This document shows positions 1 to 64,000 of a stretch of 64,000 nt of DNA, in pieces. The position numbers were made by a program, and so were the translations under genes. Positions within the stretch are counted from its first letter, which is position 1. Each line of letters opens with the position of its first letter. Source of the DNA: an uncultured Candidatus Saccharibacteria bacterium (GTDB lineage Bacteria > Patescibacteriota > Minisyncoccia > CAIUEV01 > JAHKAQ01). Where the stretch lies: contig CAZRBB010000001.1 of the NCBI GenBank assembly GCA_964598205.1, forward strand, positions 156,199 through 220,198, in the 5' to 3' direction. Below the pieces are notes generated by a model. It was not told where the DNA came from. It did no database searches and saw only the letters and a list, made by a program, of their open reading frames with translations.

Positions 1-1433
1 TGAAACTTAGTAGCCAAAAGAGCTAATTCTTGTTTTATTAATGGGTTTTCTTTCAAAGAAATATAGCGAAAAAGCAGGACTAAAGAAGGAATAAGAATAA
101 TTGTTGCCACAAACAGAGACAGTGATCCTAGCTTTTTAGCACTTTTATGAATTAGAAAAATAGTACCAAGTGCTAGGAATGGAAGAACGGCAAACAAATA
201 TCGTCGCAGAATCCAAGGGTGGTCTAGAGAAATGTTTGGTTTTAAAAAATAAATTAAGAAAGGACCAAGAAAGAGCAAGAGTAGAAGCTCTATTTGGGAA
301 AGCTTTCTCCTAAAAATTCCGCCAAAAATGATAATCAAAATATAAACAATTCCCAAAATCAACAAAGGAAAGAGTTGGTAATTTAAAAAAACTTTTAGCA
401 CATAAAGAGTTTTGGGAAGCAAATATCCAAAAGGGGAAAAGCCCAAAAAGGAAGGATTAATAGGGGAATATCCCAAAACATCTTTAATCATTTTTTTATA
501 GAAGGGGAGAATACTAAGAGAGTAAGCAAGGAAGATTAAAAAGGAGCCAACAAGAAGTGCCTGAAATTTTTTAGATCGAAAGAGAGGGAAGCCAACTTTT
601 TTATCTTGGAAAAATAGATAAATCAAAAGAATTGCCATTAAGAAAACTCCTTCAATTCTTACAAGACAAAAAACCAAAAGAGAAAAAAAAGCACTAAAAA
701 GAAAACTAAAATTTTTCCCTTTGGTTTTTTGATAAAGAAATAGACTATAAATAAAAGTAAAAAGTAAACCAAAAGCGGTTGTTTCGGCTAGGTTTTGGCG
801 AGCATGCCAGAAGAAAGGAAATGTAAAAGCGATTAAAGGAAGGGAAGCAAGACCCCAAACAGAGCTTTTTGTTTGGGCTTTTGTTAAATAGAAAATTGCC
901 AAAAGACCAATAAAAATTCCTGGGATATTAGCAAATTTTAATCCCCAGTCTCCCAAAAAAGAAAACCAAAAAGCTAGGTAAGAAATATATCCTAAGTTAA
1001 ACTGGGTCTTTAATTGATTATCTTCGGTAATAATAAAACCAGGGAAGTTTAATGCCATGTGATTGGAGTTTTGGCTATTCAAGAACTCCAAGGCAGCCGG
1101 ACGAAAAGTGATTTTTTGGTTTTGAGAAAGCATTACGGCCGCTTCTACCATGGCACCAGGATCTCTTCCTCCTAGGTAGCTAATATTGAAATTCAAAAAA
1201 ACAATCAATGACCAAAAAGTAGCAAAAAGAAAAGCCAAAAGCTCCCAGCGGTCCAGGGTTTTTTCAAAAGAAAAAAGCTTGGTTTTTTTAGCCAAAAAAA
1301 GACAGACAATTAGAAGGGAAAGGCTGATTAACAGAGGATGGAAAAATTTTAAAAAAGCAAAAAACACGCAAAGAAAAACAGAAAGAGTAAAAACAAAAGA
1401 GAGCGCCAAAAAAAAGCGACCTGATTTTAACAT
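1..1433 (-). CDS. Polytopic membrane protein, 5' part only (gene continues off the left edge); possibly a GT-C/ArnT-PMT-like glycosyltransferase
   Basis: Minus-strand frame open from ATG at 1433-1431 down to position 1. Translation is F/L/I-rich with many predicted TM helices (e.g. ...ISYLAFWFSFLGDWGLKFANIPGIFIGLLAIFYL...). Not in the ORF track because no stop falls inside the window. Family assignment is weak. Confidence 0.5.
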   Translation of the reverse strand, partial: MLKSGRFFLALSFVFTLSVFLCVFFAFLKFFHPLLISLSLLIVCLFLAKKTKLFSFEKTLDRWELLAFLFATFWSLIVFLNFNISYLGGRDPGAMVEAAVMLSQNQKITFRPAALEFLNSQNSNHMALNFPGFIITEDNQLKTQFNLGYISYLAFWFSFLGDWGLKFANIPGIFIGLLAIFYLTKAQTKSSVWGLASLPLIAFTFPFFWHARQNLAETTAFGLLFTFIYSLFLYQKTKGKNFSFLFSAFFSLLVFCLVRIEGVFLMAILLIYLFFQDKKVGFPLFRSKKFQALLVGSFLIFLAYSLSILPFYKKMIKDVLGYSPINPSFLGFSPFGYLLPKTLYVLKVFLNYQLFPLLILGIVYILIIIFGGIFRRKLSQIELLLLLFLGPFLIYFLKPNISLDHPWILRRYLFAVLPFLALGTIFLIHKSAKKLGSLSLFVATIILIPSLVLLFRYISLKENPLIKQELALLATKF

Positions 1434-1451
1434 TCTTTTTTTTAAGACTTA

Positions 1452-2609
1452 CTACCCTAACCGTTTAACAATAAGAGGCTTAGCTAGGGCTCCTTCTAAG
1501 GAAGAGATCTTTTGGGTTAACTTTTTTAAATTGCCTTCGTCTATCTCTGCTGCCAAAATAATAAGAGTAGAGCATCTTTCCACACATTTTCTGGTAAGAG
1601 GAAGGCCAATGCGACCTAAAAAGAAACTTCCAAAGTCGGTTAAGATTTCGTTTACTTTGCCCGCGTTTTCGGTCCGATTAGAAAGAAAAATAGAAATTGT
1701 GGCTAAGTAGAGAGGTGGAGCGGAGGGGGCTTCGCCCTTTGCCTTATTAACGGTTGGAGGAGTTTTTTTCGGTTCTTTTTTTTTCTGCTCAGACCCTGTC
1801 TTGCTATTAGTATTTGAAAATTTTTGACCTTGGTTCAAGCGATCAGCATTGACACTATTATTCTGAACACTACTCGACTTATTAATAGGCTTGCTTTTTA
1901 GATCAACTTTCACTGCCTCAACATCTTTATTGGGCTTATTTTCCAGATTACTTTCCTTGACTGGTTCTTTGGTGGGTTCTTTACTAGGAACAACTTCTTT
2001 TCCTTTTGTTGTGATTTCTTCTTGGGAAAAAACAAAATCTATTCTTTTTTCTGGATAAACTGTTGGCGGCATCTGAGTTTCTTGCCCTTGATTATTCTCT
2101 ATTACTTCCTTTTGGATTTGGTCTTGTTGTGGGTTAAAATTTTGATTTTCTAAGAGTGGTTTTTTTAGTTTTGGTTGCTCTGAGTTTTGTCTAGAAGAGT
2201 GGGAATCAATTTGTTCTGAAAAATTAAAAGGGCTGGGGCTTTCTTGTTCGGAAACAATTGGTCCCGAATTACCAGTTTCCAAACTACTACTTAAGCTTTC
2301 CAGGTTTCCACCGCCACTCGGTTTATAAGCTGTTGGAGAAGTTATAGGGGGAACGCTAGGGGGAGTAGTTGGAGGGGAAAACGATAGAAAGGGAGAAGGA
2401 GCAGGAGCAGGAATGGGAGAAGGAGCAGGAGCAGGAATGGGAGCAGGAGAAGGAGAAGGAGCAGGAGTAGGAGCGGGATTAGGAGTGTTAAAGCTGGGAG
2501 TGGCGGTTGGTTGAGAAATGGGAGAAGAATTAACTTCCGAATCCGAAGAAGGAATTCCAGACAAAAAAGAAAGCACATCATCATCTCTCCGATTGTTTAG
2601 GGGTGACAT
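1452..2609 (-). CDS. TM1266-like ACT-domain protein (putative iron-only hydrogenase system regulator) with a long Pro/Ser/Ala-rich low-complexity N-terminal region
   Basis: C-terminal ~85 aa (LYLATISIFLSNRTENAGKVNEILTDFG...RIGLP...LIILAAEIDEGNLKKLTQKISSLEGA...PLIV) matches the TM1266/TIGR03959-type ACT fold as I recall it. N-terminal 300 aa is P/S/A/Q/N-rich, including tandem PAPAPSPIPAP repeats. ATG at 2609. Divergently oriented to the hydrogenase operon. Confidence 0.5.
   Translation of the reverse strand: MSPLNNRRDDDVLSFLSGIPSSDSEVNSSPISQPTATPSFNTPNPAPTPAPSPSPAPIPAPAPSPIPAPAPSPFLSFSPPTTPPSVPPITSPTAYKPSGGGNLESLSSSLETGNSGPIVSEQESPSPFNFSEQIDSHSSRQNSEQPKLKKPLLENQNFNPQQDQIQKEVIENNQGQETQMPPTVYPEKRIDFVFSQEEITTKGKEVVPSKEPTKEPVKESNLENKPNKDVEAVKVDLKSKPINKSSSVQNNSVNADRLNQGQKFSNTNSKTGSEQKKKEPKKTPPTVNKAKGEAPSAPPLYLATISIFLSNRTENAGKVNEILTDFGSFFLGRIGLPLTRKCVERCSTLIILAAEIDEGNLKKLTQKISSLEGALAKPLIVKRLG
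2389..2500. repeat. Tandem short GC-rich repeats (ggagcaggagcaggaatggga...) encoding a (P-A-P-S/I)n low-complexity tract inside the 1452..2609 CDS
   Basis: Visible direct repeats of ~30 nt units. The alternate frame gives a poly-Leu artefact ORF (2342..2584). Confidence 0.7.
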
Positions 2610-2700
2610 TTTTGTTTTTTATTTTATTGCTTGATTTTTGATTGCTAAAAAAAATATAACAAGATCAGTATAAAACATTGCACGATAGTTATCAATCTTT

Positions 2701-2800
2701 AAGAATTTCTAATTTCTAATTTTGAATTTCGATTAAAACTTGAACTTTTAATTTTAAAATTTAATCAAAATTCAAAATTCAAGATTAAAAATTTACTACC
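2701..2800. promoter_or_regulatory. AT-rich repeated motif family (AATTTTGAATTTCGA and its complement) upstream of the hydrogenase operon
   Basis: taattttgaatttcga ... caaaattcaaaattcaag dyad. Related copies at 30668-30805 and 63700-63790. Confidence 0.4.
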
Positions 2801-2838
2801 AGATGGAACGATAAATTGGTTTATGCTAAAATCGCGTT

Positions 2839-3279
2839 ATGACTATTCAGAAAATTTTATTAGATTTTGAACCGCAAAAAAAAAATCTATTACCCCTTTT
2901 GAACAGGGTTAGTACCTGTTTTGGCTTTATTTCCAAAGAGCAACTTTACTTGATTGCCGATTACTTTGGAATGGCGCCAGCAAAAGTTTTTTCTGTAATT
3001 ACAGCTTCCGAAGTTCTAAAATACGAAAAGCCCAAGTTTTTAGAAGTTAAAATTTGCATGGGTCCTCATTGTCGGATCAAAGGAGCAAAAAGAGTCTTGG
3101 AAGAAGCCCAAAAAGTTATAGGGGTTCGTGCTGACAAAAAATCAGCGGGGAAATTTGATCTTCAAACTACCAGCTGTATTGGGCATTGTCTTTCTGGTCC
3201 TGTGGTGAAAATAAATGGAACCGTTTTTAATGGTGTTCGTTCCTTTGAAGTTGACGATTTGTTAAAAAATTACCTTTAA
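2839..3279 (+). CDS. NADH-dependent hydrogenase small diaphorase subunit, NuoE/HoxE-like thioredoxin-fold [2Fe-2S] protein (HydC/HndA-type)
   Basis: Cys pattern CMGPHC ... CIGHC typical of NuoE-type 2Fe-2S. Lies immediately upstream of NuoF-like and HydA genes. Confidence 0.8.
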   Translation: MTIQKILLDFEPQKKNLLPLLNRVSTCFGFISKEQLYLIADYFGMAPAKVFSVITASEVLKYEKPKFLEVKICMGPHCRIKGAKRVLEEAQKVIGVRADKKSAGKFDLQTTSCIGHCLSGPVVKINGTVFNGVRSFEVDDLLKNYL

Positions 3280-3303
3280 GCAAACCACTGCTGAATTTTT
3301 TAG

Positions 3304-4581
3304 TTGATTTTTCTAAAAATAATGAAAGAAACAAAAATAATTACTAGATTGTGGGGCAAGATTAATCCTTGCCTTATTGACTCTTACATAAATGAAGGGG
3401 GCTATGTTTGCTTTGGAAAATGTCTTTCTGGAAAATTATCGCCAGAAAAAGTAAGAAAAATAATTATTGATTCCGGTCTTAGGGGAAGAGGCGGGGCAGG
3501 CTTTAAAACAGGAGAGAAGTGGGAACTTGCGACCTCTACGGCCAGAAGATCTAAAAAGAATCCTATCCTAATAATTAATGCCGACGAATCACAACCAGGA
3601 ACCTTTAAGGACCGGCTAATGCTAGAAAAAAATCCTCAGCTAGTAATAGAAGGAGCACTGATTGCCGCCTACGCTCTTTCGGCCAAGAAAGTTCTATTCT
3701 ATATCAATGGTAATTATCGGGAACAGTTTAAAATAGTAGAAGAAGCCATTAAACAAGCCGAAGCCAAATGTTTTCTAAGCACCACTCAAGAATCCGGGAA
3801 AAAAATAATTGTTCAGCCGATTCGTGGTGCTGGTGGCTATATTTACGGAGAAGAAACGGCTCAAATTAATTCTCTAGAAGGTCAACGGGGAGAGCCAAGA
3901 GTAAAACCGCCATATCCGGTAGTAAAGGGATTGTTTGGCCGGCCAACGGTGGTTAATAATGTGGAAACGATTGCCAACATTGTTCCTATTTTAGAATTAG
4001 GTGTTAGCGAATTTAAAAAATTTGGAGTGCCGGGTTCTTGGGGAACTAAATTGTTTTCTGTTTCGGGAACGGTTAAGAATCCAGGAGTTTTTGAACTCCC
4101 CCTGGGATCTTCATTGGGAAATGTCCTAAAAGATTGCTGTGGATGGATGGCTAATCAAAAGCAATTTTCTTTTGCAAGAATTGGTGGAACGGGAAAATTT
4201 TTAGGAAAAGAGGCTCTTTCGTATCCCTTAATTTACGGAGATGCTCCCGGAGAAATAAATGTTGGCTTGGGAGATATTCTGGTGGTAGATAAAAATGTTT
4301 CCTTAAAAGATTTAATGGAAGCTTGGTCTTCTTTCTATCGGCGAGAGTCTTGCGGACAGTGTACTCCTTGCCGGGAAGGAACTTTTATTCTGGCTCAAAT
4401 GGCAGAAAGAATGAAAGAGAATGATCTAAAAGAAAATGACTGGCTTAATTTAGAAAATCTTTTAGAAGCTTTAGAAAAAACGGCCCTTTGCCCCTTGGGT
4501 GGATTTGCTACCAAGCATTGGCGAGAATTTTTAAGGATTAAAAAGGAAAGTCGTTTAAAAAAAGAAAAAAATAAAAAATGA
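3304..4581 (+). CDS. NAD(P)H-binding FMN/[4Fe-4S] subunit of hydrogenase, NuoF-like (HydB/HndC-type)
   Basis: GLRGRGGAGFKTGEKW (NuoF NADH/FMN motif) and ESCGQCTPCREG (4Fe-4S). Overlaps the downstream hydA by 4 nt (ATGA). Confidence 0.9.
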   Translation: MIFLKIMKETKIITRLWGKINPCLIDSYINEGGYVCFGKCLSGKLSPEKVRKIIIDSGLRGRGGAGFKTGEKWELATSTARRSKKNPILIINADESQPGTFKDRLMLEKNPQLVIEGALIAAYALSAKKVLFYINGNYREQFKIVEEAIKQAEAKCFLSTTQESGKKIIVQPIRGAGGYIYGEETAQINSLEGQRGEPRVKPPYPVVKGLFGRPTVVNNVETIANIVPILELGVSEFKKFGVPGSWGTKLFSVSGTVKNPGVFELPLGSSLGNVLKDCCGWMANQKQFSFARIGGTGKFLGKEALSYPLIYGDAPGEINVGLGDILVVDKNVSLKDLMEAWSSFYRRESCGQCTPCREGTFILAQMAERMKENDLKENDWLNLENLLEALEKTALCPLGGFATKHWREFLRIKKESRLKKEKNKK

Positions 4582-6404
4582 AAGAATTCTTTATAGAAAT
4601 TAATCAAAAAAAAGTACCAGTAAAAGAAGGAGAGTCTGTTTTAGATGTTTGCCGAAGAGAAAATATAGAACTGGCCTCTCTTTGTAGCCATCCTAATTTT
4701 AGCGACTGTCGACCGTCTGATTCTCTAACCTACAAAAGCCACTCTTCTTGTCGGCTTTGTCTAGTCAAAGTTCTTTTTAGTGGAGAAAAAAAGGAACGGT
4801 TGTTGCCAGCCTGCGATCTTAAAGTAGCACCGGGGGAGAAAGTAACAACGGAAGATAAGGAAATTATTAGAACCAGAAAAATCAATTTAGAACTTTTATT
4901 CGCCAGCCACGCCGGTCTTTGTGCTCATTGCTATCGCAACGGTGATTGTGAATTGCAAGAACTAGCTTCGCGCTACGATATAGACGAATACCGCTTTGCG
5001 CCACGATTTAGAGGAATTTCTCATCAAGAAGAAATGGCTCTTTTGTTCGAAAAGATGGTTAATCGCAAAGTAGATCTAAACAATCCATCTGTGGCAAGAG
5101 ATTCGGAGAAGTGCATTAAATGTCGTCGCTGTATTAAAGTTTGTCGTGACACGCAAACAGTCGAAGCTTATGCTTTTGTTGGCAAAAGCATAGAGGCGTC
5201 CGTGGGTACAGAATTTAATACTCCCTTGGAGTGTACTTATTGTGGGCAATGTACAGCGGTTTGTCCTACTGCCGCTCTAACGGAAAAAAGTCAGATTAAA
5301 AACTTCTTAGAAGCCATAAATGATCCCCAAAAAAAGGTGGCAGTCCAAATTGCTCCTTCAGTACCTTTTTCGTTAGGAGAAGAATTCGGAATGCCAGCGG
5401 GGTCTGTGGTAACAGAAGAAATGGTGACGGCATTAAAAAAAATTGGTGCAGATTTAGTCTTTAATACTAATCTAGGCGCCGATCTAACAATCATGGAAGA
5501 AGCCCATGAATTAATAGAAAGAATTAAATATCCCAAAAAAGACAAGCCATTGCCACTCTTTACCAGTTGTTGTCCATCTTGGGTGCTTTTTATGGAGCAG
5601 AATTATCCGCAACTTTTAGGCAATCTTTCTTCTTGTAGTTCTCCTCACATAATGCTGGGTTCGTTGATTAAGAATTATTACGCTTCCAAAAATAAACTAG
5701 AAAAAGAAAAAATATTTACTGTTTCCATTATGCCTTGTTTGTCCAAAAAATATGAAGCCGCAAGGCCGGAATTTTCTAAAAACGGAATAAAAGAAGTGGA
5801 CTGTGTATTAACTACCAGAGAATTGGGCAAACTTTTAAGGGAAAAGAAGATTGAACTTTCAGAACTAGAAGGTACGCCTTTTGATTCTGCGCTAGGAACG
5901 GGAACTAGTGCTGGTGCTATTTTCGGCGCTTCTGGAGGAGTGGCAGAAGCGGCATTGCGTACTGCTGTTTTTTTCTTAACCGGTAATAATCCGGCCATTA
6001 TTGATTTCAAAGAAGTCCGTGGAGATTTAGGCATTAAAATTGCCACAGTGAAAATTGCTGATCTGGAATTAAGAGTGGGGGTGGTTAATGGACTAGGTAA
6101 TGCTCGTCAAGTTTTAAAGGACTTAGGTTCCGGTGAGTTAAAATTAGATTTACTAGAAGTAATGGCTTGTCCTGGAGGTTGTATTGGAGGTGGTGGCCAA
6201 CCAATTCCTACTAGTCCAGAAATAAGGAAAAGACGAGCCGCTTCTATTTACAATCAAGATAAAAATTCTGTCTTAAGATTGGCTCATGAAAATCCGTTAA
6301 TAGAAAAAATATACAAAGATTTCTTATTTTCTCCGGGAAGTAAGAAAGCCCAAAAATATTTGCATACCAAGTACTATCCCTACCAATATCGCTATCGGCA
6401 ATAA
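4578..6404 (+). CDS. hydA: [FeFe]-hydrogenase catalytic subunit HydA with N-terminal ferredoxin-like domains
   Basis: H-cluster signature motifs present: L1 TSCCPSWV, L2 MPCLSKKYEA, L3 EVMACPGGCIGGGGQP. Upstream CIKCRRCIKVC and CTYCGQCTAVCP 4Fe-4S ferredoxin motifs. Confidence 0.9.
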   Translation: MKEFFIEINQKKVPVKEGESVLDVCRRENIELASLCSHPNFSDCRPSDSLTYKSHSSCRLCLVKVLFSGEKKERLLPACDLKVAPGEKVTTEDKEIIRTRKINLELLFASHAGLCAHCYRNGDCELQELASRYDIDEYRFAPRFRGISHQEEMALLFEKMVNRKVDLNNPSVARDSEKCIKCRRCIKVCRDTQTVEAYAFVGKSIEASVGTEFNTPLECTYCGQCTAVCPTAALTEKSQIKNFLEAINDPQKKVAVQIAPSVPFSLGEEFGMPAGSVVTEEMVTALKKIGADLVFNTNLGADLTIMEEAHELIERIKYPKKDKPLPLFTSCCPSWVLFMEQNYPQLLGNLSSCSSPHIMLGSLIKNYYASKNKLEKEKIFTVSIMPCLSKKYEAARPEFSKNGIKEVDCVLTTRELGKLLREKKIELSELEGTPFDSALGTGTSAGAIFGASGGVAEAALRTAVFFLTGNNPAIIDFKEVRGDLGIKIATVKIADLELRVGVVNGLGNARQVLKDLGSGELKLDLLEVMACPGGCIGGGGQPIPTSPEIRKRRAASIYNQDKNSVLRLAHENPLIEKIYKDFLFSPGSKKAQKYLHTKYYPYQYRYRQ

Positions 6405-6448
6405 ACAATTTGCGCGTTTAATACATTAATTAATTTAATTTTAAGAAA

Positions 6449-7453
6449 ATGCTAAACATTGCAATCAACGGATTTGGAAGAATTGGTCGTGCCGCACTAA
6501 AAATTATTCAGGAAAGAAAAGGAGTTAAAGTAATAGCAATCAATGATCTTTCTGGAGTAAAAATGGGTGCCTATCTTTTAGCTTACGATTCAGTTTTTGG
6601 CCGCTATTCCCAAAAAGTGAGCGTTAAAAAAAATTCCCTAGAAGTTGGAGAAGATTCTATTGCTTTTCTTTCCGAACCAGACCCAGCTAAATTACCTTGG
6701 AAGGAAATGGGAATAGATTTAGTTTTGGAATGTACCGGTGTTTTCGAAACCAAAGAAAAAAATCAGGGACATTTAGATGCGGGAGCCAAGAAAGTAATTA
6801 TTTCTTCTCCGCCTAAAGATGAAACACCGATTTTTTGCATGGGTTGTAATGAAAAAAAATATCGTCCCGAAAAAGACCATATTGTTTCTAACGGATCCTG
6901 CACTACCAATTGTTTAGCACCGATTGCCAAAGTATTGAACGACGAAATTGGGATTGATAAAGCTCTAATGACCACTATTCACAGCTACACGGCTAGCCAA
7001 AGCCTAGTAGACGCTTCCGTAGGAGACGAACGCCGTTCTCGCGCAGCAGCATTAAATTTATCTCCTTCTACTACCGGGGCGGCAATTGCGGTGACTCGAG
7101 TATTGCCAGAACTTGCCGGAAAATTCGACGGGATGGCTGTTCGAGTTCCTACTCCTTGCGTTTCTTTGGTGGACTTGGTTGCGAAATTAAGAAGGAATGT
7201 TACCATAGAAAAAATAGCCAATCTTTTTATTGGTGCTTCTCGGGGGGAAATGAAAGGGATTTTAGCGGTAGAAAGCCTGCCTTTGGTTTCTTCTGATTTT
7301 ATTGGCAACAAGCATTCGGCAATTGTTGATTTGGAAGAGATCATGGTTTTAAAGGGCGACATGGTAAAGGTTATTGCTTGGTACGACAACGAGTGGGGCT
7401 ATTCAGAACGACTCGTTGATTTGGCTGTTTATTTGGGTAAATTTCTAAAGTAG
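6449..7453 (+). CDS. gap: Glyceraldehyde-3-phosphate dehydrogenase
   Basis: NGFGRIGR Rossmann motif and SCTTNCLAP active-site Cys motif. 334 aa. Confidence 0.95.
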   Translation: MLNIAINGFGRIGRAALKIIQERKGVKVIAINDLSGVKMGAYLLAYDSVFGRYSQKVSVKKNSLEVGEDSIAFLSEPDPAKLPWKEMGIDLVLECTGVFETKEKNQGHLDAGAKKVIISSPPKDETPIFCMGCNEKKYRPEKDHIVSNGSCTTNCLAPIAKVLNDEIGIDKALMTTIHSYTASQSLVDASVGDERRSRAAALNLSPSTTGAAIAVTRVLPELAGKFDGMAVRVPTPCVSLVDLVAKLRRNVTIEKIANLFIGASRGEMKGILAVESLPLVSSDFIGNKHSAIVDLEEIMVLKGDMVKVIAWYDNEWGYSERLVDLAVYLGKFLK

Positions 7454-7465
7454 TTAAAAAACAAA

Positions 7466-7873
7466 ATGTCTAAAAAAAAATATTCCAAGAAACGTGGCTT
7501 CTCTTTAGTAGAGATGTTGGTGGTGGTAGCAATTATTGGAATGCTCGCCACTATCCTTTTGATCAATTATACTGGCCAATTAAAAAAGAGCCGTGACCAA
7601 AAAAGACGCACCGACGCCGAATCTATTAAATTGGCTTGCAATATGTACGCCAACCAGAACCAAAAATTCCCGGTGCAAACCGTGAACTCTACTGCTTGGG
7701 GGGCCCTGGTTACAGATCTTGATCCATATATTTCTCTTAGTTCCATTACGGATCCGCAGCAAGCAGGAGGAGGGGCTCATATTTATACTTATGTTGGGGC
7801 TGTGAATAATTGCACAATTACTTTTTATTCAGAAGTAAGTGGAGCCAATCAAACTATTCATTGTATAGATTAA
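7466..7873 (+). CDS. Type IV pilin-like / pseudopilin (prepilin-type N-terminal cleavage/methylation domain)
   Basis: KRGFSLVEMLVVVAIIGMLATILL: class III signal peptide with G-F-S-L-V-E motif followed by a hydrophobic helix. Confidence 0.7.
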   Translation: MSKKKYSKKRGFSLVEMLVVVAIIGMLATILLINYTGQLKKSRDQKRRTDAESIKLACNMYANQNQKFPVQTVNSTAWGALVTDLDPYISLSSITDPQQAGGGAHIYTYVGAVNNCTITFYSEVSGANQTIHCID

Positions 7874-9450
7874 TGGGAATGAATTATCTTATTAAAAACG
7901 GAACTATTGTTGATGGCACAGGAAAAATCCCTTATGAGGGAGATCTTTTGGTTGAGAACGGAAAGATTGCCGACCTTGGCGACCTAAAAGAGCAAGGTGA
8001 TTTTAAAGTAATTGATGGCGAAAATTTAGTAGTTTGCCCGGGATTTATAGATGTTAGTAATCATTCCGATGTTTACTGGACTCTCTTTGATTATCCTGTT
8101 CAAGAAAGTTTAATTACTCAGGGAATAACCACGATTATTGGGGGGAATTGTGGCACTTCTTTGGCTCCGCTTTTAAATGAAGAAGCGCTAAATTCTCTTC
8201 AAAAATATACCGAAATTAACAAGTCTCAAGTCCGTTGGGACTCTTTTGGTAGCCTAATGGAGTTTCTTTCCACTAGGAAATTTAATCCCAATTTTGCCAG
8301 CTTAGTAGGGCACTTAACGCTAAGACGGGCGATTGTGGGCGATGAAATGCGGCAACTTAGAAGTGATGAATTACAAATAATGGCCGAAGCCCTGGAAAGA
8401 TCCCTAGAAGAAGGAGCTTTAGGATTTTCTAGCGGATTGGTTTATAGCCATACCAGAATTGCTTCTGGAGAAGAAATAATTAAGATGGCAGAAATCACGG
8501 CAAAAGCTGGCAAAGTTTTTTCGATTCATCTAAGAGAAGAAGGAAGAGAAATTTTAAGCTCAGTAAGAGAAGCGCTGGCCATTGCCGAAGCCACCCAGGT
8601 TAAATTGCAAATTGCTCATTTAAAGGTTTGTGGTAGAAAAAATTGGCGACTACAAAAAGAAGTTCTGACTATTATCAATGAAGCTCGGAATTGGGGATTA
8701 GATGTTAGTTATGATGCTTATCCATACGCTTGGTCTGGGCCGGTTCTCTACACTCTTCTGCCTAAATGGGTTTCAGAGGGAGGTAAAGGACCACTTCTTT
8801 CCCGGATTAAAGATCCCCAAGAAAGGCATAGAGTTATTCAATCAATGCAAGAAAGTGGCTTTGACTATGGCGGTGTAATTGTGGCGACTTCTAATGTAGG
8901 GAAAAGTTTAGCCAATCACCGAGTAGCGGTTATTGCCAAAAATCAGGAAAGATCAATAGAAGAAGTATTTTTGGATTTGGTTTCTGTTTCCGAAAATCGG
9001 ATTACGGGATTGGTAGAAAATATTAATCAAAAGAATATAAAACAGTTGATTGCCGAAGAAGGTTCTTTTGTTTCTACTAATGGTGCTGGATACTCTTCTC
9101 GGCATTTAAAAGAAGGAGAGTTGGTTCATCCGCGTTGCTTTGGTGCTATGCCTTATTTTTTAAGAAGCTTTGTTTTTTCAGAAAAGATTCTTTCCCTAGA
9201 AGATGCTATTGCTAAAATAACCAGCGGTCCAGCCACTAAATATGGTCTTCTTCGTCATAAGGGGACCCTTGAAAAAGGCAAAGATGCTGATATAGTTGTT
9301 TTTGATCCTCGAAAAATTAAAGGCAAGGCGACCATTGATTCCCCTTTTGTTTATTCAGAGGGAATTAAAGAACTGTTCATTGGGGGGAATCAAGCAATAT
9401 CCAATTATAAAATTACTCAAGATAAATTAGGTCGTCCGCTTACTATTTAG
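7873..9450 (+). CDS. Amidohydrolase, N-acyl-D-amino-acid deacylase (D-aminoacylase) family
   Basis: NGTIVDGTG...LLVENGKIADLG...PGFIDVSNHSD metal-dependent amidohydrolase N-terminus. Start moved to ATG 7873 (TAATG overlap with the pilin stop) rather than the track start 7810, which overlaps the pilin gene. Confidence 0.7.
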   Translation: MGMNYLIKNGTIVDGTGKIPYEGDLLVENGKIADLGDLKEQGDFKVIDGENLVVCPGFIDVSNHSDVYWTLFDYPVQESLITQGITTIIGGNCGTSLAPLLNEEALNSLQKYTEINKSQVRWDSFGSLMEFLSTRKFNPNFASLVGHLTLRRAIVGDEMRQLRSDELQIMAEALERSLEEGALGFSSGLVYSHTRIASGEEIIKMAEITAKAGKVFSIHLREEGREILSSVREALAIAEATQVKLQIAHLKVCGRKNWRLQKEVLTIINEARNWGLDVSYDAYPYAWSGPVLYTLLPKWVSEGGKGPLLSRIKDPQERHRVIQSMQESGFDYGGVIVATSNVGKSLANHRVAVIAKNQERSIEEVFLDLVSVSENRITGLVENINQKNIKQLIAEEGSFVSTNGAGYSSRHLKEGELVHPRCFGAMPYFLRSFVFSEKILSLEDAIAKITSGPATKYGLLRHKGTLEKGKDADIVVFDPRKIKGKATIDSPFVYSEGIKELFIGGNQAISNYKITQDKLGRPLTI

Positions 9451-9464
9451 AAAACCGTAAAGCT

Positions 9465-10874
9465 ATGCAAAAGAATTTTAAAGGAAAAAGAGTAACGATA
9501 ATGGGCCTGGGATTACAGGGAAGCGGAATAGCAGCGGTCAAGTTCTTTCACCGAGAAGGAGCCAAGATTACGGTCACCGATATCAAGACAAAAGAAAAAC
9601 TCAGTCCTTCTTTAGAAAAATTAAAGGATTTAAAAAATATTGAATATGTTTTAGGCCAGCACCGGCAGGAAGATTTTAGTCGTGCCGATTTAATAATTAA
9701 AGGTCCAGGCATTCCTTTTGATTCTAAATATCTAAAAATTGCCAGAAAAAATAAAGTTCCAATAGAAACAGAAGCCGGTGTTTTTTTTGATTTACTCTCC
9801 AATCCTTTAATTGGAATCACAGGGACTAGGGGGAAATCCACAACCTCGCAATTAATTTACGAAATTATAAAGCTTTCTGGTAGAAAAGTTTCCTTAGGAG
9901 GAAACATAAAAGATAAGCCCCTTTTAGCTCTTCTGGAGAATATTAAGAAAGATTCTTGGTTGGTAGCCGAACTTTCTAGTTTTCAATTAGAGAGTTTGGG
10001 TCCCAAAAGTCAAAGCCCTCACATTGCAGTCATGACCAATCTCTTGGAAGATCATTTAAATCGTTATGAAAACTTAGAAGCCTATCATGCCGCTAAAGAA
10101 GCAATTATTAGAAATCAAACAGAAGATGATTTTGCCGTTTTAAACTATAATGACAAGCGGGTACGAGTCTTGTCTGCTAAAACCAAAGCCCAAATTTGTT
10201 TTTTTTCACAGAACAGAATTACCGGTGGCCGCCGGGTTTTTGTTTCCGACCGTAAAATTTTTACAGCCAAAGGCCTAGAAGAAGAATTAGTTTTAGATTT
10301 AGACAGACTAAGTTTAATCGGTGGTCATCGAGTAGAAAGTGTTTTAGCGGCAGTAGCAGTTGCGGTGATTATGAAGATTGATTTTTCTGTTATAAAAAAA
10401 GCTGTTTACGGCTTTAAAGGGCTAGAGCACCGGTTAGAAGCAGTAAAAGAAGTGGCTGGTGTTCTTTATATTAACGACACAACAGCGACCACGCCTCAGG
10501 CGGCCGCTAAGGCGATCGCTTCTTTTGGGGAGCCAACTATTCTAATTGCCGGCGGTGCAGATAAAGGCTTGGATTTTAGCCCCCTGGTTGATTCAATAAT
10601 TGGCTCGTCCAATCTAAAAAAAATAATCTTGTTAAAAGGAGATGGAACTATACGATTAGAAAATATGTTTAAAAAAATGGCACCAGCTGATTTCCTCCTC
10701 TCATTATTTTTAAAAAGGGATTGTGATTCATTAGAAGAAGCTTTAATCCTGGCTCAAAAGGTTGCCGTGGCTGGAGATGTAGTGCTTCTTTCGCCGGGGT
10801 GCTCCAGTTTTGGAATGTTCGAAAATGAGTTTGCCCGAGGGGATATTTTTAAAGAGTTAGTTAATTCTTTTTAA
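9465..10874 (+). CDS. murD: UDP-N-acetylmuramoylalanine--D-glutamate ligase
   Basis: KRVTIMGLGLQGSGIAAVKFF Rossmann N-terminus and GITGTRGKSTT Mur-ligase P-loop. 469 aa. Confidence 0.9.
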   Translation: MQKNFKGKRVTIMGLGLQGSGIAAVKFFHREGAKITVTDIKTKEKLSPSLEKLKDLKNIEYVLGQHRQEDFSRADLIIKGPGIPFDSKYLKIARKNKVPIETEAGVFFDLLSNPLIGITGTRGKSTTSQLIYEIIKLSGRKVSLGGNIKDKPLLALLENIKKDSWLVAELSSFQLESLGPKSQSPHIAVMTNLLEDHLNRYENLEAYHAAKEAIIRNQTEDDFAVLNYNDKRVRVLSAKTKAQICFFSQNRITGGRRVFVSDRKIFTAKGLEEELVLDLDRLSLIGGHRVESVLAAVAVAVIMKIDFSVIKKAVYGFKGLEHRLEAVKEVAGVLYINDTTATTPQAAAKAIASFGEPTILIAGGADKGLDFSPLVDSIIGSSNLKKIILLKGDGTIRLENMFKKMAPADFLLSLFLKRDCDSLEEALILAQKVAVAGDVVLLSPGCSSFGMFENEFARGDIFKELVNSF

Positions 10875-10918
10875 TTTTATTTGGTTCTCTTTTAATAATT
10901 TTTCTCCAAAATAAGTTT

Positions 10919-12457
10919 ATGTTTTGGAGAAATTTTTTTATTATAGCCAACTCGGCTTTTTTAGTCGGTCTTCTGAGTTGTTTTTTAATTGGCGGGGAAT
11001 TAGGTTTAAAAAAAGAAACTCTTTTTCTTTGGGCTGTTCTTTTGGTTTTTGTTTTTCTTTTTTTTAAAAAAAGAAAAAAAGTAAGAGTCATTATTTTTTT
11101 CTTGTTCTTTTTTGTAGTAGGTTTTAGTCGCTTGTTTTGGGCGGAATCTTTTTTTAATCAAGGCGAATTACTGAATTTTAACAATCAGGAAGTTATTGGT
11201 TTTGGTTCCCTAGGAGAATGCCAAAGAAAAGCTCCAGGAATGGAAGAATGTTTTCTTTCTGATCTGGAAATAAACAAAATTGGTCAAAAAGAAAACATTG
11301 ACCTGGGGAGAAACAAACATTTATTGGTTCTTTTTTACAACAGAGAAAAAGAAATCGGCGAAGATGAATTTTTTAGAGTGGGTTTTCGTGGGCAGTTGGT
11401 GATTCCAGAGGATTTTGGTCGCTCTCTTTCTGGTGCCGAGCGAACCAGTTTATTCAAAAGACAAGCAGTAGGTATTCTAAAAAATCATCGTTTTGATTTT
11501 TTATATCCCGAAAAAAAAGAATTCAGCCTTAATCATTTCTTTTCAATCCTAAGAGAGAAGGTTTTTAATTCTTCTCGCCAATTTTGGGAAGATGATAATT
11601 TAGGATTGGCCTTGGCTTTTTTAACTGGAGACAAAAGCCAGCTTTCCTTGGAGCTTAAAAAAATAATTAATTGTCTAGGATTAGCTCATTTAATTGCAGT
11701 TTCGGGAATGCAATTTACATCTCTTGGCTTTCTGTTAGAAGCTGGGCTTTTTTTTCTTAATTTTCCTCACAAAGTGCGTTTCTACTTAATAATGGCTGTC
11801 CTTTTATTTTTTCTTCTTTTTATTGGTGCACCAGCCGCTGCCAGCCGTGCTTTTTTAATGGATTTTTTAAATAGATTGGCGGTGCGTTGTGGTAGAAAAA
11901 TTACTTTTTGGGCTTCTTTTCTGTTCTCTGCCAGCCTTCTCTTGTTATTTAATCCTTGGAGTCTATTTTATGATCTGGGATTTTTGTTTTCTTTTTTTGC
12001 TATTTGGGGTTTATATTTTTTTGGCGATTTTTTTAGAATCCAATCTTTACCAACGGCCTTACAAGAAAGTTTGGCTCTTAATTTGGCCGCTCAAACAGCG
12101 ACCGCCCCATTGGCTCTTTTCTATTTTCCTTACTTTTCTCCGTTGAGCGTGGTTGTTAATCTCCTGGTCGGTTGGTTGGCAATTCCCCTGATCGTTCTTT
12201 CTTTTGGCGCTCTTCTTTTAGCTCCTTTATTTCTCCCTTTAGCAGAACTGCTTTCTTCTTGTGCTACCTGTTTAGTTTTTTATTTTGTTTTGATTTTAGA
12301 AAAAATAAAATCAATTTCTTGGTCCTGTCTTTCCCTAGAAAATAACATGTTTTGGGCTGGAGTGTTTTTTGCGGTAGTAGCACTCCTAGCCTTTGGTTTA
12401 AAAATTTTTAATTTAAAAGAAAAAAATGAAAAAGATCGGTTTTTTAGTGTTGGCTAA
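10919..12457 (+). CDS. comEC: ComEC/Rec2 DNA-uptake channel, N-terminal and competence (TM) domains
   Basis: Polytopic membrane protein with GLAHLIAVSGMQFTSLGFLL competence-domain motif. Ends 32 nt after the next ORF begins. Confidence 0.7.
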   Translation: MFWRNFFIIANSAFLVGLLSCFLIGGELGLKKETLFLWAVLLVFVFLFFKKRKKVRVIIFFLFFFVVGFSRLFWAESFFNQGELLNFNNQEVIGFGSLGECQRKAPGMEECFLSDLEINKIGQKENIDLGRNKHLLVLFYNREKEIGEDEFFRVGFRGQLVIPEDFGRSLSGAERTSLFKRQAVGILKNHRFDFLYPEKKEFSLNHFFSILREKVFNSSRQFWEDDNLGLALAFLTGDKSQLSLELKKIINCLGLAHLIAVSGMQFTSLGFLLEAGLFFLNFPHKVRFYLIMAVLLFFLLFIGAPAAASRAFLMDFLNRLAVRCGRKITFWASFLFSASLLLLFNPWSLFYDLGFLFSFFAIWGLYFFGDFFRIQSLPTALQESLALNLAAQTATAPLALFYFPYFSPLSVVVNLLVGWLAIPLIVLSFGALLLAPLFLPLAELLSSCATCLVFYFVLILEKIKSISWSCLSLENNMFWAGVFFAVVALLAFGLKIFNLKEKNEKDRFFSVG

Positions 12458-13292
12458 TTTATTTTTAGCTTTTTATTCTTCTTATTATTTTTATTGGGGA
12501 AGCCATCTTAATGTTCTTCCAATAGAACCAACAATCACTGCGTTTAATATTGGCCAAGGCGATGCGCTTTTTGTTCCTATTCCCAAAACTTCTATTCAGA
12601 TATTAATAGATGGTGGTCCTCCCAACAAAAATCTAATCGAAAAAATAAAAAAGGAAATGCCAAGAGGGGATAAAACCATTGATTTAGTTTTTCTTACTCA
12701 TTGTCATGAAGATCATTTAGGAGGATTGGGAGAAGTTTTAGATAATTTTAAAGTTGGTCTTTGGGTAGAAACGGGGGCAGTCTGTGAAAATAATCTTTAT
12801 AAAGACTTGGAATCAAAAATTAATTCCCAAAAAATACCTCGTCTTTACTCGGCGCGTGGGCAAAAAATAAAAATTGGCAACTTCTTTTTGGCAGAAGTTG
12901 TACATCCTTTCTTTTCGGTTGGAGCAGAGTATAAAAACGAAAATGAAGCTTCGCTGTCCCTGCTTTTGGATTACGCCGGGAAAGTGGTTTTTTTGTCGGG
13001 TGATTTAGAAAACAAAGGCGAACAAGTACTTTTAAACTATTTAGAAAGCAAACCAGAAATCAAAGAAAAATTAAAAAATACTTCCATGCTAAAAGCTAAT
13101 CACCATGGAAGTAGCGGTTCTAACTCCAAAGAATTTTTTTCTTTATTTCCTAGTGGAACTAACATTCTAATTTCTTCTGGAAAGGAAAATAAATTTGGTC
13201 ACCCCGGAGAAGAGGCGATTAAAAGAATGAAAGACAAAGAGTTTAAAATTAAGCGTACAGACCAAGACGGAGAAATAACCTTACTTTTTTAG
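12426..13292 (+). CDS. ComEC C-terminal metallo-beta-lactamase domain, encoded as a separate overlapping ORF
   Basis: N-terminal TM helix, then FNIGQGDALFV ... THCHEDHLGGL ... ANHHGS MBL motifs. Confidence 0.75.
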   Translation: MKKIGFLVLANLFLAFYSSYYFYWGSHLNVLPIEPTITAFNIGQGDALFVPIPKTSIQILIDGGPPNKNLIEKIKKEMPRGDKTIDLVFLTHCHEDHLGGLGEVLDNFKVGLWVETGAVCENNLYKDLESKINSQKIPRLYSARGQKIKIGNFFLAEVVHPFFSVGAEYKNENEASLSLLLDYAGKVVFLSGDLENKGEQVLLNYLESKPEIKEKLKNTSMLKANHHGSSGSNSKEFFSLFPSGTNILISSGKENKFGHPGEEAIKRMKDKEFKIKRTDQDGEITLLF

Positions 13293-13300
13293 TAAAAAAT

Positions 13301-13567
13301 TTAATGAAAAAGTTTCCCCCAAAAAGAACCACCACCGCTAGAGCGGTCGATTCTCTTTAATTCGCTGGAATTCATCTGTAAAAGATCTCTAGAAGAAACA
13401 GGTTTTTGATCTTCTTGCTGAACTTTTTTTTCATAACTAGAATATTCTCTAGCTGCTTCTCTGGCTTTGCTATTTATTTCTCCCAAGGACATTCTTTGTT
13501 CGGGATCCAAGTTCCGATTTTCTTGACTAAATTTTCTTCTAAAATCTGATTCTGCTCCAGAAGCCAT
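13301..13567 (-). CDS. Hypothetical small charged protein
   Basis: 88-aa ORF. No recognisable motif. Confidence 0.3.
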   Translation of the reverse strand: MASGAESDFRRKFSQENRNLDPEQRMSLGEINSKAREAAREYSSYEKKVQQEDQKPVSSRDLLQMNSSELKRIDRSSGGGSFWGKLFH

Positions 13568-13654
13568 TTTTTTATTTTAATAATAAATTAAGTAACCGTA
13601 ATTATATTATATTTTTAGGTTTTTAAAAACGCTGGTCAAAGGTTACAAGCTGGT

Positions 13655-15025
13655 TTACTTCTTTTGATTCAAGGCTTCCTTAAAAATAGTAACTACTTCC
13701 CTAAATCCTTCCTTGTCTTCACTGCCAGCGGCAATTCGGAATAATTTTTCTCCCAATGGTAAGATCCAAGTTTCCGGATGACCAAAGCTTCCGCCAATTT
13801 TAATTTTTCCTTGACCTTTTTCATAGACTCTCCGGACCAATTCTTCGCTAGTCATTTCTTTTAGCTCAGCATAAAATAAAGACACAATTCCTTGAGGAGA
13901 AAATTTATCTGCCAATTCCTTATCGGGATGACCAGGGAGGTTGGGATGGTAGACTCCTTCCATTTGCTCTGATGCAACTAGTTCTGTTGCCAATACTAGA
14001 GCGTTCTCGGCGTGGCGAGTCATTTTTTCTTTCATTTGCGCCAAAGAAGATTCAGGGACTTTTTTAAGACTAGAAGGTTGTAGGTAAGCACCAATCAGCG
14101 TTCTTGTTTTTCTTATCGCTTCTATTTTTTTAGGGTTATTAGAATAAGCAACTCCTAGGGTAACTTTGTCTTCTCCTTGTTGGTAATGCTTGGTTCCGCT
14201 TTCCACAACTACAACATCTGTGGCGGAATCCTGAGGGATATTTTTAAATATATTTAAAAGTTCAGGAGAGGGGAGAGTGTTGTCTATAATTAAGCTTAGC
14301 TTTTTTCGCGCGGCGCCGTTGATATACCCAACAATATCGACTAGGTCACCAATAATTTCTTTTCGGTCCAAACTGGATCCTTTCTTCATTTCTCTAACCG
14401 CCTCCCTAAAGCAGAAATAATTATTTGTTTTATTAAAGGTGGTAATGGAACTTAAAATTTCTTGTTTTGCTTCTTCATCTAAACTTGAATATCTTTCCCT
14501 AAATCTAGTAGCAATTCTTTTGTCTAAAAGTTTTGCCGGGGTTCTTTCCTGGTATTGTTCGTTGATTTGGTCAGTGAATTTAATAACCGATTCTATGTCT
14601 GTCACTCTCATTTCTGGACTGTTTGCCACGCTTTCAAAAAAAATAGAACGGGGAGAATTTTGTTGGGCCAATTCTTCTAAAGCCTTGGTATTTCCAGGTT
14701 TAAAAGTAACAACCTTTATTCCTCTTTTTTTTAAATCCAAAAACAAGTCACCTGTGCAATCGTAAACACCAGTACTTACCAAGATTGTTTCTCCGGGTCT
14801 TAATCCTTCAGCTTCCGTGGCGGTGTGAATTGCGGCCATCCCAGAGTTGGTAACTGCTACTTCTGGTACGCCTATTTTTTCGGCTAGCTGACCTTCCCAG
14901 GCTCGTTCTTCTTGGTAGCCGTATCTAGCATAAGCATCGGTTTCGCGGAGTTTGCCGGCCATAAAAAGAGCTCCCTGATCCTTGATTGATTCCGGAGTGT
15001 GCGGGGTAGTTATTTTTTCGTACAT
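13655..15025 (-). CDS. PLP-dependent enzyme of the Cys/Met-metabolism family (cystathionine gamma-synthase / O-acetylhomoserine sulfhydrylase-like) with a ~100-aa insertion
   Basis: VTNSGMAAIH..., ESVANSPEMRVTDI and VVVVESGTKHY (putative PLP-lysine) motifs. 456 aa is longer than typical family members. Confidence 0.55.
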   Translation of the reverse strand: MYEKITTPHTPESIKDQGALFMAGKLRETDAYARYGYQEERAWEGQLAEKIGVPEVAVTNSGMAAIHTATEAEGLRPGETILVSTGVYDCTGDLFLDLKKRGIKVVTFKPGNTKALEELAQQNSPRSIFFESVANSPEMRVTDIESVIKFTDQINEQYQERTPAKLLDKRIATRFRERYSSLDEEAKQEILSSITTFNKTNNYFCFREAVREMKKGSSLDRKEIIGDLVDIVGYINGAARKKLSLIIDNTLPSPELLNIFKNIPQDSATDVVVVESGTKHYQQGEDKVTLGVAYSNNPKKIEAIRKTRTLIGAYLQPSSLKKVPESSLAQMKEKMTRHAENALVLATELVASEQMEGVYHPNLPGHPDKELADKFSPQGIVSLFYAELKEMTSEELVRRVYEKGQGKIKIGGSFGHPETWILPLGEKLFRIAAGSEDKEGFREVVTIFKEALNQKK

Positions 15026-15070
15026 AAAAAAAGTCTATTTATTTTTAATTTTTAAAAACGATTCTTGTAG

Positions 15071-15307
15071 TTATTCTACGCTAAACACCTTGTTCCGAGA
15101 AGTAGCACCAGCCAAAATACTGATTCTTCCAGGAGCAATTCCTAAGTGATTGGCCAAAAGGGTAATTGCTTTTTGATTAGCCTTGCCTTTTTCTGGTGGT
15201 ATCGAGACTCGGATTTCGTAATGGCCAGGGGTAATTTCTTTAATAGAATTTTCTTTGGCTTTGATTTTTATTTTGGCAAAAATTTGCATATTAAAAAATT
15301 GAATCAA
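15071..15307 (-). CDS. DUF167 / YggU (UPF0235) family protein
   Basis: IRVSIPPEKGKANQKAITLLANHLGIAPGRISILAGATSRNKVF matches the YggU consensus pattern. Confidence 0.65.
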   Translation of the reverse strand: MIQFFNMQIFAKIKIKAKENSIKEITPGHYEIRVSIPPEKGKANQKAITLLANHLGIAPGRISILAGATSRNKVFSVE

Positions 15308-15369
15308 TTGTGTTAATTTCTTGGCAATAAATTTATTTTAAAATTCCGTAATTACAAAAATAATCTTAA

Positions 15370-15407
15370 TTTAGACGAGCGAAATTGGGAAATAACGCTC
15401 GTCTAAA
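15370..15407 (-). terminator. Rho-independent terminator-like hairpin downstream of the kinase-like gene
   Basis: 11-bp perfect inverted repeat ttagacgagcg/cgctcgtctaa with a T-rich tract after it on the minus strand. Confidence 0.5.
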
Positions 15408-15417
15408 TATAAGCCAG

Positions 15418-16029
15418 TCACGGCCTACCTTTTTGGTAAGTCGCTCTAAATCTTTCCAGTCGCCGGCAGAATTTTTTCTGCTGCTCTTTTTGGCTAAAAA
15501 GTAACGGCTGAAAGGGGTAGGTGGAACGGCCCATCCGCTTTACATCGGTCAGGACTGGTCGCCACTCTTGAGGGGAAATTTTGCGAACTAGAATATTGTT
15601 CCCCCGATAAAAAACATCCAGTAAAAACAATTGCCGCACCAAAAGGATCTCCACGATTTTATTAACATGGATCCAAAAAGCAACATTAGAGACACTGCCC
15701 ATTTCTCCTACTGTCTGAGAATAGGCACCGTCATAATCGCGTGGTCGCTCCATTATTAATAAATCTTCTTTCATCTGGAGATTTCTAGGAAAATAATCAT
15801 GAAGCTCTTTAGGTAGGCTTTTAAAAATCTTGTATTCCCATTGGTTGAAATCGCAAATTCCAAATTTTAACCGAGTATAGAGAGTTGATGAAAAGTAAAT
15901 GTTAATCTTTCCCCAATAACTCTTAGTTATTTTTTTCTTAAGACTTTTAGCACAGAGATTAGTATTTAATACTTCCCAGCATTCTCTGTAGCCGCCCTCG
16001 CCAATTTTTTCCCCAATATTTAAAGCCAT
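15418..16029 (-). CDS. Atypical protein-kinase-like fold protein (YrbL/PhoP-network-like)
   Basis: Gly-rich loop IGEGGYRECW, a following AK Lys, a D-x4-N catalytic-loop-like DVFYRGNN and a TDVK motif. Confidence 0.35.
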   Translation of the reverse strand: MALNIGEKIGEGGYRECWEVLNTNLCAKSLKKKITKSYWGKINIYFSSTLYTRLKFGICDFNQWEYKIFKSLPKELHDYFPRNLQMKEDLLIMERPRDYDGAYSQTVGEMGSVSNVAFWIHVNKIVEILLVRQLFLLDVFYRGNNILVRKISPQEWRPVLTDVKRMGRSTYPFQPLLFSQKEQQKKFCRRLERFRATYQKGRP

Positions 16030-16213
16030 TTTACCTTCCTCCGATTTAAGTAGACTTGGCTGTTTTGTTGTAAAATGATAAGGAGCTAGCGAACGGGTAA
16101 TTCTAATCCAGCTATAAAAAAAAGAGAAGAGGAGATTCTTAAATATTCAGATTAGATCACGCTTTTAATGTTATAATCGATCAAATAAGGTTCGCTAATT
16201 TGGTCTAAAAAAA

Positions 16214-16528
16214 ATGGATAACAAATTAAAAATTTCCGATTTTCAAAAAATGGTTTACGCAGCTACTCAAAAAATTCCCAAAGGAAAAGTGGCAACTTAT
16301 GGCTGGGTGGCGCGGGCTATCGGATTTCCGAACGCAACGCGTGCGATCGGAAACGCCTTAAACAAAAATCCTTTTGCGCCCCGAGTGCCTTGCCATCGGG
16401 TAATAAAAAGTAATGGATCGGTCGGTGGTTTTGCCGATGGCACCAGAAAGAAAATCGAATTACTAAAGAAAGAGGGGATAGTGATTAAAGACGGAAGGGT
16501 ATCTAACGGGAAATATTTTTTAATGTAA
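16214..16528 (+). CDS. Methylated-DNA--protein-cysteine methyltransferase DNA-binding/active-site domain protein (MGMT/Ogt family, stand-alone C-terminal domain)
   Basis: VPCHRVIKSNGSVGGFADG contains the PCHR active-site Cys motif. Only ~104 aa, as in YbaZ-like short forms. Confidence 0.8.
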   Translation: MDNKLKISDFQKMVYAATQKIPKGKVATYGWVARAIGFPNATRAIGNALNKNPFAPRVPCHRVIKSNGSVGGFADGTRKKIELLKKEGIVIKDGRVSNGKYFLM

Positions 16529-16603
16529 TAAATTATTAAGTAATGTTTTTCTTGCTAGGGTTTTAAAATGGATAAACCAACAGACAAATCTTTTCCTCTT
16601 CTC

Positions 16604-17221
16604 TTATTTCTTTCCAATCTTAAATCTTGGCTTTCTTAAAACAAAAAATAAACTAACCGCCGAAAGCGCCCCCAAGGTGTCGGCTAGCATGTCTTTTTGA
16701 GCGTCCCAAATATCACCCTGACTGCCTAGATAGGCAATTCCTGCTTCTGGATTAGCCACTGCCGCGTAAATCCATTCAATTAATTCATAGGTCATAGCAA
16801 CGGTAGCAATTACAAAAACCGGATAAGTAAAAAGCAAAAAACGATTGCCAACTAATCTTCCTCGCCAAATCCATTCAGCAATTAAGAAAGCATAAAAACC
16901 CACAGAAAAATGGGCCAGTCGGTCAAAATGATTCCGGCTAAAACCAAAAAAATCAGTTATCCAGCTAAAGGGCACCAAGGCAAAGGTATAATGACCGCCA
17001 ATGGTATGGAGATAAATTAAAACGCTCGCCAAAATATAAGCCGTGTTAGAAAATCTAATTCCTTTTAAATAAAAACCAATAATCACTGCCAATATAATCC
17101 AAACAGTCAGGTTTTCTACAAACCAAGTTGGTCGATCAATGGGATTAAAAGCTAAAATAGTAAACAAAAACAAATAGCCAAGGAGCAAATAAATTGGCAA
17201 CTTTTCTTTTGGTTTTTCCAT
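16604..17221 (-). CDS. Integral membrane protein, possibly YjdF/DUF2238 family
   Basis: 5-6 TM helices. Assignment by weak pattern resemblance only. Confidence 0.4.
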   Translation of the reverse strand: MEKPKEKLPIYLLLGYLFLFTILAFNPIDRPTWFVENLTVWIILAVIIGFYLKGIRFSNTAYILASVLIYLHTIGGHYTFALVPFSWITDFFGFSRNHFDRLAHFSVGFYAFLIAEWIWRGRLVGNRFLLFTYPVFVIATVAMTYELIEWIYAAVANPEAGIAYLGSQGDIWDAQKDMLADTLGALSAVSLFFVLRKPRFKIGKK

Positions 17222-17263
17222 TTGGTTTTTTATTATTTAGGCGAATTGATTATTTCAATAAAT

Positions 17264-17845
17264 TTATTTCCCAATATAAACTTCAATTTCTGATTTTATT
17301 TTTAGAAATAACTTAACATGTCCTTGGGTATTGGGGTGTAGTCCGTCATCCAAGTCTTCATCTCCTAAAAGACTATTTACGGAAATGAATTTTAATTTTT
17401 TTTCTAAGCAGAAAATTTCAATGATTTGTTCTAACCGTTTTATATTTTTATTGAAATAACTTTTATCTGGGCTCCAAGGAATCGGCTTTGTCTTTGATTC
17501 ATTGACCATGGTTGGTCCTACAAAAATTATTTTGGGAGTAAATTTTTTAGCGACCGTGTAAATTCTTTTTAAGTTTTTCTTAAAATCATCGTCCGAAATT
17601 CTATTACTGTTGGTTGAATGAATAAATTGGGCGTCGTTTATTCCAATTGCCAAAACAATAATTTCTGGTTCTCTAGCCCTGGCTTCAACTTCTAGGTGGT
17701 CGAGTAATCCAACGGTATCGTCACCAGGAATTCCCAAGTTGTAAATTTCAGAATCCCTATCTTTTTCTTCAAAATAATTTCGCAGACGGTTAGCCCAGCC
17801 ACCGACTCCGGGATCATAAAATCCCCAAGCAATGCTGTCGCCCAA
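17264..17845 (-). CDS. SGNH/GDSL hydrolase family protein
   Basis: Block I MGDSIAWGF (catalytic Ser), GINDAQF, and DGLHPNTQGH (catalytic His block). Confidence 0.8.
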   Translation of the reverse strand: MGDSIAWGFYDPGVGGWANRLRNYFEEKDRDSEIYNLGIPGDDTVGLLDHLEVEARAREPEIIVLAIGINDAQFIHSTNSNRISDDDFKKNLKRIYTVAKKFTPKIIFVGPTMVNESKTKPIPWSPDKSYFNKNIKRLEQIIEIFCLEKKLKFISVNSLLGDEDLDDGLHPNTQGHVKLFLKIKSEIEVYIGK

Positions 17846-17886
17846 AAATACAGATATTCATCAGTTTAAAATTATTATCTCTAACC

Positions 17887-18453
17887 TTACTTCATTGTGA
17901 AAAATTTAAAAAGAATATGGTGCCGTTTTTGAATCATCTTTTTGGCAAAATCAAAAAATATTTTTTTATTATAATCTCTGTCTAATTTCTCTAATGCCCA
18001 CTTTCTAAAGCTCCCCAAGTCTTGATCTCTGGTAATAAGAATATGCAGATAAAAGTCATTGATGTAATGAGACATTGCGTCTGCCGAGGCAAGAATTTTT
18101 CCTTCTATGATTTTCGGAACCAAATGATTATCTTCGCAAGTATGGGTTAGAATTATTTCTTTAACGTGCTCTATTGTTTTTTCTGAATATCCAAATTGCT
18201 TCATTACTTTTTCTGCTTCCATGGCTCCCACTTTTGCATGATCACCTTTCAATCCCCTTATTCTTTGTAAATCGTGCAACCAAACACCAAGCAAAACAAT
18301 CTCTCCATTAGCCTTAGGTAATTTTTTTAAAATTTCTTTTGCAAACTTCTCAACACCCAATAGATGAACGCTATAAAACCATTTCCTAACAAATCCCAAA
18401 TTAAGACATTCGTCTTTTACTAGGCTTTTTATTTGGTTTATTTTATTGTTCAT
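17887..18453 (-). CDS. HD-domain phosphohydrolase
   Basis: GVWLHDLQR contains the H...HD metal-binding signature. 188 aa. Confidence 0.65.
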   Translation of the reverse strand: MNNKINQIKSLVKDECLNLGFVRKWFYSVHLLGVEKFAKEILKKLPKANGEIVLLGVWLHDLQRIRGLKGDHAKVGAMEAEKVMKQFGYSEKTIEHVKEIILTHTCEDNHLVPKIIEGKILASADAMSHYINDFYLHILITRDQDLGSFRKWALEKLDRDYNKKIFFDFAKKMIQKRHHILFKFFTMK

Positions 18454-18458
18454 GGTTT

Positions 18459-19298
18459 TTAACGCAAATATTCTTTATTCCTTAATTTTGGAAAAAAACT
18501 ATTACCAGTCACCACTTTCTTGCCGGTTTTTTCTTCCAGTTCTAGCCGTGCATTTTTAGCTATCTGTCCGCCTCTTTTTGCTGGAACCTTGTTTTCTTTT
18601 AATCCCTTAGCCTTTATTGTTTCTGCTATTTGCCGTGTAGATAATTCAGCGAGAGCGGTAAATACCAGCTCTGCATCCGTTAAATGATCACGCAAATTTC
18701 CCCGTTTTATGTTTTTCAGGGCTTTGTGCTTCTTAATTGTTAAATCGCTCCACTCCTGATGGATAATATTTGTCAAAATAGCGTACTCGTCTTTTTCTTT
18801 GACTTTATTACTTTTCCAATAATCAGTTAACTTATTTCTGATTTCCTGACCCATCATTCGTTGCTGGATCCATTTTTGACTTCGGCCCATCTTTTGCCAA
18901 TAATTGCGCGAACGATTCAGTGCTTTTTCTGGATTGGATATTTCTTGGATTCTTTCATAGCCAACCCTAGCCAACCAAATTTTAATTGGTTCCGCTTTTG
19001 AACTTGGTACGGATTGAATAAGGCGCAATAAATGCTCTGGGCTTCCGGCTAGAATTTTTCTTTTTTTACCATTTTCCCCGATCATTTCTACCTGGGGACA
19101 ATTTGTCCCTAGGTAATTGGCGAGTAGATGATCTCTTTTCCTTAATTTTTTTAAATAATCCGTTGGATTGACGCTGTTAGTAAGCACTTTAATAACATCC
19201 ACAACTGAAAAATACCATTTTTCTTGTTTTTCATTCCAAGCTCGGCGGATTTTTTTACCTTCAAAAATAGCTAATTTTTTTTTATCTTTTTTCATCAC
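18459..19298 (-). CDS. Bro-N domain protein (phage antirepressor-like)
   Basis: N-terminal FEGKKIRRAWNEKQEKWYFSVVDVIKVLTNSVNPTDY fits the Bro-N pattern. Adjacent to tRNA-Ser. Confidence 0.55.
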   Translation of the reverse strand: MMKKDKKKLAIFEGKKIRRAWNEKQEKWYFSVVDVIKVLTNSVNPTDYLKKLRKRDHLLANYLGTNCPQVEMIGENGKKRKILAGSPEHLLRLIQSVPSSKAEPIKIWLARVGYERIQEISNPEKALNRSRNYWQKMGRSQKWIQQRMMGQEIRNKLTDYWKSNKVKEKDEYAILTNIIHQEWSDLTIKKHKALKNIKRGNLRDHLTDAELVFTALAELSTRQIAETIKAKGLKENKVPAKRGGQIAKNARLELEEKTGKKVVTGNSFFPKLRNKEYLR

Positions 19299-19371
19299 GA
19301 TTCAAAATTTAAAACTCTTAAAATCCTATCACACAAATAATAAAAAAGTTTTAAATAAAAAAAGTAAAACT

Positions 19372-19461
19372 TGGCGGAGAGGCAGGGATTTGAACCCTGG
19401 GTACTCTTGCGAGTACACTTGATTTCGAGTCAAGCCCATTCGACCACTCTGGCACCTCTCC
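19372..19461 (-). tRNA. tRNA-Ser (anticodon CGA), long variable arm, CCA encoded
   Basis: Reverse complement folds as GGAGAGG acceptor, anticodon stem-loop CTTGA-CTCGAAA-TCAAG, long variable arm GTACTCGCAAGAGTAC, T-arm CCAGGGTTCAAATCCCTG, and ends CCA. Confidence 0.85.
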
Positions 19462-19552
19462 AAGAAATATTCAACAGATTTAATCTAGCACTATAAAAAT
19501 TAATCGATAAGCATTTAAGAGGAATATCTCGTGTTTTTTAAAGCCAATGTTT

Positions 19553-19675
19553 TTTAAGGAGGCCCCTTGTTCTCTCCTACTAAAGTTTAAGCTTTTTAGG
19601 CAAAAGAGAAAAAGAACAAGGTGGAGCGAGGCCCGGTCGAGCGCGAGCGTACTCCGAAAAAAATATTGGCTTTAA
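19553..19675. repeat. GC-rich palindromic intergenic repeat, family 'GGAGGCYCCTTGTTC...GAACAAGGYGGAGCGAG...CGAGCGTACTCCGAAAAA' (copy A)
   Basis: ~80% identical over ~115 nt to 22268..22376. Contains internal inverted repeats. The 69-aa minus-strand ORF here is a translation artefact. Confidence 0.7.
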
Positions 19676-19757
19676 AAAAGAAACATAGATTTTTAAAAGA
19701 AAAAGCCGAGCGTCTCTTAGAGAGACAATTTGAATAGTTATTGGCCAGTTTCCAAAT

Positions 19758-19831
19758 GCGCGCCCGAGAGGATTTGAACCTCTGATCTCTGGCTTCGGAG
19801 GCCAACGCTCTATCCAGCTGAGCTACGGGCG
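19758..19831 (-). tRNA. tRNA-Arg (anticodon CCG)
   Basis: Reverse complement GCGCCCGTAGCTCAGCTGGATAGAGCG-TTGGC-CTCCGAA-GCCAG...GGTTCAAATCCTCTCGGGCGCG gives a cloverleaf with anticodon loop CTCCGAA. Confidence 0.85.
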
Positions 19832-19922
19832 CAATTGATTATTGTAATCCCTAATCCTAATAAACTGCCATCTATTTTTACCGCTATTTTTTGTTTTTGC
19901 CTAGCTGTTTTAGAAATCAACA

Positions 19923-20040
19923 GGACTTCTCCATTTGGTGTAGTTCAAGGCAAAACCGAGTAAGCGAGCGACGCGTAATTATGTTACGAAGAGCGAGCGA
20001 CGGAGGTTTTAACGAAGAAATGCACCAAATGGAGAAGTCC
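19923..20040 (+). repeat. Structured repeat element copy 1: 18-bp perfect terminal inverted repeats enclosing a conserved 81-nt GC-rich core
   Basis: ggacttctccatttggtg (19923-19940) is the exact reverse complement of caccaaatggagaagtcc (20023-20040). The core is identical to 21515-21596. Overlaps the rlmN stop and its last ~10 codons. Confidence 0.8.
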
Positions 20041-21037
20041 TATTTCCCGCTAATTGACCACAAGCCGCATTAATACTAGTTCCGCGGCTTTTCCGTACAA
20101 CTACCTCTATCTGCAACTTTTCTAATTCTTTCCTAAAAGCCATCACTGTTTCCTTGGAAGCTGGCTTAAAATCACCGACTGGGTTGCCACTTAAAAGATT
20201 GACCATAAACAAGCCACCCAAGCCCTTTTTTAAAAGTCTCCCCAATTCTTGGGCATCGGCAGGGGAGTCGTTTATTCCCAAAAACAAGGCGTATTCAATC
20301 ATTATTTTACGACGCCTGATTTTTAAATAATCGCGCAAAGCTCCTAGAACCTCTCTTGTCGGATTAGTTATTTCTACCGGCATATATCTTTGTCTTTCCG
20401 CACTATTAGAAAAATGCAGGGAGAAAGCTAAATTTACCTGCCAGTCTTCTTGGGTAAAGGCGCGAATTCCTTCTGTAATACCGGCAGTAGAAACGGAAAT
20501 TTTCCTAGCACCAATATTCAAACCCTCTGGATCATTAATTGCTAGAATCGCTTTTTTTACTTCTTCATAATTCAAAAACGGTTCGCCCATTCCCATAAAA
20601 ACCACGCTCGTTATTTTTTGGTTCTCCTTTTTTAATTCGCGCGCCCAAAAAATAAGTTGCAAAAGAATTTCCCAATTAGTTAGGTTTCTTTTGAATCCGG
20701 CCTGACCAGTAGCACAAAAAGTGCAAGCCAATTGGCAACCAGCCGCCACCGAAACACAAACCGAATTGTTGCCTTCACTGCCTTTAATTAAAACTGTTTC
20801 TACTCGTACTCCGTCAAAGGTTAAGACCGCTTTTTGAGTCTGGTTATCCGTATCCGCTTTTTTTTCAACATCAATACTCAATGGCAGATCTTTTCCTAAT
20901 TCTTCTTTTAGTTCCTTGGGCAATACGGAAACTTGTTCCCAAGAATCAAAAAGGGAAACAAAAATAGCGCGCTTAATCTGTGCCACACGGAAGCGGGGAA
21001 GTCGGCTTAAAATATTAACTAGCTTTTCTTGGTACAT
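20009..21037 (-). CDS. rlmN: 23S rRNA (adenine2503-C2)-methyltransferase, radical SAM
   Basis: CQLACTFCATGQ radical-SAM CxxxCxxC, GMGEP, and C-terminal AACGQL motif. 342 aa. Confidence 0.9.
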   Translation of the reverse strand: MYQEKLVNILSRLPRFRVAQIKRAIFVSLFDSWEQVSVLPKELKEELGKDLPLSIDVEKKADTDNQTQKAVLTFDGVRVETVLIKGSEGNNSVCVSVAAGCQLACTFCATGQAGFKRNLTNWEILLQLIFWARELKKENQKITSVVFMGMGEPFLNYEEVKKAILAINDPEGLNIGARKISVSTAGITEGIRAFTQEDWQVNLAFSLHFSNSAERQRYMPVEITNPTREVLGALRDYLKIRRRKIMIEYALFLGINDSPADAQELGRLLKKGLGGLFMVNLLSGNPVGDFKPASKETVMAFRKELEKLQIEVVVRKSRGTSINAACGQLAGNRTSPFGAFLR

Positions 21038-21122
21038 TTTTTAAAAATCAATCAAACAATCAACCTCACCGCAAATCAGAGCTCGGCCTTGCTCTAATAA
21101 ATTCGTGTCGTGTAATTTTAGC

Positions 21123-21458
21123 TTAGGTTAAACGGTAAAGTAGAGAGATAGAAACAACGGCCAGGAATAGCCCCAAAATCTCTATTGGTAAAAGTTGCTC
21201 TTTAAAGTAAAAAACGCTGATTAAGGCAGAAGAAATTATAAAAGTGAGAGTAAAAATAATTCCAGCGTTTAAGAATTCCATTTTTTTAAAAACAAAGAAC
21301 CAACCAAAAACTGAGAAAAAGTAAATTAAACCGGCCACTCCCAGAAAGATCGGTACGGAAAAAACTTGTTTTAACGCCGCTTTCTTTATTAAGAGGTCCG
21401 CAATAACAATCAAGAAGCTAAAAGATAAAATGACCGGTAGGATACTAAATTTTCCCAT
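21123..21458 (-). CDS. Small 4-TM membrane protein (DMT/EamA-like half-transporter?)
   Basis: 111 aa with four hydrophobic helices. Confidence 0.4.
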   Translation of the reverse strand: MGKFSILPVILSFSFLIVIADLLIKKAALKQVFSVPIFLGVAGLIYFFSVFGWFFVFKKMEFLNAGIIFTLTFIISSALISVFYFKEQLLPIEILGLFLAVVSISLLYRLT

Positions 21459-21496
21459 GGCGATTTTTTACTTTTTATGGAACTGTTTGGCTGGGA

Positions 21497-21613
21497 CTTT
21501 GTGTATTTGAATGCAGTTCAAGGCAAAACCGAGTAAGCGAGCGACGCGTAATTATGTTACGAAGAGCGAGCGACGGAGGTTTTAACGAAGAAATGCATTC
21601 AAATACACAAAGT
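21497..21613 (+). repeat. Structured repeat element copy 2: 19-bp perfect terminal inverted repeats enclosing the same 81-nt core as copy 1
   Basis: ctttgtgtatttgaatgca (21497-21515) is the reverse complement of tgcattcaaatacacaaag (21595-21613). Sits immediately 3' of the clpP stop (21618-21620). Confidence 0.8.
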
Positions 21614-21617
21614 TCAT

Positions 21618-22193
21618 TTATTTAATAATTTTATCTATTACGCCATACTTCTTGGCTTCTTCCGCGCTCATGTAGAAATCACGATCAGTGTCTTTTTCTA
21701 ACTGTAATATTTTTTGACCGGTAGTTTGCGCTAAAATTTTATTTAATTTTTCTTTGGTTTTTAAAATGTGCCTAGCAGAAATTTCTACATCAGAAGCTTG
21801 ACCTTCGGCACCACCCATTACCTGATGAAGCAGGACTTCTGAATTAGGAAGAGCCAGTCTTTTTCCTTTGCAACCAGCAGAAAGCAGTACCGCCGCCATG
21901 CTAGCAGCAATACCCACGCAAATTGTGGATACATCACATTTTACATAATTCATGGTATCAAAAATTGCCAAACCAGCAGTAACGCTTCCGCCAGGAGAAT
22001 TAATGTAAAGCTTAATATCTTGTTCCTTGTTTTGGCTTTCCAAGAAAAGAAGTTGGGCAATAATAGTATTGGCAGTAGGGTCGTCAATAGCACCAGAAAG
22101 AAAAACAATTCTTTCTTTTAAGAGGCGAGAATAAATATCGTAAGCTCGCTCTCCGTATTGTGATTTTTCAATAACAGTAGGTATAAGATTCAT
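21618..22193 (-). CDS. clpP: ATP-dependent Clp protease proteolytic subunit
   Basis: [32 protein letters not shown] (catalytic Ser) and HQVMGG (His) motifs. Confidence 0.95.
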
Positions 22194-22267
22194 AAAATTA
22201 AATTAAAATATTATTCGATAAGTTTAGTATATCCTCTTGACTGGCATCATTTCCAAGCAGATGTCTT

Positions 22268-22376
22268 TAGAGGAGGCTCCTTGTTCCCGCCCATTAAGCT
22301 CCAAGCTTTTTAGAGAGAACAAAACAGGAACAAGGCGGAGCGAGACCCGGTCGAGGTCGAGCGTACTCCGAAAAAG
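22268..22376. repeat. GC-rich palindromic intergenic repeat (copy B of the family at 19553..19675)
   Basis: gaggaggctccttgttcccgcc ... ggaacaaggcggagcgagacccggtcgaggtcgagcgtactccgaaaaag. The ORF 22310..22495 is an artefact. Confidence 0.7.
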
Positions 22377-22425
22377 AATATCGTCTTAGGGAAGGCTCTC
22401 TGTGTTAACTTGTGGTCGCATTGCT

Positions 22426-22493
22426 GATTCTTGGGAAGACTCGCGTAGGCAGACTCAGAGCCTTGTCTGCCCAAGCGAGTCTTCCCAAGAATC
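22426..22493. repeat. Nested perfect hairpin immediately 3' of tig
   Basis: 19-bp perfect inverted repeat gattcttgggaagactcgc/gcgagtcttcccaagaatc with an inner 7-bp inverted repeat ggcagac/gtctgcc. Confidence 0.7.
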
Positions 22494-22501
22494 AAGCGCT
22501 T

Positions 22502-23797
22502 TTAAACCTCCAAGAATTCTTTCTTTAACCAAGCAATCACCTTCTGTTTACTCAAAAAGTTTTCGGCATAGGCTTTGACTCGCTCTGGATCTATATCTTT
22601 AGTTTCGGCCCCGCTTTGACGGAATTCGTTGAGCAATTTTTCTGTTTCTTTTTCTATTTCTTCTTTTGTGGCGCTGATTTCTTTTTCTTTGCCGATGGTC
22701 ATTAATGCTAGTTCGGTCTTAACTCTTTTTTTGGCATCATCGTGCCAATCACCTAAAAGAGCCTTTTTGGTTGTTTTTACTTTTTCCAAATAAGTTTCCA
22801 AGGAAAGTCCCATATGGGTAAGCTGGTTTTCTAGTTCCGAAAGCATTTTATTTTTTTCTTCTTCCACAAAAACATTGGGAATTTCCGTCTTGGTTTCTTC
22901 GGCAATCGTCTTTATTAAATCCTCTAATGATTCATGAATCATTTTTGCTTCCTTTTCGTTTCTTAGATTATTTCTTAGGCTTTCTCTTAAATTTTCTGCA
23001 CTGGTAAAACGACCCAGTCCCTTAGCAAAGTCATCGGTTACTTCTGGTAGCTCTTGTTCCTGTACTAATTTCATTAAAATCTCGAACTCTCCTTTTTTAC
23101 CTTTTAGATTGTCGTCGTAATAATCTTTAGGAAAATCAAGAGAAAAATTTTTCTTTTCTTCGGCTTTTAATCCAATTAGTTGATCTTCAAAGCCGGGAAT
23201 AAATTTTTCTTCGCCAATAACCAGCGGATGATTCATGCTAGAACCACCCTCCACCGGCACTCCAGAGAAAGAAAGCTTAAAGTTTATTTCTACCAAGTCA
23301 CCCTTCTTAGCTTCACGATTCACAGTAACTGTTTTGGCTCGTGATTTTCGCAGATGGTCTAAGACTTTAGTTGTTTCTTCTTCTGTAATTTTAATTTCTT
23401 CTAAATTTGGTTTTTTAAATTTTAATTTTTTAAGATCTGGTAGTGTTATTTCGGGGAAAACACTTATTCGGGCTTCGTAAATCAAACCGGTTTCTGGGGA
23501 ATTTTCTTTAACATCTATTTTAGGGGAACCAAAAATATCTAGCTTTTTCTCCAAAAGAGCTGCTAAAAATGTTTTATTGATTGCTGTTTCTAAGACTTCT
23601 TTTTTAAAACCTTCTTCTCCGGCCACTTTTTTCACTGCTTCTACGGTAGCCTTGCCAGGGCGGAAACCAGGGAGAGGGTTTTTCTTGGAATAAATCAACG
23701 CCGCTTTTTTGGCAAAAGAAGCTAGTTCCTGTTTAGAAATGTTTATTTCTAAAATAATTTCTGATTGAGGTAAATCTTTTAGGGTAACTTTTGGCAT
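22502..23797 (-). CDS. tig: Trigger factor
   Basis: N-terminal ribosome-binding region with GFRPGKA motif. FKBP-like middle and C-terminal chaperone arm domains. 431 aa. Confidence 0.85.
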   Translation of the reverse strand: MPKVTLKDLPQSEIILEINISKQELASFAKKAALIYSKKNPLPGFRPGKATVEAVKKVAGEEGFKKEVLETAINKTFLAALLEKKLDIFGSPKIDVKENSPETGLIYEARISVFPEITLPDLKKLKFKKPNLEEIKITEEETTKVLDHLRKSRAKTVTVNREAKKGDLVEINFKLSFSGVPVEGGSSMNHPLVIGEEKFIPGFEDQLIGLKAEEKKNFSLDFPKDYYDDNLKGKKGEFEILMKLVQEQELPEVTDDFAKGLGRFTSAENLRESLRNNLRNEKEAKMIHESLEDLIKTIAEETKTEIPNVFVEEEKNKMLSELENQLTHMGLSLETYLEKVKTTKKALLGDWHDDAKKRVKTELALMTIGKEKEISATKEEIEKETEKLLNEFRQSGAETKDIDPERVKAYAENFLSKQKVIAWLKKEFLEV

Positions 23798-23801
23798 AGG
23801 G

Positions 23802-24734
23802 TTATTTTAATTTCTTTTCGAATTCGGGAACAATCTGTTTTTTACGGGAAACTACTCCGGGCAGCCGAAGCATTCCTTCTTCTAATTTGGCATTAGGAAA
23901 AACTTTTCTGGCCGCTTCTTCTTCCTCTCTGCCAATCAACAAAAGATCAGTGTGACTTTTTAAAATATCTACAATCCCCAAAAATATTAAGTCCAACTTT
24001 TCTTTCTTCTTATGCTCAGAAAGCGCTTTTCTTAATTTCCTCTCCAATAACAAGGCCCCTTGGGAATCAACTGTTTCTAAAACCCCGATTCCGGTTTTAA
24101 ATTGACCAAACCGAAATTTTTTGTAATCGGTGGTAATAATTTTCTTAGGCGGAATACCAGACAAGTCCGATTTGGCTTGAAACATTTCTTTGGCTAGTTG
24201 GTCAATATTAACACCAGAAACGACAGCTAATTCTTGAGCTATTTGTTTATCTTCTGTGGTTGTAGTGGGAGAGGAAAAATTCAGAGTGTCGGAAACAATA
24301 CCGGCTAAAAGCAGACCAGCTGTTTTTTTGTCTAAAGTTATTCGCCAATCGCAAGACATCTTGTAAACAATAGAAGAAGAACTTCCCAGTGGCTCCACTC
24401 TAAAAAAAATCGGATATTCCTTTTTAAAATTAATAGAAAGCTTGTGATGATCTATTAAGCCTTCAACGATTACCTTAGAAAAAAGAGCGGGAGATTGTTC
24501 CTCCTCGTTAAAATCTACTAAAAAAACTTTTTCCCCTTTTACCAGTGCACGCTTTTGTGGTTTTTTAAAATCAAATTTTTTTAAAACCAATTCAGTTTCC
24601 CTGTTTGGCTGATCAGAAATAATGGCCTTGGCGTGGTAACGACCGGCCTTGGTTAAAATTTTTGCCAAGACCAAAGAGGCGACCGTGGCATCGGTATCTT
24701 GGTTGGTGTGCCCTAAAACGGTAATTTTTTCCAT
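23802..24734 (-). CDS. DHH/DHHA1 phosphoesterase (NrnA-like nanoRNase/pAp phosphatase)
   Basis: LGHTNQDTDATVAS (DHH motif I), LIDHH (motif III), and a GG-containing DHHA1 C-terminus. Confidence 0.8.
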   Translation of the reverse strand: MEKITVLGHTNQDTDATVASLVLAKILTKAGRYHAKAIISDQPNRETELVLKKFDFKKPQKRALVKGEKVFLVDFNEEEQSPALFSKVIVEGLIDHHKLSINFKKEYPIFFRVEPLGSSSSIVYKMSCDWRITLDKKTAGLLLAGIVSDTLNFSSPTTTTEDKQIAQELAVVSGVNIDQLAKEMFQAKSDLSGIPPKKIITTDYKKFRFGQFKTGIGVLETVDSQGALLLERKLRKALSEHKKKEKLDLIFLGIVDILKSHTDLLLIGREEEEAARKVFPNAKLEEGMLRLPGVVSRKKQIVPEFEKKLK

Positions 24735-24744
24735 TTTTCTTGAC

Positions 24745-26049
24745 TTACTTCTTAGGTTTTTCTTCTTCTTTTTTCCCCTTGGTCTTTTTCTTTGCTTTCT
24801 TTTTAGGTTTTTCTTCTGCCGGAACTTCTTTTTCTATTTCTTCTGCCGTTGCTTTTGGATTTGTTGCGACTTCTTCATTCTCCACTTCCAAAAGATCAAC
24901 ATCTTCTGAATTAACAATATCAACCTTCCAATCGGTTAAGCGAGCGGCTAATCGAACATTCTGACCGCGTTTACCAATGGCCAAACTTAATTGATCGGGA
25001 TCAACTACTACGGTTGCCGTTTTTTCGGCTTCCTTTATTTCCACGAACTTTACTTTAGCTGGAGACAGGGCATGACTAATAAAAATTTCTGGATCTTCAT
25101 TGTATTCAATGATGTCTATTTTTTCTCCACCAAGCTCGTCTATCACTGATTGGACTCTGATTCCCTTTTGACCAACACAAGACCCAATCGGGTCAACGCC
25201 TTCTTCTTTAGATCTTACGGCGATTTTTGAGCGAGAACCAGCTTCTCTGGCAATAGAAAAAATTTCCACCGCTCCAGAAAAAATTTCTGGCACTTCTAGA
25301 GAAAACAGCTTGGCTACTAGCTTAGGATTGGAACGAGACAAAACCACGGTGGTATCTCTAAGGTCTTTATTCACTCTTTCCACATAGACCTTGATTCTTT
25401 GACCGGCGCGATAGTTTTCTTGACTAACTTGTTCTTGTGGTAAAAGGACACCAATCATTTTGCCAAGATCCAAAAATACATTGCGGTTTTCTACCCGCTG
25501 AACAGTAGCGGTTACCACTTCTCCTTCTTTGTTTTTGAACTCGGTATAAAGATTTTCTCTTTCCGCTTCTCGTAATCGCTGAATAATAACCTGCTTGGCG
25601 TTTTGGGCGGCCACGCGACCAAATTGGTTCTGAGTTTCTAGTTCTATTTCTAATTCTTCCCCTAGTTCTATTTCGGAATTTGTTTTTTTAGCCTCTTCCA
25701 AAAGAATGTCTCTTTCCTTATTAAACCGTGGAGTTTTTTCTGTTTCGTCTTCTCTTTCTTCTCTAAATTCAGATTCGTTTTCCGTTTCTTCTTCTGGAAT
25801 CTCTTCCATATTACGAGTAGTTTCGTCTACTACTTCCTTGATTTGAAAAAAAGCGGCAGTTTGTTTTTCGGGATCAAATTTGGAACGAATAATCTGACCT
25901 TTCTTGCCGTAATCTTTTTTGTAAGCGGCGGCTAAAGATTCTTCCACAATTTCCATTACTTTTTCTTTGGCTAGACCCTTTTCATCACAGACTAAGGAGA
26001 TGGCGGCGGAAAGCTCTTTTAGGTTAATGTTTCCAATAGCTTCATTCAT
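24745..26049 (-). CDS. nusA: Transcription termination/antitermination factor NusA with acidic insertion and Lys-rich C-terminal tail
   Basis: NusA N-terminal domain, S1 and KH domains (GSCVGQKGIRVQSVIDELGGEKIDII). A 4-nt gap separates it from the DHH gene. Confidence 0.85.
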   Translation of the reverse strand: MNEAIGNINLKELSAAISLVCDEKGLAKEKVMEIVEESLAAAYKKDYGKKGQIIRSKFDPEKQTAAFFQIKEVVDETTRNMEEIPEEETENESEFREEREDETEKTPRFNKERDILLEEAKKTNSEIELGEELEIELETQNQFGRVAAQNAKQVIIQRLREAERENLYTEFKNKEGEVVTATVQRVENRNVFLDLGKMIGVLLPQEQVSQENYRAGQRIKVYVERVNKDLRDTTVVLSRSNPKLVAKLFSLEVPEIFSGAVEIFSIAREAGSRSKIAVRSKEEGVDPIGSCVGQKGIRVQSVIDELGGEKIDIIEYNEDPEIFISHALSPAKVKFVEIKEAEKTATVVVDPDQLSLAIGKRGQNVRLAARLTDWKVDIVNSEDVDLLEVENEEVATNPKATAEEIEKEVPAEEKPKKKAKKKTKGKKEEEKPKK

Positions 26050-26119
26050 CTGATTTTAGTTTTAAAATTTATGGTTAAATAAGGAAGTGCACCAAACACA
26101 TAAGCTCTTGCTTTAAAAA

Positions 26120-26165
26120 AAAGAATCCGGTCCCAGCCGGATTAATAATCTTTCTTCACTTCTTC
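26120..26165 (-). terminator. Rho-independent terminator (minus-strand orientation) downstream of the ArsP-like gene
   Basis: aatccggtcccagccggatt hairpin followed by a T-run on the minus strand. Confidence 0.55.
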
Positions 26166-26231
26166 CTTGAGTTTAATGGGAAAGGGGGTGACTGTCAATA
26201 AAGCTAGGAATTTTTTAATAAAAATTGAAAA

Positions 26232-26289
26232 ATAACCCAATAACTATTTTAAACAGAATTGAGTTGCTTCTGTTTAAAATAGTTATTGG
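26232..26289. repeat. 23-bp perfect inverted repeat (hairpin/operator-like) just 3' of the ArsP-like gene
   Basis: cccaataactattttaaacagaa - ttgagttgc - ttctgtttaaaatagttattggg. Confidence 0.7.
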
Positions 26290-26318
26290 GTTATTTCCTC
26301 TTCTACATAAAAATGCTC

Positions 26319-27287
26319 TTACAAAATCCAATTAAACAAATATCCCGTAAAAATTATGCCGATTCCCACAACGCCAGCAAAAATAAAGATCAATTTGATT
26401 TTCATCACCTTTTTTAAAATCATAAACTCCGGCAAAGACAATGCCGTTACGGCCATCATAAACGCCAGTGTTGTTCCTAGGGCAACGCCTTTTTCCACCA
26501 AGGCACTAACCAGTGGAATAATTCCAGCCACATTAGAATAAAGCGGAATGCCGATTAAAACTGCTAGTGGCACGGCATACCATTTATCTGCTCCGGCGTA
26601 CTTTGCCAAAAAATCAGTCGGCACATAACCATGAATCCAAGCACCTAAGCCAACCCCGATAATAATATATGGCCAAACTTTTTTAATAATATCGATAGTA
26701 TAACTTTTTGCGTAACTAATTCTTTGCTCCCATGTCATTTCCGGTAATTTCAGTTGGTCATTGAATTTTATTTTGTACACAAATTCTTCTACCAAGCTTT
26801 CTACCCTAAGATGCCCAATCACAATTCCCGAAAGAATAGCAATCACTAGTCCGCTTGTAATGTAGAGTAGGGCAATCTTCCAGCCGAATAATCCAAAAAG
26901 CAAAACCAACGCCACCTCGTTGATCATTGGTGAAGCGATTAGAAAGGAAAAGGTTGTTCCCAATGGCACGCCGGCTTCTAAGAAACCTAAAAACAGTGGA
27001 ATTGCCGAGCAGGTGCAAAATGGAGTGATTATCCCTAAGAGTGCCGCTAGGATATTACCAAAATATTTCTTGTCTTTGGCTAAAATTTTTCTAATTCTTT
27101 CTGGCGGAAGGAATGATCTAATAATCGAAACTGTAAAAATAATAACAATGAGCAAAAGAAAAATCTTGATCGTATCGAAGATAAAAAAATTGACAGCACC
27201 AGCCAGGAGCGTTCCAGGAGCAATATTAAAAATGGAGTAAGTTAGCCAGTCGGCAAATAATTGAACAGGATAAAATATATTAGTCAT
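26319..27287 (-). CDS. arsP: UPF0718/PF03773-family permease, ArsP-like (organoarsenical efflux permease family)
   Basis: Polytopic membrane protein with the ITPFCTCSAIPLF motif (TPFcSCS-type Cys pair characteristic of ArsP-like permeases). Confidence 0.7.
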   Translation of the reverse strand: MTNIFYPVQLFADWLTYSIFNIAPGTLLAGAVNFFIFDTIKIFLLLIVIIFTVSIIRSFLPPERIRKILAKDKKYFGNILAALLGIITPFCTCSAIPLFLGFLEAGVPLGTTFSFLIASPMINEVALVLLFGLFGWKIALLYITSGLVIAILSGIVIGHLRVESLVEEFVYKIKFNDQLKLPEMTWEQRISYAKSYTIDIIKKVWPYIIIGVGLGAWIHGYVPTDFLAKYAGADKWYAVPLAVLIGIPLYSNVAGIIPLVSALVEKGVALGTTLAFMMAVTALSLPEFMILKKVMKIKLIFIFAGVVGIGIIFTGYLFNWIL

Positions 27288-27386
27288 AAGTTTTAATCAA
27301 AAACAAACAATAACAACATTAATGCCGATTGACCAAATGAGATTTTTAAAAGCGGTAGGATGATTATGATTTTGTTCAGGCATATT

Positions 27387-27839
27387 TTATAAATTGATCA
27401 AATATTTTACCAAAAATTGTAAATAATAGATCCCGGCCAAAAGAAAAACCGTGGCTACACCATAACGCATTACTTTTTCAATCTTCATCATTGCATTATA
27501 CATTTTGCTGATTTTCCCAACGCTAAAAGCCAAAATAAAAGAAAAAAAGATTACCGGCAAACCGGTTCCTAAAATTTTGATGTTCATTTTATTTATTTTA
27601 AAAAGTTTTTTGTATTTTTTGACTGCTTCTTTATTTAAGCGATAGCGAATGAAATTACCTTCGCGTTTTTCGCTTAACAATCCTATATTCTTTAATTGCT
27701 TAAGATGATGAGATGCTAATTTATTAGAAATTCCTATTTCATGAACGATTTCGCAAACGCATTTAGCGCCACAGTCAAGGGCACAAATTATCCCTAAGCG
27801 ATTCGGATCCGCTACCGCCCTGAGAAATTTGTATACTTC
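27387..27839 (-). CDS. arsR: ArsR/SmtB-family wHTH regulator fused to a C-terminal 2-TM segment; no canonical start codon in frame (possible frameshift or non-canonical initiation)
   Basis: Frame open from the stop at 27842-27840 gives EVYKFLRAVADPNRLGIICALDCGAKCVCEIVHEIGISNKLASHHLKQLKNIGLLSEKREGNFIRYRL (CVC metal site, SHHLK recognition helix), then TM helices. The only in-frame start is the TTG at 27680 used by the ORF track. An ATG at 27846-27844 is in a different frame. Confidence 0.55.
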   Translation of the reverse strand, partial: EVYKFLRAVADPNRLGIICALDCGAKCVCEIVHEIGISNKLASHHLKQLKNIGLLSEKREGNFIRYRLNKEAVKKYKKLFKINKMNIKILGTGLPVIFFSFILAFSVGKISKMYNAMMKIEKVMRYGVATVFLLAGIYYLQFLVKYLINL

Positions 27840-27847
27840 TTATCATG

Positions 27848-30613
27848 TCAACGACTTAATTTTTTTCTTGCCTCTTCAAACAAGAACACTCCCAAGAAGG
27901 AAACCCCTACCATCAACCAGTCCCAGCTATCGATTGGTGACATTCGCAAATATTTTTGGAAAAAAGGAGCGTACATAAAAATCAATAGAATTCCCAAGGA
28001 AATAAAGGCCGAGCCAATAGTGTATTTATTTTTGAAAAATCCCAAGGCAAAAGGGGAGAGAGTTTCGCTTCGGGATTGAAACAAATTGGCCATTTGCGAC
28101 ATTGCTAGAACGGCATAAGTGGCGGTAGTGGATTTAATATAGAGCGCGGAATCGCTGGACATTAATTCTCCAAATTGCCACCCACCCCTAATCATTGACC
28201 ACAAAAAAGTGATTGTTCCGGCCATGGCCACTACAATTCCAATCATTATAATTCTCTTAAAACAGGCAAAATCAATTATTTCTTTTTGTTGATTGCTTCT
28301 GTTTCTACTTTTGGAATTTATTTCTGGTGGCTCAAGTCCTAATGAAAAAGAAGGAAAAACATCGGTTGCTAAATCAATAGAGAGGATTTGAATCGCTGTA
28401 ATGGGAAAGGGAATGTGAAGTAGAACACCAAAAACAGTGGTAAACAGTTCGCTGGAATTAGAAGAAAAGACATAGTAAACAAACTTTTTTAAATTGGTAA
28501 AAAGAGTTCGTCCTTCTCTAATTCCATTAACAATCGAAGCAAAGTTATCGTCTAAGAGAATCATGTCGGCAGCTTCTTTGGAAACATCTGTTCCCATAAT
28601 TCCCATAGCTATCCCAATATCTGCCTTCTTTAGGGCTGGAGCATCGTTCACACCATCTCCAGTCATGGCGATTGTTTGTTTATTTTTAATCAAAACAGAA
28701 GCAATCCTTAATTTTTGAAGTGGACTAATCCTGGCAAAAACACAAGTCCCTTTTTTTATTCTTTGGTAAAGCTCCTGATCTCCTAGGATTTCTAATTCTT
28801 TACCGCTAATCACTTGATTCTTTTGGGAATTTTGTGGCAATAAACCGATTTTTTTGGCGATTGCCTTGGCTGTAATTTCATAATCGCCGGTAATCATTAT
28901 TGTTTTAATACCTAACTCATGGCATTCGCTAAGGGCTACTGTTACTTCCTTTCTGGGAGGATCGGTCATGGCCATCATTCCTACCCATACTAAATCTTTT
29001 TCTGCTTCCTTTTTTATAAAACCTGTATTTTTTAGTTTTTCTTCTTTTATTTTACTTAAATCACGATAAGCCAAGGCTAATACGCGCAATGCTTCTTGAG
29101 ATAATCGATTGTATTGTTCTTTGATTTTTTCTTTTTCTTTCTGGGAAAATGAAATTAGCCGATCACCGATTTTTATTTGATTGCAAAGATCTATTAATAC
29201 ATCTGGAGAACCTTTTACGAAAGAAATTACTCGGCTATTTTGATAAATTACGCTCATCCGCATTCGGTCGGAAGAAAAAGGATTTTCGCCGATTTTCTTT
29301 TCTCCTTTTTCAAAAAAACCTTCTTCGCTATTGAATTTTTTTCCGGCTACAATCATGGCACCTTCTGTTGGATCGCCGATTATTTTATACCCTTTTTCTT
29401 CTTGGATTAAACTGGCATCATTGCACAGCGTTCCGATTCTAAAAAGTTCTTCTAGATTTTCTACTTCCAAAGGATCAACCCGCTGTCCTTCTAAGAAAAA
29501 TTCACCATTCGGTTCATAGCCATTACCAGTTAAATCAAGTTCTTGGTTAGGTAGGATTACCTTTGTAACGGTTAGTTCGTTTTTGGTGATGGTTCCAGTT
29601 TTGTCCGTGCAGATTATAGATACTGATCCCAAGGTTTCTACGGCACTGAGTTTTTTAGCTAAAACATTCTTTTTTAAAAGCTTTTTCATTCCTACGGATA
29701 GGGCTACAGAAATAGCCGCCGGCAGACCCTCTGGAACCACGGAAACAGCCAACGCTAAAGCAAAAAGAAAACTTTCGTAAGCGTTAATCTTAAAAAAATA
29801 ACCGACCATCATTACTACTACTCCAATAATTAAAGAAATCACGGTAATTTTTTTGCCCAGAATTTTCATTTTTCGCTGAAGAGGGGTGGGATTTTCTTGG
29901 ATCAGTTGAGCCATGGTGGCAATTCTTCCCAGTTCCGTTTCCATTCCAGTGGCTGTTACTACAAATTTTCCTTCCCCATTAGTCACTGATTCTCCAAGAA
30001 AAACCATGTTGGAAATATCGGACAAAATAACTTTTTCTTTTTTCATTGCTCCGGTTCTTCTAAACTCATCTTTTGATTCCCCCGAAAAAACAAACCCGTT
30101 AATTTTTAATTCGTAAGCTTCAAAAAGATAACCATCGGCTGGGACAGCATTGCCTGCCGATAAAAAAATAACATCTCCTAAAACCACTTCTGTTACTTTG
30201 ATTTCTTTTTTTTGGCCATTTCGAATAACCAATGTTTTGTCTGTAATTAAATTTTTTAATTTGTTTATGATTTGCTCCGCTTTGAATTCTTGAAAAAACC
30301 CCACCAAGGAATTAATTAAAACAATTATTAAAATAATTACTACATCACGAATCTCTCCAAAGAAAAAAGCCAATCCGGCTGCAACCAGTAGGATCCAAAT
30401 CAGAGCATCTTTAAATTGATCACCAAATATTCTTAATTTTTGCCAGCCAACCCGTTCCTTTATTTTATTTTCTCCGTATAATCGCAGTCTTTCTTCCGCT
30501 TCTTTATCTAGAAGACCTTTTTCATTGGAACTAAAAAATTCCAAAACTTCTTGGGGAGTGGCATTGTAAATTTCGCTACTAAATTCTTTTCCCATGGAGG
30601 ATTGATCTGCCAT
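27848..30613 (-). CDS. Cation-transporting P-type ATPase (P2-type, Ca2+/Mg2+-like)
   Basis: ICTDKTGTIT (phosphorylation site), TGD, MITGDYEITAKAIA and AMTGDGVNDAPALKKADIGIAMG motifs. ~10 TM helices, 921 aa. Confidence 0.9.
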   Translation of the reverse strand: MADQSSMGKEFSSEIYNATPQEVLEFFSSNEKGLLDKEAEERLRLYGENKIKERVGWQKLRIFGDQFKDALIWILLVAAGLAFFFGEIRDVVIILIIVLINSLVGFFQEFKAEQIINKLKNLITDKTLVIRNGQKKEIKVTEVVLGDVIFLSAGNAVPADGYLFEAYELKINGFVFSGESKDEFRRTGAMKKEKVILSDISNMVFLGESVTNGEGKFVVTATGMETELGRIATMAQLIQENPTPLQRKMKILGKKITVISLIIGVVVMMVGYFFKINAYESFLFALALAVSVVPEGLPAAISVALSVGMKKLLKKNVLAKKLSAVETLGSVSIICTDKTGTITKNELTVTKVILPNQELDLTGNGYEPNGEFFLEGQRVDPLEVENLEELFRIGTLCNDASLIQEEKGYKIIGDPTEGAMIVAGKKFNSEEGFFEKGEKKIGENPFSSDRMRMSVIYQNSRVISFVKGSPDVLIDLCNQIKIGDRLISFSQKEKEKIKEQYNRLSQEALRVLALAYRDLSKIKEEKLKNTGFIKKEAEKDLVWVGMMAMTDPPRKEVTVALSECHELGIKTIMITGDYEITAKAIAKKIGLLPQNSQKNQVISGKELEILGDQELYQRIKKGTCVFARISPLQKLRIASVLIKNKQTIAMTGDGVNDAPALKKADIGIAMGIMGTDVSKEAADMILLDDNFASIVNGIREGRTLFTNLKKFVYYVFSSNSSELFTTVFGVLLHIPFPITAIQILSIDLATDVFPSFSLGLEPPEINSKSRNRSNQQKEIIDFACFKRIIMIGIVVAMAGTITFLWSMIRGGWQFGELMSSDSALYIKSTTATYAVLAMSQMANLFQSRSETLSPFALGFFKNKYTIGSAFISLGILLIFMYAPFFQKYLRMSPIDSWDWLMVGVSFLGVFLFEEARKKLSR

Positions 30614-30866
30614 CTATTTTTTTTAATTTTGACTCATTTTCTCACAAATTTTAAGATTTGTCTTTTATTTAATCCCAGGAGATAAATTTTTAATTACGAA
30701 TTTTGAGTTTTGATTAAAATTCTAATTTTGAATTTTAAAACAATTTAGAATTTTGAGTTTCCAATTTTATTCAAAATTAAAAACTCAAAATTAAAAATTA
30801 AGGGTAGCGTTTTCAATTCTGATTGGATTCGCTACAATTAAAAAATAACAGTAAGTATTCAAAATC

Positions 30867-32090
30867 ATGAGCGTAGCCAATGTTCCAGTATTAAAGGACC
30901 AAAAACTAATCGATCTTTTTTTAGAGAGGGGAACAGACAAAATCTATCCTTCTCCTTCCGCTCTAAAAAAGAAATTACTTTCTGGAGAAAGAATTAAAGT
31001 TTATCAGGGCTTTGACCCCTCCGGTCCGCACCTGCATGTTGGCCATGCAATAGGCATTAGGGCTTTAAGGATTTTGCAACAGTTGGGCCACGAAGTGATT
31101 TTTTTAGTAGGGGACTATACTGCCAAAGTAGGAGATCCAGACAAAGAAACAACCAGAAAAATGTTAACCGACGAAGAAATAGAAAAAAATATGGCTGGTT
31201 GGAAAACTCAGGCGGCGCAGTTGATTGATTTTTCTGGCAAAAATCCAGTAAGTTTTGAAAGAAATTACCATTGGCTTAGTCATTTAAAAATGGAAGACAC
31301 AATCAAATTAATGTCTAATATTACCGTTCAGCGAATGTTAGAGCGGGATCTTTTTGAAAAGCGAATCAAAAACAATGAACCTCTTTATCTCCACGAATTT
31401 ATCTACCCTCTTTTGCAGGGATACGATGGTGTGGCCATGAAAGTAGATTTAGAAATTGGTGGCAGCGATCAAACTTTTAACATGCTAGTGGGGCGGGAAT
31501 TAGTAAAAAGTTATTTAGGAAAAGAAAAGTTTGTGCGCACTAATCGCATGATGGAAGCAGCCGACGGCCGAACCATGAGTAAAACCAAGGGTAACGGAAT
31601 TAATTTGGCCGATTCGCCAAAAGAAATGTACGGCAAGGCTATGGCCTATCCTGATAGTTTGATTATTACTGGGTTAGAATTATTAACGGAACTAACCCCC
31701 GCCGAAATTAAAGAATGCGAACAGGCCATAAAGAATGGTACCAATCCAATGGAAATCAAAAAAAAGTTAGCCTTTGAAATTGTCCGATTGATTAAGGGGA
31801 GTACAGAAGCCACAGAAGCCGAGCAAGCTTTTATAAAAACTTTTTCCTTACGAGAAACACCAACCGACATTCCTAAAATTAAAGCGGGTAACGAGATGGT
31901 GATTTTAGAAATTCTAAAAACCTGCCTTAAAAATGAATATTCCGGCAGTCAATTAAGAAAACTAATTACAGAAGGAGCGGTGCGCTTGGATGGCGAAAAA
32001 ATTCAAGACTTAAATCAAAAAATCACAGTCAAAAAAGGAGGGGCTGAGTTGAAGGTAGGGAAAAGAAAGTGGTTTCGACTGGTAAATTAG
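30867..32090 (+). CDS. tyrS: Tyrosyl-tRNA synthetase
   Basis: HVGH (HIGH) motif, KMSKT-like TMSKTKG, and a C-terminal S4-like domain. Confidence 0.85.
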   Translation: MSVANVPVLKDQKLIDLFLERGTDKIYPSPSALKKKLLSGERIKVYQGFDPSGPHLHVGHAIGIRALRILQQLGHEVIFLVGDYTAKVGDPDKETTRKMLTDEEIEKNMAGWKTQAAQLIDFSGKNPVSFERNYHWLSHLKMEDTIKLMSNITVQRMLERDLFEKRIKNNEPLYLHEFIYPLLQGYDGVAMKVDLEIGGSDQTFNMLVGRELVKSYLGKEKFVRTNRMMEAADGRTMSKTKGNGINLADSPKEMYGKAMAYPDSLIITGLELLTELTPAEIKECEQAIKNGTNPMEIKKKLAFEIVRLIKGSTEATEAEQAFIKTFSLRETPTDIPKIKAGNEMVILEILKTCLKNEYSGSQLRKLITEGAVRLDGEKIQDLNQKITVKKGGAELKVGKRKWFRLVN

Positions 32091-32280
32091 TTTTAGAAGA
32101 AATTTTCCTATTTTTTTCTTTTTTTTAATAATTTGTTTTTTATAATAAAGGAAATAAACTTTATTCAATCATTCATGGCAGGGGATTGGAAAGTTTTTTT
32201 CTACTTCGCTATAAAAATAATTTTCATTTACAAATTAAATTAAGAGAAATGTATAACTAATTTCTTTAATCTCGGAAAAT

Positions 32281-33060
32281 ATGACAGCAATAGATACAAA
32301 ATACTTTAAAGAATATAGAGAGAAACTTGGCTTTACTAATCAGTGCGAAGTAAAAGCATTTTGGGCTGCAAAAGATATTACCCCCACGGTTGATTATGCT
32401 TATATCAACTTACTAAATAAAAGATTGTTCGAAATTGTTGAGAAAATAAACAATCTGGTTGTTGATGAAATTAAGGTTGAAAATCTAAATGGTTTTTGTG
32501 TTGAAAACATAAAATCAGTTTTTAAAAAATTAAAAACCCACAACATTATTTCGAAACTAAACAATCAGGGGAGAAGACCCGAGGAAGTCTATTTTTCATG
32601 GATGAGAGGCTTTATAATCTCATCCTATTTCTTAAGTGCTTTAAGCAGGGTCTTTGAGGTCAATATTGAAAATATTGAATTGATTGGTGATGATGATTTG
32701 ATAAATATTGAAACTTTCAAAAGAACACCAAAGGCAGATTTACAAATCAATTTAAGAAATGGTGAGAAAGTTAGGATTGAAGTTCAGTCTGGATTTCAAG
32801 GAATAAACGACATTAAACAGCACAAGGTTTTAGAAGCTAAAAGAATAAAAAGAGAAAAAAGTGTTTCTTCATTAGTAATTCATTTCGACTTATTTAATGG
32901 CCAAGTTTCTTTTATTAAAATAGATGAGATTGAAGATGACAGTATAAATTGGATAACAAGACAACAAATGGAGGGACAAACTGTATTTAACATAGATCAA
33001 AACTATTTTGTTTGGAAATTAACTGAAAATCCTCCTAAGTTTACAGATCTATCTTTCTAA
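32281..33060 (+). CDS. Hypothetical protein, probable type II restriction endonuclease partner of the downstream C5-methyltransferase
   Basis: 259-aa ORF with no recognisable motif. It ends 3 nt before the methyltransferase start and has the same orientation and local AT-richness. The REase call is by position only. Confidence 0.4.
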   Translation: MTAIDTKYFKEYREKLGFTNQCEVKAFWAAKDITPTVDYAYINLLNKRLFEIVEKINNLVVDEIKVENLNGFCVENIKSVFKKLKTHNIISKLNNQGRRPEEVYFSWMRGFIISSYFLSALSRVFEVNIENIELIGDDDLINIETFKRTPKADLQINLRNGEKVRIEVQSGFQGINDIKQHKVLEAKRIKREKSVSSLVIHFDLFNGQVSFIKIDEIEDDSINWITRQQMEGQTVFNIDQNYFVWKLTENPPKFTDLSF

Positions 33061-33063
33061 ATC

Positions 33064-34188
33064 ATGGGAATAGTTAAAAAAATCAAAATAATAGATTTAT
33101 TTGCGGGTGTTGGAGGGTTAAGCTATGGATTCGCCCATGATAATAATTTCAAAATTGTTACTGCAAATGAAATTTTGCCCAATATGGCGAAAGCTTACAA
33201 GTTAAACCACCCTACCGTAAAAGTTTATTGCAAGGATATTAAAGAATTCGGTATTAATGATTTAGAACGGGATCTTAATATTAAAAAAGGTAATATTGAT
33301 CTAGTTATTGGCGGTCCTCCTTGTCAGGCATATTCGACAGTAGGAAAGAGATTAATTGATGATCCAAAAGGCAGATTATTCCAAGAATATTATAGAATTT
33401 TAAAAGAAATAGAACCTAAAGTTTTTCTTTTTGAAAATGTAAAAGGTCTTTTATCTATGCAAGGAGGTAAATTATTAAAGACGATCATTTCATTATTTGA
33501 ATCATTAAAATACAAAGTTGTTTATAGAGTTCTAAACTCAGCAGATTATGGGGTTCCGCAAATCAGGGAGAGAGTTATTGTAATAGGGACAAAATTAAAT
33601 TCAAAGTTTGATTATCCAGAACCGACTCATTACAATTCAGAAAATGGACAAACGGCTTTGACCCAAGAATTACTACCATATCTAACATTATCAGATGCAA
33701 TAAGCGATTTACCTTTTATTAAAAGTGGAGAAGAAAGTTTTAATTATGCGGATGAACCAAGAAATGAATTTCAAAAATTAATGAGAAATAATTCTCCTAA
33801 AAAATTAATGGATCATAACGCTCCAAACAATAATAAAAATTTGGTAAAAATTATGGAAAGTTTACCTGACGGTGGGACTCCTGAGGATTTGCCAGAAAAA
33901 CTAAGACCCAAAAGCGGTTTTGCCAATACTTATTGTAGATTATGGTGGAACAGACCAAGTACAACTATTACAAGAAACTTAAGCACTCCTTCTTCATCGA
34001 GATGTATTCATCCAAAAGCACCAAGACCATTGACCACAAGAGAAGGAGCGAGAATACAATGTTTTCCTGATAATTATTTCTTTTATGGTTCAAGGAGCGA
34101 TAAAAATTTACAAATTGGAAATGCCGTACCTACGCTTCTGTCAGTTGCATTAAAAGAATCTATTAGAAAACATTTTTTAGGAAAATAA
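33064..34188 (+). CDS. dcm: DNA (cytosine-5)-methyltransferase
   Basis: Motif I LFAGVGGLSYGF, motif IV GGPPCQAYS, motif VI ENVKGL, motif VIII QIRERVIVIG, motif X GNAVP. Confidence 0.9.
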   Translation: MGIVKKIKIIDLFAGVGGLSYGFAHDNNFKIVTANEILPNMAKAYKLNHPTVKVYCKDIKEFGINDLERDLNIKKGNIDLVIGGPPCQAYSTVGKRLIDDPKGRLFQEYYRILKEIEPKVFLFENVKGLLSMQGGKLLKTIISLFESLKYKVVYRVLNSADYGVPQIRERVIVIGTKLNSKFDYPEPTHYNSENGQTALTQELLPYLTLSDAISDLPFIKSGEESFNYADEPRNEFQKLMRNNSPKKLMDHNAPNNNKNLVKIMESLPDGGTPEDLPEKLRPKSGFANTYCRLWWNRPSTTITRNLSTPSSSRCIHPKAPRPLTTREGARIQCFPDNYFFYGSRSDKNLQIGNAVPTLLSVALKESIRKHFLGK

Positions 34189-34200
34189 TAATTTTTATCA

Positions 34201-34228
34201 AAAAACTCCCCTTTCGGGGAGTTTTAAC
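34201..34228 (+). terminator. Rho-independent terminator after the methyltransferase gene
   Basis: aaaactcccc-tttc-ggggagtttt perfect hairpin followed by T residues. Confidence 0.6.
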
Positions 34229-34231
34229 TTG

Positions 34232-34304
34232 TTGCGGGGGGCGGACTCGAACCGCCAACCTTGAGGTTATGGGCCTCACGAGCTGCCAATTGCTCCACCC
34301 CGCG
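34232..34304 (-). tRNA. tRNA-Met (anticodon CAT), initiator-like (apparent C1:A72 mismatch)
   Basis: Reverse complement CGCGGGG-TG-GAGC-AATTGGCA-GCTC-G-TGAGG-CCCATAA-CCTCA-AGGTT-GGCGG-TTCGAGT-CCGCC-CCCCGCA-A. The 7-bp acceptor stem has an unpaired first position. Anticodon loop has C at position 33. Confidence 0.75.
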
Positions 34305-34399
34305 ATGCCTCTATTTATAGTTGTTCAGTTAGATAAGGTCAAGCTTTATATAAGAGATTTTCCTGTTTGAGTATATTTCATTGTTAAAGCCTTGCCGTT

Positions 34400-36622
34400 T
34401 CAACTATTATCCGGAGTTCTTTTTTCTAAATCTACGCTTAAAAGTTGAGAGGTGCCGTCTTTTCTTAAGGTAACTCCATAAAGTAAGCGGACTTCTTTCA
34501 TTATTTCTCGGTTGTGAGTGATTACAATAAATTGAGAATGGCGGGCCATATTTTTTACCACTTTGGTAAAGTTGGCAGAATTGGTTTCGTCCAAGGAAGC
34601 GTCTACTTCGTCTAATAAAACAAAAGGAGGCGGGTTGCTGCTAATAATTGCAAATAAAAGCGCCAAAGAAGTTAATGTTTTTTCGCCACCAGAAAGCATG
34701 CTGGTGCTTTTGATTCTTTTTCTAGGAAGACTCATTTTTATTTCTATTCCTTGAGGCATATTTTGTTCTTCGGTTGAATATTCTGTTTTTTCCGTTTCTT
34801 CTTTTTCTTCCAAAACTAAAACAAGTTCGGCCTGCCCACCTCCAAAAATAATTTCAAAATATTTCTGGAATTTTCCATTGACCTTTTCTAAGGTTAAAGA
34901 AAAACGGGTATTAATCTCCTTGTCTAATTCTTTGATCATTTTTCTGAGCGTTTTTTCTGTTTCTTTAATGTCTTTTGTTTCTTCCTTTAAAAATATAAAT
35001 CGTTCTTTTGTTTCTTGGTACTCTTTTAATACTTCTTCTCCAATGGAATCACAAACCTCTAGCTGTCTTTTAAGCATTTCTAGTTGTGAATCGGCGACTA
35101 GAATCTCTTTTCTTTCTAGCTCTTCTTCCTTTTTTAGATCCAAAAAATCTGGCAGCTTTCCTAAAAGTCGCTGTGCTTTTTCGTTTTGCCGTTCTTCTGT
35201 CATTGCTAAGCGGGAAAATTCTATTTTTAACGAATTGATTCGGTCCTTGATCGTCTCTTTGAAACGATTTCTTTGTTCCGCTTCTTCGGCTAATTGATAA
35301 AACCGTCTCTTTTTTTCTGTTTCTTTCTTATCCAAAAAAGCAATCTCGCTTCTAATCGCCACATCCTTACTGCTCAAAACACTTATTTCTTTTTCTTGAT
35401 TTTTTATTTCTAAAACTTCTTTTTCCAATGCTTTTTTAAGTTCAATTACTTTTTCTTCTCCGCCAGTTCGGATAACACCTTTTTGCAAGGCAGATTTTAA
35501 ATTCAGGATTTCTGTTTTAGTTTTTTCCAAGATCTCTTTAATAGAGGAATCTTTTTTCTCCCAAAGGGTGATTTTATCTAAAATTGTTTCTAGCTTTTGT
35601 TCCACAAAGGGAAGATCCACCTTCTTTACCAAGAGCGATTCTTCTAGCTTTATTTTTTCTTTAATAATTTCTATTCGGCCATCACTAATAGCGCGTTGTC
35701 TTTCGGATTCGTTTTTTTGGATCCTTATTTTTTCTAATTGTTTTTCCAATTCTTCTGTTTTTGGTTCGGTGCAAGTACTTTCTTTAGCGGTCGCTTCTAG
35801 CTCTTGGTTTATTTGAGTAGTTTCTTGATTTTTTTGATCTAGAATTTTCTGCTCCTTTTCTAGCTTTAAAGAAATAGCTTCTTTTTTATCTTGGTGTTCT
35901 TTTTTTAGTGTTCCAAAATAGCGCCTAGCCAATTCGTTAAAAGCCGATTGTAACGCTTTCTCTTCGGTTTTTTTTTCGGCGGTTGCCTCCAAGCTTTCTA
36001 CTCGGGGTTTTATTTCTAAAAGAGAGGCTTCTGTTTTGGCCAAGTTAAAAAGTGTTTCTTCTAGATTTTTTCTTGAGTCTTCCTTTTTTATTTCCAAATG
36101 TTTAACGCAGGCGGCTTCTTCCAAAATTTTTCTTCTTTCCAATGGGGAAGCGGCCAACAATCGGTCGGCCATTCCTTGATTCACAATGGAATAGCTTTCC
36201 CTGCCAATACCGGCTTCTCCTAAAAGACTAACGATTTCTTTTAGGGAGGCGCGACTGTTATTTAGAAAATATTCATTTTCACCGCTTCTATAGATTTTTC
36301 TAGAAATAGTGATTTCGGAAAATTCTACCGGAATTTTTTTTCCGCTGTTGTCAAAAAAAAGCGTTACTCTGGCAGCAGAAAGAGGTTTTTTAAGTGGGCT
36401 ACCGGCAAAAATAACATCTAAGTTTTTTTTACCGCGAAAACTTTTCTTACTTCCTCCGCCTAGCCCCCATTTAATAGCGTCGGCAATATTGCTTTTGCCG
36501 GAACCATTTGGCCCTACAATGGCCGTTATTTCTGGGTTTCCTTCCAAGGAATCGGGAAAAACAAGAGTTGTTTTGTGGTAGAAAGACTTAAAACCGGCGA
36601 GCTCTATTTTCTTTAAGCGCAT
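34400..36622 (-). CDS. smc: SMC-family chromosome condensation ATPase, unusually short (740 aa)
   Basis: N-terminal MRLKKIELAGFKSF...IVGPNGSGKSNIADAIKWGLG...DVIFAG, long coiled coil, C-terminal LSGGEKTLTSLALLFAI ... LLDEVDASLD signature/Walker B motifs. Confidence 0.8.
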   Translation of the reverse strand: MRLKKIELAGFKSFYHKTTLVFPDSLEGNPEITAIVGPNGSGKSNIADAIKWGLGGGSKKSFRGKKNLDVIFAGSPLKKPLSAARVTLFFDNSGKKIPVEFSEITISRKIYRSGENEYFLNNSRASLKEIVSLLGEAGIGRESYSIVNQGMADRLLAASPLERRKILEEAACVKHLEIKKEDSRKNLEETLFNLAKTEASLLEIKPRVESLEATAEKKTEEKALQSAFNELARRYFGTLKKEHQDKKEAISLKLEKEQKILDQKNQETTQINQELEATAKESTCTEPKTEELEKQLEKIRIQKNESERQRAISDGRIEIIKEKIKLEESLLVKKVDLPFVEQKLETILDKITLWEKKDSSIKEILEKTKTEILNLKSALQKGVIRTGGEEKVIELKKALEKEVLEIKNQEKEISVLSSKDVAIRSEIAFLDKKETEKKRRFYQLAEEAEQRNRFKETIKDRINSLKIEFSRLAMTEERQNEKAQRLLGKLPDFLDLKKEEELERKEILVADSQLEMLKRQLEVCDSIGEEVLKEYQETKERFIFLKEETKDIKETEKTLRKMIKELDKEINTRFSLTLEKVNGKFQKYFEIIFGGGQAELVLVLEEKEETEKTEYSTEEQNMPQGIEIKMSLPRKRIKSTSMLSGGEKTLTSLALLFAIISSNPPPFVLLDEVDASLDETNSANFTKVVKNMARHSQFIVITHNREIMKEVRLLYGVTLRKDGTSQLLSVDLEKRTPDNS

Positions 36623-36870
36623 TTTAGATTCTTTTTATTTTCTCTTTCGTTTCTTTTTAAACACTTTTGTCTAAGCTGAGCCTAGTTCTTTTTCATTAAC
36701 AGGAACAATCATAGCATATTTAAAAATCAGTCTAAAGTCGGCTAATTACGAATTATGTTCCGTTTTTTCTCGGAAGCAATGTTCCCAGAGGAAGCTTCTT
36801 GTTCCCATGAAAGAGACCAGAGGAGTATCCATTGGGTAGACTAACGAGGAGGCTCCTTATTCCCACGAAA

Positions 36871-36938
36871 GAGAGTAGAGGAGTATCCATTGGGTAGACT
36901 AAGAGCCATGTCTACCCAATGGATACTCCTCTACTCTC
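36871..36938. repeat. 29-bp perfect inverted repeat (10-nt loop) in the smc/response-regulator divergent intergenic region, preceded by two ~57-bp direct repeat units
   Basis: gagagtagaggagtatccattgggtagac (36871-36899) is the reverse complement of 36910-36938. The upstream units at ~36786-36900 share GGAGGCTCCTT(G/A)TTCCC with repeats A and B. Confidence 0.8.
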
Positions 36939-37001
36939 TAAGCCAGACCCTTGACCTAGAAAAATAAAAATGCCAGCTTTACCCGTTAATTATTTTTTTC
37001 T

Positions 37002-37706
37002 ATGAAAATCCTAGTTATTGAAGATCAAAAAGAAAGTGCCAATTATTTAGTTAAAGGGCTAACAGACAACGGCATGGTAGTGGACTGGGAAGAAGACGGG
37101 GAGAAAGGCTTTTGGCGAGCCTGTTATACGCGTTACGATGTTATACTTTGCGATTTTCATCTTCCCAATAAAAATGGTCAAAAGATTTTGGAAGATTTAA
37201 GGGAAAAAAAGAACGAAACCCCCTTTATCATGGTAACGGTGGAGCGGGAAGTGGAAGAAAAAATAAAATCACTAGACATTGGGGCCGACGATTACATCAC
37301 CAAGCCTTTTCCCATTGGAGAGCTCTTGGCAAGGATCAGGGCAGTGTTGCGGCGGAAAATGGGAAAAAGTCCAGAAAAAAAGCTAATCTTAAAAGATATT
37401 TCTTTAGATTTAGAGAATTACAAAGCGGAATATAAAAACAAAAAACTTTCCCTAAGAAGAAAAGAATTCGATCTCCTTTATTGTTTTATGCTTAATCCTG
37501 GCCGGGTTCTTCCCCGAACTCTTTTATTAGAAAAGGTTTGGGATATGAATGCCGATCCCTTTACTAACACGGTAGATGTCCATGTTCAGAGCCTAAGAAG
37601 GAAATTGAAAGACAAAAAAGGGAAAGTTATTAGGACTATTTATGGAAGAGGCTATGAATTTTTATTAAAAAAAGATGACCGAAAGAGTTTTTTCCCAGAG
37701 AATTAA
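37002..37706 (+). CDS. OmpR-family response regulator
   Basis: Receiver domain (MKILVIEDQ..., DVILCDFHLPNKNG, KP motif) plus a winged-helix C-terminus (TVDVHVQSLRRKL...YGRGYEF). Confidence 0.9.
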   Translation: MKILVIEDQKESANYLVKGLTDNGMVVDWEEDGEKGFWRACYTRYDVILCDFHLPNKNGQKILEDLREKKNETPFIMVTVEREVEEKIKSLDIGADDYITKPFPIGELLARIRAVLRRKMGKSPEKKLILKDISLDLENYKAEYKNKKLSLRRKEFDLLYCFMLNPGRVLPRTLLLEKVWDMNADPFTNTVDVHVQSLRRKLKDKKGKVIRTIYGRGYEFLLKKDDRKSFFPEN

Positions 37707-38886
37707 TTTTCTTAAAATTGGCCTTCCTGGTTTCTTAAATTCAAAATGGAATTACTTTTTTGGTTTACAAACGCCAGCCTTAAAAGAGGTGCAATTTAAA
37801 AACAAGCTCTTAGACATCTTTTCGGGAGAGTATCAGCCTTCTCTTGGTTTATCTTCTTTTTTTAATTTGCTCCTTTCTTTCTTAAAAGTAGAAGAATTAT
37901 TTTTTTCTTTAGAGATTCCCAAAAAAGACACGGTTTTGTCTTTTAAAAAAACTAAGCATGGTCAATTAAAAACCGCGGTTCTAAAAAACAGTTCAAAAAA
38001 ACCAACCATTCCTTTTCTTTTCTTTATTTTTCCAAATTCCCAATCTAGGATTGCTTTTTACGCTACAGGGAGAAAGGTTATTGAAAAAAGTAATTTAAGA
38101 TTTATTCAAAAATCACTTACTCCCTTTTCTTTAAAGCTAGAAAACTATCTTTTATGGTTCTATTTAGAACAGGAGATTGTTTTTCAAAAAAAGAAACTTC
38201 CCCAAGATTCACTTTCTAAAAACTCTGCCACCACCTTTCTCCGTTTTAGTCATGAATTAAAAACACCACTCGCCATTGCCAAAAACTTGGTTTGGCAAGA
38301 ATTAGCCAACAGTACCGATTGTTTCTGTGAAAAGATTTCTCTTTCCTTAGAAAAGATAGCTCAATTGGCAGAAGATTTCTCGTTCTTTCTAAAACTCAAT
38401 CATGAACCAGTATTAATCAGTGATTCTTTTAGGCTCAATCTTTCAGAATCTTTAGACGAAATTTTTTGCGACTTGGAACTTTTGGCGGAAGGAAAAAAAA
38501 TAATTTTTAAAAACTATTGTTCCAAAAATATTTTTGTAATGAGTGCTAAAAAGGGAATAGAAAAAGCCTTACGCAATCTAATTTTCAACGCCTTTATTTA
38601 TAATCACTCCGGTGGAGTGGTAGAGGTTTGTTCTTCTTTGAATAAGGGAACTGTGCGCTTGGTTATTTTAGACACAGGAAAAGGCATTGCCCAAAAAGAT
38701 CTAAGCTTTATTTTTGATTTATTTTACCGTTCGCCATTAGCCAAAGAGATTTATCCAGAAGGTAGCGGCTTGGGACTCCCAATAGCTAAAAAAATAATAG
38801 AAAAACACAACGGTACTCTGGCCGCCGAAAGCGAAGAAGGTAATGGTTCAATTTTTGTAATTACTTTACCGGCCTCTTCTAATTAA
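37675..38886 (+). CDS. Sensor histidine kinase (HisKA + HATPase_c)
   Basis: H-box FSHELKTPLAIAKN, N-box LRNLIFNAFIYN, G-box GSGLGLPIAKKIIEKHNG. N-terminus overlaps the response-regulator 3' end, so the true start may lie downstream. Confidence 0.8.
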   Translation: MTERVFSQRINFLKIGLPGFLNSKWNYFFGLQTPALKEVQFKNKLLDIFSGEYQPSLGLSSFFNLLLSFLKVEELFFSLEIPKKDTVLSFKKTKHGQLKTAVLKNSSKKPTIPFLFFIFPNSQSRIAFYATGRKVIEKSNLRFIQKSLTPFSLKLENYLLWFYLEQEIVFQKKKLPQDSLSKNSATTFLRFSHELKTPLAIAKNLVWQELANSTDCFCEKISLSLEKIAQLAEDFSFFLKLNHEPVLISDSFRLNLSESLDEIFCDLELLAEGKKIIFKNYCSKNIFVMSAKKGIEKALRNLIFNAFIYNHSGGVVEVCSSLNKGTVRLVILDTGKGIAQKDLSFIFDLFYRSPLAKEIYPEGSGLGLPIAKKIIEKHNGTLAAESEEGNGSIFVITLPASSN

Positions 38887-38951
38887 AAAAAATCAAACAA
38901 TATTATCAAAACTTTCGTGTTTCACCTTGAACTATGCCAGGCGTGCTAGTC

Positions 38952-41273
38952 TTAATTAACTTCAATTATCTTTTCCAAAAAAGCTAAAGGAAGAATTGCT
39001 GGTTTTTCGGCGGCAGCTTGATGATAAATTACAGTAGAAGGAGTAAGTGCTGGAAGAGTATTGGCTTCTATTAAAATTACTTCTTTTGTTTGGAGATTAA
39101 AAAAAAGATCCAAGCGAGCATAACCAGAAATACCCAAGGCCGAAGCCGCTTTTTGGGTAAGGTCTTGAACAATTTTTAAATCACGAGAAGAAAACCATTC
39201 CTCTGGTGGTGGGGTAAAATTAATACCAGTTCCACCTTGAAATTTTTCTTCTAAAGAAAGAATTTTACCAGAGGCGATTGTTTGGCTAGGAGTTAAAGAT
39301 TTTAATTGATTACCTTGGCCCAAAACTCCTACCGAAAGCTCAATCCAGCCATGAATCTTTTTTCGGTGAAGTTTCTTTCCTAAAATAGCAACCGAATCGG
39401 TTAGAATAAATTTTTCGGCTATTGCTTCAGAGCAAAAACTTTTAGGCAACTCTACGGCTGCGGGATGATCCTTGAGTAGCCCACCAGGGATACAGATTTT
39501 ATTGCTAAGAAGATGATCAAGATAAATTTTTAATTCAGCAGCACTGTTGATTTTAGCAACACCAGCAGAACAGCCATCAGACCGTGGTTTTAAGACTAAT
39601 TCTTTTGCATTAAGTTGGCTGGTAATTTTTTTCCAAAGGGCCTGGGAATCATTTTTTCCACCGAGCTTTATTAAGAACTTGGGGAGACTTTTAAGTTTTG
39701 GGTGGTTTAATTCAGTAATAACTCGCCCGGTTTCCCATTTATCCATTCCTAGTTGAGAAGCCTTAGCACCAGATCCATTAAAGGGAACTTTTAATTGAGC
39801 AAGCTCCGACTGAAAAGTACCATCTTCTCCAGTGCCACCATGGAGCGCTAAAAAAATAAAATCAAATTCTTTTGCCAGTTTTTCTAAAGTAGTTTTTTGA
39901 GGTAGAAAAAGTGATTCGCTTTTAAAATCAGCAGGGATGCCAAGTTCCCAAAGAGTCTTTACTCCCATTTCTTGGAATTTCTTTATTTTTTTGCTGTTAG
40001 TTTTGCAAATCAAATAATCGATTTCTTCTACTGTATGGTGTAGAGCAAAAAAATAAGGGATTCGCCAAAACTCTCCTTTTGGTGAAAGAAAAATAGGCTC
40101 CGGCTTAAACTTGGAAGAAGATTTTAATTTAATAAAAACATTAGTTCCCGAAAGAAGCGAGATTTGCCGCTCTGCTGTTTCTCCTCCAAAAATTACCGCT
40201 ACTTTCTTTTTCTTTATAGGCTCTCCCTTCTTTGAACTACCATTTTTAATGGTTCGCTCCGCCGCTCTTTGGGCTAAATAGTTCAAAAGCTCAGCGTGAT
40301 TTAATCCCAAAAAAGCGGCTTGTCTAAAAATAAAACTATTTTGCTCCATGCCGGTAATCGGATTTATGTCGCTAAACCAAATTTTATTATCTTCCAAAAG
40401 CCAGCCATCAAACCGTGCGTAATCTCGTAAGTTAAACAGTGAGAAAATTTTTTTAGCTTCTTCTTGGATTTTTTGAATAACCGAATCGGAAAATCGGGGA
40501 GGAGTAAAAAAATGAATATGATCGCTGGCTAAATATTTTTTTCTAAAACTAAAGAAAGAATCACTTCCCTTTTTAAAACCGATTTCGGTGGGGATAAGCG
40601 GGATTGGTTCTCCGTTTTTATTTTCTAAAATAAGGATTGTAAATTCTTTTCCTGGGCAAAATTTTTCCAAGACGGCTTCGTCCCCATAATTAAAAACATT
40701 CACTAACTTTGACTTTAATTCAGAAGGAGAATCTAAAAACTCTACTCCCAAAGAAGAGCCGGACCGATTGGGTTTTAAAACATAACGACCCTTTTTAATT
40801 TTTGGTAGGACTCCTCCTTTTTTTATTAATTCCGTGCCCCAAGTATAAAAACCGTTTGCTTTTAATTTTTTTTGGGCTAGGTGTTTATCAATAGTTTCCT
40901 GGGCCCCTTTTTCTTTTACACCAACAAAATTTACCTTGGCATTAGTCAGTATCTTTTGGATTTCTCCATCTTCACCAAACTCGCCGTGCATAATTGGCCA
41001 AACCAAGTCTTGAGATCCTAAATATTTTTTAAACTGGGAAGTGGTTAATTTTTGGCCAATCTTTTTGATTTTGAATTCAAAATCAAAAACGGTATTGGAA
41101 TAAAGCTGGAAAGAGGGGATAAGGTAAGGAGTCTTTTGGGAATCAAAATAAACAATAGAAATTAAAAAGTGTTCTTTGTCTAAATTATCTAAAACCGAAC
41201 GAGTAGAATTTAGAGAAATGCTTTTTTCTGGTGATGGCCCTCCACAAAGTAGGGCAGTTTTTATTTTAGGCAT
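38952..41273 (-). CDS. ddl: Fused tandem D-alanine--D-alanine ligase (two complete Ddl-like ATP-grasp modules in one 773-aa protein)
   Basis: Module 1: ALLCGGPSPEKSISL, HGEFGEDGEIQ, KPNRSGSSLGV, ARFDG...INPITG. Module 2: VAVIFGGETAERQISL, HGGTGEDGTFQ, KPRSDGCSAGV, ARLDLFF...EANTLPA. Confidence 0.8.
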   Translation of the reverse strand: MPKIKTALLCGGPSPEKSISLNSTRSVLDNLDKEHFLISIVYFDSQKTPYLIPSFQLYSNTVFDFEFKIKKIGQKLTTSQFKKYLGSQDLVWPIMHGEFGEDGEIQKILTNAKVNFVGVKEKGAQETIDKHLAQKKLKANGFYTWGTELIKKGGVLPKIKKGRYVLKPNRSGSSLGVEFLDSPSELKSKLVNVFNYGDEAVLEKFCPGKEFTILILENKNGEPIPLIPTEIGFKKGSDSFFSFRKKYLASDHIHFFTPPRFSDSVIQKIQEEAKKIFSLFNLRDYARFDGWLLEDNKIWFSDINPITGMEQNSFIFRQAAFLGLNHAELLNYLAQRAAERTIKNGSSKKGEPIKKKKVAVIFGGETAERQISLLSGTNVFIKLKSSSKFKPEPIFLSPKGEFWRIPYFFALHHTVEEIDYLICKTNSKKIKKFQEMGVKTLWELGIPADFKSESLFLPQKTTLEKLAKEFDFIFLALHGGTGEDGTFQSELAQLKVPFNGSGAKASQLGMDKWETGRVITELNHPKLKSLPKFLIKLGGKNDSQALWKKITSQLNAKELVLKPRSDGCSAGVAKINSAAELKIYLDHLLSNKICIPGGLLKDHPAAVELPKSFCSEAIAEKFILTDSVAILGKKLHRKKIHGWIELSVGVLGQGNQLKSLTPSQTIASGKILSLEEKFQGGTGINFTPPPEEWFSSRDLKIVQDLTQKAASALGISGYARLDLFFNLQTKEVILIEANTLPALTPSTVIYHQAAAEKPAILPLAFLEKIIEVN

Positions 41274-41470
41274 CTTTTATCTTGTTGATTCTTAGAATTT
41301 TTAGAATAGTATTTTAGATTAAACAAAACAAGCTCCCCTAAGCAATTAATGGGGATTTTATTCTTTTTTCTTTTGCTTTTTTAATCACTTTTTGCTACAA
41401 TTTTCCGAGACAAGGAAAATATTAAACAACTTTCTGTGTATATATAATAGAAGACATTTTTAGAAGATAT

Positions 41471-41818
41471 TTGGTCTGTATGCAAAAAAATCTTAGTAAA
41501 ATCTTAATATTTATTATCAACGGTCTTTTAATGGCGATTACTTTTTTGGTAATTAAAGACCAGGATCGGAAAAATTTAGCAATTAAAACGGACACTAACT
41601 CAACCATTAATTCAATTAATTCCAATATCTTAGATTCGCAAAACGCTATTTCTACTAATCGAGAAAATAAATTGCGCGAACTAAACAACACTCCTCAAGA
41701 ACAAAAAAATCAACAAACCATAACAACAAAGACAATAACTGACACAGCCCCAACAATTACTGTCACCCCTGCTCCTCCCAAAATAAAAAAAGCCAGCCGA
41801 ACAACAAAAAGCTCTTAA
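41471..41818 (+). CDS. Hypothetical membrane-anchored protein with Thr/Pro-rich tail
   Basis: N-terminal TM helix, then low-complexity sequence. Confidence 0.3.
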   Translation: MVCMQKNLSKILIFIINGLLMAITFLVIKDQDRKNLAIKTDTNSTINSINSNILDSQNAISTNRENKLRELNNTPQEQKNQQTITTKTITDTAPTITVTPAPPKIKKASRTTKSS

Positions 41819-41822
41819 AAAT

Positions 41823-42140
41823 ATGCAAAAAATAACTGGAATTAAATTTTATCTACTAGCTCTACTACTTTTGGTTTTTTGTTTAACCTCTTTGGGTTTT
41901 GCTCTAGCCAAAGATGAAGACTCCCCAACAAATAATTCAACCAGCAGTTCGGATGTTATTATTGGACCAGAAGGGAACGAAATAAAAACAACAACCGACA
42001 TAAGCACAGAAACAGTTATTCAAAAGGACAGCGACGGCGATGGACTCCTAGACGAACAAGATCCTCACCCCAATATTCCGGAAATATATATTGTGACCGA
42101 TGATAACAGAAATGGCATTGTTGATCAGTTCGAGAAATAA
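41823..42140 (+). CDS. Secreted protein with calcium-binding-like DxDxDG repeats (thrombospondin type 3-like)
   Basis: Signal peptide plus DSDGDGLLDEQDPHPN. Confidence 0.4.
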   Translation: MQKITGIKFYLLALLLLVFCLTSLGFALAKDEDSPTNNSTSSSDVIIGPEGNEIKTTTDISTETVIQKDSDGDGLLDEQDPHPNIPEIYIVTDDNRNGIVDQFEK

Positions 42141-42143
42141 AAA

Positions 42144-43073
42144 ATGAAGAAATCAGACATAGTAGAAAAAGAATTTAAGGCGCTAGGAACAGACATCTAT
42201 TTACAACTAGTTTGCAGTAGTAACTCAAAAAAAAGAGCAAGCAAAGATTTGAGTGTCGTAGCCGATTTCTATTTGGCTACAGAAAATATTTTTAGTCGCT
42301 TTAAAAAAGACAGTGAGCTTAATTTTTTTAATCAAAATTTAGGAAATTTTTTTAAAGCTTCGCCACATTTTCTGTTAGTAGCGAAAGAAATTCTACGCTA
42401 CCATGCATTAAGCAAGGGGATGTTTGATCCGCGGGTAATTGAAGTCTTAGAATGGGTTGGCTACAAGGAAGATTTTAAAAAAAACCAGCCATTGCCTGCA
42501 GCTGGGAAATCTTTTCCAAAAATAAATATTAAAAATCTCAAAAAAGATTTGGTAATTCGGGGCAAGGAAGTCTTGTTCAATCATCGGATGGATTTTGCGG
42601 GGATCACTAAGGGGCACATTACAGATACAGCGGGGGAAATGTTAAAATCTTTTGGTTGGGAAAATTTCTTAATAGATTCTGGTGGTGACATGTGCGCTTT
42701 TGGGAAGGATCAAAAACAGGAAAGTTGGAAAGTTGATATAGAAGGAATTACAGAAGAAAAAATATTACTTACGCTAAACAACGAAGCGATCGCTACTTCG
42801 GGGATTGGTAGGCGAAAATGGGAAAGCAAGGGAAAAAAATTTCATCATTTAATTAATCCTAAGAACCCAGAAAAATTTTCTTTTGATTTAAAATCGGTTA
42901 CGGTTATTTCTCCGACAGCCATTGAAGCGGATTTTTGGGCAAAAGTTTTGTTTTTATTAGGCAAAGAGGATGGAAGAGAGTTTTCTCTGAACAACAAAAT
43001 TAAAAGCATCTTTTTAGATTATCGTGGCGATGCCTTTCTTTCCCTAGAAATGAAAAAAAATCACAACCAATGA
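42144..43073 (+). CDS. apbE: FAD:protein FMN transferase (ApbE family)
   Basis: FKALGTDIYLQLV start and GITKGHITDTAGEMLKSFG...LIDSGGDM match ApbE conserved blocks. Confidence 0.65.
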   Translation: MKKSDIVEKEFKALGTDIYLQLVCSSNSKKRASKDLSVVADFYLATENIFSRFKKDSELNFFNQNLGNFFKASPHFLLVAKEILRYHALSKGMFDPRVIEVLEWVGYKEDFKKNQPLPAAGKSFPKINIKNLKKDLVIRGKEVLFNHRMDFAGITKGHITDTAGEMLKSFGWENFLIDSGGDMCAFGKDQKQESWKVDIEGITEEKILLTLNNEAIATSGIGRRKWESKGKKFHHLINPKNPEKFSFDLKSVTVISPTAIEADFWAKVLFLLGKEDGREFSLNNKIKSIFLDYRGDAFLSLEMKKNHNQ

Positions 43074-43912
43074 AAAAGTTATTATTCATTATCGCAATAA
43101 TTATTACAGGAGCAAGCTTTAGCGTGGCATTGGCAGAAGAACAAAAAGTGGATTATAAAAATAATCCAGTCCTAGATAGTGATTTAGACGGACTAACAGA
43201 CGAAGGAGAAAAACAGATTTACAATACCGATCCTAATATTGCCGACACAGACGGGGACGGTATTTTTGACGGGGCAGAAGTGCTTACCAACACCAATCCA
43301 AAAGACAATACTAGCCCAAGCGCTATCCAAGAAACCACTATTTATAAATATCCAGAAGAAGAAAGAATTCTCTGGTCTTGGTATTTATCTAGGTCGGGGG
43401 GCTTGATTTCTTTTCTTCTCCTTTATTTATCTATTTTTTTCGGCGTAGCCATCCGTTTGCCGTTTTTAAAAAAGATTACCAAACCAATCTACTCCTTTAG
43501 TATTCATCGCTGGCTTTCGGTCCAGGCGCTTATTTTTGCTCTTATCCATTCCCTTGTTTTACTGACGGATAAATATCTTAAATTTAGTTTTAAAGATATT
43601 TTTGTACCTTTTGCTTCCACTTACAAGCCAGAAATGATTACGCTCGGTGTTTTAGGGATGTATTCCATGATCGCTCTTCTTCTTACTTCTTATTTTCGTA
43701 AGTTTATTTCTTATCGTATTTGGCGGCTTGCCCACTTTTTAAACATTGTTCTCTATGCAGTTGCTTTTACTCATGCTTTCTATTTAGGAACAGATTTAAA
43801 GGCTGGTTTAATGCGGGAAATTTTTATTGGGTTAAATATTTTATTAGCTGGATTATTTTTATTAAATCTCTTGTTGAAAATAAAAAAGCCGCCCCAAGAG
43901 GGGCGGCTTTAG
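43070..43912 (+). CDS. Ferric-reductase-like (bis-haem b) transmembrane domain protein with N-terminal extracytoplasmic Ca-binding-like repeats
   Basis: DSDLDGLTDEGE...DTDGDGIFDG repeats. TM helices carry paired His residues 13 apart (HRWLSVQALIFALIHS and AHFLNIVLYAVAFTHA), typical of FRD/YedZ-type haem ligation. Confidence 0.55.
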   Translation: MKKLLFIIAIIITGASFSVALAEEQKVDYKNNPVLDSDLDGLTDEGEKQIYNTDPNIADTDGDGIFDGAEVLTNTNPKDNTSPSAIQETTIYKYPEEERILWSWYLSRSGGLISFLLLYLSIFFGVAIRLPFLKKITKPIYSFSIHRWLSVQALIFALIHSLVLLTDKYLKFSFKDIFVPFASTYKPEMITLGVLGMYSMIALLLTSYFRKFISYRIWRLAHFLNIVLYAVAFTHAFYLGTDLKAGLMREIFIGLNILLAGLFLLNLLLKIKKPPQEGRL

Positions 43913-43927
43913 AATTCTTTCTGAAAA

Positions 43928-44260
43928 TTAGATTTTAAGATCATCTACAACATCGGCAATGTCTTTTCTTTCCTTCTCTCTTTCTTCTCTGTGGCCACGG
44001 CGAGATCCTTCTGGCTCGTTTATTTTAAGATTGACTCGAGCATTGTTTCTGGCGCCAACAACTCGTAAAAGAGTGCGTAGTGATTTGGCAGTGGCTCCTT
44101 CTCGGCCAATAACCATTCCCATGTCTTCTGAATGGACATTGAGGGTGATTAATACGCCCATTTCATCTACTGTTCGTTCGGTCTTAACATCTTCTGGATG
44201 ATCAACCAAAGCGCGGACAACATACTCCACAAACGTTTGATCTTGGATTTCTTCTGTCAT
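43928..44260 (-). CDS. khpA: KH-domain RNA-binding protein KhpA (YlqC/UPF0109) with basic C-terminal extension
   Basis: VLITLNVHSEDMGMVIGREGATAKSLRTLLRVVG KH motif. Confidence 0.8.
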   Translation of the reverse strand: MTEEIQDQTFVEYVVRALVDHPEDVKTERTVDEMGVLITLNVHSEDMGMVIGREGATAKSLRTLLRVVGARNNARVNLKINEPEGSRRGHREEREKERKDIADVVDDLKI

Positions 44261-44521
44261 GTTTTAGCCTTACTTGATTAGCATGGCTCTTTCGGAGCCC
44301 AAACAAGGAAACCAGATGAATAAACAGCCAGCATCCTTACGCTTGATTGTAAATAAGATTCGCTTTATAGTCAATAAGCCATTAGTTGAAAATTATGGTA
44401 ATAACTGATGGTTTTTGCCAATTTAAGCGGTAATCAGCGGTGTGGTTTTAGTAAGAAATACGCCAATCATCTGAATCTTAAAAAAATAGGGCAAAAGATC
44501 TTAATTAATCGCACAAGAATC

Positions 44522-45193
44522 ATGAATTTTGACATTTTAACTATTTTTCCTGCCATTCTGGACTCTTATTTTAAAGAGGGAGTAGTTGGTCGGGCAGTGA
44601 AGAATAAAAAAATCAATATTCAAACTCACAATTTGCGAGATTGGACCAAAGACAAACACCGAACGGTAGACGATACTCCTTATGGTGGTGGCGCCGGCAT
44701 GGTCTTAAAGATAGAGCCGATCGCCTTAGCGCTTAAAGATTTAAAAAAGAAAGATTCTAAACGAACACGGACTATTCTTTTTTCGGCTAAGGGCACTTTA
44801 TTTAACCAAAAAAAAGCACAGGATCTTTCTAGTTATGAGCGATTAATTTTTGTTTGCGGTCGCTATGAAGGGGTAGATGAAAGAGTTGTTAAGCACTTAG
44901 TCGATGAAGAAATTTCCATTGGAGAGTTTGTTCTTTCTGGTGGAGAACTTGCCGCCGCCGTTCTGATTGATTCAGTTTCGCGGCTCCTACCTGGAGTCTT
45001 GGGGAATGAGGAATCTTTAATTGAAGAGTCGTTTCAAAAAAAAGGAATGGCTGAATATCCACAGTACACTAAGCCAGAAGATTATAAAGGCTGGAAGGTG
45101 CCTCCAGTGCTTCTTTCTGGCAATCATTCATTAATACGGGTTTGGCGAGAAAAACAAAACAAGAAAAATAATGGAAAAAAAACCAGCCGATAA
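44522..45193 (+). CDS. trmD: tRNA (guanine37-N1)-methyltransferase
   Basis: MNFDILTIFPAILDSYF...PYGGGAGMVLK... TrmD SPOUT motifs. Start set at the internal ATG (44522) rather than track start 44408. Confidence 0.9.
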   Translation: MNFDILTIFPAILDSYFKEGVVGRAVKNKKINIQTHNLRDWTKDKHRTVDDTPYGGGAGMVLKIEPIALALKDLKKKDSKRTRTILFSAKGTLFNQKKAQDLSSYERLIFVCGRYEGVDERVVKHLVDEEISIGEFVLSGGELAAAVLIDSVSRLLPGVLGNEESLIEESFQKKGMAEYPQYTKPEDYKGWKVPPVLLSGNHSLIRVWREKQNKKNNGKKTSR

Positions 45194-46268
45194 AATTCTC
45201 TTAATCGCTATCTTCTCTTTGGTGATTTTTGGATTGATTATGATTTTCTCCGCAAGCGTAGTGCTTTCTTTGGACAATTTTGGTGTTCCTTATTACTATT
45301 TTTATCATCAACTTTTTTACGGAATTATTCCTGGATTAATACTGTGGGGGATTATTCAGCATATTGATTATCGGCGTTGGGAAAAATTTGCACCAATTAT
45401 TTTTTTAATTGCCCTCTTACTTTTATTCGCTGTATTAATCCCCGGTATTGGTCAAACCCAAAAGGGTGCGGCTCGCTGGATTTATATTGGCTCTTTCAAT
45501 TTTCAGCCGGCAGAAATAGCAAAATTGGCCCTAGCACTTTATCTTGCTGCTTGGCTAGCTTCTAAGGGCGAAAAAATAAAAAGTTTTTCGGAAGGATTTG
45601 TCCCTTTTGTGGCTATTGTGGGTATGTTGGCTTTCTTGATTATTAATCAACCAGACATTGGTACATTAGGAGTGATTTCTTTAATGGCGCTAACCATCTT
45701 TTTCTTGGCTCGTTGTCGTTTAAGTCACTTTTTTCTTTTGATTGTTTCTGGCATTTCTTTTTTGTTTATTATGATAAAGATTGCCCCTTATCGTTTAGCA
45801 CGCCTAACTGTCTTTCTTAATCCTGGTGCCGATCCGCAGGGGATTGGCTACCAGATCAATCAGGCGCTTTTGGCAATTGGCTCAGGAGGATTATGGGGAG
45901 CGGGGTTAGGACACAGCAAGCAAAAATTTCTTTACTTACCGGAACCTATTGGAGACTCAATTTATGCTATAATAGCCGAAGAACTTGGTCTTTTGGGGAG
46001 TGTTTTTCTTTTAGCTCTTTTTTTAACAGTGGGAATAAGAGGAATGCTTATTGCCAAAAGAACCCCGGATCTTTTTGGAAAACTTTTGGCTGGGGGAATT
46101 ACTGCTTGGATTGTTTTTCAGGCGTTAATCAATATGGCGGCAATCACTTCCTTAATTCCTTTAACGGGAGTTCCGTTACCATTTATTTCTTACGGCAGTA
46201 CGGCTCTAGTAGTGGTTCTTTCGGCTTCGGGGATCCTTTTAAATATCTCTAAAAAAACAGATCCATGA
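45171..46268 (+). CDS. ftsW: SEDS-family peptidoglycan glycosyltransferase FtsW/RodA
   Basis: 10-TM protein, LIAIFSLVIFGLIMIFSAS N-terminus. Sits upstream of murG-murC-murB. Confidence 0.85.
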   Translation: MEKKPADKILLIAIFSLVIFGLIMIFSASVVLSLDNFGVPYYYFYHQLFYGIIPGLILWGIIQHIDYRRWEKFAPIIFLIALLLLFAVLIPGIGQTQKGAARWIYIGSFNFQPAEIAKLALALYLAAWLASKGEKIKSFSEGFVPFVAIVGMLAFLIINQPDIGTLGVISLMALTIFFLARCRLSHFFLLIVSGISFLFIMIKIAPYRLARLTVFLNPGADPQGIGYQINQALLAIGSGGLWGAGLGHSKQKFLYLPEPIGDSIYAIIAEELGLLGSVFLLALFLTVGIRGMLIAKRTPDLFGKLLAGGITAWIVFQALINMAAITSLIPLTGVPLPFISYGSTALVVVLSASGILLNISKKTDP

Positions 46269-47413
46269 AAATTATTCTAACAGGTGGTGGAACTGGCGGT
46301 CATCTTTTCCCCCTTTTAGCAGTCGCCCGAGAATTAAAAAGAATTAAAGGCCCAGAACTGGAACTTCTTTTTTTGGGGCCGATTAATCGTTTTTCTAAAA
46401 TAATTTTGGAAGAAAATGGGATTAAGACTTCTGGAATAATGGCCGGAAAATGGCGTCGCTATTCATCTTTTCAAAATATTGTGGATATTTTTAAATTTCC
46501 CATTGGCTTGGTCCAAAGTCTTTATAATGTTTGGAAGTTTATGCCAGATGCAGTGCTAGCTAAAGGCGGCTATGGTAGCGTTCCCCCAACAATCGCTGCC
46601 AGAATTTATCTTATTCCAATCTTAACCCACGAATCAGACGCCGTTCCCGGATATGCTAATCGTTTTTTAGCCAAAATTTCGGACAAAATTGCCGTTTCTT
46701 TTCCGTCTGCCGAAAAATATTTTAAGGCGGATAAAACAGTGCTTGTTGGAAATCCTATCCGCTCGGAAATTACTGCCGGTAACTTGGAAGAGGCACAGCG
46801 GATCTTTGGACTAAAAATAGATAAGCCAGTGCTTTTGGTATTAGGAGGGAGTCAGGGATCAAAACTAATCAACGAAAGAATTATAGAAATTCTTCCTCAA
46901 ATTTTGGAATTTTCCCAGGTGATTCACCAAATAGGGGAAGGTAATTTAGAGGCAGTAAAAAAACAAGTAGCTACTTGGGGGATTAAAATAGGTTATGCCG
47001 ATTATCATCCCTACGAATTCATTGGGCCGGAATTGATTCATGCTTACAGGGCTGCGGAATTAGTTATTTCTCGAGCGGGCGCTTCTACCGTTACAGAAAT
47101 TGCGGCAACAAAAAAACCTTCTATCCTTGTTCCTCTAGGAACAAGCGCGAATAATCATCAGCTTTTTAATGCCTATGCGGCAGCCAGTGTTGGTGGTGCT
47201 CTAGTAATTAAAGAAGAAAATTTTAAAGGCAATATTTTAATTAGTAAAATAGAAGAACTGATCAACAATCAAAGAGAACGAGAAGAAATGGGGCAAAAGA
47301 TTTTTGGGTTTTACAATCCAAAAGCCGCCACCGCATTAGCCGAAAGCTTAATCGGACTTTCTGAGGCGGGGAAGGTAGAGGGGGAGGGACTTTTTGACAA
47401 AAAAGTTATTTAA
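46265..47413 (+). CDS. murG: UDP-N-acetylglucosamine--N-acetylmuramyl-(pentapeptide) pyrophosphoryl-undecaprenol GlcNAc transferase
   Basis: ILTGGGTGGHLFPLLAVA N-terminal motif. 382 aa. Confidence 0.9.
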   Translation: MKIILTGGGTGGHLFPLLAVARELKRIKGPELELLFLGPINRFSKIILEENGIKTSGIMAGKWRRYSSFQNIVDIFKFPIGLVQSLYNVWKFMPDAVLAKGGYGSVPPTIAARIYLIPILTHESDAVPGYANRFLAKISDKIAVSFPSAEKYFKADKTVLVGNPIRSEITAGNLEEAQRIFGLKIDKPVLLVLGGSQGSKLINERIIEILPQILEFSQVIHQIGEGNLEAVKKQVATWGIKIGYADYHPYEFIGPELIHAYRAAELVISRAGASTVTEIAATKKPSILVPLGTSANNHQLFNAYAAASVGGALVIKEENFKGNILISKIEELINNQREREEMGQKIFGFYNPKAATALAESLIGLSEAGKVEGEGLFDKKVI

Positions 47414-48848
47414 TTTAAATAAATCAATGGATTCTGAGCTAATAATCGATTTTTCTAAAATAAAAAAAGTGCATCTTATTGGAATCAAAGGAGTGGCAAT
47501 GACTTCTTTGGCCGAAATATTAGCCGGTCACGGAATTAAAATTAGTGGTTCGGATACGGAAGAAATTTTTTTCACCGATGCCCTGCTTAAAAAGATTAAT
47601 GCACGACTCTTTGTGGGATTCAAGAAAGAAAATTTGTTGTCTGCCAATGCGGATTTAATTATTTATTCTACTGCTTATAATCCCAAGGCTAATCCAGAAC
47701 TAGCCGCCGCCTTAAAAAGTGAACCACCAGTTTTGAGCTATCCAGAAGCCTTGGGTCTTCTTTTTAATCAAAGCATTGGAGTGGCAGTTTCGGGAACGCA
47801 TGGCAAAACCACCACCACAGCCATGCTGGGGGAGATTCTTCAAAAGAACAAAAAAGAACCAACAGTTTTGGTGGGGAGTAAAATTATTAATTGGGATTCC
47901 GCTTCCTTGATTGGTAACGGTCCACACTTTATTGCCGAAGCAGATGAATACCAAAACAAGTTGCGATTTTTAAATCCCAAGGGAGCAATCACTACTAACA
48001 TTGATTTTGACCATCCCGACTTTTTTTTAAATCCAGAAGAATACCAAAAAGTTTTTCGGGATTTTTTTTGTCGTCTTCCCCGAAACGGATTTTTAGTTTT
48101 TAACGCCGATGATTCGGAAAGCCAAAGGGCAGTAAAAGGACTTGCAACTAAAATGATTTCTTTTGGTAAAAATCAAGCGGCTGATTTTCGATTAGAAAAA
48201 AGAGAAGTAGGTAACGCCGGGTTTCAAACGGTGTCGTTTACTTTTTCCGAGCATCTATTTTCTTTTAAACTTTTTCTAACTGGTGAACATAATGCTCTAA
48301 ACGCTTTGGCGGCGATTGCGGCGGCCCAAGAATTAGGAGTGTCAATAGAAGAATCATTGCTGGCATTAGAAGGTTTTTTAGGGAGTGAACGGCGATTCCA
48401 AAAAATGGGAGAGAAAGAAGGGGTGTTATTTTATGATGATTATGCGCATCATCCTGCAGAAATAGAAGCCACACTTTTAGGGGCGAAAGAATTTTTCCCC
48501 GGCAAAAAAATAATCGTTGCCTTTCATCCTCATACTTTTACCAGAACTAAAAGATTACTTCCGGAATTTGCGCTTGCGCTTACCATGGCCGACGAGTGTT
48601 TTATCTTGGATATTTACGCCTCAGCGAGAGAAGAAGCTGGAAAAATCAAAGTTCATGCTCGCGATTTAGTTTCCCTAATTAATAAAGAGGGAGGCCGCGC
48701 TTTTTACGCTCCTCAAATTAAAGACTTAACTAAGGCGGTGATAGATAAATTAAAACCCAATACTCTTTTTTTAACCATGGGCGCGGGTGATATTTGGAAG
48801 GCGCATGATCAGCTTTTAAAAAATAATCTTTTAACTTCTCCATGCTAA
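47394..48848 (+). CDS. murC: UDP-N-acetylmuramate--L-alanine ligase
   Basis: GIKGVAMTSLAEILAGHG and VSGTHGKTTTTAML Mur-ligase P-loop. Confidence 0.9.
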   Translation: MTKKLFNLNKSMDSELIIDFSKIKKVHLIGIKGVAMTSLAEILAGHGIKISGSDTEEIFFTDALLKKINARLFVGFKKENLLSANADLIIYSTAYNPKANPELAAALKSEPPVLSYPEALGLLFNQSIGVAVSGTHGKTTTTAMLGEILQKNKKEPTVLVGSKIINWDSASLIGNGPHFIAEADEYQNKLRFLNPKGAITTNIDFDHPDFFLNPEEYQKVFRDFFCRLPRNGFLVFNADDSESQRAVKGLATKMISFGKNQAADFRLEKREVGNAGFQTVSFTFSEHLFSFKLFLTGEHNALNALAAIAAAQELGVSIEESLLALEGFLGSERRFQKMGEKEGVLFYDDYAHHPAEIEATLLGAKEFFPGKKIIVAFHPHTFTRTKRLLPEFALALTMADECFILDIYASAREEAGKIKVHARDLVSLINKEGGRAFYAPQIKDLTKAVIDKLKPNTLFLTMGAGDIWKAHDQLLKNNLLTSPC

Positions 48849-49834
48849 CCATTAAAAAAGATTTTAACATCAATGGCCTAGGGTCTTTTAAAATTGGTGG
48901 CACGGCTGATTTTTACGCGGAGGTAGGCGCCAAAGAAGACTTAGAACCACTTTTTGCCGAAATCAAGAAAAGCAACAAGCCCTACTTTATTATTGGCGGG
49001 GCAACTAATGTTCTTTTCCCCACCAAGAACTATCCCGGTTGGATCGTAAAAATTAATCTTTGGAAACTAGAAGCTACTCCGCCAACTTACATAGCAGATG
49101 CCGGTATCCCCTTGGCAGTTCTGGTCCAAAAAACCAATCAAGATGGTTCTTCTGGGTTACAAAAGTTGGCTGGGATTCCCGGAACGCTTGGCGGGGCTAT
49201 TCGTGGCAATGCTGGGGCGTTTGGTGTTTCGATTGGAGAAAAAATTCAAAAAGTAGAGATTTTTCGCCCAGCTACCAGTACCTTTGAAACTTTTTCTTCT
49301 GGGGAATGTGCTTTTAGTTATCGCTCTAGTGTTTTTTCCCAAAAAAACGCTTTATCCCAAAACAATAATCTAGTAATTGTTTCGGCAGAAATTTTATTAG
49401 AAGAAGGAGACGCCACAGAACTAGAAAAAGAATCGGCCTTGATTTTGGATTCTAGGAAAAACCAACCTTACGCCAAGCATCCTTCCGTGGGAAGCGTTTT
49501 TAAAAATGTGGTAATTTCGGAAATAGAAAATAAGACGGCGCGTGAACGACTTTTATTTAATTACACAAAAGATAGAGAGAACAAAAACAAACCAACAGCT
49601 GGTTCTAAAAAAGATCCTCCACTATCCATTCCGGCCGGTTATTTAGTTGAAGAGGCAGGATTAAAAGGAAAAAGAATTGGTGGCGCGGAAGTTTCCCCGG
49701 AACACGGCAATATTATTGTAAACCTAGGCAACGCAACCGCCGAAGATGTGGTGATGTTGGTGGGCATAATCAAAACCAAGGTCAGAGATGATCTAGGTAT
49801 TCAGCTAAAAGAGGAAATGACTTATGTTGGCTAA
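48842..49834 (+). CDS. murB: UDP-N-acetylenolpyruvoylglucosamine reductase
   Basis: FAD-binding N-terminus (FKIGGTADFY, IIGGATNVLF) and a C-terminal MurB domain. Confidence 0.85.
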   Translation: MLTIKKDFNINGLGSFKIGGTADFYAEVGAKEDLEPLFAEIKKSNKPYFIIGGATNVLFPTKNYPGWIVKINLWKLEATPPTYIADAGIPLAVLVQKTNQDGSSGLQKLAGIPGTLGGAIRGNAGAFGVSIGEKIQKVEIFRPATSTFETFSSGECAFSYRSSVFSQKNALSQNNNLVIVSAEILLEEGDATELEKESALILDSRKNQPYAKHPSVGSVFKNVVISEIENKTARERLLFNYTKDRENKNKPTAGSKKDPPLSIPAGYLVEEAGLKGKRIGGAEVSPEHGNIIVNLGNATAEDVVMLVGIIKTKVRDDLGIQLKEEMTYVG

Positions 49835-49943
49835 TTTTGACTTTTACTTGTTCCCCGTTATGATGAAATTTGAGGTGTCAGTTATTATTTGCTAACAACG
49901 GCACAAGATTTTTAAATTTTTAAATAAATAATAAATATTTTTT

Positions 49944-51200
49944 ATGCTTTTTTCTAAATCTTTTTCCAAAACTAAAAAAGAAATAGGCAAGGAAGAGACC
50001 AGTCTTAACGCCCAGCTCTTACTGCGAGGTGGTTTTGCATCCAAGCTAATGGCAGGGGTTTATCATTTGCTACCGTTAGGATGGCGAGTAACAAGAAAGC
50101 TAGAGCAAATTATTAGAGAAGAAATGGACGCCATTGGCGGACAAGAAATGTTTATGCCGGCTTTGCAACCCGAAGAAAATTGGAAAAAAACCGGCCGTCG
50201 AGAATCAATTGGCGACGGGCTTTTTCTGTCTCAATCCCAAAGCGGTAAAGGTTTAGTTTTAGGGCCAACGCACGAAGAAGTGCTAGCGCCTTTGGCGGTG
50301 AACATAATTAATTCCTATAAAGATTTACCTTTTTCTGTTTATCAGTTTCAAAATAAATTCAGAAACGAAAAACGCGCCAAATCGGGATTATTACGCGGTC
50401 GGGAGTTTATTATGAAAGATCTTTATTCTTTTCATGCCGACGAAAAAGATCTAGATGCTTTTTATGAATTAGCCAAGGCGGCGTACCAAAGAGTCTTTGA
50501 GCGGTGCGGTATTTGGGACAAAACTTACCTAACTTACGCTTCTGGCGGTACCTTTGCCAAATATTCACACGAATTCCAAACCCTAACCGAATCTGGAGAA
50601 GACCTAATTTACATTTGCGACAATTGCCGAATAGCGGTGAATAAGGAAATAATCGCTGATCAAAAAAACGCTTGCCCAGAATGCGGAAACAAAAAGCTTA
50701 GAAAAGAAAAGGCGGTAGAAGTAGGCAATATTTTTAAACTGCGCACCAAATTTTCTGAACCGTTTAATCTTTTTTACTTAAACGAAAAAGGAGAAAAGTG
50801 TTTAGTAGAAATGGGTTGTTACGGCATTGGCTTGCAACGCTTAATGGGCATTATTTCCGAAATAAGCCACGATGAAAAAGGAATTATTTGGCCCCAAACA
50901 GTAGCGCCATTTAAGATTCATTTGGTGGGGCTAGATTTAGACAATCCAGAAATAGCCAAGCAGGCAGATGACTTATATCAATCGTTCCAAAAGGCTAGAA
51001 TAGAAGTATTGTACGATGATCGCCCAGACAAACAGGCAGGGGAAAAGTTTGCCGATGCCGATTTAATTGGGATTCCGTATCGGGTAGTGGTTAGCAAAAG
51101 GACAATGGCCAAGGACGGTTTTGAATTAAAGAAAAGGGAAGAAGCGGGTGATAAGGCTCAAATACAAAGCAAAGAACAATTGCTTAAGATATTGGGCTAA
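49944..51200 (+). CDS. proS: Prolyl-tRNA synthetase (short form lacking editing domain)
   Basis: Class II aaRS motifs and a ProRS-type N-terminus (LLLRGGFASKLMAGVYHLLPLGWRV). 418 aa. Confidence 0.85.
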   Translation: MLFSKSFSKTKKEIGKEETSLNAQLLLRGGFASKLMAGVYHLLPLGWRVTRKLEQIIREEMDAIGGQEMFMPALQPEENWKKTGRRESIGDGLFLSQSQSGKGLVLGPTHEEVLAPLAVNIINSYKDLPFSVYQFQNKFRNEKRAKSGLLRGREFIMKDLYSFHADEKDLDAFYELAKAAYQRVFERCGIWDKTYLTYASGGTFAKYSHEFQTLTESGEDLIYICDNCRIAVNKEIIADQKNACPECGNKKLRKEKAVEVGNIFKLRTKFSEPFNLFYLNEKGEKCLVEMGCYGIGLQRLMGIISEISHDEKGIIWPQTVAPFKIHLVGLDLDNPEIAKQADDLYQSFQKARIEVLYDDRPDKQAGEKFADADLIGIPYRVVVSKRTMAKDGFELKKREEAGDKAQIQSKEQLLKILG

Positions 51201-51233
51201 AACAAAAACAAAATCGCTAAATAATCGGTTTGT

Positions 51234-52298
51234 TTGTTTTTTATGTTGGATAAAATTTTTGGCCATTTTTCTCACGACATTGGCATTGACCTTGGTACGG
51301 CCAATACTTTGGTTTATGTTAAAGGCAAGGGGATTGTGATTAACGAACCTTCTGTAGTAGCGATTAACACTAAGACCAATCAAATTTTGGCAATTGGGAG
51401 TGAAGCCAAAAAAATGGTGGGCAAAACTCCCGGTCATATTATGGCCAAGCGACCATTAGCCGACGGCGTAATTTCTGACTTTGAAGTGACCGAGCAAATG
51501 CTGAAATATTTTATTAACAAAGTCCACAAGGAAAGTTTTACCCTTTTGCCTAGACCACGAGTAATTGTGGGGATCCCTTCTGGTGTAACCGATGTAGAAA
51601 GGCGCGCGGTGCAAGAGGCAGCCAAAAATGCTGGTGCTCGCGAAGCCTTTTTAATAGATGAACCAATGGCAGCGGCGATTGGCGCGCGACTACCGGTTCA
51701 GGAAGCGGCCGGCAATATGATTGTAGACATTGGTGGAGGCACTACGGAAATTGCGGTAATTTCTTTGGGTGGCGTGGTGGTTTCTCGGAGCTTGCGAGTG
51801 GCCGGAGACGAATTAAACGAAGATATTGTACGCTACGCTAGAGAAAGATTTAATTTACTTTTAGGAGAAAAAACGGCCGAAGATGTAAAGATTGCTATTG
51901 GTTCGGCCTACGAAATGCCCGAAGAAGTAGAAATGATTATCCGTGGTCGGGATTTGGTAACGGGGCTTCCCAAAGAAGTAATGATTACCGATGTCCATAT
52001 CCGCGAAGCCATGAGTCGTTCGGTGCGCATTTTAGTTTCCAATGTTAAGGCCATGATTGAAGAAACTCCACCCGAACTGGTTGCCGAAATTATGCAAAGA
52101 GGTATTATCTTGGCAGGCGGTGGAGGATTGTTGCGCGGTTTGGATCGCTTGATTTCCGAGCAGGTAGAAACACCAGTTAAAGTAATGGAAGATCCATTAA
52201 CAGCGGTGGTGCGGGGAGTAGGAATTGTGCTAGAAGATTTAGACAACCTTAGGAGCGTTTTAATAGAAGGTGAAAACGAAAAAGCGCCTAAGTGGTAG
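51234..52298 (+). CDS. mreB: Rod-shape determining actin homologue MreB
   Basis: IGIDLGTANTLVYVKGKGIVINEPSVVA phosphate-1 motif. 354 aa. True start may be the internal ATG at 51243. Confidence 0.9.
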   Translation: MFFMLDKIFGHFSHDIGIDLGTANTLVYVKGKGIVINEPSVVAINTKTNQILAIGSEAKKMVGKTPGHIMAKRPLADGVISDFEVTEQMLKYFINKVHKESFTLLPRPRVIVGIPSGVTDVERRAVQEAAKNAGAREAFLIDEPMAAAIGARLPVQEAAGNMIVDIGGGTTEIAVISLGGVVVSRSLRVAGDELNEDIVRYARERFNLLLGEKTAEDVKIAIGSAYEMPEEVEMIIRGRDLVTGLPKEVMITDVHIREAMSRSVRILVSNVKAMIEETPPELVAEIMQRGIILAGGGGLLRGLDRLISEQVETPVKVMEDPLTAVVRGVGIVLEDLDNLRSVLIEGENEKAPKW

Positions 52299-52319
52299 AA
52301 TAGAGTAAAAATAATTTTT

Positions 52320-52392
52320 GTCCCGGTAGCTCAGTGGATAGAGCAACAGCCTTCTAAGCTGTGGGCCGCAGGTTCAAGTCCTGCCCGGGACG
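52320..52392 (+). tRNA. tRNA-Arg (anticodon TCT)
   Basis: GTCCCGG-TA-GCTC-AGTGGATA-GAGC-A-ACAGC-CTTCTAA-GCTGT-GGGCC-GCAGG-TTCAAGT-CCTGC-CCGGGAC-G. Confidence 0.85.
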
Positions 52393-52396
52393 CAAG

Positions 52397-52433
52397 TAAA
52401 AAAAGAATGACCAATTTGGTCATTCTTTTTTTA
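52397..52433 (+). terminator. Rho-independent terminator after tRNA-Arg
   Basis: aagaatgacc-aattt-ggtcattctt hairpin flanked by A-run and T-run (bidirectional-looking). Confidence 0.7.
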
Positions 52434-52444
52434 CTTTTGACTAG

Positions 52445-52720
52445 CGCAGGACTTGAACACGAAGGGGGTCGGGGAAACTGTAGTTTCCCCGTTGGGGGTG
52501 ACAGCGAGTCCCGTTGAAAACGGGACGAGCGCCAGAGGGCGGAAGCCCTATGGAGAGCGAGCAAAGCGAGCGAGTGAAAGTCCTGCCATTAATATCTTGA
52601 ACGGGGATGGGGTCGGGAAACCGGGAGGTTTCCCGTGGCGGAGGAATCGGAACCGATGGGTTCCGAAGCGGAGCGAACCGCAGCGGAGCGGAGGTGAGTG
52701 AGCAGTGAAATTCCTGCCCG
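52445..52720 (+). ncRNA. GC-rich structured tandem element (two ~135-nt units), candidate structured RNA or tRNA-derived repeat; identity unknown
   Basis: Both units run from 'cttgaac' to 'gtgaaa(g/t)tcctgcc'. Each carries two strong hairpins at equivalent positions with different sequences (ggggaaactgtagtttcccc vs gggaaaccgggaggtttccc; cccgttgaaaacggg vs ggaaccgatgggttcc). All six reading frames are open, which is typical of non-coding GC-rich DNA. Confidence 0.4.
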
Positions 52721-52893
52721 AGGATATTCAAAATATTTAATATACTATAAAAATCTTCGAATCAATCATTGAATAATTTGTTATTGATCTTTTACAAAAT
52801 AAAGACCGCCAGTATTTGCCACTGGAAAGCAATGAATCATAAAGTTCCTAGTACACTAGGAACTAGGAACTTTTTTTGTTATGATATAAGCAC

Positions 52894-53887
52894 TATGAAA
52901 ACATCTAAGAAAATACTTGAATATATAGCGAAGAATGGTCACGCAAGCGGAAAGGAGCTTGTTGATAGTCTTGGTGATATTACCCCGAGAGCCGTGCGTA
53001 AGCAGTTAAAAAATCTTTTAGATGCTGGCGAGCTAAAAAAGATTGGGCGTCCGCCAAAGGTTTTCTATTCTTTAGTTCCCAAGATAGTAATGAGCACGCT
53101 TACGCTCCGAAGAGATTTTTTAAATGTGGATTTGAAAACACGCAATAGTATTGATAGTCAATATCTCTACATTACGCCTGCCGGTGAGATGAAGCTAGGC
53201 TGGGATGGATTTGTGGCATGGTGCGAAAAGACGAAACAGAATCCGGAAAAGACAGCGAAGGAATACTTATCAACTCTTCGGAAGTGTGATGTTTTTTTTA
53301 GAAATGGACTGATTGATGGGATGGGAAAAATCCAAAGCACATTCAAAGATGTATACCTTGACCAACTTTTCTATCTTGATTTTTATAGTATTGAGCGATT
53401 TGGAAAGACAAAAATCGGTCAGTTGCTTTTGCATGCCAAAAACAGTCAGGATCGGAAACTGATGAAACCATTGATTGATGATATCCGACCAAGGGTTGTG
53501 GCGTTGATAAAAAAGTATTCAATCGAAGGCGTTTTGTTTGTTCCTCCAACCGTGAGGCGTGAAATTCAGATTATGAAAGAAATCGAAAGAAACCTAAAAC
53601 TTCCCATAAGCACACTTGTTGTTGCAAAAGTGAAAACACAAATTGCAGTTGCGCAGAAAACGCTTTTAAAACTTGAGGATCGAATAGAAAATGCAAAGAA
53701 AACGATTGTTGTTGAGGATACTAGGACGTATGGCAATATTCTTCTAATAGATGATGCTGTTGGATCAGGATCGACTCTAAACGAGACCGCCGCTCAGATT
53801 CGAAAAAAGGGTTTGTGTCGTGGGAAGATTATTGGATTAGCGATTGTGGGAAGTTTCAAAGGATTTGATGTTATTAGTGAGATATAA
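52894..53887 (+). CDS. Winged-helix DNA-binding domain fused to a C-terminal type I phosphoribosyltransferase (PRTase) domain
   Basis: N-terminus KKILEYIAKNGHASGKELVDSLGDITPRAVRKQLKNLLDAGELKKIGRPPKVFYSL (wHTH). C-terminus VVEDTRTYGNILLIDDAVGSGSTLNETAAQI (PRPP-binding loop). Start set at ATG 52894, preceded by tatgatataa. Confidence 0.6.
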
Positions 53888-53950
53888 CCAAAATCTCTGA
53901 TCGCAATTATGCTATCTTATAATTAATTTTTAGAGTGCTAATCCTCACTA

Positions 53951-55069
53951 ATGTATTACAAAAACCATTTAGCCGAATCTAATCTAAAGAATACATTACA
54001 AGAAGAACTAGCAAAAAAAGACAAAGAACTAGCTGAGTTAAAAGCTGAAAAAGATCGTAATTTTGCAGAGCAATTAGCAAAAAAGGAATCCGAGATTGCT
54101 GAAATGAAATCAAAAATCACCAATGCTGAAACGGAGAAAAAATTAGCTGTCACACAAGCAGTCAATTCCGTAGAAAAAGAAAGGGATGATTTTAAAATCA
54201 AACTGCAAAGCAAAGAACATGAAATGCAACTCTGTGAAGTTTCATTAAAAGACAAATATGAAAATGAATTGAAATTAAAGGACGAAATGATTGAACGATA
54301 CAAAGACATGAAATTAAAACTCAGCACGAAAATGATCGGTGAGACACTTGAGCAACACTGTGAAACTGAGTTTAACAAAATTCGTGCCACGGCTTTTCCA
54401 AAAGCCTATTTTGAAAAAGATAATGATCCCAAAACTGGCAGCAAGGGTGATTTTATCTATCGCGAAACTGATGAAGACAAAAACGAAATCATTTCTATAA
54501 TGTTTGAAATGAAAAATGAAAGTGATGAAACCGCCACTAAAAAAAGAAATGAAGATTTTTTGCACGAGCTTGATAAGGACCGTACCGAGAAAAAATGCGA
54601 GTATGCTGTTCTTGTTACGTTCTTGGAAGCCGAAAATGAATTATATAACACCAGCATTGTTGATGTCTCTCATAAATACCCCAAAATGTATGTAGTTCGA
54701 CCACAATTTTTTATCCTAATCATTACACTACTCCGCAACGCAGCCATGAATTCTCTAAAATACAAAGCCGAACTGGCATTGATGCGAACACAGAATATTG
54801 ATGTTACTACTTTTGAAGGCCAATTAAATGATTTTCGCGAATCATTTGGCAGAAATTTCAGATTGGCATCCGAAAAGTTTAAAAACGCCATTGGTAGTAT
54901 TGATAAATCGATTGAGCAACTTCAAAAGACCAAAGAGAGTCTTTTGCGATCTGAAGATAATCTGCGCCTGGCTAATAATAAAGCTGATGATTTGACAATA
55001 AAGAAGTTGACACGTGGGAATTCTACGATGAAGGCAAAGTTCGAAGAGCTTCCCGATAAAAAGGAGTAA
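53951..55069 (+). CDS. DUF2130-family protein (coiled-coil N-terminus plus predicted PD-(D/E)xK-like C-terminal core)
   Basis: [62 protein letters not shown]...EYAVLVTF matches the DUF2130 conserved block as I recall it. The D...E.K spacing is suggestive of a nuclease fold. Confidence 0.6.
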
Positions 55070-55306
55070 GCCACTTGAACTCGGAACATAATTCACCCCT
55101 AACCATCCTCCCATCTCTCCAAACCCCAAAATAAATTTAATTTAGACGCTTGCCCACCATAGCTTTAGCGAAGGAGGGATAGCTCGTCAAAAAAAAGAAT
55201 ATCTCCGTTAATTCCATAATGAGTCTTATTATGGAATTAACATTTCCAATATTGGAATCATAATATCTACTTCAAACCTTCCCATCTTTTGACCTAATCT
55301 CTCCAA

Positions 55307-55489
55307 ATGCTAACCAAAATTTTAAAAAAATTAACTCTAAGGAAAGAACAGAAAGAATCTCCCCGCAAATCTTTTTTAGAGATGCCCATAAGAGACCAAA
55401 GGAAAATCATCAAAAAAGCGGTAGAAGAATCCAACAAGGAACAACGCAAACTCGTAGAAAGATACGAAAATAAATTTGGCCACGCTTAG
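55307..55489 (+). CDS. Hypothetical small basic protein (possible regulator of the downstream Fic gene)
   Basis: 60-aa K/R/E-rich ORF with no motif. Confidence 0.2.
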   Translation: MLTKILKKLTLRKEQKESPRKSFLEMPIRDQRKIIKKAVEESNKEQRKLVERYENKFGHA

Positions 55490-55564
55490 GGAAAAAGTTG
55501 CAAAGCACAGAGCTAGGGGAGTAGAAAAGAGATTTCAATGCTATGCACAAGCAGTGTGCAGACA

Positions 55565-55594
55565 TTGACAAATATGCACAAAAAACAGTAAAAT
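55565..55594 (+). promoter_or_regulatory. Sigma70-like promoter (TTGACA-18-TAAAAT) with overlapping TGCACA/TGTGCA palindromes upstream of the Fic gene
   Basis: ttgacaaatatgcacaaaaaacagtaaaat, with inverted repeats gcacaagcagtgtgc and atgcacaaa...tttgtgcat around it. Confidence 0.5.
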
Positions 55595-55625
55595 TTGTGC
55601 ATAACAAAAATAATCCAAAAACACT

Positions 55626-56714
55626 GTGTTTAATCGCAATATTCCCCACAATCAACTGCCATTACTTCCACCCGATTTTAATTTCAACGATGTGGATCTT
55701 TTAAAGTTGGTGAACAAAGCCAATAACTCTTTGTTCGAACTAAAAGGAATGGCTAATGTTTTGCCCAACAGCGGAATTTTAGTTTCCCCATTGACGATTC
55801 GTGAAGCGGTTGCCAGTAGTGGAATTGAAAATATTAACACAACTGTGGCGGAAGCCCTTAAAGCAGATGTTATTTATGAAAAGTCAGAACTCTCCGGAGC
55901 CGAAAAAGAAATCCTAAGGTATCGGGACGCTCTTCGTGAGGGATATAAAATGCTTAAGAAGAATGAGTTTTTAAACACGAATAGTTTTGTTGAAATTCAA
56001 TCAGTATTGGAGCCGAATAAAAAAGGTATTAGGAAAATTCCCGGAGTTGCAATTAGGAATTCAAAAACCGGCGAAGCCATTTATACCCCGCCGGAAGGAC
56101 ACGATGTTATATTAAAAAAACTCAAAAATTTTGAAGATTATTTTAATGATCAAAAAAACTTTGATGACATTGATCCACTAGTACGCATGGCGGTGATGCA
56201 TTATCAATTTGAGTCCATTCATCCATTTTTAGATGGTAATGGAAGAACTGGTAGAATAATTATGATTCTCTATTTGGTGCTAACAAAGCGTTTGGAATTG
56301 CCAATTTTATTCTTAAGCAAATATATCCTAGAAAACCGAGATGAATATTATAAAAAACTACGCGGAGTTACGGAAAACAAAGAATGGCTAAATTGGGTTT
56401 TTTATATCCTTCGGGGTATTGATATGCAAGCGCAGGAAACAAGAAAAAATATTTCACAGATCAAAAAATTAATGGAAGAATACAAAGAAATTTCTCTAAA
56501 AGAGGGCGTTCATATGACATCTCGCATGCTGGATTATCTTTTTTCAAATCCGTTTTATTCGCAAAAAAAGATGGCGGAGAGTCTCAGTATCCATAGGAAT
56601 ACTGCTGCAAAATATTTTCAAGAGCTAGAAAAATCAAAAATTGTACAGAAATTCAAGCACAAGCAAGGGTATATTTATTATAATCAAGCATTTCTTAATA
56701 TCATGAGCTATTAG
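55626..56714 (+). CDS. fic: Fic-family protein (class II: N-terminal inhibitory motif plus Fic core), C-terminal wHTH
   Basis: HPFLDGNGRTGR Fic active-site motif. N-terminal SSGIEN fits the (S/T)xxxE(G/N) auto-inhibition motif. Confidence 0.85.
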   Translation: MFNRNIPHNQLPLLPPDFNFNDVDLLKLVNKANNSLFELKGMANVLPNSGILVSPLTIREAVASSGIENINTTVAEALKADVIYEKSELSGAEKEILRYRDALREGYKMLKKNEFLNTNSFVEIQSVLEPNKKGIRKIPGVAIRNSKTGEAIYTPPEGHDVILKKLKNFEDYFNDQKNFDDIDPLVRMAVMHYQFESIHPFLDGNGRTGRIIMILYLVLTKRLELPILFLSKYILENRDEYYKKLRGVTENKEWLNWVFYILRGIDMQAQETRKNISQIKKLMEEYKEISLKEGVHMTSRMLDYLFSNPFYSQKKMAESLSIHRNTAAKYFQELEKSKIVQKFKHKQGYIYYNQAFLNIMSY

Positions 56715-56961
56715 AGTTTTCGATGTAACTTTAAGAATGAATTCTTAAAAATTGTTTTTGGTATAAATAAAACATTCAATCTTGAAAGGGAAAGAGGTGT
56801 GCGATTCCCCAAAGCCATCTTAACTTGGCTGGGGTAAAGTATGCTGTGCAAACCCTCTCAAAACCCCTTATAATTCGGTACAATTACCGTATTAAGTTCA
56901 GACAAACCCTTATTTTGGGATGCTGATCCCGCCAAAATTAATCTCAATAAGAACAATCAAA

Positions 56962-57933
56962 ATGGCCAAAAAAGAAATTATTATCTATCAATCAAAAAAC
57001 GGTGCTCTTAGGTTTAGGGGAGATTTTAAAAAGGAGACTATTTGGGCGAGCTTGCAACAAATTGCCAATCTTTTTGAAACCGACAAATCCGGTATCTCTC
57101 GCCATATTCAAAATATTTATCAAACTGGTGAATTGGAACCAAAGGCAACTGTTGCAAAAATTGCAACAGTTCAAACCGAGGGGAATCGAACAGTAAAAAG
57201 GGAAATTGAGTATTACAATTTGGATCTGATTCTTTCTGTAGGATATCGTGTCAATTCCAAAACAGCCACGAAGTTTCGCCAGTGGGCAACCAAGACACTG
57301 CGCGAGCATATTGTTACGGGCTACACCATCAACAAAAAGCAAATCGCTAAAAATTACGCTCAATTTTTACAAGCAGTTGAATCGGTAAAAAAGCTGTTGC
57401 CGGCCGGCGGGCAAATCGAGGTAGGAGACACGCTGGAGCTGGTTAAAATGTTTGCCAATACTTGGATGTCTTTGGATGCGTACGATAAGTCTTCCCTGCC
57501 CAAATCCGGCTCAACCAAAAAACAAGCCAAAATAACGGCGGAAGAATTAACGGAAGCAATCGCGGAATTAAAGAGGGACTTACAAAAGAAAAAGGAAGCT
57601 ACGGAACTTTTTGCCCAAGAACGCCAAAAAGAAGCGATTGCCGGTATTGTGGGGAATGTATTTCAATCGGTTTTTAGTCGCGACGCTTACGAAACGCTGG
57701 AAGAAAAATCGGCGCATCTGCTTTACTTTTTTGTAAAAAATCATCCGTTCGTTGACGGCAACAAAAGAAGCGGAGCGTTTGCGTTTGTATGGTTTTTAAA
57801 TAAAGCTGGGCTTTTACAAAAAGACAGAATGTCTCCCGAAGCGCTGACTGCGCTTACGCTTTTAGTAGCTGAAAGCAATCCTAAAGACAAAGACAAAATG
57901 ATCGGCCTAGTGTTGCAACTGCTTAAGAGGTAA
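56962..57933 (+). CDS. RhuM-family N-terminal domain fused to a Doc/Fic-fold domain (death-on-curing-like)
   Basis: N-terminus IIIYQSKNGALRFRGDFKKETIWASLQQIANLFETDKSGISRHI (RhuM). C-terminus NHPFVDGNKRSGAF (Doc-type HxFx(D/N)GNKR). Start at ATG 56962. Confidence 0.8.
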   Translation: MAKKEIIIYQSKNGALRFRGDFKKETIWASLQQIANLFETDKSGISRHIQNIYQTGELEPKATVAKIATVQTEGNRTVKREIEYYNLDLILSVGYRVNSKTATKFRQWATKTLREHIVTGYTINKKQIAKNYAQFLQAVESVKKLLPAGGQIEVGDTLELVKMFANTWMSLDAYDKSSLPKSGSTKKQAKITAEELTEAIAELKRDLQKKKEATELFAQERQKEAIAGIVGNVFQSVFSRDAYETLEEKSAHLLYFFVKNHPFVDGNKRSGAFAFVWFLNKAGLLQKDRMSPEALTALTLLVAESNPKDKDKMIGLVLQLLKR

Positions 57934-58109
57934 AGATAACAAAAGCGATTAGCTACATTCTCTTTCCCCTAAATGTCGGCCAGAGAAAAGTTTTCACTGT
58001 CAATGAAAACAATCCCAGAATAGTTTTCAATATAAATGAAAACATTTGCTTTAAAAAAGTCATCAGGAAAAAGCACCATGGTTGATAGTTGACTGTAAAC
58101 TGTAAACTA

Positions 58110-58604
58110 ATGAAAAATAAATTAAGAAAATCAGTTATTGTGACTTTTTTCCTCCTGATGTTATTAAGCGTTTCCGTATCTTTATTTAATTTTTGGCAAA
58201 TAAAAAATCTAAAGAGAACTAGCAACGCAAGGATAGAAGAGCTGGAATACTTCTACAATGATTTTAGGGAGATTTCTAGAAAAGAACCAAAGAAGAATAT
58301 ACCGGAAGAAATTTCTCCGGAAAACACAGAAAAAGCCTGGGCAATTCATGAGCAGGATAACGAAAACTTAAAAGAAAGATCGCTGAAACTTTCTCCAGAC
58401 GGAACAAAGAAGGCTTATTTTCAGGAAAAGTTTATCTCAGATATTAAAGATATTGGGAATACCGATTATATTTCTTTAATCGTAGAGAAAAAAAACGGGG
58501 ATAATGAAATCTATTTCAAATTCCACCGCCCAAACCCTATCAAAACCCCATATAATTTGGTACAATTACCACATCAAGCAAGAGTAAAACTGCAAAATAC
58601 TTAA
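58110..58604 (+). CDS. Hypothetical signal-anchored protein
   Basis: N-terminal TM helix. The 3' end overlaps a conserved 40-nt intergenic motif, so the real stop may be earlier. Confidence 0.35.
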   Translation: MKNKLRKSVIVTFFLLMLLSVSVSLFNFWQIKNLKRTSNARIEELEYFYNDFREISRKEPKKNIPEEISPENTEKAWAIHEQDNENLKERSLKLSPDGTKKAYFQEKFISDIKDIGNTDYISLIVEKKNGDNEIYFKFHRPNPIKTPYNLVQLPHQARVKLQNT

Positions 58605-58622
58605 TATTTTAGCGTTCAGAAA

Positions 58623-58874
58623 ATGACCCAAGACGATCTAGGAAAATATTTCTGGGATGTTGATGTTAAAGAGATTGATTTTGGCAAACATGCCCGTTTT
58701 GTTATTGAAAGAATCCTAAATTTTGGTAACGAAGAATCTGTTAGATGGCTACGAAAGCGCTATTCCGACAATGAAATAAAAGAGGTCGTTTTAAAGAGTA
58801 GAAATTTAAATAAAAAAGCTCGTAATTTTTGGAACATCATTTTTCAAATTAATTTTTCTAAGAACAATGGATAA
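58623..58874 (+). CDS. Small protein upstream of, and overlapping, the AbiEii-like nucleotidyltransferase; putative cognate antitoxin
   Basis: 83 aa. 8-nt overlap with the downstream gene, typical of TA pairs. Family not recognised. Confidence 0.4.
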   Translation: MTQDDLGKYFWDVDVKEIDFGKHARFVIERILNFGNEESVRWLRKRYSDNEIKEVVLKSRNLNKKARNFWNIIFQINFSKNNG

Positions 58875-59511
58875 TAATCTTCATTTGGAAGTTTTGCCGG
58901 AAGATCAGAGGCTATTATTACAAAAATTAGCAAAGGAAGACTGGCTTGGGGATTTTTATTTGGCCGGAGGAACGGCCTTGGCCTTGCAAATAGGACACCG
59001 CGAATCTATTGATTTTGATTTCTTTTCTAAAAAAGAATTTGGGCATCAAGAGATTATTCAAAAGCTGGAGAGAATCGGTTCCTTTGAATTGTTTCAGGGA
59101 GATGAGGGCACTATCAATGGTCGGCTTTCAGAAATTCGGATTTCTTTTTTTTACTACAAGTACAAAATCGTAGAAGATCCAATAGTTTATGAAAAATTAA
59201 ACATTGCCAATAAGCTTGATATTGCTCTTATGAAATTAGAAGCCATCTCGGGCCGTGGTAGTCGTAAGGATTTTATTGACCTTTATTTTCTCTTAAGAGA
59301 GTTTTCCTTAGAAAGACTATATTCTGATTATCCTCTAAAATACGGCCAAGGATTGGATAATAAATATCACTTATTAAAATCTCTAGCCTATTTTGAAGAC
59401 GCGGAAAAAGAACCTATGCCAAAAATGCTCATTTCTATTGATTGGGAAAAAATAAAATCGGCAATCTTAAAAGAGGTTGGCACAATTGAACAAAACATTT
59501 TAAAAGAATAA
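58867..59511 (+). CDS. Nucleotidyltransferase, AbiEii/DUF1814-like toxin family
   Basis: FYLAGGTALALQIGHRESIDFDFF matches the GGTAL...HR.S.DiDf motif of PF08843-type nucleotidyltransferases. Confidence 0.65.
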   Translation: MDNNLHLEVLPEDQRLLLQKLAKEDWLGDFYLAGGTALALQIGHRESIDFDFFSKKEFGHQEIIQKLERIGSFELFQGDEGTINGRLSEIRISFFYYKYKIVEDPIVYEKLNIANKLDIALMKLEAISGRGSRKDFIDLYFLLREFSLERLYSDYPLKYGQGLDNKYHLLKSLAYFEDAEKEPMPKMLISIDWEKIKSAILKEVGTIEQNILKE

Positions 59512-59584
59512 ATTTTCACCCCCGCACTCTAATAAAAGAGATACGAGGGTGAGTTGTTTTGTTCGGCTGGGTTTTGTTGCAATG

Positions 59585-59938
59585 TTAATCCATTACAATA
59601 ATAATTGTTCGCTCGGTCCGACCAAAGCGAACAATCTGTCCTGCTAGTCTTTCTATAATTCCCCTAATTCCTTGGCGCTCCTTGCCAAGGGTGGTACCAA
59701 AAACATTTTTTCCTTCTACCACCACCACCAGCTGGTCAAATCCCTTGTCAGGACAGCTATAGCTGGCGTTGCCGGTAAAGGAATGAAAGGTTATTCCGTA
59801 CCCTCCTTGAATCGTCTCATAAGTTTCTACGTAACCCAAGGGAAGTACTGCCTCTGCCTCTGCCTTTGCCGGATCGTTTATGAGCATTAATCCCAAAAAA
59901 AATAATCCAACAAATAAATTTTTTAAAAATTTCTTCAT
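59585..59938 (-). CDS. Hypothetical secreted protein
   Basis: Signal peptide (MKKFLKNLFVGLFFLGLMLINDPAKA). 117 aa. Confidence 0.4.
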   Translation of the reverse strand: MKKFLKNLFVGLFFLGLMLINDPAKAEAEAVLPLGYVETYETIQGGYGITFHSFTGNASYSCPDKGFDQLVVVVEGKNVFGTTLGKERQGIRGIIERLAGQIVRFGRTERTIIIVMD

Positions 59939-60131
59939 AAGGTTCTCCTTTTTTTGTTCCCACCCATCCGAACACCTGATTCTAGTCCATACAATTTTTG
60001 TTTACAAGGTTATTATAATTAAGTGACCAAGTATTTCTTTTTTGTTAAAATGATTTAGAAGTGTAGCAATTGTATTTTTTAAAGGTTGTTAAAACATTTT
60101 GAATAATTCTATTAACTAAATTTAATCAATT

Positions 60132-60956
60132 ATGCAATCCAAAAGATTTTTTTTCGCAACGGTTTTTTCCTTCTTTGTCTTGGTTCTTGCCGGCTGTTCG
60201 GCAGAGTCCGAAGCCACCAATCCTCTAGATCCAGAAGTCTTAAGAAAGGCAGGAAGTTCTGTGAACCAGGATAATAATTTGGAAAATAAAAGAGATCAAA
60301 GAAAAGAGCTGAGCATTGCCGGAGGGGATCTTCCTGCTCCTGATTCGGCAAAAGAACCCGACTCAGCCCAAAAACCAACGACTACCGAACAAAAAACCCT
60401 AAATAATAAAAATTCACCAACAAATATGGACAATCAAAAACCAGTTCCCCAAAATTCCGACTATGCTTCTAAGTATAAATCGGCAGTGATCAAAACTAAT
60501 TTAGGAGAAATTAAAGTTTCCTTTTTCGGCGCCGATTCACCAAAAACGGTCAATAACTTTTTAAAACTAGCTAACGAAGGCTTTTACAACAAAACAACTT
60601 TTCACAGGGTGATTAAGGATTTTATGATTCAAGGCGGTGATCCGCTATCTAAAGACGACGACTGGTCCAATGACGGCACCGGTGGTCCTGGGTACAGCTT
60701 TGCCGATGAGTTTAACGATCATAAGCTAGTGCGTGGTTCCTTAGCCATGGCCAATTCCGGCCCCAATACTAATGGCTCGCAATTCTTTATTGTTACCGCC
60801 GAACAAACACCTCATTTAGACGGCAAGCACACTAATTTTGGAGAAGTCACCGAAGGAATGGCAGTTTTAGATAAAATAGAAAATCAAAAGACTAACAACA
60901 ACGATCATCCCTTGGTAAATGTGGTAATCGAGGGGATTGAGCTATTAGAAAAATAA
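60132..60956 (+). CDS. ppiB: Peptidyl-prolyl cis-trans isomerase, cyclophilin type, lipoprotein with disordered linker
   Basis: Lipobox VLAGCS. FHRVIKDFMIQGGDP and SLAMANSGPNTNGSQFFI cyclophilin motifs. Confidence 0.85.
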   Translation: MQSKRFFFATVFSFFVLVLAGCSAESEATNPLDPEVLRKAGSSVNQDNNLENKRDQRKELSIAGGDLPAPDSAKEPDSAQKPTTTEQKTLNNKNSPTNMDNQKPVPQNSDYASKYKSAVIKTNLGEIKVSFFGADSPKTVNNFLKLANEGFYNKTTFHRVIKDFMIQGGDPLSKDDDWSNDGTGGPGYSFADEFNDHKLVRGSLAMANSGPNTNGSQFFIVTAEQTPHLDGKHTNFGEVTEGMAVLDKIENQKTNNNDHPLVNVVIEGIELLEK

Positions 60957-60966
60957 AAATAATTTT

Positions 60967-62709
60967 TTATTCCCCGCATTCTTGATAAAGCGCCCTAGTA
61001 CAACCACGGCACTTCTCTTTTTCAATGTATCTTTTAAAGGCCATCTTAATTGCTGCGGTAGTGTCTACTGCGATTCTTTTTTGAACTCGTCGAATAACTC
61101 CACTAGTCAAAAGAACTTCTCTGACCGCCGGTTTTATATTGGTAAAAATGACTTTTACTTTCTTTTCTTCTATTTTTTCTAAGAATTTTTCTAAAGCATG
61201 AACGCCACTGGCATCGAGTATCTCTACGCCTTTCATGCGGATAATAATTACTCTTTCGTTTCCGTTATGAATATCTCTTAATTTGTCTTCTAATTCTGCC
61301 ATTGCTCCAAAAAATAATGGGCCGTCTATTTGATAAACAGAAAGTTGAGGGCACCCTTCTTCATTGTTTTGGCATTCGTAAAGTTTTCGGCAAGGGCCCT
61401 TAGGAATAACTTTAGTGACTTGAGGATGGGAAACTTTTTTTAAAAACAGAGCTAAAGAAAAAAGAACACCAATATAAACTGCCATTTCTAATTCTAAAAG
61501 AAGAGTTGAAAGAAGAGTGGTTAAAAAAACAACTCGATCGGCGGTAGTGGCTTTCCAAGAAAGGGCGACTGCCTTTTTGTCTACCATGGAATAAGCAATC
61601 ACAATAATAATTCCGGCCAAGCTAGCAATGGGAATATTTTTTGCAAAAGGAGCTAGCGCTAAGAGGATAAAGAGAATAAACAGGCCAGAACCAATGCCAG
61701 ACAAGCGAGTTTTGGCGCCGGACTGAAAATTGACTGCCGAGCGAGTAAAGGAGCCACTTCCAGGAATAGAAGATGAAAAGGCGGCTAACGCATTAGCCGA
61801 TCCCTGAGCAATTAATTCCCGATTACCGTTTATTTTTTCACCGCTGGCACTGGCGATTGATTTAGAAATAGAAAAAGCTTCTACGATTCCCAAGATTCCA
61901 ATTGCTAAAGCAGAAGGAAAAAGCACGCGGATATTTTCTGGATCAAGGGAAAAATGAGAAAAGGGTGGTGGTGTTTGCGGAATGGTGCCGATTATTTTCA
62001 CTCCATTTTTCTCTAATCCCAAAAACGCTGTTAAAGATCCGCAAATAATAAGCACCAAAAGTGCCCCCGGAATTTTCTTAGAAATCTTTTTTAAAATCAA
62101 AATAAAGAAAATACTAAAAACTCCCAGAAAAAGAGACCAATTGTTAGTTTCCCGAAGATGGGAAAAAGTATTTCCCAGGTTGTCTAAAAAATGAGGACTA
62201 GCGGCAAACTTTAATCCCAACAGATTCTTTAATTGATTAACGCTAATTAGTAAACCAGCGCCAAAAGTAAAACCAACAACCACTGAGTGAGAAACAAAAT
62301 TAACTAAGCTACCAAATTTTATTAATCCTAAAAAAATCTGAACAAGACCAACCAAGAAAGAGAGTAGAAAAACAATCTCTATTTTTTGTGCTTCTGGTAA
62401 TGAATTGGCAATCGTTCCAGCAATAACCGTACTGGCCATGGTAGAAGAAACTACCATGGAAATAGCATTGGTGGGCCCAGCAATCAAAAAACGAGAGCTA
62501 CCTAAAATAGAAGAAATAATTACCGGAAGAATACAGGAATAAAGGCCGTACTTAGGATGGACTCCTGCAATCAAGGCATAGGCCATGGATTGCGGTAAGG
62601 CAATAACGGCAACTGTTAGGGCAGAAACAATGTCTGCCTTGAGCTTAATAAAATTATAATCAATAAGATCCGGAAAAAATTGGCCAAAACTCACTACCTT
62701 TAATCTCAT
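60967..62709 (-). CDS. SulP-family anion permease with C-terminal STAS domain and Cys-rich tail
   Basis: ALTVAVIALPQSMAYALIAG SulP signature region, multiple TM helices, STAS domain, C-terminal CRGCTRALYQECGE. Confidence 0.85.
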   Translation of the reverse strand: MRLKVVSFGQFFPDLIDYNFIKLKADIVSALTVAVIALPQSMAYALIAGVHPKYGLYSCILPVIISSILGSSRFLIAGPTNAISMVVSSTMASTVIAGTIANSLPEAQKIEIVFLLSFLVGLVQIFLGLIKFGSLVNFVSHSVVVGFTFGAGLLISVNQLKNLLGLKFAASPHFLDNLGNTFSHLRETNNWSLFLGVFSIFFILILKKISKKIPGALLVLIICGSLTAFLGLEKNGVKIIGTIPQTPPPFSHFSLDPENIRVLFPSALAIGILGIVEAFSISKSIASASGEKINGNRELIAQGSANALAAFSSSIPGSGSFTRSAVNFQSGAKTRLSGIGSGLFILFILLALAPFAKNIPIASLAGIIIVIAYSMVDKKAVALSWKATTADRVVFLTTLLSTLLLELEMAVYIGVLFSLALFLKKVSHPQVTKVIPKGPCRKLYECQNNEEGCPQLSVYQIDGPLFFGAMAELEDKLRDIHNGNERVIIIRMKGVEILDASGVHALEKFLEKIEEKKVKVIFTNIKPAVREVLLTSGVIRRVQKRIAVDTTAAIKMAFKRYIEKEKCRGCTRALYQECGE

Positions 62710-62830
62710 TTTGATTTTTATTAGGAAAGTTTATTAAGAAACAAAAAACTTCTCCCCCAAAAAGGAAGAAGGTTTTAAAATGTTGCTTTTAATACTACTT
62801 AAGTAGGTTGTGGTCGTCAAACCAAGCAAA

Positions 62831-63646
62831 CTATTCTATTTTTCCTAAAAGCTTAATTTGGACTTTTATTTTTTTACCCAGAATAGCTTGAACTAATTTT
62901 GGAGAATTAGAACTCCAATCAGAAAACCAATACTCATCTTCTGGGGTTTCTTTTTTGTGCGAGTGATCGGGGTTTTGGATAGATAGTTCTTCAGCCAGAG
63001 CCATTGACCCTTCTAAAAGAGAGACATTTTTTCCTAGAACTTTTTTAATAATCGGTTTTAAAAGAGGGTAGTGAGTGCAGCCCAAAACCAAGGCATTGAT
63101 TTTCTTTTTTTTGAGAGGAGTAAGGTATTTTATTGCCGCATCTAGAGAGATCTTATTTTTGAATAGACCTTCTTCTACAATCGGCACAAAAAGCGGACAG
63201 GCCACAGAGAAAGCCGTTACTCTTGGGCAGGCTATTTTAATTTCTTTAGGATAGGCCCGACTCTTAATTGTTCCATTGGTGCCTATTATTCCTAAGCGAT
63301 ATTTTTTTTGGGGAGATTTTAAGAAAAACAAAGAAGCTTCTTTTTCTATCTTTCTTACTGCCGGAGAAATAACATCGTAAAAACAAATAGTGGGAAATTT
63401 TTTGCAAAGATGATCATAGGCTAGCGCCGAAGCAGTATTACAAGCAATAACTATTTTCTTTGCTCCTCGGCTAATTAAAAAATCAGCCACTTCTTCGGCA
63501 TATTTACAAACTGTTGCCGGACTTTTATCTCCCCAAGGAACTCTGGCGGTGTCGCCGAAATAAATTATTTTTTCGTTTCCTAATTTTTTCTTAATTTCTT
63601 TTAGAACAGTTAGGCCACCAAGGCCACTATCAAAAACACCAAGCAT
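62831..63646 (-). CDS. murI: Glutamate racemase
   Basis: LGVFDSGLGGLTV, CNTASA and LGCTHYPLL (two catalytic Cys motifs). Confidence 0.9.
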   Translation of the reverse strand: MLGVFDSGLGGLTVLKEIKKKLGNEKIIYFGDTARVPWGDKSPATVCKYAEEVADFLISRGAKKIVIACNTASALAYDHLCKKFPTICFYDVISPAVRKIEKEASLFFLKSPQKKYRLGIIGTNGTIKSRAYPKEIKIACPRVTAFSVACPLFVPIVEEGLFKNKISLDAAIKYLTPLKKKKINALVLGCTHYPLLKPIIKKVLGKNVSLLEGSMALAEELSIQNPDHSHKKETPEDEYWFSDWSSNSPKLVQAILGKKIKVQIKLLGKIE

Positions 63647-64000
63647 TTTTTTTAAATAAAAATCATGTTCACTTTTTATAGCACATCTTTATTCAATTAT
63701 GAATTACGAATTTTGAATTTCGAAATAATTTAGAATTTAAAATTCGTAGTTCAATCGAAATTTCTAATTAACCACCAGCATAATTTAAATTCAAGAGGAG
63801 ACGCTCAATTTTTTCCGGCGAAAAATTTCGCTAGAATATTGGAAAAATTTTCGGAACCGAAAATATTTTCAAAGAGCATGCTCAACGGTTAATTCAAAAC
63901 AGACAAAATTTCACCTAGAGTCTTATTGAGGTTGTATTTAGAATTGGTAAATTTTTTTGAAGAAAATGAAATTCATAATAGTGACGAGGGTGAAAATATT

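Follow-up and report, generated by a model that had tools for sequence, protein, structure and literature searches.

The repeats described here lie in a 64-kb window, that is, the whole stretch of DNA that was analysed; together with about 12 kb of flanks, some 76 kb of this genome were covered. The GC content of the window is about 37%, and its gene content places the host in the Patescibacteria (CPR). Around the repeats the minus strand carries, in this order, tig, clpP, a gene for an EamA-like membrane protein, a radical-SAM gene (RlmN-like), tRNA-Arg(CCG), tRNA-Ser(CGA) and a gene for a Bro-N protein. The Tig protein is identical on JGI, NCBI and Logan contigs, and its next-best relatives, whose source names include Patescibacteria, Moranbacteria or Parcubacteria, are 46–48% identical. 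An RNase III gene is located just beyond the window edge. Among the open reading frames (ORFs) that were scanned or had precomputed Pfam matches, no transposase was found in the window or its flanks, and no RAYT (TnpA_REP) or HUH gene in the window. The genes flanking the repeats and the repeat elements themselves are as follows:

19372-19461, minus strand: tRNA-Ser(CGA), one flank of copy A
19499-19511, minus strand: tail motif of unit A, CTTATCGATTAAT, about 25 nt from the arms
19532-19681, plus strand: copy A, full element (repeat search, MAFFT, nhmmer; covariance model, 176.8 bits)
19532-19555 and 19658-19681: outer inverted-repeat arms of copy A, with the core at about 19556-19662
19758-19832, minus strand: tRNA-Arg(CCG), other flank of copy A
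19939-20024 and 21512-21597: 81-nt core elements (repeat search)
21618-22193, minus strand: clpP, one flank of copy B
22210-22222, minus strand: tail motif of unit B, CTTATCGAATAAT, 17 nt upstream of the clpP start codon on the gene strand
22246-22396, plus strand: copy B, full element, with the core at about 22270-22376 (covariance model, 178.2 bits)
22425-22494, unstranded: hairpin H1, in which 22425-22454 pairs with 22465-22494 (30-nt arms, 28/30 complementary, 10-nt loop)
22502-23797, minus strand: tig, other flank of copy B
36788-36902, plus strand: two tandem 58-nt units, 89% identical (period 58, 2.0 copies)
36870-36939, unstranded: hairpin H2, a perfect 30-bp stem with the 10-nt loop TAAGAGCCAT

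Copies A and B had been noticed in a preliminary description as intergenic sequences with internal inverted repeats, about 80% identical over about 115 nt. The repeat search aligned positions 19536-19661 of A with 22250-22375 of B without gaps over 126 nt at 79% identity, and MAFFT gave 81%, in good agreement with the first estimate. The intergenic siting, between tRNA-Ser(CGA) and tRNA-Arg(CCG) for A and between clpP and tig for B, was likewise borne out. Copy A comprises a 5' module, AGGAGGCCCCTTGTTC, a variable central hairpin with the conserved sequence AAGCTTTTTAG, and a 3' module, GAACAAGGTGGAGCGAGGCCCGGTCGAGCGCGAGCGTACTCCGAAAAA, all enclosed by 24-nt outer arms that are complementary at 22 of 24 positions. 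Copy B has the same architecture, with outer arms less complementary than those of A. The repeats have a GC content of 40–50%, against 37% for the genome. Identity between the copies is distributed unevenly, being 44/50 in the 3' module, 16/19 in the 5' module, 25/38 in the centre and 14/24 in the outer left arm, so that the GC-rich internal 3' module is the best kept part (88%) and the outer arms are the least (58%). The likeness of the arms between the two copies is no greater than that of unrelated controls, while their inner 10–15 nt are still alignable (ATGTYTTTA / AAAAARAATAT).

The repeat unit reaches about 50 nt further to lower coordinates than first described. After a gap of about 25 nt on the gene strand, each copy is followed by the tail motif CTTATCGAWTAAT, which has only two exact matches in the window, one per copy. 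Searches for further members of the family recovered nothing else at full length: in the window, A and B were the sole full copies found with an nhmmer profile (E-values 6e-49 and 3e-51), and a covariance model run with filters off detected only these two (177–178 bits), followed by the antisense strand of A at 32 bits and noise at no more than 16 bits. The number of full copies in the 64-kb window and its flanks of about 12 kb is therefore two. The possibility of an assembly artefact, raised when the repeats were first noticed, is ruled out because the sequence of A and B is identical in independent assemblies (two from JGI); three Logan contigs stop within hairpin H1. The two copies represent a genuine, reproducible, structured non-coding repeat family.

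Parts of this family recur outside A and B. The hairpin reported to follow copy B is real, with arms of 30 nt; it begins 8 nt past the stop codon of tig, at a distance of about 50 nt from B. The tip of this hairpin, GGCAGAC-TCAGAGCCTT-GTCTGCC, shares homology with that of hairpin H2, which occupies the divergent spacer between the SMC gene on the minus strand and a response regulator gene on the plus strand and has a predicted fold of -74 kcal/mol (z -9.6). When elements were compared by local alignment against 300 dinucleotide shuffles, H1 and H2 scored 34, the shuffled sequences 13.0±2.2, and none of the 300 reached the observed score. The likeness is confined to the apical 27 nt (GGYAGAC-TMAGAGCCWT-GTCTRCC) and includes one compensated change of a C-G to a T-A pair. 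Each of the tandem 58-nt units at H2 starts with the 5' module (GAGGAAGCTTCTTGTTCCC, then GAGGAGGCTCCTTATTCCC), after which comes a left arm of H2. The 19–21 nt piece of the 5' module, GAGGAGGCTCCTTGTTCCC, thus occurs twice at 36.8 kb, where blastn matched A/B over 19 nt (94.7% identity, E 0.007), and none of 300 shuffles reached the score of the B 5' module against the start of the 58-nt units. The related half-units previously reported at 36786-36900 are therefore indeed related to A and B, but the relation is limited to this 19–21 nt module, which the 58-nt duplication has doubled.

The B locus and the 36.8-kb locus accordingly have two modules in common, whose order and orientation agree; the distance between the modules is about 135 nt at B and 5 nt at 36.8 kb, where the 5' module and the left arm are additionally duplicated. 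Such sharing of two modules, combined with duplication, is the behaviour of a mosaic repeat family, and this one comprises at least three modules, combined differently at three loci in constant order and orientation. They are the 5' module with the sequence GAGGAGGCYCCTTGTTCYC, the 3' module, which is rich in GC (GAACAAGG-N-GGAGCGAG-N-CCCGGTCGAG-NN-CGAGCGTACTCCGAAAAA), and a long hairpin (H) with a conserved tip. Relative to the next minus-strand gene (tRNA-Ser, clpP and SMC, respectively) the modules are oriented alike at all three loci, an agreement that could be due to chance with so few cases. The elements are also clustered locally, four repeat elements and H1 lying within 3 kb.

Judged by these alignments, the true kinship of A and B is with the H1 and H2 hairpins and the 36.8-kb units. 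A much wider one had been proposed, namely a single superfamily of GC-rich structured repeats in which A and B share recurring words with the 81-nt core elements and with tandem units at 52.4 kb. The 81-nt core elements and the region near 52.56 kb contain the word in question, GAGCGAGCGA, with up to one mismatch; at the same tolerance it is absent from A and B. The superfamily is left without alignment support because local alignments of A and B to these GC-rich elements are at the level of shuffled sequences, with p 0.58–0.99 for the 81-nt core and 0.44–0.88 for the two 52.4-kb units. What A/B, the 81-nt core and the 52.4-kb units have in common is a GC-rich, GAGC-rich composition.

Comparison with related genomes indicated that the repeats enlarge intergenic regions. 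The nusA-DHH-tig-clpP cluster is conserved among relatives, and B together with H1 appears to be extra DNA in it, because the tig-clpP spacer is 308 nt long here and 4–75 nt in seven relatives (L121, 75 nt; L122, L129 and L130, 4 nt; L131, 43 nt; L132, 18 nt; a P0015 contig, 33 nt). The spacer between the SMC and response regulator genes is 379 nt here and 192 nt in L129. No match to the A/B, C (see below) or H profiles was found by nhmmer in the relatives' loci, and the A/B covariance model detected no A/B sequence in their tig-clpP and SMC-response regulator spacers. The repeats thus appear to be extra DNA in otherwise short spacers of conserved gene clusters. Copy B with H1 and the 36.8-kb array look like insertions when set against these relatives, which are distant (Tig 40–48% identical; in the protein collection identity jumps from 100% to 48%).

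The reading that we favour, with a little less than even confidence, is that A and B represent, in two diverged copies, a palindromic repeat of the MITE/ERIC/BOX/BIME kind that neither codes for protein nor moves autonomously and is now a decayed and co-transcribed mosaic. It is based on the combination of non-coding sequence, inverted-repeat ends, a stable fold with the Y shape common to both copies, modular shuffling, extra DNA in the spacers and local clustering. The copies show no particular gene association and are sited upstream of a tRNA gene, clpP and the SMC gene. They would have spread locally, by transposition or recombination, and some time ago, given the 20% divergence between them. 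At present they are probably transcribed within the tig-clpP-...-tRNA transcription unit, where their sole likely effect would be that of a stable RNA stem-loop on the processing or stability of the flanking transcripts, as for ERIC and REP repeats, whose co-transcription and effects on mRNA stability are documented (PMC3184786). The fit to a textbook MITE is imperfect in three respects: there is no convincing target duplication, no transposase is within reach, and the interior is better kept than the ends. The short direct repeats flanking the copies (TTTAA for A and GTCTT for B) lie at ill-defined boundaries of the elements and are at chance level for an AT-rich flank, and no convincing target-site duplication was found at either copy. 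Arms no more alike than controls and an interior that is best conserved keep alive two other explanations, that A and B are functional modules and that they are inserts in palindromes.

The first of these explanations treats A and B as paralogous structured RNAs with a function, whether as a small RNA or as a 5'-leader or processing element, and we regard it as unlikely. The active part could be the GC-rich module, which is conserved and mostly unpaired, or else the CCUCC/GGAGG pairing; RNase III might, for example, cleave a stem and thereby release the tig, clpP and tRNA portions from one long transcript, and the RNase III gene just outside the window, the location of the best-conserved part of A/B in the interior rather than at the ends, and the equal orientation to the downstream gene at all three loci are consistent with such a role. 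Copy A is GC-rich in an AT-rich genome, a nested palindrome whose arms surround a 102-nt core of 51% GC, and its predicted fold (-52.8 kcal/mol) is much more stable than those of shuffled sequences (z -5.4 and -4.4 on the two strands). The fold of copy B is barely better than those of shuffles on the plus strand (z -1.2) and only weakly better on the other (z -2.8). The consensus fold of both copies on the plus strand has 38 pairs in six helices that form a Y-shaped three-way junction: a two-part outer closing stem, a GGAG/CUCC helix, a CCUUGUUC/GAACAAGG hairpin topped by a small helix, and a short GC hairpin; 13 of the pairs lie in the arms of B. All 38 form in both copies, four of them through double-sided changes and six through changes of G-C or A-U to G-U, so that A and B are predicted to keep a common Y-shaped fold. 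The covariation test, made on two sequences with a fold derived from the same pair, has almost no power, and 26 of 500 shuffles equalled the observed value. Several other observations weigh against a functional RNA. The downstream genes are mutually unrelated, and A/B sequence is kept at the orthologous positions in none of the seven relatives. The G-U evidence for the transcribed strand is mixed and leaves the strand undecidable, and on the gene strand no start codon follows GGAG. A scan for Rho-independent terminators over 19200-22700 found no terminator-like site in A, B or H1, nor is there a U-tract.

Neither copy matched an Rfam family at gathering thresholds. At permissive thresholds, every element of the set gave generic hairpin (miRNA-precursor) matches only, far below threshold. 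A candidate lysM-TM7 RNA at 36686-36825 was rejected for its score of 24.7 bits, against a threshold of 61.5, and its poor alignment.

Some encouragement for a structured RNA comes from one relative, L121, which has a genome of 1.2 Mb. The sole match of the covariance model outside the window was at positions 9820-9973 of L121 (from ENA ERZ21869533 contig_5), with the full model and 30.3 bits (E about 7e-5 for 99 kb, a rough value), as compared with at most 22.6 bits for 620 kb of decoys chosen for an exact 18-nt match to the most conserved stretch of the model, and at most 16 bits for other long hairpins in the window and in L121. The match falls in a 168-nt nested palindrome (9813-9980) in the DHH-tig spacer, which in other relatives is 16–30 nt long and has no element of this type. 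This element resembles A and B in size (about 154–168 nt), in its Y topology with a long closing stem with CCUCC/GGAGG, a long hairpin and a short GC hairpin that starts with GAGCGA and ends with GCGU as in A/B, and in adjoining tig in the same orientation to the gene as B. Unlike A and B, it has near-perfect stems (-102 kcal/mol), so that the 30.3-bit score may come largely from base-pairing, and its primary sequence is otherwise unrelated (no nhmmer match). It is possible that the element of L121 is a distant member of the family or a convergent analogue.

The regulatory form of the functional-module explanation concerns DNA: A and B would be duplicated promoter or operator modules, including CTTATCGAWTAAT and a near-palindromic GGAGNCTCC box, that are bound by a protein and control tRNA-Ser, clpP and possibly SMC. 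Exact copies of the 13-nt tail motif are confined to two places in the window, 17–40 nt ahead of the gene that follows; each of the three loci has the 5' module upstream of a gene, with a constant orientation; GGAGGCTCC and GAAGCTTC form palindromes; and a promoter-like site, TGGAAA-18-TATACT, overlaps the tail of B. We nevertheless hold this to be quite improbable. The spacing between tail motif and gene differs between A (about 40 nt upstream of tRNA-Ser on the gene strand) and B (17 nt), the promoter scan found 7 sites where 6.8 were expected from shuffles, and no regulator was identified; the long stems and the GC-rich module would be left without a role, and the relatives manage with spacers of 4–75 nt.

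The second explanation mentioned above takes the conserved GC-rich cores as small mobile inserts that have landed in locus-specific palindromes already present, either in their loops or at their centres (the 3' hairpins of genes, for example), so that the arms would be target DNA. The pattern is clear in two neighbouring elements, C1 and C2, located directly downstream of the radical-SAM gene and of clpP. They have an 86-nt core that is 99% identical and lies centrally in otherwise unrelated perfect palindromes (for the flanking arms p is about 0.02, equal to controls); the core is bracketed by TGCA in C2 and by TGTA/TGCA in C1. The arms of A likewise are complementary at 22 of 24 positions, yet only 58% identical to those of B, and long palindromes free of inserts are present in the same genome (H1, H2 and 26230-26296). 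Palindromic repeats can be targets of other mobile DNA (PMC1525189; PMC3116915) and are documented as insertion targets of IS elements (PMC1525189; PMC3184786). Against such an origin of A and B, the alignable inner part of their arms blurs the boundary between core and target, each family offers two examples only, and the arms of A are not terminator-like, with a T-run upstream of the stem and an A-run downstream; moreover, no empty target palindrome of the C type (ATTTG..TGCA..CAAAT) was found. We therefore give it a low probability.

That A and B encode a small basic peptide of 42 codons on the plus strand can practically be dismissed: the ORFs are open in both copies with ATG and stop aligned (19547-19675 and 22261-22389), but their peptides are 52% identical against 79–81% for the DNA, the three codon positions share the 27 substitutions evenly (7/9/11) with 20 non-synonymous and 4 synonymous differing codons, and when 1.84 billion representative proteins were searched by HMMER for the common 42-aa frame, the only matches were two of low complexity, due to chance (a eukaryote-like tandem repeat and a REP-flanked DUF559-like protein). 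Several frames are open in A/B, and GC-rich DNA in an AT-rich genome naturally contains few stop codons. The pair of similar spurious ORFs first noted in the two copies does exist. The JGI record annotates a 38-aa "gene" on copy A.

Searches of wider collections returned no relatives of these elements. Six-frame chimeric profiles of A/B and of the C core revealed no other copies by way of spurious ORFs. In blastn searches of plasmids and phages, the matches listed covered only the clpP part of the query at 65–68% identity, and viral contigs scanned for the A/B, C and H motifs yielded either no match or chance ones in coding regions. The sequence GGAGCGAGNCCCGGTCGAG yielded, among the matches listed, chance matches in high-GC genomes of the genome contig collection, and GGTCGAGNNCGAGCGTACTCCG yielded three chance matches in GC-rich coding DNA of the metagenome contig collection. 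The suggestion that such repeats are not described for this kind of genome agrees with the literature search, in which no paper on dispersed repeat families of this kind in Patescibacteria was found. As it stands, the A/B family is low-copy as far as seen, lineage-restricted and of no demonstrated function.

A broader and rather doubtful view is that this CPR lineage carries a class of small GC-rich cores atop long, locus-specific perfect palindromes (A, C1 and C2, with a Y-shaped analogue by tig in a genus-level relative), undescribed for Patescibacteria. Such a class may be a mobile element directed to the loops of hairpins or the centres of palindromes, possibly via GAGC-rich direct repeats, or it may represent lineage-specific processing modules of the RNase III type between cistrons and tRNAs. 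The hairpin-apex pattern of C1 and C2 and the Y-shaped analogue in the relative are the features most worth follow-up; if hairpin-loop targeting, clearest in C1/C2, held true genome-wide, it would provide a useful natural case of structure-directed insertion. Genomes of Patescibacteria are tiny and streamlined, and a structured repeat by which operon spacers become three times as long shows that selfish or regulatory non-coding DNA persists even in such genomes. On the practical side, these palindromes break short-read assemblies, as seen from the Logan contigs that stop inside H1, and produce spurious small ORFs in annotations.

Among known systems, a resemblance to the ends and YTAR targets of IS5-type elements, and to the T-shaped ITRs of parvoviruses with their GAGC repeats, was considered and is not claimed. 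The REP/BIME-like nature proposed in the preliminary description stands as an analogy: like REP/BIME/REPIN and pneumococcal BOX elements, the family combines short palindromic modules into a mosaic that includes a tandem duplication, with GC-rich stem-loops downstream of genes. It does not extend to features of the REP type. REPs measure 20–40 nt, usually exceed 100 copies and are associated with a RAYT transposase (PMC2817692), whereas the unit found here is about 150 nt long, has two full copies in about 76 kb and is accompanied by no RAYT or HUH gene in the window.

With MITEs such as Correia/NEMIS and Nezha, the family shares a length below 200 nt, the lack of an ORF, a core flanked by terminal inverted repeats, a predicted fold that is stable, an intergenic position and, to judge from distant relatives, the contrast of filled and short spacers between orthologous genes. 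In A and B these traits take the form of terminal inverted repeats, weaker in the arms of B, and about 150 nt of sequence under no coding constraint. Unlike MITEs, A and B have no convincing target-site duplication and no known parent IS with matching ends, and their conservation is opposite to that of a classic MITE, the ends being least and the interior most conserved. ERIC/IRU and YPAL/RU elements differ from A and B in sequence, in phylum, in folding as a single hairpin rather than a Y-shape and in copy number, only two full copies having been seen here. Like A and B, they are imperfect palindromes of about 100–170 nt in transcribed intergenic regions, often inside operons, that form long stem-loops (PMC3184786); their copies vary by internal insertions, and they can alter the processing and stability of mRNA (PMC3184786). 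Overall, the A/B family is new in sequence and apparently undescribed for Patescibacteria, shows no sign of a new kind of system, and belongs to a familiar kind of repeat.

Two neighbouring elements in the window, C1 and C2, distinct from the palindromic repeat family of copies A and B, lie just downstream of genes:

19919-20044: C1 (core 19939-20024), just 3' of the radical-SAM gene
21494-21615: C2 (core 21512-21597), just 3' of clpP

They have in common a GC-rich core of 86 nt, 99% identical between the two, in which a small CGTAA/TTACG hairpin is flanked by two direct GAGCGAGCGACG repeats. Each core is placed exactly at the centre of a near-perfect palindrome of 18-22 bp, different in C1 and C2, and is bracketed by TGCA in C2 and by TGTA/TGCA in C1; the cores thus look like insertions into palindrome centres. 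The right arm of C1 is overlapped by 11 codons of the radical-SAM ORF.

Another palindrome, unrelated in sequence to the hairpins H1 (beside copy B) and H2, follows a permease gene:

26230-26296: AT-rich hairpin, its 29-bp stem perfectly paired and its loop 9 nt long, directly 3' of the ArsP-type permease gene

It may be typical of this genome that long perfect palindromes follow genes. Three independent Logan contigs of the same organism (L003, L004, and L005) end inside H1, at 22448-22494, which shows that palindromes of this kind break up its short-read assemblies. Annotation of copy A, a full palindromic repeat, includes a short gene call:

19621-19737, forward strand: JGI gene call of 38 aa (MERGPVERERTPKK...), on copy A

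This call is a spurious ORF arising from the GC-rich 3' module of the repeat.

Other repeats of the window include an AT-rich family, a tandem repeat within a gene and a pair of GC-rich units:

2704-2804, 30683-30800, and 63690-63763: separate AT-rich family (AATTTCTAATTTTGAATTT...), in three intergenic regions
2387-2478: 24-nt tandem repeat with a 6-nt sub-period GGAGCA, within ORF 1452-2609 (TM1266-like)
52441-52722: tandem pair of GC-rich units, each about 130 nt long, 3' of tRNA-Arg(TCT) and its terminator-like hairpin

Copies of the AT-rich family are both direct and inverted, and their host intergenic regions have a GC content of about 21%. Each GC-rich unit contains three hairpins, whose stem sequences differ between the units with complementarity kept, and ends with a copy of the 3' half of the tRNA T-arm (GTGAAAGTCCTGCC and GTGAAATTCCTGCC); at 52444-52458 the T-arm is copied in inverted orientation. 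The units had no match above threshold in Rfam; they might represent what is left of a tRNA-targeted integration, or else a structured RNA.

The related Patescibacteria genome L121 (1.2 Mb; ERZ21869533 contig_5) carries a second long nested palindrome:

L121 11951-12107: 29-nt arms and a 99-nt interior, right after clpP

The clpP gene of L121 (11366-11940) was called at only 136 aa, and since its reading frame appears to run on, it may contain a frameshift. The presence of a serine recombinase and a REP_ORF2-G2P replication-initiator gene (L121 13019-15348), 1-3 kb farther along, suggests an integrated element.

Follow-up and report, generated by a model that had tools for sequence, protein, structure and literature searches.

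Two copies of a palindromic element at gene ends

The window, by which we mean the whole 64,000-nt (64-kb) stretch of DNA analyzed, contains a run of neighboring genes that all lie on the minus strand and that follow each other, in the order of transcription, as tig, clpP, a gene for an EamA-like membrane protein, rlmN, tRNA-Arg, and tRNA-Ser (Table 1). We found two copies of a palindromic element in this array, denoted A1 and A2, which have the same orientation and lie 1573 bp apart. A2 occupies most of the gap between clpP and the EamA-like gene, with its right tip 2 nt from the clpP stop codon and its other end 35 nt from the start of the EamA-like gene (21458). Together with three hairpins of other families (B1, B2, and C1), A2 fills most of the intergenic gaps from tig to tRNA-Ser. 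A1 overlaps the 3' end of rlmN and, as the sequence-only reading of this DNA had proposed, provides the last 10 codons of the gene (RTSPFGAFLR) and its TAA stop, the stop lying inside the core of the element. In 59 listed homologues, RlmN ends 2–12 residues past the conserved CGQL motif, which places A1 at the natural end of the gene.

Table 1 Genes, copies of element A, and other hairpins, with positions in the window or, where so marked, on L145.
Feature	Position	Strand	Description
tig	22502-23797	-	
clpP	21618-22193	-	stop codon 21618-21620
EamA-like membrane protein gene	21123-21458	-	111 residues
rlmN	20009-21037	-	
tRNA-Arg	19758-19832	-	
tRNA-Ser	19372-19461	-	
A1, whole element	19923-20040	+	palindromic, 118 nt; covariance-model score 139.5 bits
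A1 left arm	19923-19940	+	GGACTT / CTCC / ATTTG / G / TG
A1 junction base	19941-19941	+	T (C in A2), facing G20022; U.G wobble in A1, C-G pair in A2
A1 core	19942-20022	+	81 nt, same sequence in A2
A1 right arm	20023-20040	+	CA / C / CAAAT / GGAG / AAGTCC; exact complement of the A1 left arm; codes for TSPFG of RlmN
rlmN stop codon	20009-20011	-	TAA, within the A1 core
A2, whole element	21494-21615	+	122 nt, in the clpP/EamA-like intergenic gap; 147.2 bits
A2 left arm	21494-21513	+	GGACTT / TGTGT / ATTTG / AA / TG
A2 core	21515-21595	+	81/81 identical to the A1 core
A2 right arm	21596-21615	+	CA / TT / CAAAT / ACACA / AAGTTC; single tip wobble G21495.T21614
B1	19534-19679		22-bp closing helix, one mismatch
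B2	22248-22394		
B3	L145 8902-9120		23-bp closing helix, perfect
C1	22425-22494		
C2	36870-36939		perfect 30-bp palindrome
C4	L145 8947-9020		perfect 30-bp palindrome
E1	26230-26296		
E2	L145 1940-1996		

The sequence-only reading had described two copies in one orientation, with the same 81-nt core and with arms that pair within each copy, and all three points were borne out. The arm helix of A1 spans 18 bp, or 19 bp when the flanking A-T pair is counted, and has no mismatch. That of A2 spans 19–20 bp, to which the tip adds a G-C pair and a G.T wobble. The limits first given for A2 (21497-21613) had to be corrected, the real span being 21494-21615. The stretch common to both copies extends slightly beyond the core to 86 nt (19939-20024 in A1 and 21512-21597 in A2) with a single T/C difference at its third base. 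The core consists of an AGTTC/GAAAT stem, an AAAACC/GGTTTT stem, a symmetric internal loop, and an apical hairpin, CGTAA-ttatg-TTACG. The internal loop is made of a direct repeat, GCGAGCGACG, located in A1 at 19964-19973 and 19993-20002. This 10-mer is present twice per copy, and the window has four of them where 0.62 would be expected. The G+C content of the element is 43–47%, compared with 30–42% across the 2-kb segments of the window. Each arm sequence of A1 and A2 was found only at its own two sites in the 64-kb window, even with 3 mismatches allowed and with 0.01–0.02 chance matches expected from shuffled sequence.

We then considered whether the second copy could be an artefact of assembly. 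Duplication during assembly was ruled out by a JGI contig and an independent Logan contig, which reproduce both copies. The JGI contig (3300045131, 129.8 kb) matches the window at 100% identity across 21 kb that include A1 and A2. The Logan contig, of 1550 nt and recovered from 6 samples, runs from core to core with each end inside a core, as expected when a repeat splits the assembly graph. Look-ups of exact proteins gave us about 103 kb from this clonal organism, in which all overlapping contigs were 100% identical. The 2 JGI and 6 Logan samples were likewise 100% identical and showed no strain polymorphism, so neither an empty site nor a presence/absence variant was found among them.

Mirrored arm differences and the predicted fold

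The arms of the two copies had been described as completely different. This turned out to be wrong. In an alignment that starts at the core and runs outward, the left arms read as GGACTT, a patch, ATTTG, a second patch, and TG, and 14 of 20 columns are the same, the three common blocks being collinear. Only 0.09% of 54,840 genomic 19–21-mers, a figure that counts the A arms themselves, equal the A2 arm in how well they align to the A1 arm (empirical p about 9e-4). The tip motif GGACTT has 26 occurrences on both strands of the window, and it stands at the outer limit of pairing in A1 and A2 alike. With their homology and their common tips, the arms thus belong to the element, travelling with it in the manner of terminal inverted repeats, and are not made from the target sequence.

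The differences between the arms are confined to two patches, CTCC/TGTGT and G/AA. They comprise 4 substitutions and 2 single-base indels, and all 6 are mirrored on the partner arm, so that 6 columns differ between copies while mismatches within a copy number 0 in A1 and 1 in A2. The closing helix has therefore been kept paired, as had been claimed. The argument that drift alone would not give such a pattern also stood: 6 of 20 arm columns have changed, compared with 0 of 81 in the core (Fisher p = 3e-5). Only two differences are one-sided, T19941/G20022 in A1 and G21495/T21614 in A2, and both form wobble pairs on the plus strand only. We also considered a cassette bounded by A2 and A1, or integration of the Campbell type, and rejected it on the finding that arms match within a copy and form no hybrids between copies.

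On the plus strand, each copy is predicted to fold into a continuous rod, in which a closing helix of 19–22 bp is followed by the AGTTC/GAAAT stem, the AAAACC/GGTTTT stem, the internal loop, and the apical hairpin. Compared with shuffled controls, the folds had z-scores of -9.5 and -8.6 on the plus strand and of -6.9 and -7.8 on the minus strand. The predicted RNA folding energies of A1 and A2 were -56.5 and -53.0 kcal/mol on the plus strand, compared with -44.5 and -42.7 kcal/mol on the minus strand. The same preference was seen when the copies were folded as DNA (-29.0 and -30.2 kcal/mol compared with -24.2 and -26.7 kcal/mol). The plus strand is more stable because of the internal loop, where the two GCGAGCG repeats oppose each other and are predicted to alternate G-C pairs with tandem G.A mismatches, in the pattern ((..((..((, whereas the same positions on the minus strand are pyrimidine-pyrimidine clashes.

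One explanation for these features is a functional structured RNA, acting in cis or as an antisense RNA, with a closing helix that covaries under selection and a core that is held by its function. It could serve the co-directional tig-clpP-eamA-rlmN-tRNA array as a hairpin for RNase III processing or for stabilization, or it could be a small RNA made from the plus strand. The stem differences are fully compensated, as such an RNA would require, but stepwise selection would not readily produce mirrored indels. Both one-sided changes are compatible with G.U pairing on the plus strand alone, although two of two wobbles falling on one strand is a result with a probability of 1 in 4 by chance. The plus strand has the advantage of 10–12 kcal/mol and the paired GCGAGCG loop, but it is antisense to all of the flanking genes, and a promoter scan found no promoter-like signal above background around A1 or A2. 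In the sense of the mRNA, the rlmN stop codon lies in the core, so translation must open the hairpin. The genome does have an RNase III gene, and structured modules do occupy most of the gaps between tig and tRNA-Ser; however, the nearest relatives have no such element at the same genes. There is also no match to Rfam, a point on which the sequence-only reading was supported: nothing in the window reached a gathering score of Rfam 15, and no hit with an E value of up to 10 overlapped the copies in the region 19300-22600. Taken together, we consider a functional RNA unlikely. A ribozyme, riboswitch, SRP RNA, or RNase P identity was also considered for A and for two other families, B and D, and was dropped for want of Rfam support.

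A terminator-like module, which the sequence-only reading had raised as a possible role, was contradicted by the downstream sequence. A terminator scan returned no site at A1 or A2, and a run of T after the hairpin is absent on both strands, the minus-strand sequence downstream of the hairpin being TGTTGATTTCT for A1 and CCAGCCAAAC for A2. At its 3' end, each of the two messages bears a hairpin of great stability. This is probably tolerated and not designed, since rlmN cannot be finished unless ribosomes melt half of A1.

Distribution and relation to known repeats

To describe the distribution of the element, we built a covariance model (R1) from A1 and A2. The model found no third copy in the approximately 103 kb of the same genome, and no A element in 49 kb around rlmN in the three nearest relatives. 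Nor did these rlmN loci contain anything comparable or any long perfect inverted repeat. RlmN identity to the three relatives is 52–59%, and at this protein identity their rlmN loci are too distant to serve as empty sites at the nucleotide level. A scan of genome contigs with the pattern AGCGAGCGACG-N(10-30)-AGCGAGCGACG gave chance matches in G+C-rich DNA, as a BLAST check indicated, and the core was absent from the matches listed. A scan of metagenome contigs for AAAACC...GCGAGCGACG...GCGAGCGACG, in a collection that did not hold the source contig, gave 2 chance hits in G+C-rich DNA. Two pattern scans of viral contigs gave no match, and BLAST against phage and plasmid collections found no similarity. 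No protein that reads through the core was found when the three joined open reading frames of the core were compared with 5.8 billion protein clusters, which argues for a low copy number. On its absence from the 49 kb of the nearest relatives, we regard the element as lineage-specific.

We compared A with several known systems. MITE, ERIC, Correia, and RUP elements (PMC3184786, PMC10969869) are similar in that they are non-coding, measure about 100–130 bp, have terminal inverted repeats with the same tips, and insert between genes or at gene ends, where they may supply C-terminal codons and a stop. A1 and A2 also have terminal inverted repeats in common (tips GGACTT...AAGTCC/AAGTTC). Unlike MITEs, which have many dispersed copies, A has 2 copies in about 103 kb, and neither a target-site duplication nor a parent insertion sequence was found. 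The flanks ATCAACA/TATTTCC of A1 and TGGCTG/ATTTATT of A2 contain no direct repeat. The Pfam-annotated genes in the approximately 103 kb of this genome include no transposase, RAYT, integrase, reverse transcriptase, or HUH enzyme. Differences between MITE terminal inverted repeats are not expected to be mirrored, each end being bound as duplex DNA, whereas the differences in A are mirrored.

REPIN and REP sequences (PMC3116915) are, like A, small, non-coding, extragenic, non-autonomous hairpin repeats that lie at gene ends and carry symmetric arm changes. In REPINs, such symmetric mutations imply a hairpin, that is, single-stranded, intermediate (PMC3116915), and A has the same surplus (6 of 6 differences mirrored). 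However, REPINs conserve their arms and vary in the spacer, whereas in A the apex is invariant (81/81) and it is the mid-stem that varies (6 of 20 arm columns). REPINs are also found in tens to hundreds of copies with an adjoining RAYT gene, in contrast to the two copies of A and the annotated 103 kb without a RAYT. Integron attC sites are imperfect palindromes of about 60–140 nt at the 3' ends of genes in one orientation, are recognized as folded single strands, and have paired stems of variable sequence, which is comparable to A. Their conserved ends (RYYYAAC/GTTRRRY) and variable centre are the reverse of A, in which the ends are GGACTT/AAGTCC and the centre is invariant; moreover, A flanks the housekeeping genes clpP and rlmN, and the window has no integrase. 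The statement that no described element has this architecture was thus too strong, since small palindromic repeats of the REPIN, MITE, and ERIC-like kinds are akin to A. What remains distinctive is the combination of an invariant apex with a variable, mirrored stem.

Other hairpins of the same genome

The same genome contains further hairpin families with related features. In family B, the core is 79–89% identical between copies, and the closing arms are homologous (p = 6e-4) and include compensatory pairs. At their outer ends, the closing helices of B1 and B3 appear to be specific to the locus. In family C, the arms of C2 and C4 differ at 4 of 30 positions, which form mirrored dinucleotide patches (GT/CC and GG/CA), and the 10-nt loop of C4 has the opposite orientation to that of C2. 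C4 is nested in the loop of the inner helix of B3, a loop that measures just 4 nt in B1 and B2. Between the copies of family E, there is no change in the 9-nt loop, the CAGAA/TTCTG apex, or a CAATAACT block, and a stem patch of 8/9 nt has been replaced, with mirrored changes save for one exception. At the right end of the window there is a truncated arm of an E hairpin, the remainder of which is missing. Across families A, C, and E, arm differences are mirrored in all but two cases, and conservation is highest in the loops and apexes. The window also has palindromes with long perfect arms but without a repeat core at the centre, at 52394-52436 (21-bp arms) and at 55207-55241 (14-bp arms). An invariant centre with a variable, self-complementary stem is thus a recurrent architecture in this genome, and to that extent the sequence-only impression was right, but the stems are diverged homologues and were not drawn afresh from each target.

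Two further relationships were considered and set aside. An inverted copy of the tRNA-Arg 3' end (52446-52458), at first taken as a flank duplication, is actually the left end of the D1 unit, GCAGGACTT...AAGTCCTGC. A superfamily joining A with D1 through GGACTT...AAGTCC was given no weight, about 0.8 such pairs being expected per window by chance according to our estimate.

The families bear on one mechanism proposed by the sequence-only reading, in which a mobile core remakes its arms from the target as an inverted target duplication. Arms that are self-complementary within a copy but different between copies would fit such a process, as would the locus-specific look of the outer B1 and B3 helices. 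The three collinear blocks and identical tips of the A arms contradict it, as do the C2/C4 and E1/E2 arms, which are homologous between unrelated loci, and the truncated E arm, which stands without its hairpin. We also know of no transposition chemistry that gives inverted target duplications of 18–20 bp. We regard this mechanism as highly improbable for A. Its extension to all families, with target-derived arms of about 20 bp throughout, was rejected on the homology between loci of the A, B, C2/C4, and E arms.

The recurrence of the architecture, together with the insertion of one module in the loop of another, raises the question of whether at least four families (A, B, C, and E) are propagated by a system specific for hairpins, with a structure-directed mechanism that has not been described. 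We consider this doubtful, and ordinary repeat decay is the alternative. Candidates for such a system would be transposition or recombination targeted to single-stranded hairpin loops, or a dedicated process that re-templates or diversifies stems. A purine motif, GAGCGAG/GCGAGCG, keeps to one DNA strand in A, B, and D regardless of gene orientation; if a hairpin-specific system existed, this motif would be read as its recognition signal.

Origin of the paired arms

Template switching is a documented route by which perfect stems are created and maintained (PMC8794818, PMC7202029). Such quasipalindrome mutations (PMC8794818, PMC7202029, PMC13100816) change several bases or introduce indels in both arms at once and can invert the loop. 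We found the same kinds of changes in the A, C, and E arms and in the loop of C4, although here the outcome was observed and not the process itself. Mirrored patches of several bases and mirrored indels are accounted for better by template switching than by compensatory mutations that arise independently. Selection for a hairpin intermediate, as argued for REPINs (PMC3116915), would work toward a similar outcome. However, template switching is a mutational process and not a family of elements, and it leaves unexplained both the identity of the cores and the arrival of the element at two loci.

The reading that we favor, with about even confidence, is that A1 and A2 are paralogues, two copies of a non-autonomous palindromic repeat that is about 120 nt long, specific to the lineage, and of the REPIN/MITE/ERIC-like kind, and whose stems are kept paired by arm-to-arm copying, by selection on a hairpin intermediate, or by both. 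The element would spread, or would have spread in the past, as a folded single-stranded hairpin. A putative protein would read the apex and the tips by their sequence, and the middle of the stem would need only to pair. When a mutation arose in one arm, a hairpin formed at replication would allow the strand being synthesized to use the other arm as its template (intrastrand template switching, or quasipalindrome correction). Arm changes would thereby be erased, or be fixed on both arms together. The apex would stay unchanged through sequence-specific constraint, through gene conversion between copies 1.6 kb apart, or through both. A1 would have landed two codons past the CGQLAG motif of RlmN, where a variable tail was exchanged for RTSPFGAFLR and a stop, and A2 would have landed 2 nt past the clpP stop codon. 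Elsewhere in the genome, the position of C4 in the loop of B3 and its inverted loop fit a duplicative, insertion-like behavior. With only two copies in about 103 kb, the mobility and the function of A are inferred. Selection for pairing could yield the same end state as template switching.

Several observations count against the favored reading, namely that there are only 2 copies in about 103 kb and that no transposase, no target-site duplication, and no polymorphism were found. In addition, a repeat family of a single age would not be expected to combine an apex unchanged at all 81 positions with arms that have diverged by 30%, so the reading needs an extra assumption, which may be constraint, conversion, or nesting.

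Nesting is also the basis of the main rival explanation, in which the element has two ages: a young 81-nt core would have inserted into the dyad of two old, diverged REP-like palindromes. The host palindrome would have had arms of the form GGACTT-N-ATTTG-N-TG around a single central base, T or C. Alternatively, the inserted unit would be the 86-nt TG...CA stretch, with imperfect 8-bp ends (TGCAGTTC/TGCATTTC). A single step of this kind would give an 81/81 core beside arms diverged by 30% and would explain why the junction base is the sole difference in the ‘core’. There are precedents in other genomes, since IS1397 inserts in the loops of palindromic units of E. coli, as referred to in PMC3116915 (its reference 41), and SDR5 inserts into the HIP1 palindrome (PMC4390886, PMC5861425). 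IS1397/ISKpn1 and SDR5/HIP1 have in common with A a constant unit between the halves of a palindrome, and their nesting is comparable to that of C4 in B3. However, IS1397 and ISKpn1 are full insertion sequences with a transposase, and SDR5 modules are 21–27 nt long in an 8-bp palindrome, whereas A has neither a known enzyme nor an empty host palindrome. Within this genome, a hairpin inside a hairpin does exist (C4 in the B3 loop) and so do palindromes without a core, but an empty GGACTT...AAGTCC palindrome is absent from the approximately 103 kb and from the relatives, and both putative hosts would be occupied at the same position. Neither a target-site duplication nor a transposase was found for the core. 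Before the insertion, moreover, the palindrome would have lain wholly in the rlmN frame and given RlmN a tail of 19 residues, which is longer than that of any homologue. We consider a nested insertion fairly unlikely.

On the present evidence, A is a new family of small palindromic repeats in the Candidate Phyla Radiation/Patescibacteria, where mobile and repetitive DNA is poorly catalogued, and under the favored reading A1 would have rewritten the C-terminus of an essential rRNA methyltransferase, RlmN. The concerted change of the two arms was likely caused by template switching or by selection on a single-stranded intermediate, and, within a single clonal genome, families A, C, and E offer a clean natural case of such arm-to-arm evolution in hairpins. 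They also call for caution elsewhere: compensated stem changes, mirrored indels included, can come from the copying of arms in DNA palindromes and are not by themselves proof of a functional RNA. If a dedicated machinery that targets hairpins were indeed at work, it would be relevant to genome plasticity in reduced genomes.

Structured repeat families and long hairpins

Family B was found to be a second structured repeat family, with a unit of ~146 nt that has the motif AGGAGGCyCCTTGTTC at its start and GGAGCGAGgCCCGGTCGAG..CGAGCGTACTCC at its end. The three copies, B1, B2 and B3, share 79-89% identity. Their closing arms are homologous across copies and contain compensatory pairs; the closing helix has 22 bp with one mismatch in B1 and 23 perfect bp in B3, and is degenerate in B2.

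The loop of the B3 inner helix contains C4, which is thus nested in B3 and belongs to a family of long hairpins (C) with arms of 30-32 bp. The apex TTGGGyAGAC-TmAGAGCCwT-GTCTrCCCAA is common to C1, C2 and C4. Relative to C2, the 10-nt loop of C4 is inverted, and the two hairpins differ in two dinucleotide patches, both of which are mirrored. At C2, 57-nt units (89% identical) are duplicated in tandem, and this duplication spans a B-type 5' motif, the C2 left arm and half of the apex. Compared with the duplication units, the C2 right arm matches the proximal one at 30/30 positions and the distal one at 28/30. The Logan contig L132 breaks within the C2 palindrome and starts at window position 36922.

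In family E, both hairpins have the loop, the apex and the CAATAACT block in common. An 8/9-nt stem patch of the second copy differs from that of the window copy and is mirrored.

Locations of repeats and associated features (L-numbers are further sequences used for comparison; L145 is from the same genome)
Feature	Location	Description
B1	window 19534-19679	structured repeat, between two tRNA genes
B2	window 22248-22394	structured repeat, upstream of clpP
B3	L145 8902-9120	structured repeat
C1	window 22425-22494	long hairpin, two arm mismatches
C2	window 36870-36939	long hairpin, perfect arms
C4	L145 8947-9020	long hairpin, perfect arms
Tandem duplication	window 36788-36902	57-nt units
D1 + D2	window 52444-52722	tandem G+C-rich units, ~135 nt each
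E, window copy	window 26230-26296	hairpin, 29-bp perfect arms, 9-nt loop TTGAGTTGC
E, second copy	L145 1940-1996	hairpin
E, truncated left arm	window 63923-63935	ACAACCTCAATAA, right end of window
A+T-rich palindromic repeats	window 2704-2804, 30685-30800, 63690-63763; L141 8287-8376, 9725-9858	intergenic
TM1266-like gene	window 1452-2609	minus strand, 385 residues
12-nt periodic repeat	window 2363-2497	within TM1266-like gene
48-nt direct repeat	window 56849-56896, 58531-58578	Fic / AbiEii cluster
Glycosyltransferase segment	L144 1-2041, L145 1-1947, L146	~1.6 kb, family 2, beyond right end of window

D units and further repeats

The tRNA-Arg(TCT) gene has a 21-bp palindromic terminator (52394-52436), and D1 and D2 come directly after it. 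About half of their aligned columns are identical, and each unit contains several short hairpins and GAGCGAG/GCGAGCG motifs. The closing sequences of D1 (GCAGGACTT...AAGTCCTGC) resemble both the tRNA T-arm and the tips of repeat A, the ~120-nt palindromic repeat. No Rfam match was found for D1/D2.

The A+T-rich palindromic repeats are built of units such as TAATTACGAATTTTGAATTT. The 12-nt periodic repeat, of the GGAGCAGGAG type, seems to represent coding sequence of low complexity. The 48-nt direct repeat (88% identical) has one copy near each end of the Fic/RhuM gene, and the first copy is a short distance upstream of where this gene starts. The repeat could possibly be a shared regulatory site.

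Segments bounded by repeats and their possible rearrangement

The segment that carries the family-2 glycosyltransferase is bounded by 385-nt inverted repeats, one boundary of which lies in the left arm of the E hairpin. The segment has two different neighbours depending on the JGI contig, which is what an invertible segment would be expected to show.

From A2 to A1, the EamA-like gene comes first and rlmN second (window 20009-21458). Two relatives have sequence long enough for the comparison, and there rlmN comes first and the EamA-like gene second, downstream of dnaK (L134 5683-7453; L136 10001-11533). The block of two genes that lies between the A copies is therefore circularly permuted in its order relative to these relatives.

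Follow-up and report, generated by a model that had tools for sequence, protein, structure and literature searches.

Hairpin repeats that are co-transcribed at the 3′ ends of genes include REP/BIME, REPINs, ERIC, Correia/NEMIS and Rickettsia RPE. Families of the REP/ERIC type are present in tens to hundreds of copies with conserved arms and a less conserved centre, and they can provide a stop codon or serve as RNase III or stability elements, while the hairpins of REPINs are maintained by compensated changes. The intercistronic R sites of phage T7 and lambda sib are hairpins of another kind, acting in RNase III processing or as 3′ retroregulators.

Structured repeats have also been described from the TIGR-Tas systems, for which CPR bacteria are the only non-viral hosts with TIGR arrays (Faure et al. 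2025, PMC12045711; Xu et al. 2026, bioRxiv 10.64898/2026.09.09.750476). Their stem-loop tigRNAs contain two single-stranded spacers of 8-12 nt flanked by short box C/D motifs, and what separates the spacers is a loop of 9 nt or, for the CPR TasR clade, a 5-bp hairpin (PMC12045711; bioRxiv 10.64898/2026.09.09.750476). Stem-loop tigRNAs have a variable palindromic stem with a CUU motif at its base, only the nucleotides near the boxes or the top being conserved, and the stems of stem-loop arrays likewise diverge between units on one precursor (PMC12045711; bioRxiv 10.64898/2026.09.09.750476).

Here we compare with these systems a hairpin module that was found directly downstream of clpP in a stretch of 64,000 nucleotides, called the window throughout.

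Genomic context

The source of the window is an uncultivated Patescibacteria (CPR) bacterium. The best non-self match of its RlmN is only 59% identical, and the homologues are named Patescibacteria, Parcubacteria and related groups. The module is present in two copies, EL2 at clpP and its sister EL1 at rlmN, and the order on the minus strand is tig-clpP-EL2-eamA-rlmN-EL1-tRNA-Arg, followed by tRNA-Ser:

22502-23797, minus strand: tig
21618-22193, minus strand: clpP, 191 aa, upstream of EL2 on the transcribed strand (Pfam CLP_protease, E 2.5e-81)
21618-21620, minus strand: stop codon of clpP (TAA)
21494-21615, unstranded: EL2, the complete hairpin module of 122 nt (sequence, folds of both strands, inverted repeat I10, covariance model score of 125 bits)
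21123-21458, minus strand: eamA, encoding an EamA-like small membrane protein of 111 aa
20009-21037, minus strand: rlmN, 342 aa, its 3′ end running into EL1 (Pfam Radical_SAM; named RlmN homologues)
19923-20040, unstranded: EL1, the sister copy of 118 nt
19758-19832, minus strand: tRNA-Arg

A gene for RNase III, rnc (Ribonuclease_3 and dsrm domains), is found on the same contig, 3-4 kb outside the window. No genes for transposases, integrases, reverse transcriptases, Cas or Nop-domain proteins were detected in the window and ~10.5 kb of extra flank (Pfam lists). Compared with the two nearest relatives (L082, 5683-7453; L084, 10001-11533), in which rlmN-tRNA-eamA lies downstream of dnaK, the eamA-rlmN pair of the window (20009-21458) is circularly permuted, with copies of the element at both junctions.

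Several other features of the window are worth recording. The Bro-N/DinD-like protein encoded at 18459-19298 (minus strand) is 73-81% identical to proteins of many CPR classes, its hosts including Uhrbacteria, Magasanikbacteria, Vogelbacteria and Collierbacteria, whereas the RlmN of the same genome has no match above 59%; it is either unusually conserved or else horizontally spread. A protein of 773 aa (38952-41273, minus strand) contains both the N and the C domain of D-Ala-D-Ala ligase twice, apparently as a tandem fusion. Within 52320-52460, tRNA-Arg(TCT) precedes a hairpin of 17 bp with A7/T7 on its sides, which makes it a bidirectional terminator, and beyond this the T-arm of the tRNA is repeated over 13 nt in inverted orientation. 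The genes further downstream (52769-59511), for an HTH protein, DUF2130, two Fic proteins and AbiEii, may make up a defence island next to this tRNA gene.

Limits and copy number of the module

An exact search for the 80-nt core returned two matches, 19943-20022 and 21516-21595, with none in 100 shuffles. By blastn, 83 nt are 100% identical (19942-20024 and 21515-21597), and when 19939-20024 is compared with 21512-21597 a single T/C difference is found, leaving 85 of 86 positions identical (repeat family D8). Outside the hairpin, the similarity between the copies is not significant (p 0.16 and 0.13), and the comparison of both flanks gave neither an extension of the repeat nor a conserved promoter. 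Since the identity of the core and the homology of the arms end at the base of the hairpin and the flanks are dissimilar, the repeat unit is the whole hairpin of 118-122 nt. The copies lie 1,573 bp apart with two genes between them, and a check of coding potential found no ORF common to both.

A covariance model built from the core and 8 stem pairs matches only EL1 and EL2 when run on the window, its flanks, three loci from the nearest relatives and three loci around Bro-N homologues. In ~75 kb of the genome, neither this model nor blastn detected a third copy, even a degenerate one. Contigs of the organism from seven samples are all 100% identical to the window and include neither an empty site nor strain variation. 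With all contigs identical and no relatives outside, the comparative evidence is limited to the two copies, and with only two copies in ~75 kb, mobility is inferred from one duplication. The module matches nothing known and is a real, orphan, two-copy structured element.

One short-read contig from Logan (L004) is delimited exactly by the cores of EL2 and EL1, and another (L090) ends inside a different hairpin, at 36870-36939. Because short-read contigs end inside such repeats, these elements fragment assemblies and could be under-represented in MAGs.

Closing stems

The two arms of EL2 are specific to this copy:

21494-21511, unstranded: left arm, GGACTTTGTGTATTTGAA, of which GGACTT and ATTTG are common to EL1 and the rest is different (arm alignment)
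21598-21615, unstranded: right arm, TTCAAATACACAAAGTTC, ending 2 nt before the stop codon of clpP

The closing stem of EL2 comprises 22 pairs (21494-21515 with 21594-21615), namely 20 perfect pairs (21496-21515 with 21594-21613) followed by G21495.T21614 and G21494-C21615, while that of EL1 comprises 20 pairs including one T.G. Aligned with each other, the arms of the two copies are identical at 15 of 22 positions with two gaps (p~3.5e-4 against random 22-mers of the window), the common positions being GGACTT at the base, ATTTG in mid-stem and TG.A at the top, and the ends of the element read GGACTT...AAGT(C/T)C. On this alignment the stems of EL1 and EL2 are to be taken as homologous rather than unrelated. 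The original prediction had described the same 81-nt core in both copies, closed in EL2 by a different, perfect stem of 19 bp. The identical core is real and measures 83 nt; the perfect stem is present as well, though slightly longer than stated, and its sequence does differ between the copies, but as a diverged version of the same stem.

Divergence is concentrated in the arms. Four substitutions changed both arms together (C-G to T-A twice, C-G to G-C and G-C to A-T), and the further differences are two indels of a whole pair each and two changes of one arm only, with G.T as the result, against no change across the 83 positions of the core. As the differences between the stems are compensated, pairing is selected and sequence is not. 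The conservation pattern is inverted, with an invariant 86-nt apex above covarying stems, and this is what is unusual about the family.

The fold of EL2 as RNA reaches an MFE of -54.4 on the plus strand, where shuffles give -26 (z -8.9), and of -42.7 on the minus strand, where they give -19.5 (z -7.3). Each strand clearly exceeds its shuffles, with z from -6.3 to -8.9 as RNA or DNA. All three non-Watson-Crick pairs of the stems are G.U on the plus strand and C.A mismatches on the minus strand.

Conserved apical domain

The part of EL2 above the copy-specific arms is organised as follows:

21512-21597, plus strand: conserved apical domain, 86 nt, with its counterpart at 19939-20024
21536-21546, plus strand: first AGCGAGCGACG direct repeat, on the 5′ strand of the internal loop
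21547-21561, plus strand: apical hairpin CGTAAT-TAT-GTTACG, of 6 bp with T.G on the plus strand and 5 bp on the minus strand
21565-21575, plus strand: second AGCGAGCGACG direct repeat, on the 3′ strand of the internal loop

Read on the plus strand, the domain contains the helices TGYA/TGCA (TGCA/TGCA in EL2), TTC/GAA and AAAACC/GGTTTT, and a pseudo-symmetric internal loop of 16x16 nt in which each strand carries one AGCGAGCGACG and which is topped by the apical hairpin. The flanks of the repeats are pseudo-symmetric too, with ACCGAG or ACGAAG before and CG after, as seen in two identical copies only. Placed antiparallel, the AGCGAGCGACG copies give alternating G-C and tandem G.A pairs over nine positions in a register read from the sequence; the GC steps of this pairing are present in the fold predictions, and the tandem G.A pairs arise from the direct repeats on the plus strand only. 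All 4 sites of GCGAGCGACG in the window (≤1 mismatch) are within the two elements.

As RNA, the apex folds with -22.3 kcal/mol on the plus strand (z -2.5, a value equalled by 2 of 200 shuffles) and with -12.0 on the minus strand (z -0.1), and as DNA neither strand beats its shuffles (z +0.4 and +0.8). The plus strand of the apex is 65% A+G, and its GC content is 46.5% versus about 37-38% locally. The structure of the apex, the G.U pairs and the tandem G.A pairs all being on the plus strand, the best-structured strand is the one antisense to the clpP and rlmN mRNAs. This predicted bias is suggestive rather than strong, as only three wobble pairs and a modest z-score bear on it.

Position at gene ends

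The position immediately 3′ of clpP was confirmed: EL2 starts 2 nt after the stop codon, its first paired base being the third nucleotide after the TAA. The predicted start 5 nt after the stop is also correct for the stem as then drawn, whose first base (21613) is the fifth nucleotide after it. At the other end, the start codon of eamA is 36 nt downstream of EL2 on the minus strand.

EL1 does not follow its gene but overlaps it. Beyond ...AACGQLAGN the reading frame of rlmN crosses into the element, where it continues with RTSPFGAFLR up to a TAA within the core (20009-20011), such that the right arm and part of the core of EL1 encode the last 10 codons and the stop codon of rlmN. About 60 RlmN homologues end 2-12 residues after CGQL, none of them with a similar tail. 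Since the homologues end earlier and without such a tail, the arm of EL1 arrived as part of the element, displacing the former stop codon of rlmN, and the extension by 10 codons reads as an insertion-like footprint. The opposite origin, in which the arms would derive from the target gene, was rejected because RTSPFG has no counterpart in the 60 homologues.

Uninterrupted helices of at least 19 bp are found at the 3′ ends of 4 of the 53 genes of the window, i.e. the ArsP-like gene, tig, clpP and rlmN, and all four belong to one co-directional string.

A role as a terminator or a processing signal had been proposed for EL2. As an ordinary rho-independent terminator of clpP, the element would offer a strong hairpin directly after the stop codon. 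However, on the minus strand the stem is followed by CCAGCCAAACAGUUCC, giving a tail of CCAGCCAAACAG without a U-tract, and the loop formed by the apical domain is 70-80 nt long. Moreover, eamA begins 36 nt downstream with no recognisable promoter between, and the canonical hairpin-and-U terminators that do exist in the window, after tRNA-Arg(TCT) (52394-52430) and at 26230-26296, look different; a terminator scan reported nothing at EL2. With no U-tract on the transcribed strand, EL2 is not a canonical terminator, and we regard this explanation as extremely unlikely. The terminator half of the proposal was therefore not borne out, the missing U-tract, the closeness of eamA and a core that is better folded only on the plus strand all speaking against it, whereas the processing half agrees with the explanation that we tentatively favour below, the stem being of sufficient length to have an effect in the mRNA.

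The hairpin at 26230-26296 pairs perfectly over 29 bp around a loop of 9 nt. It lies 23 nt past the stop codon of the ArsP-like permease gene, its tail on the minus strand is U-rich, and it resembles a canonical terminator of unusual length.

Search for relatives

No Rfam 15 covariance model, those of 6S, ribozymes, HEARO/omega RNAs and Y RNA included, matched the element at the gathering score, nor was there any match at E≤10 within 19300-22600. In the GTDB species genomes, the pattern AGCGAGCGACG N14-22 AGCGAGCGACG occurred at 77 loci, all of them unrelated GC-rich tandem repeats. A stricter two-repeat pattern had 0 matches in the JGI metagenomes, where a 21-mer of the 3′ core gave one chance match within a coding region, and three patterns had 0 matches in IMG/VR. 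None of 5.8 billion proteins shares words with two open frames of the core, a search meant to catch copies absorbed into called genes. In the nearest relatives, whose RlmN is 52-59% identical, the 3′ regions of rlmN carry a tRNA and AT-rich sequence and the element is absent, and three loci around close Bro-N/DinD-like homologues gave no match to the covariance model. Since it has no similarity to IS elements and blastn found no match in the phage and plasmid collections, the element is not a generic IS fragment, which had been one of the objections foreseen.

Known kinds of element were also considered and rejected. A 6S-like RNA does not fit, the element being too short and without an Rfam match. 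A replication landmark of the dif or oriC type was discarded as GC skew follows gene orientation, and the similarity of TTATGTTA to dif comes without the 11-6-11 layout. A K-turn was discarded as the tandem G.A pairs abut a helix without the 3-nt bulge. The two elements form a sequence family that is new but belongs to a familiar general type, the hairpin repeat at the 3′ ends of genes.

Other structured repeats in the window

A second structured repeat is present in two copies, 19534-19679 between tRNA-Arg and tRNA-Ser and 22250-22380 between tig and clpP, whose identity over ~126 nt is 79%. Its features are a conserved stem, CCTTGTTC/GAACAAGG, and a segment rich in GC, GGAGCGAG...GAGCGTACTCC; no Rfam family matches it, and its motif GAGGAGGCTCCTT(G/A)TTCCC recurs at 36788 and 36846.

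Two hairpins of 30 bp, at 22425-22494 and 36870-36939, have the common apex GNAGAC-T[AC]AGAGCC[AT]T-GTCTNC and different lower stems, each of them fully paired, which is the same pattern as in EL1 and EL2. The former lies 8 nt after the stop codon of tig; the latter lies in a divergent promoter region and has its left arm duplicated in tandem (units 36788-36902). With this second hairpin pair, which again combines a conserved apex with a variable stem, the process behind the pattern may be general in this genome.

AT-rich palindromic intergenic repeats of the AATTTCTAATTTTGAATTT type are found at 2704-2804, 30685-30801 and 63700-63763 (families D1/D4 and I1/I3), and similar repeats lie downstream of rlmN in the relative L082.

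Discussion

The explanation we favour is that of a copied hairpin module that is co-transcribed with clpP-eamA-rlmN and acts as an RNase III-type processing or 3′-protection signal. EL2 would be one of two paralogous copies of a self-contained module of ~120 nt that was copied within this genome, the unit copied being exactly the hairpin and both landings falling on the stop-codon regions of co-oriented genes. Transcribed within a polycistronic minus-strand RNA, the module would form an intercistronic or 3′-end stem-loop, the 20-22-bp stem of which may be a substrate for double-strand-specific processing by RNase III and/or a block to 3′ exonucleases. Divergence of the stem sequences would be tolerated or even favoured by selection, as each hairpin of the shared RNA could then fold locally without cross-pairing, whereas the invariant 86-nt apex would be under sequence constraint, perhaps because a factor binds it, because copying requires it or because the copies undergo gene conversion. 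What we infer here is that the module is co-transcribed, that it serves processing or stabilisation, and why the stems diverged.

The limits of the repeat, the compensated changes of the stem, the footprint in rlmN, the GC content of the core and the missing U-tract all favour this explanation, as do the clustering of gene-end helices in one string, the presence of rnc and a second hairpin pair with the same pattern. For an RNase III site in particular, a near-continuous stem of 20-22 bp is available on both strands and rnc is in the contig. Against it, the plus strand, which is antisense, is the better-structured one, and a simple processing or stability hairpin needs no invariant 86-nt apex. 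Our confidence stays somewhat below the balance of probability, the main reason being the strand asymmetry of the apex, which points in the opposite direction.

Perhaps the module is purely selfish, a MITE-like miniature element or a single-strand hairpin moved in trans by a transposase, which has no host function, needs its hairpin only for its own mobilisation and is found at gene ends because insertions are tolerated there. The identical cores, implying a recent copy, the unit being the hairpin, a GC content foreign to the region, the overlapped and replaced stop codon of rlmN, the breaking of short-read assemblies inside both copies (L004 being bounded by the cores) and the absence from the rlmN 3′ regions of the nearest relatives would all be accounted for. 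Yet there is no target-site duplication, the conserved terminal inverted repeat is only 6 bp, ~75 kb contains no transposase and just two copies by covariance model and blastn, and phage, plasmid, viral, genome and metagenome collections gave no matches. Above all, recent transposition should give identical arms, while 7 of 22 stem pairs differ with pairing kept. Recent transposition alone explains the copying of the hairpin and the invariant apex while leaving the 7 divergent stem pairs unaccounted for. The stems are explained if a functional hairpin diverged in the ordinary way, but the invariant apex then needs strong constraint or gene conversion. A wholly selfish nature seems unlikely to us. 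Mobility of a different sort would be implied if the copies were attC-like sites of site-specific recombination, folded as single-stranded DNA and bounding a mobile eamA-rlmN cassette. Two direct copies do flank exactly eamA-rlmN, in an order circularly permuted relative to the rlmN-tRNA-eamA of the nearest relatives, and like attC they are imperfect palindromes (~60-140 nt) located directly after or overlapping the preceding stop codon, with a variable but paired stem and one strand favoured. Unlike attC, however, they have no R″/R′ core sites, as the RYYYAAC and GTTRRRY boxes are missing from the ends, and their centre is conserved where that of attC varies. Neither an integrase nor any other recombinase is encoded in ~75 kb, the core as DNA is no more stable than its shuffles, and the flanking clpP and rlmN are housekeeping genes. 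Since the relatives are only 52-59% identical, differences in synteny are expected anyway, and a recombination site is hardly credible here.

A further alternative takes the strand asymmetry at face value, with the plus strand encoding a structured small RNA from two paralogous genes that are convergent with clpP and rlmN, and the apex binding a symmetric protein dimer. The core is structured only as plus-strand RNA, the G.U and tandem G.A pairs occur only there, and the strand is purine-rich. The geometry can be likened to that of the stem-loop tigRNAs of CPR bacteria or, in a looser sense, to box C/D-like guide RNAs: in agreement with the published units, the loop strands are 16 nt long, which fits 3+11+2, the apical stem has 5-6 bp, and both closing stems begin GGA-CUU. 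U-rich sequence follows both stems on the plus strand (AUUUAUUU and UAUUU). Several observations run counter to this. The CUU base is present on both strands, the stem being palindromic, and is thus uninformative about strand; the repeat unit contains no promoter, as the flanks are dissimilar, and no consensus promoter lies directly upstream; the window has no GCGAGCGACG site outside the elements; the would-be spacers are identical between the copies and between the halves of each copy, unlike guides; no CCA/UG or CUU/UG boxes stand beside the repeats on either strand; and the copies are 1.5 kb apart with no tandem array. By the Pfam lists of called genes and by PDB sequence searches, ~75 kb contain no tas gene and none of the Nop or IS110 type, and when phmmer and a profile of 7 published Tas proteins were run against 513 six-frame ORF segments of the ~75 kb, the best E was 0.13. 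A plus-strand small RNA is a doubtful explanation in our opinion, as improbable as a purely selfish element.

If the processing or protection signal is the right explanation, a lineage-specific small hairpin repeat punctuates an operon of a Patescibacteria member. This would be a modest addition to what is known of mRNA processing signals, in a group whose experimental RNA biology is almost nil.

Comparison with known systems

The likeness to the stem-loop tigRNA units of the CPR TasR clade lies in the Patescibacteria host, the palindromic closing stem that varies between units and is conserved towards its top only, the GGACUU/CUU at the stem base and the two pseudo-symmetric single-stranded segments of ~15-16 nt with a 5-6-bp hairpin between them. 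The module departs from TIGR-Tas in having no tas gene in ~75 kb and no tandem arrangement of units, invariant and mutually identical "spacers", no recognisable box C/D, a much longer closing stem and extra conserved helices. It is very unlikely, in our estimation, that the elements would be orphan, dispersed, TIGR-like or box C/D-like plus-strand hairpin RNAs whose loop is read by a symmetric dimer encoded elsewhere. Were they so, the hairpin RNAs could be released at the CUU base, and the complex could act as a fixed-specificity guide or as a decoy for a palindromic target. If the resemblance is real, guide-like RNAs would exist away from tas loci.

Compared with repeats of the REP/ERIC type, EL1 and EL2 are similar in being hairpin-forming, ~100-130 nt long and located at or in the 3′ ends of genes. 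They differ in copy number, with two copies only, in having an invariant centre with varying arms, and in the absence of a target-site duplication and of an associated RAYT or transposase. Unlike the T7 R sites and lambda sib, they carry a long invariant apical domain, and their best-structured strand is the antisense one. In common with those sites, they have stems of at least 20 bp with internal loops, lie between cistrons and lack a U-tract, and the prediction for EL2 and EL1 is that, as with T7 R sites and lambda sib, the upstream message would keep a protective 3′ stem.

Follow-up and report, generated by a model that had tools for sequence, protein, structure and literature searches.

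An apparent membrane-anchored ArsR in a Candidatus Saccharibacteria genome is very probably a chimera left by deletions in a metal/metalloid-resistance operon

Known systems and the operons of related genomes

The ArsE, ArsF, and ArsG proteins take their names from the ArsEFG roxarsone/nitarsone system of Shewanella putrefaciens (Chen, Zhang and Rosen 2019, cited in PMC9144182). In Campylobacter jejuni, MAs(III) and trivalent roxarsone are exported by the permease ArsP (Chen et al. 2015, reviewed in PMC6205960). Within the permease superfamily, a Cys-x-Cys motif is common to the Cu/Zn-exporting SO_0444 and the SaoE branches (bioRxiv 10.1101/2022.07.06.499078). A literature search on ArsP with Cys65/Cys67 returned nothing relevant.

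Relatives of the locus studied here were collected by anchoring on its permease. Species-representative genomes yielded a total of 492 confirmed related stretches, 80 of which were kept. Their permeases are 71-86% identical to that of the window (i.e. the whole stretch of 64,000 nucleotides that was analyzed), and most of the relatives are labelled Patescibacteria/CPR. The composition of their operons is modular, with arsR-permease, arsR-trx-permease, arsR-arsEFG-permease, and arsR-arsEFG-CDF-permease arrangements. Two-gene arsR-permease modules were found in L089, L092, L101, and L103, and the closest ArsR proteins among the matches listed (79% and 77% identical) belong to arsR-thioredoxin-permease operons. 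Operons of the type arsR-arsE-arsF-arsG-CDF-permease are common in Patescibacteria. In L001, L014, L020, and L095, arsR, arsE, arsF, arsG, and the permease gene are separate genes, with a CDF gene present or absent. The encoded proteins comprise an ArsR of 102-104 aa, a thioredoxin-like ArsE of 77 aa starting with MNIKILGTGCPNC, an ArsF of 158-170 aa, and a DsbD_2-type ArsG of 239 aa that ends ...GTGLPV(I/V)(I/V)FSFILAFS.GK...YYLQFLVKYLINLI. Upstream of the permease, L014, L020, and L095 carry a gene for a CDF transporter of ~310 aa, which is ZitB-like in L014.

The proteins of the relatives pass the cut-offs of the ArsE, ArsF, and ArsG family models; for L001, the NCBIfam scores were 114 bits for ArsE (cut-off 62), 108.6 for ArsF (cut-off 60), and 281.6 for ArsG (cut-off 200). 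These family models are the basis on which a role in arsenical metabolism may be assigned to the arsEFG-type genes of Patescibacteria. Their operons differ from the Shewanella system in that they often carry a CDF exporter of the zinc type. In the window, by contrast, arsE, arsF, and arsG are destroyed and only fragments are left, and no further copy of arsE, arsF, arsG, or CDF was found in its 64 kb.

Gene fragments in the open frame

The frame of interest lies on the minus strand at 27839..27387. It stays open for 150 codons without an internal stop, begins directly after the TAA that closes it upstream (27842-27840), and ends with a TAA at 27389-27387. Between 27839 and 27681 it contains no ATG, GTG, or TTG; the first such codon is TTG 27680, which is the start of the 97-aa ORF reported by gene callers. 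A nearby ATG (27846-27844) is in another frame and runs into a stop after 23 codons. The first ~80 codons encode a winged helix-turn-helix (wHTH) domain of the ArsR/SmtB type, and the last ~57 codons are hydrophobic and form two helices. Pfam HTH_5 matched residues 11-56 of the 150-codon translation (E = 8.6e-13), and the NCBIfam model HTH_metalloreg (NF033788, ArsR/SmtB) matched the first 75 residues with 80 bits (cut-off 55). A preliminary description of this DNA, made from its letters, had recognized the ArsR/SmtB homology, the lack of a start codon before the HTH, and the out-of-frame ATG, and in all three respects it was right. A stretch of the HTH segment reads EVYKFLRAVADPNR..., and further on the translation continues ...KKYKKLF-KINK-MNIKILGTG-LPVIFFSFILAFSVGK....

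The comparison with relatives led us to a different reading of the frame as a whole. Very probably, the locus is the wreck of an arsR-arsEFG-CDF-permease operon, in which deletions have accidentally concatenated three gene fragments into a nonfunctional regulator and from which the permease alone survives. What is seen is unremarkable decay of genes belonging to an operon type already known, and not a new type of regulator. Because many intact relatives are available, the locus is well resolved.

Upstream of the frame lies a complete gene for a P-type ATPase (27848..30613, minus strand; type IIA, Ca-ATPase-like, 921 aa; stop TGA 27850-27848). Its product is matched at positions 1-174 of 175 by Cation_ATPase_C and up to position 799 of 799 by TIGR01116. 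The 3' end of the gene now abuts the arsR stump, from which its stop is separated by 8 nt. This junction (C-ATG-ATA-A; 27840..27847, minus strand) spans from the ATPase stop to the first codon with homology to arsR and holds the out-of-frame ATG as well as the TAA at 27842-27840. Near the relatives' locus, homologues of the ATPase gene were found only in L004, in L043, and in L055, where the homologue (59% identity) follows the permease; none of these three shows the ATPase-arsR arrangement of the window. A sister genome with the arrangement before the deletions beside this ATPase was not found; the closest ArsR listed is 79% identical.

The arsR remnant occupies 27600..27839 on the minus strand and corresponds, by homology to the relatives' genes, to codons ~21-100 of a gene of ~102 codons. 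Over 80 residues it is 65-79% identical to the stand-alone 102-aa ArsR of relatives. The homology starts at ~27839, i.e. at arsR codon ~21, and the ATPase stop occupies the place of what is lost: the start codon, the N-terminal segment M-x-F-K-C-C-A-K-N-S, and the upstream operator. In each of the 13 close relatives examined, M-x-F-x-C-C-(A/G)-... and ~10 further residues precede the (K/Q/E)xYxFLR helix, and in all 13 the perfect palindrome ATTCTAATATAAATTAGAAT is located directly upstream of the arsR start codon. Judged by its sequence, this palindrome looks like a typical ArsR/SmtB operator. It has no match in the 64-kb window at up to 3 mismatches, so that a palindromic operator at a regulated promoter is absent here. 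With the stand-alone ArsR of Patescibacteria (~102 aa, NF033788) the fragment shares the wHTH signature and a CVC motif, which occupies the alpha-3 position known from As(III)-sensing ArsR. The stand-alone proteins, however, come with their own start, CC segment, stop, and operator. The window copy is a pseudogene: its wHTH scores above the model cut-off, but a complete ORF of ~100 aa with start and own stop does not exist. Of the cysteines that may bind the inducer, the CVC is retained, and the CC pair near the N-terminus, which every close relative examined preserves, has been deleted. Without start codon, CC segment, and operator, and with its C-terminus joined to foreign sequence, the regulator is dead.

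At its 3' end, the remnant passes into four degenerate codons (K-I-N-K; 27588..27599, minus strand), identified by comparison with relatives. Relatives have a stop codon of arsR here, followed by a spacer of 9-11 nt before arsE; both are gone, which makes the region 15-17 nt shorter. As a consequence, the arsR frame runs into the ATG of arsE. Codon-level comparison assigned the next nine codons (MNIKILGTG; 27561..27587, minus strand) to the start of an arsE gene of the MTH895/ArsE thioredoxin-like family. The CPNC active site of relatives is deleted along with the rest of the gene, and the CxxC thioredoxin of TIGR00412 is thus represented by codons 1-9 only.

The remaining 57 codons and the stop (27387..27560, minus strand) are the end of an arsG-family gene (DsbD_2-type). 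The hydrophobic tail matches a single NCBIfam model, that of the ArsG-family transporter NF040495, at positions 171-222 of 225 (E = 1.5e-14; 53.9 bits with a cut-off of 200, compared with 281.6 bits for the intact ArsG of L001), and is 75-92% identical to the C-termini of ArsG-like proteins of 239 aa. Since the tail covers only the end of the ArsG model, it bears the signature of a gene fragment and not of an anchor domain. The transition from arsE to arsG can be followed codon by codon: ATG AAC ATC AAA ATT TTA GGA ACC GGT from arsE is succeeded by TTG CCG GTA ATC..., which is arsG from codon ~183 onward, and the codon-level junction MNIKILGTG/LPVIFF falls on the shared GGNACNGGNT. Both parental genes carry GGN ACN GGN T(G/T)N CC at the breakpoints (microhomology at 27569-27555), and we therefore interpret the junction as a deletion between direct repeats of ~10 nt. 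This deletion comprises at least 1.26 kb, including most of arsE, the entire arsF, and three quarters of arsG. Of the earlier statement that the wHTH is continuous with two C-terminal TM helices, the continuity of the open frame stands. The helices are the 3' end of arsG, and the membrane-anchored ArsR postulated from them dissolves into an ArsR fragment and the end of a separate gene joined to it by deletions.

A further fragment was detected in the 99-nt 'spacer' between the tail stop and the permease ATG, which contains an ORF of 28 codons plus stop (27297..27383, minus strand; MPEQNHNHPTAFKNLIWSIGINVVIVCF). Over 28 aa, its product shares 68% identity with the N-terminus of the L138 CDF protein (826..1725; MPEHTHSTASKNLVLSIGINTVIVVFEIIFG...), and it is also similar to that of L095. 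A CDF gene occupies the corresponding position in L138, L014, L020, and L095, and the stop and spacer of the stump (TGATTAAAACTT-ATG) resemble those of the CDF gene of L020. When the spacer was aligned locally, as DNA and as protein, with the L020 and L014 CDF genes, the matches stayed at chance level, as did those of blastn-short against the 80 loci, and the stump has no Pfam match. Its CDF identity was established once metagenome loci had provided the closer CDF of L138. From the six TM helices and the C-terminal dimerisation domain of a CDF transporter (TIGR01297), the first 28 codons of a ZitB-like gene are left; as judged from these alignments, an internal deletion of ~0.85 kb took the body of the gene. 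The preliminary description had seen neither the stump nor the correspondence of the tail to the end of the ArsG model.

These fragments are best accounted for by at least four deletions in a metal/metalloid-resistance operon, numbered here along the operon. Deletion 1 took the operator and presumably also the promoter, together with the beginning of arsR from its start codon to codon ~20, leaving the stump 8 nt behind the ATPase stop. Deletion 2 cost arsR its stop codon, along with the spacer before arsE. Deletion 3, of at least 1.26 kb between the G-T-G-encoding repeats GGN ACN GGN T, fused the ninth codon of arsE in frame to codon ~183 of arsG, and deletion 4 excised ~0.85 kb within the CDF gene. 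The surviving permease gene would then be read from the unrelated ATPase gene, with transcription ending at a hairpin at 26230-26296.

As in the deletional decay of other reduced bacterial genomes, multiple independent deletions, one of them between short direct repeats, have acted here, and the intact ATPase and permease genes were spared to within a few bases. The locus thus offers a snapshot of how an accessory operon is trimmed in a small Patescibacteria-type genome, with deletions ending a few bases from the retained genes: repressor and operator are lost, and the exporter gene at the end of the operon persists downstream of an ATPase gene of the housekeeping type. Otherwise, it would be annotated as a hypothetical protein of 97 aa or as an exotic membrane-anchored ArsR, although it is a pseudogene chimera.

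Alternative explanations for the fused frame

The odd ORF might be blamed on a mis-join during assembly or on an indel of one base around 27836-27847, as ATG 27846 lies one frame off the HTH frame in the manner of an indel. The exact permease sequence, however, is present on eight contigs. Four of these were examined (three from the JGI samples 3300045131, 3300044987, and 3300044984, one from Logan/SRA, SRR12261227); they come from separate assemblies, and in every overlap with the window their identity to it is 100%. Three of the four, from different samples and assemblers, span every junction and are exact over the 651 nt from 27900 to 27250, and the fourth covers 27383-26198. With one base repaired, the operator would still be missing, as would 17-20 conserved residues at the N-terminus, and the deletions of 1.26 kb and 0.85 kb would not be restored. 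Given identical independent assemblies and lesions on the kilobase scale, a sequencing or assembly artefact is barely conceivable and is excluded for practical purposes, and the indel suspected earlier at 27836-27847 can be dismissed. The frameshift that the preliminary description had proposed, as either a pseudogene or a sequencing error, was correct in pointing to a pseudogene; its cause lies in multiple deletions that took ~20 codons together with the start and the operator. Orthologues do have the intact in-frame ATG and lack the TM tail, both of which had been regarded as signs of an assembly error, but such an error is not implied. Highly improbable, too, is a genuine membrane-tethered ArsR sensor that would be translated by non-AUG initiation or by a programmed +1 frameshift from ATG 27846 and would regulate the adjacent permease. 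Such a protein would be in keeping with the 150 open codons, the intact wHTH and CVC motif, and the unchanged conserved positions. Its tail nevertheless can be shown to derive from the end of a different gene, the ~20 residues at the N-terminus that hold the CC pair of every close relative examined are missing, and the operator of the family is absent from the 64-kb window. Searching the 150-aa translation against 5.8 billion proteins gave 669 homologues; among the matches listed, the tail was present only in the window's own 97-aa ORF (P0001), and the other homologues listed are stand-alone ArsR of ~102 aa covering 45-55% of the query. The ArsR-TM architecture, which would recur in orthologues of a real fusion family, is therefore found in no other protein among the matches listed, and a metagenome scan revealed no second instance of the junction peptide FKINKMNI. 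Metagenome matches over query residues 1-134 were considered as possible fusions and rejected, as they represent adjacent arsR and arsE genes (e.g. in L085). With regard to recoding, ATA-AGA-A corresponds to no known slippery or stimulated site, and because the ATPase frame, the frame of ATG 27846, and the HTH frame all differ from each other, read-through of a stop codon is excluded. Relatives have a plain in-frame ATG ~20 codons upstream, hence there is no conserved recoding signal. The 8-nt junction is without counterpart in relatives, so that neither the conserved signal nor the conservation of both frames that characterizes a programmed frameshift was observed. Neither programmed recoding nor non-AUG initiation, both raised in the preliminary description, thus receives support from a conserved signal.

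It is also quite improbable that the relic ORFs are of use to the cell, be it the two-helix ArsE'-'ArsG peptide of 66 aa (from ATG 27587; or a longer version from TTG 27680) or the 28-aa CDF stump. There is a similarly slim chance that their translation keeps ribosomes on an ATPase-to-permease transcript and so prevents polarity, or that it supplies the permease with a small membrane partner. Deletions 3 and 4 both preserve the reading frame, and a native start codon and stop region survive each of them. The fragments also display no decay at the level of substitutions: private changes at invariant columns amount to 1 of 31 in the arsR stump and 0 of 16 in the tail, compared with 4 of 172 in the permease. 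Recombination between G-T-G-encoding repeats joins the parts in frame automatically, however; if the deletions are recent, no decay would be expected yet, and the fusion occurs in one lineage only. Since private substitutions are not in excess in the relics, either the lesions are recent or some constraint persists. On the evidence of these sequence comparisons, the deletions would be recent relative to the sampled divergence, or else a residual constraint may be at work. This lack of excess is the strongest argument for the improbable alternatives, although in itself it gives neither a date for the deletions nor support for a function.

The surviving permease

Under the reading of the locus as a decayed operon, the permease is its one surviving gene. 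It is intact (26319..27287, minus strand; 322 aa) and matches PF03773 (ArsP_1) over profile positions 2-293 of 294 with 265.9 bits (cut-off 32.3), i.e. over its full length. The sequence ITPFCTCS provides the Cys-x-Cys pair, C91 (27017-27015) and C93 (27011-27009), and TPFC(S/T)CS was found in every relative whose permease sequence was read. The permease is hence ArsP-like and bears TPFCTCS, just as had been proposed. A further proposal, that it forms a minimal organoarsenical resistance module together with the regulator, is valid insofar as arsR-permease pairs exist in relatives; here, the regulator half of the pair is dead.

With C. jejuni ArsP, the permease has the full-length PF03773 match and the T-P-F-C-T-C-S motif in common, a comparison made via model and motif only. 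ArsP of C. jejuni exports organoarsenicals, whereas the substrate of the window permease could be a metal instead. As the Cys-x-Cys motif is also found in the SO_0444 and SaoE branches, it does not establish specificity for organoarsenicals, and organoarsenical resistance should not be inferred from a CxC motif alone. The nearest curated equivalog models are those of these two branches, and the permease stays below both cut-offs, with 135 bits for SaoE (cut-off 325) and 108 bits for SO_0444 Cu/Zn efflux (cut-off 300). The substrate may be a metal, given that a CDF exporter of the zinc type is frequent in the operons of relatives. Probably, the permease still exports some thiol-reactive metal or metalloid species.

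The permease gene shares its strand with the ATPase gene and starts ~560 nt downstream of the ATPase stop. Between the two genes, no significant terminator was found; the sole terminator-like match was the junction hairpin (ACCGGTTTGCCGGT followed by a T-run), which was rejected as a terminator (-8 kcal/mol, z = -1.2). Most likely, the permease is expressed by read-through from the ATPase gene and would thus be constitutive and unregulated. As an alternative, its transcription might start at an internal promoter-like site at 27413-27384, although sigma-70-like sites are not enriched here (9 observed compared with 15.1 ± 3.3 expected in shuffled sequence). The folding energy of the region downstream of the permease revealed a 29-bp perfect inverted repeat with a loop of 9 nt followed by a T-run (26230..26296, minus strand), which begins 23 nt after the permease stop, has a predicted energy of -41.4 kcal/mol (z = -13.1), and is unique in the window; together with the T-run, it is the probable terminator of the unit.

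Operon composition and the arsR upstream region in relatives

Among the related loci (L001-L152), the operon was modular, with arsR followed by the permease gene either directly or after a thioredoxin-like gene (Trx), arsEFG, or arsEFG together with a cation diffusion facilitator gene (CDF). Extra genes were also present. They include (i) a Cys-rich ORF of 72 aa (L014, 2368-2586); (ii) a gene for a protein of ~121 aa with two CxxCxxC motifs (L138, 446-814; L095, 8328-8693); (iii) a gene whose 170-aa membrane-protein product contains CPICT (L095, 7084-7596; L138, 2119-2634); and (iv) a gene for a 402-aa membrane protein (L095, 8719-9927).

Directly 5' of the arsR start, the palindrome (ACT)ATTCTAATATAAATTAGAAT(AGT) was conserved in 13 loci (L001, ~3180-3208; L020, ~2215-2242; and 11 others), accompanied by a conserved ArsR N-terminal motif, M-E-F-K-C-C-A-K-N-S. 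Taken together, the two features suggest that the palindrome is the operator of this subfamily of patescibacterial ArsR proteins and that the Cys pair at their N-terminus is a sensing site.

Possible spread and rearrangement of the permease gene

In the 80 loci kept from species-representative genomes, the permease was 71-86% identical to that of the window, and the bins were labelled as many different CPR phyla, some as Bdellovibrionales, Gammaproteobacteria, Proteobacteria or Woesearchaeota. Such identity across so varied labels suggests horizontal spread of the cassette, misassigned bins, or both. In a Moraniibacteriota genome (L055), a P-type ATPase homologue (7451-10159) 59% identical to that of the window lies ~1.8 kb downstream of the permease gene. 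This order is the reverse of the window's, where the ATPase gene precedes the permease gene, hinting that a rearrangement may have linked the two.

Inverted repeats in the window

Directly past the permease stop, a perfect 29-bp inverted repeat with a 9-nt loop, followed by a T-run, occupies positions 26230-26296 and is the sole copy within the window. Its RNA folds at -41.4 kcal/mol (z = -13.1). Simple terminators are usually shorter than this repeat. In L001 and L014, an HI0933-like oxidoreductase gene takes its place directly 3' of the permease gene.

A small palindrome, ACCGGTTTGCCGGT, at 27553-27566, also followed by a T-run, is a product of the deletion joining arsE to arsG. A scan flagged it as terminator-like; given its weak fold (-8 kcal/mol, z = -1.2), this candidate was rejected.
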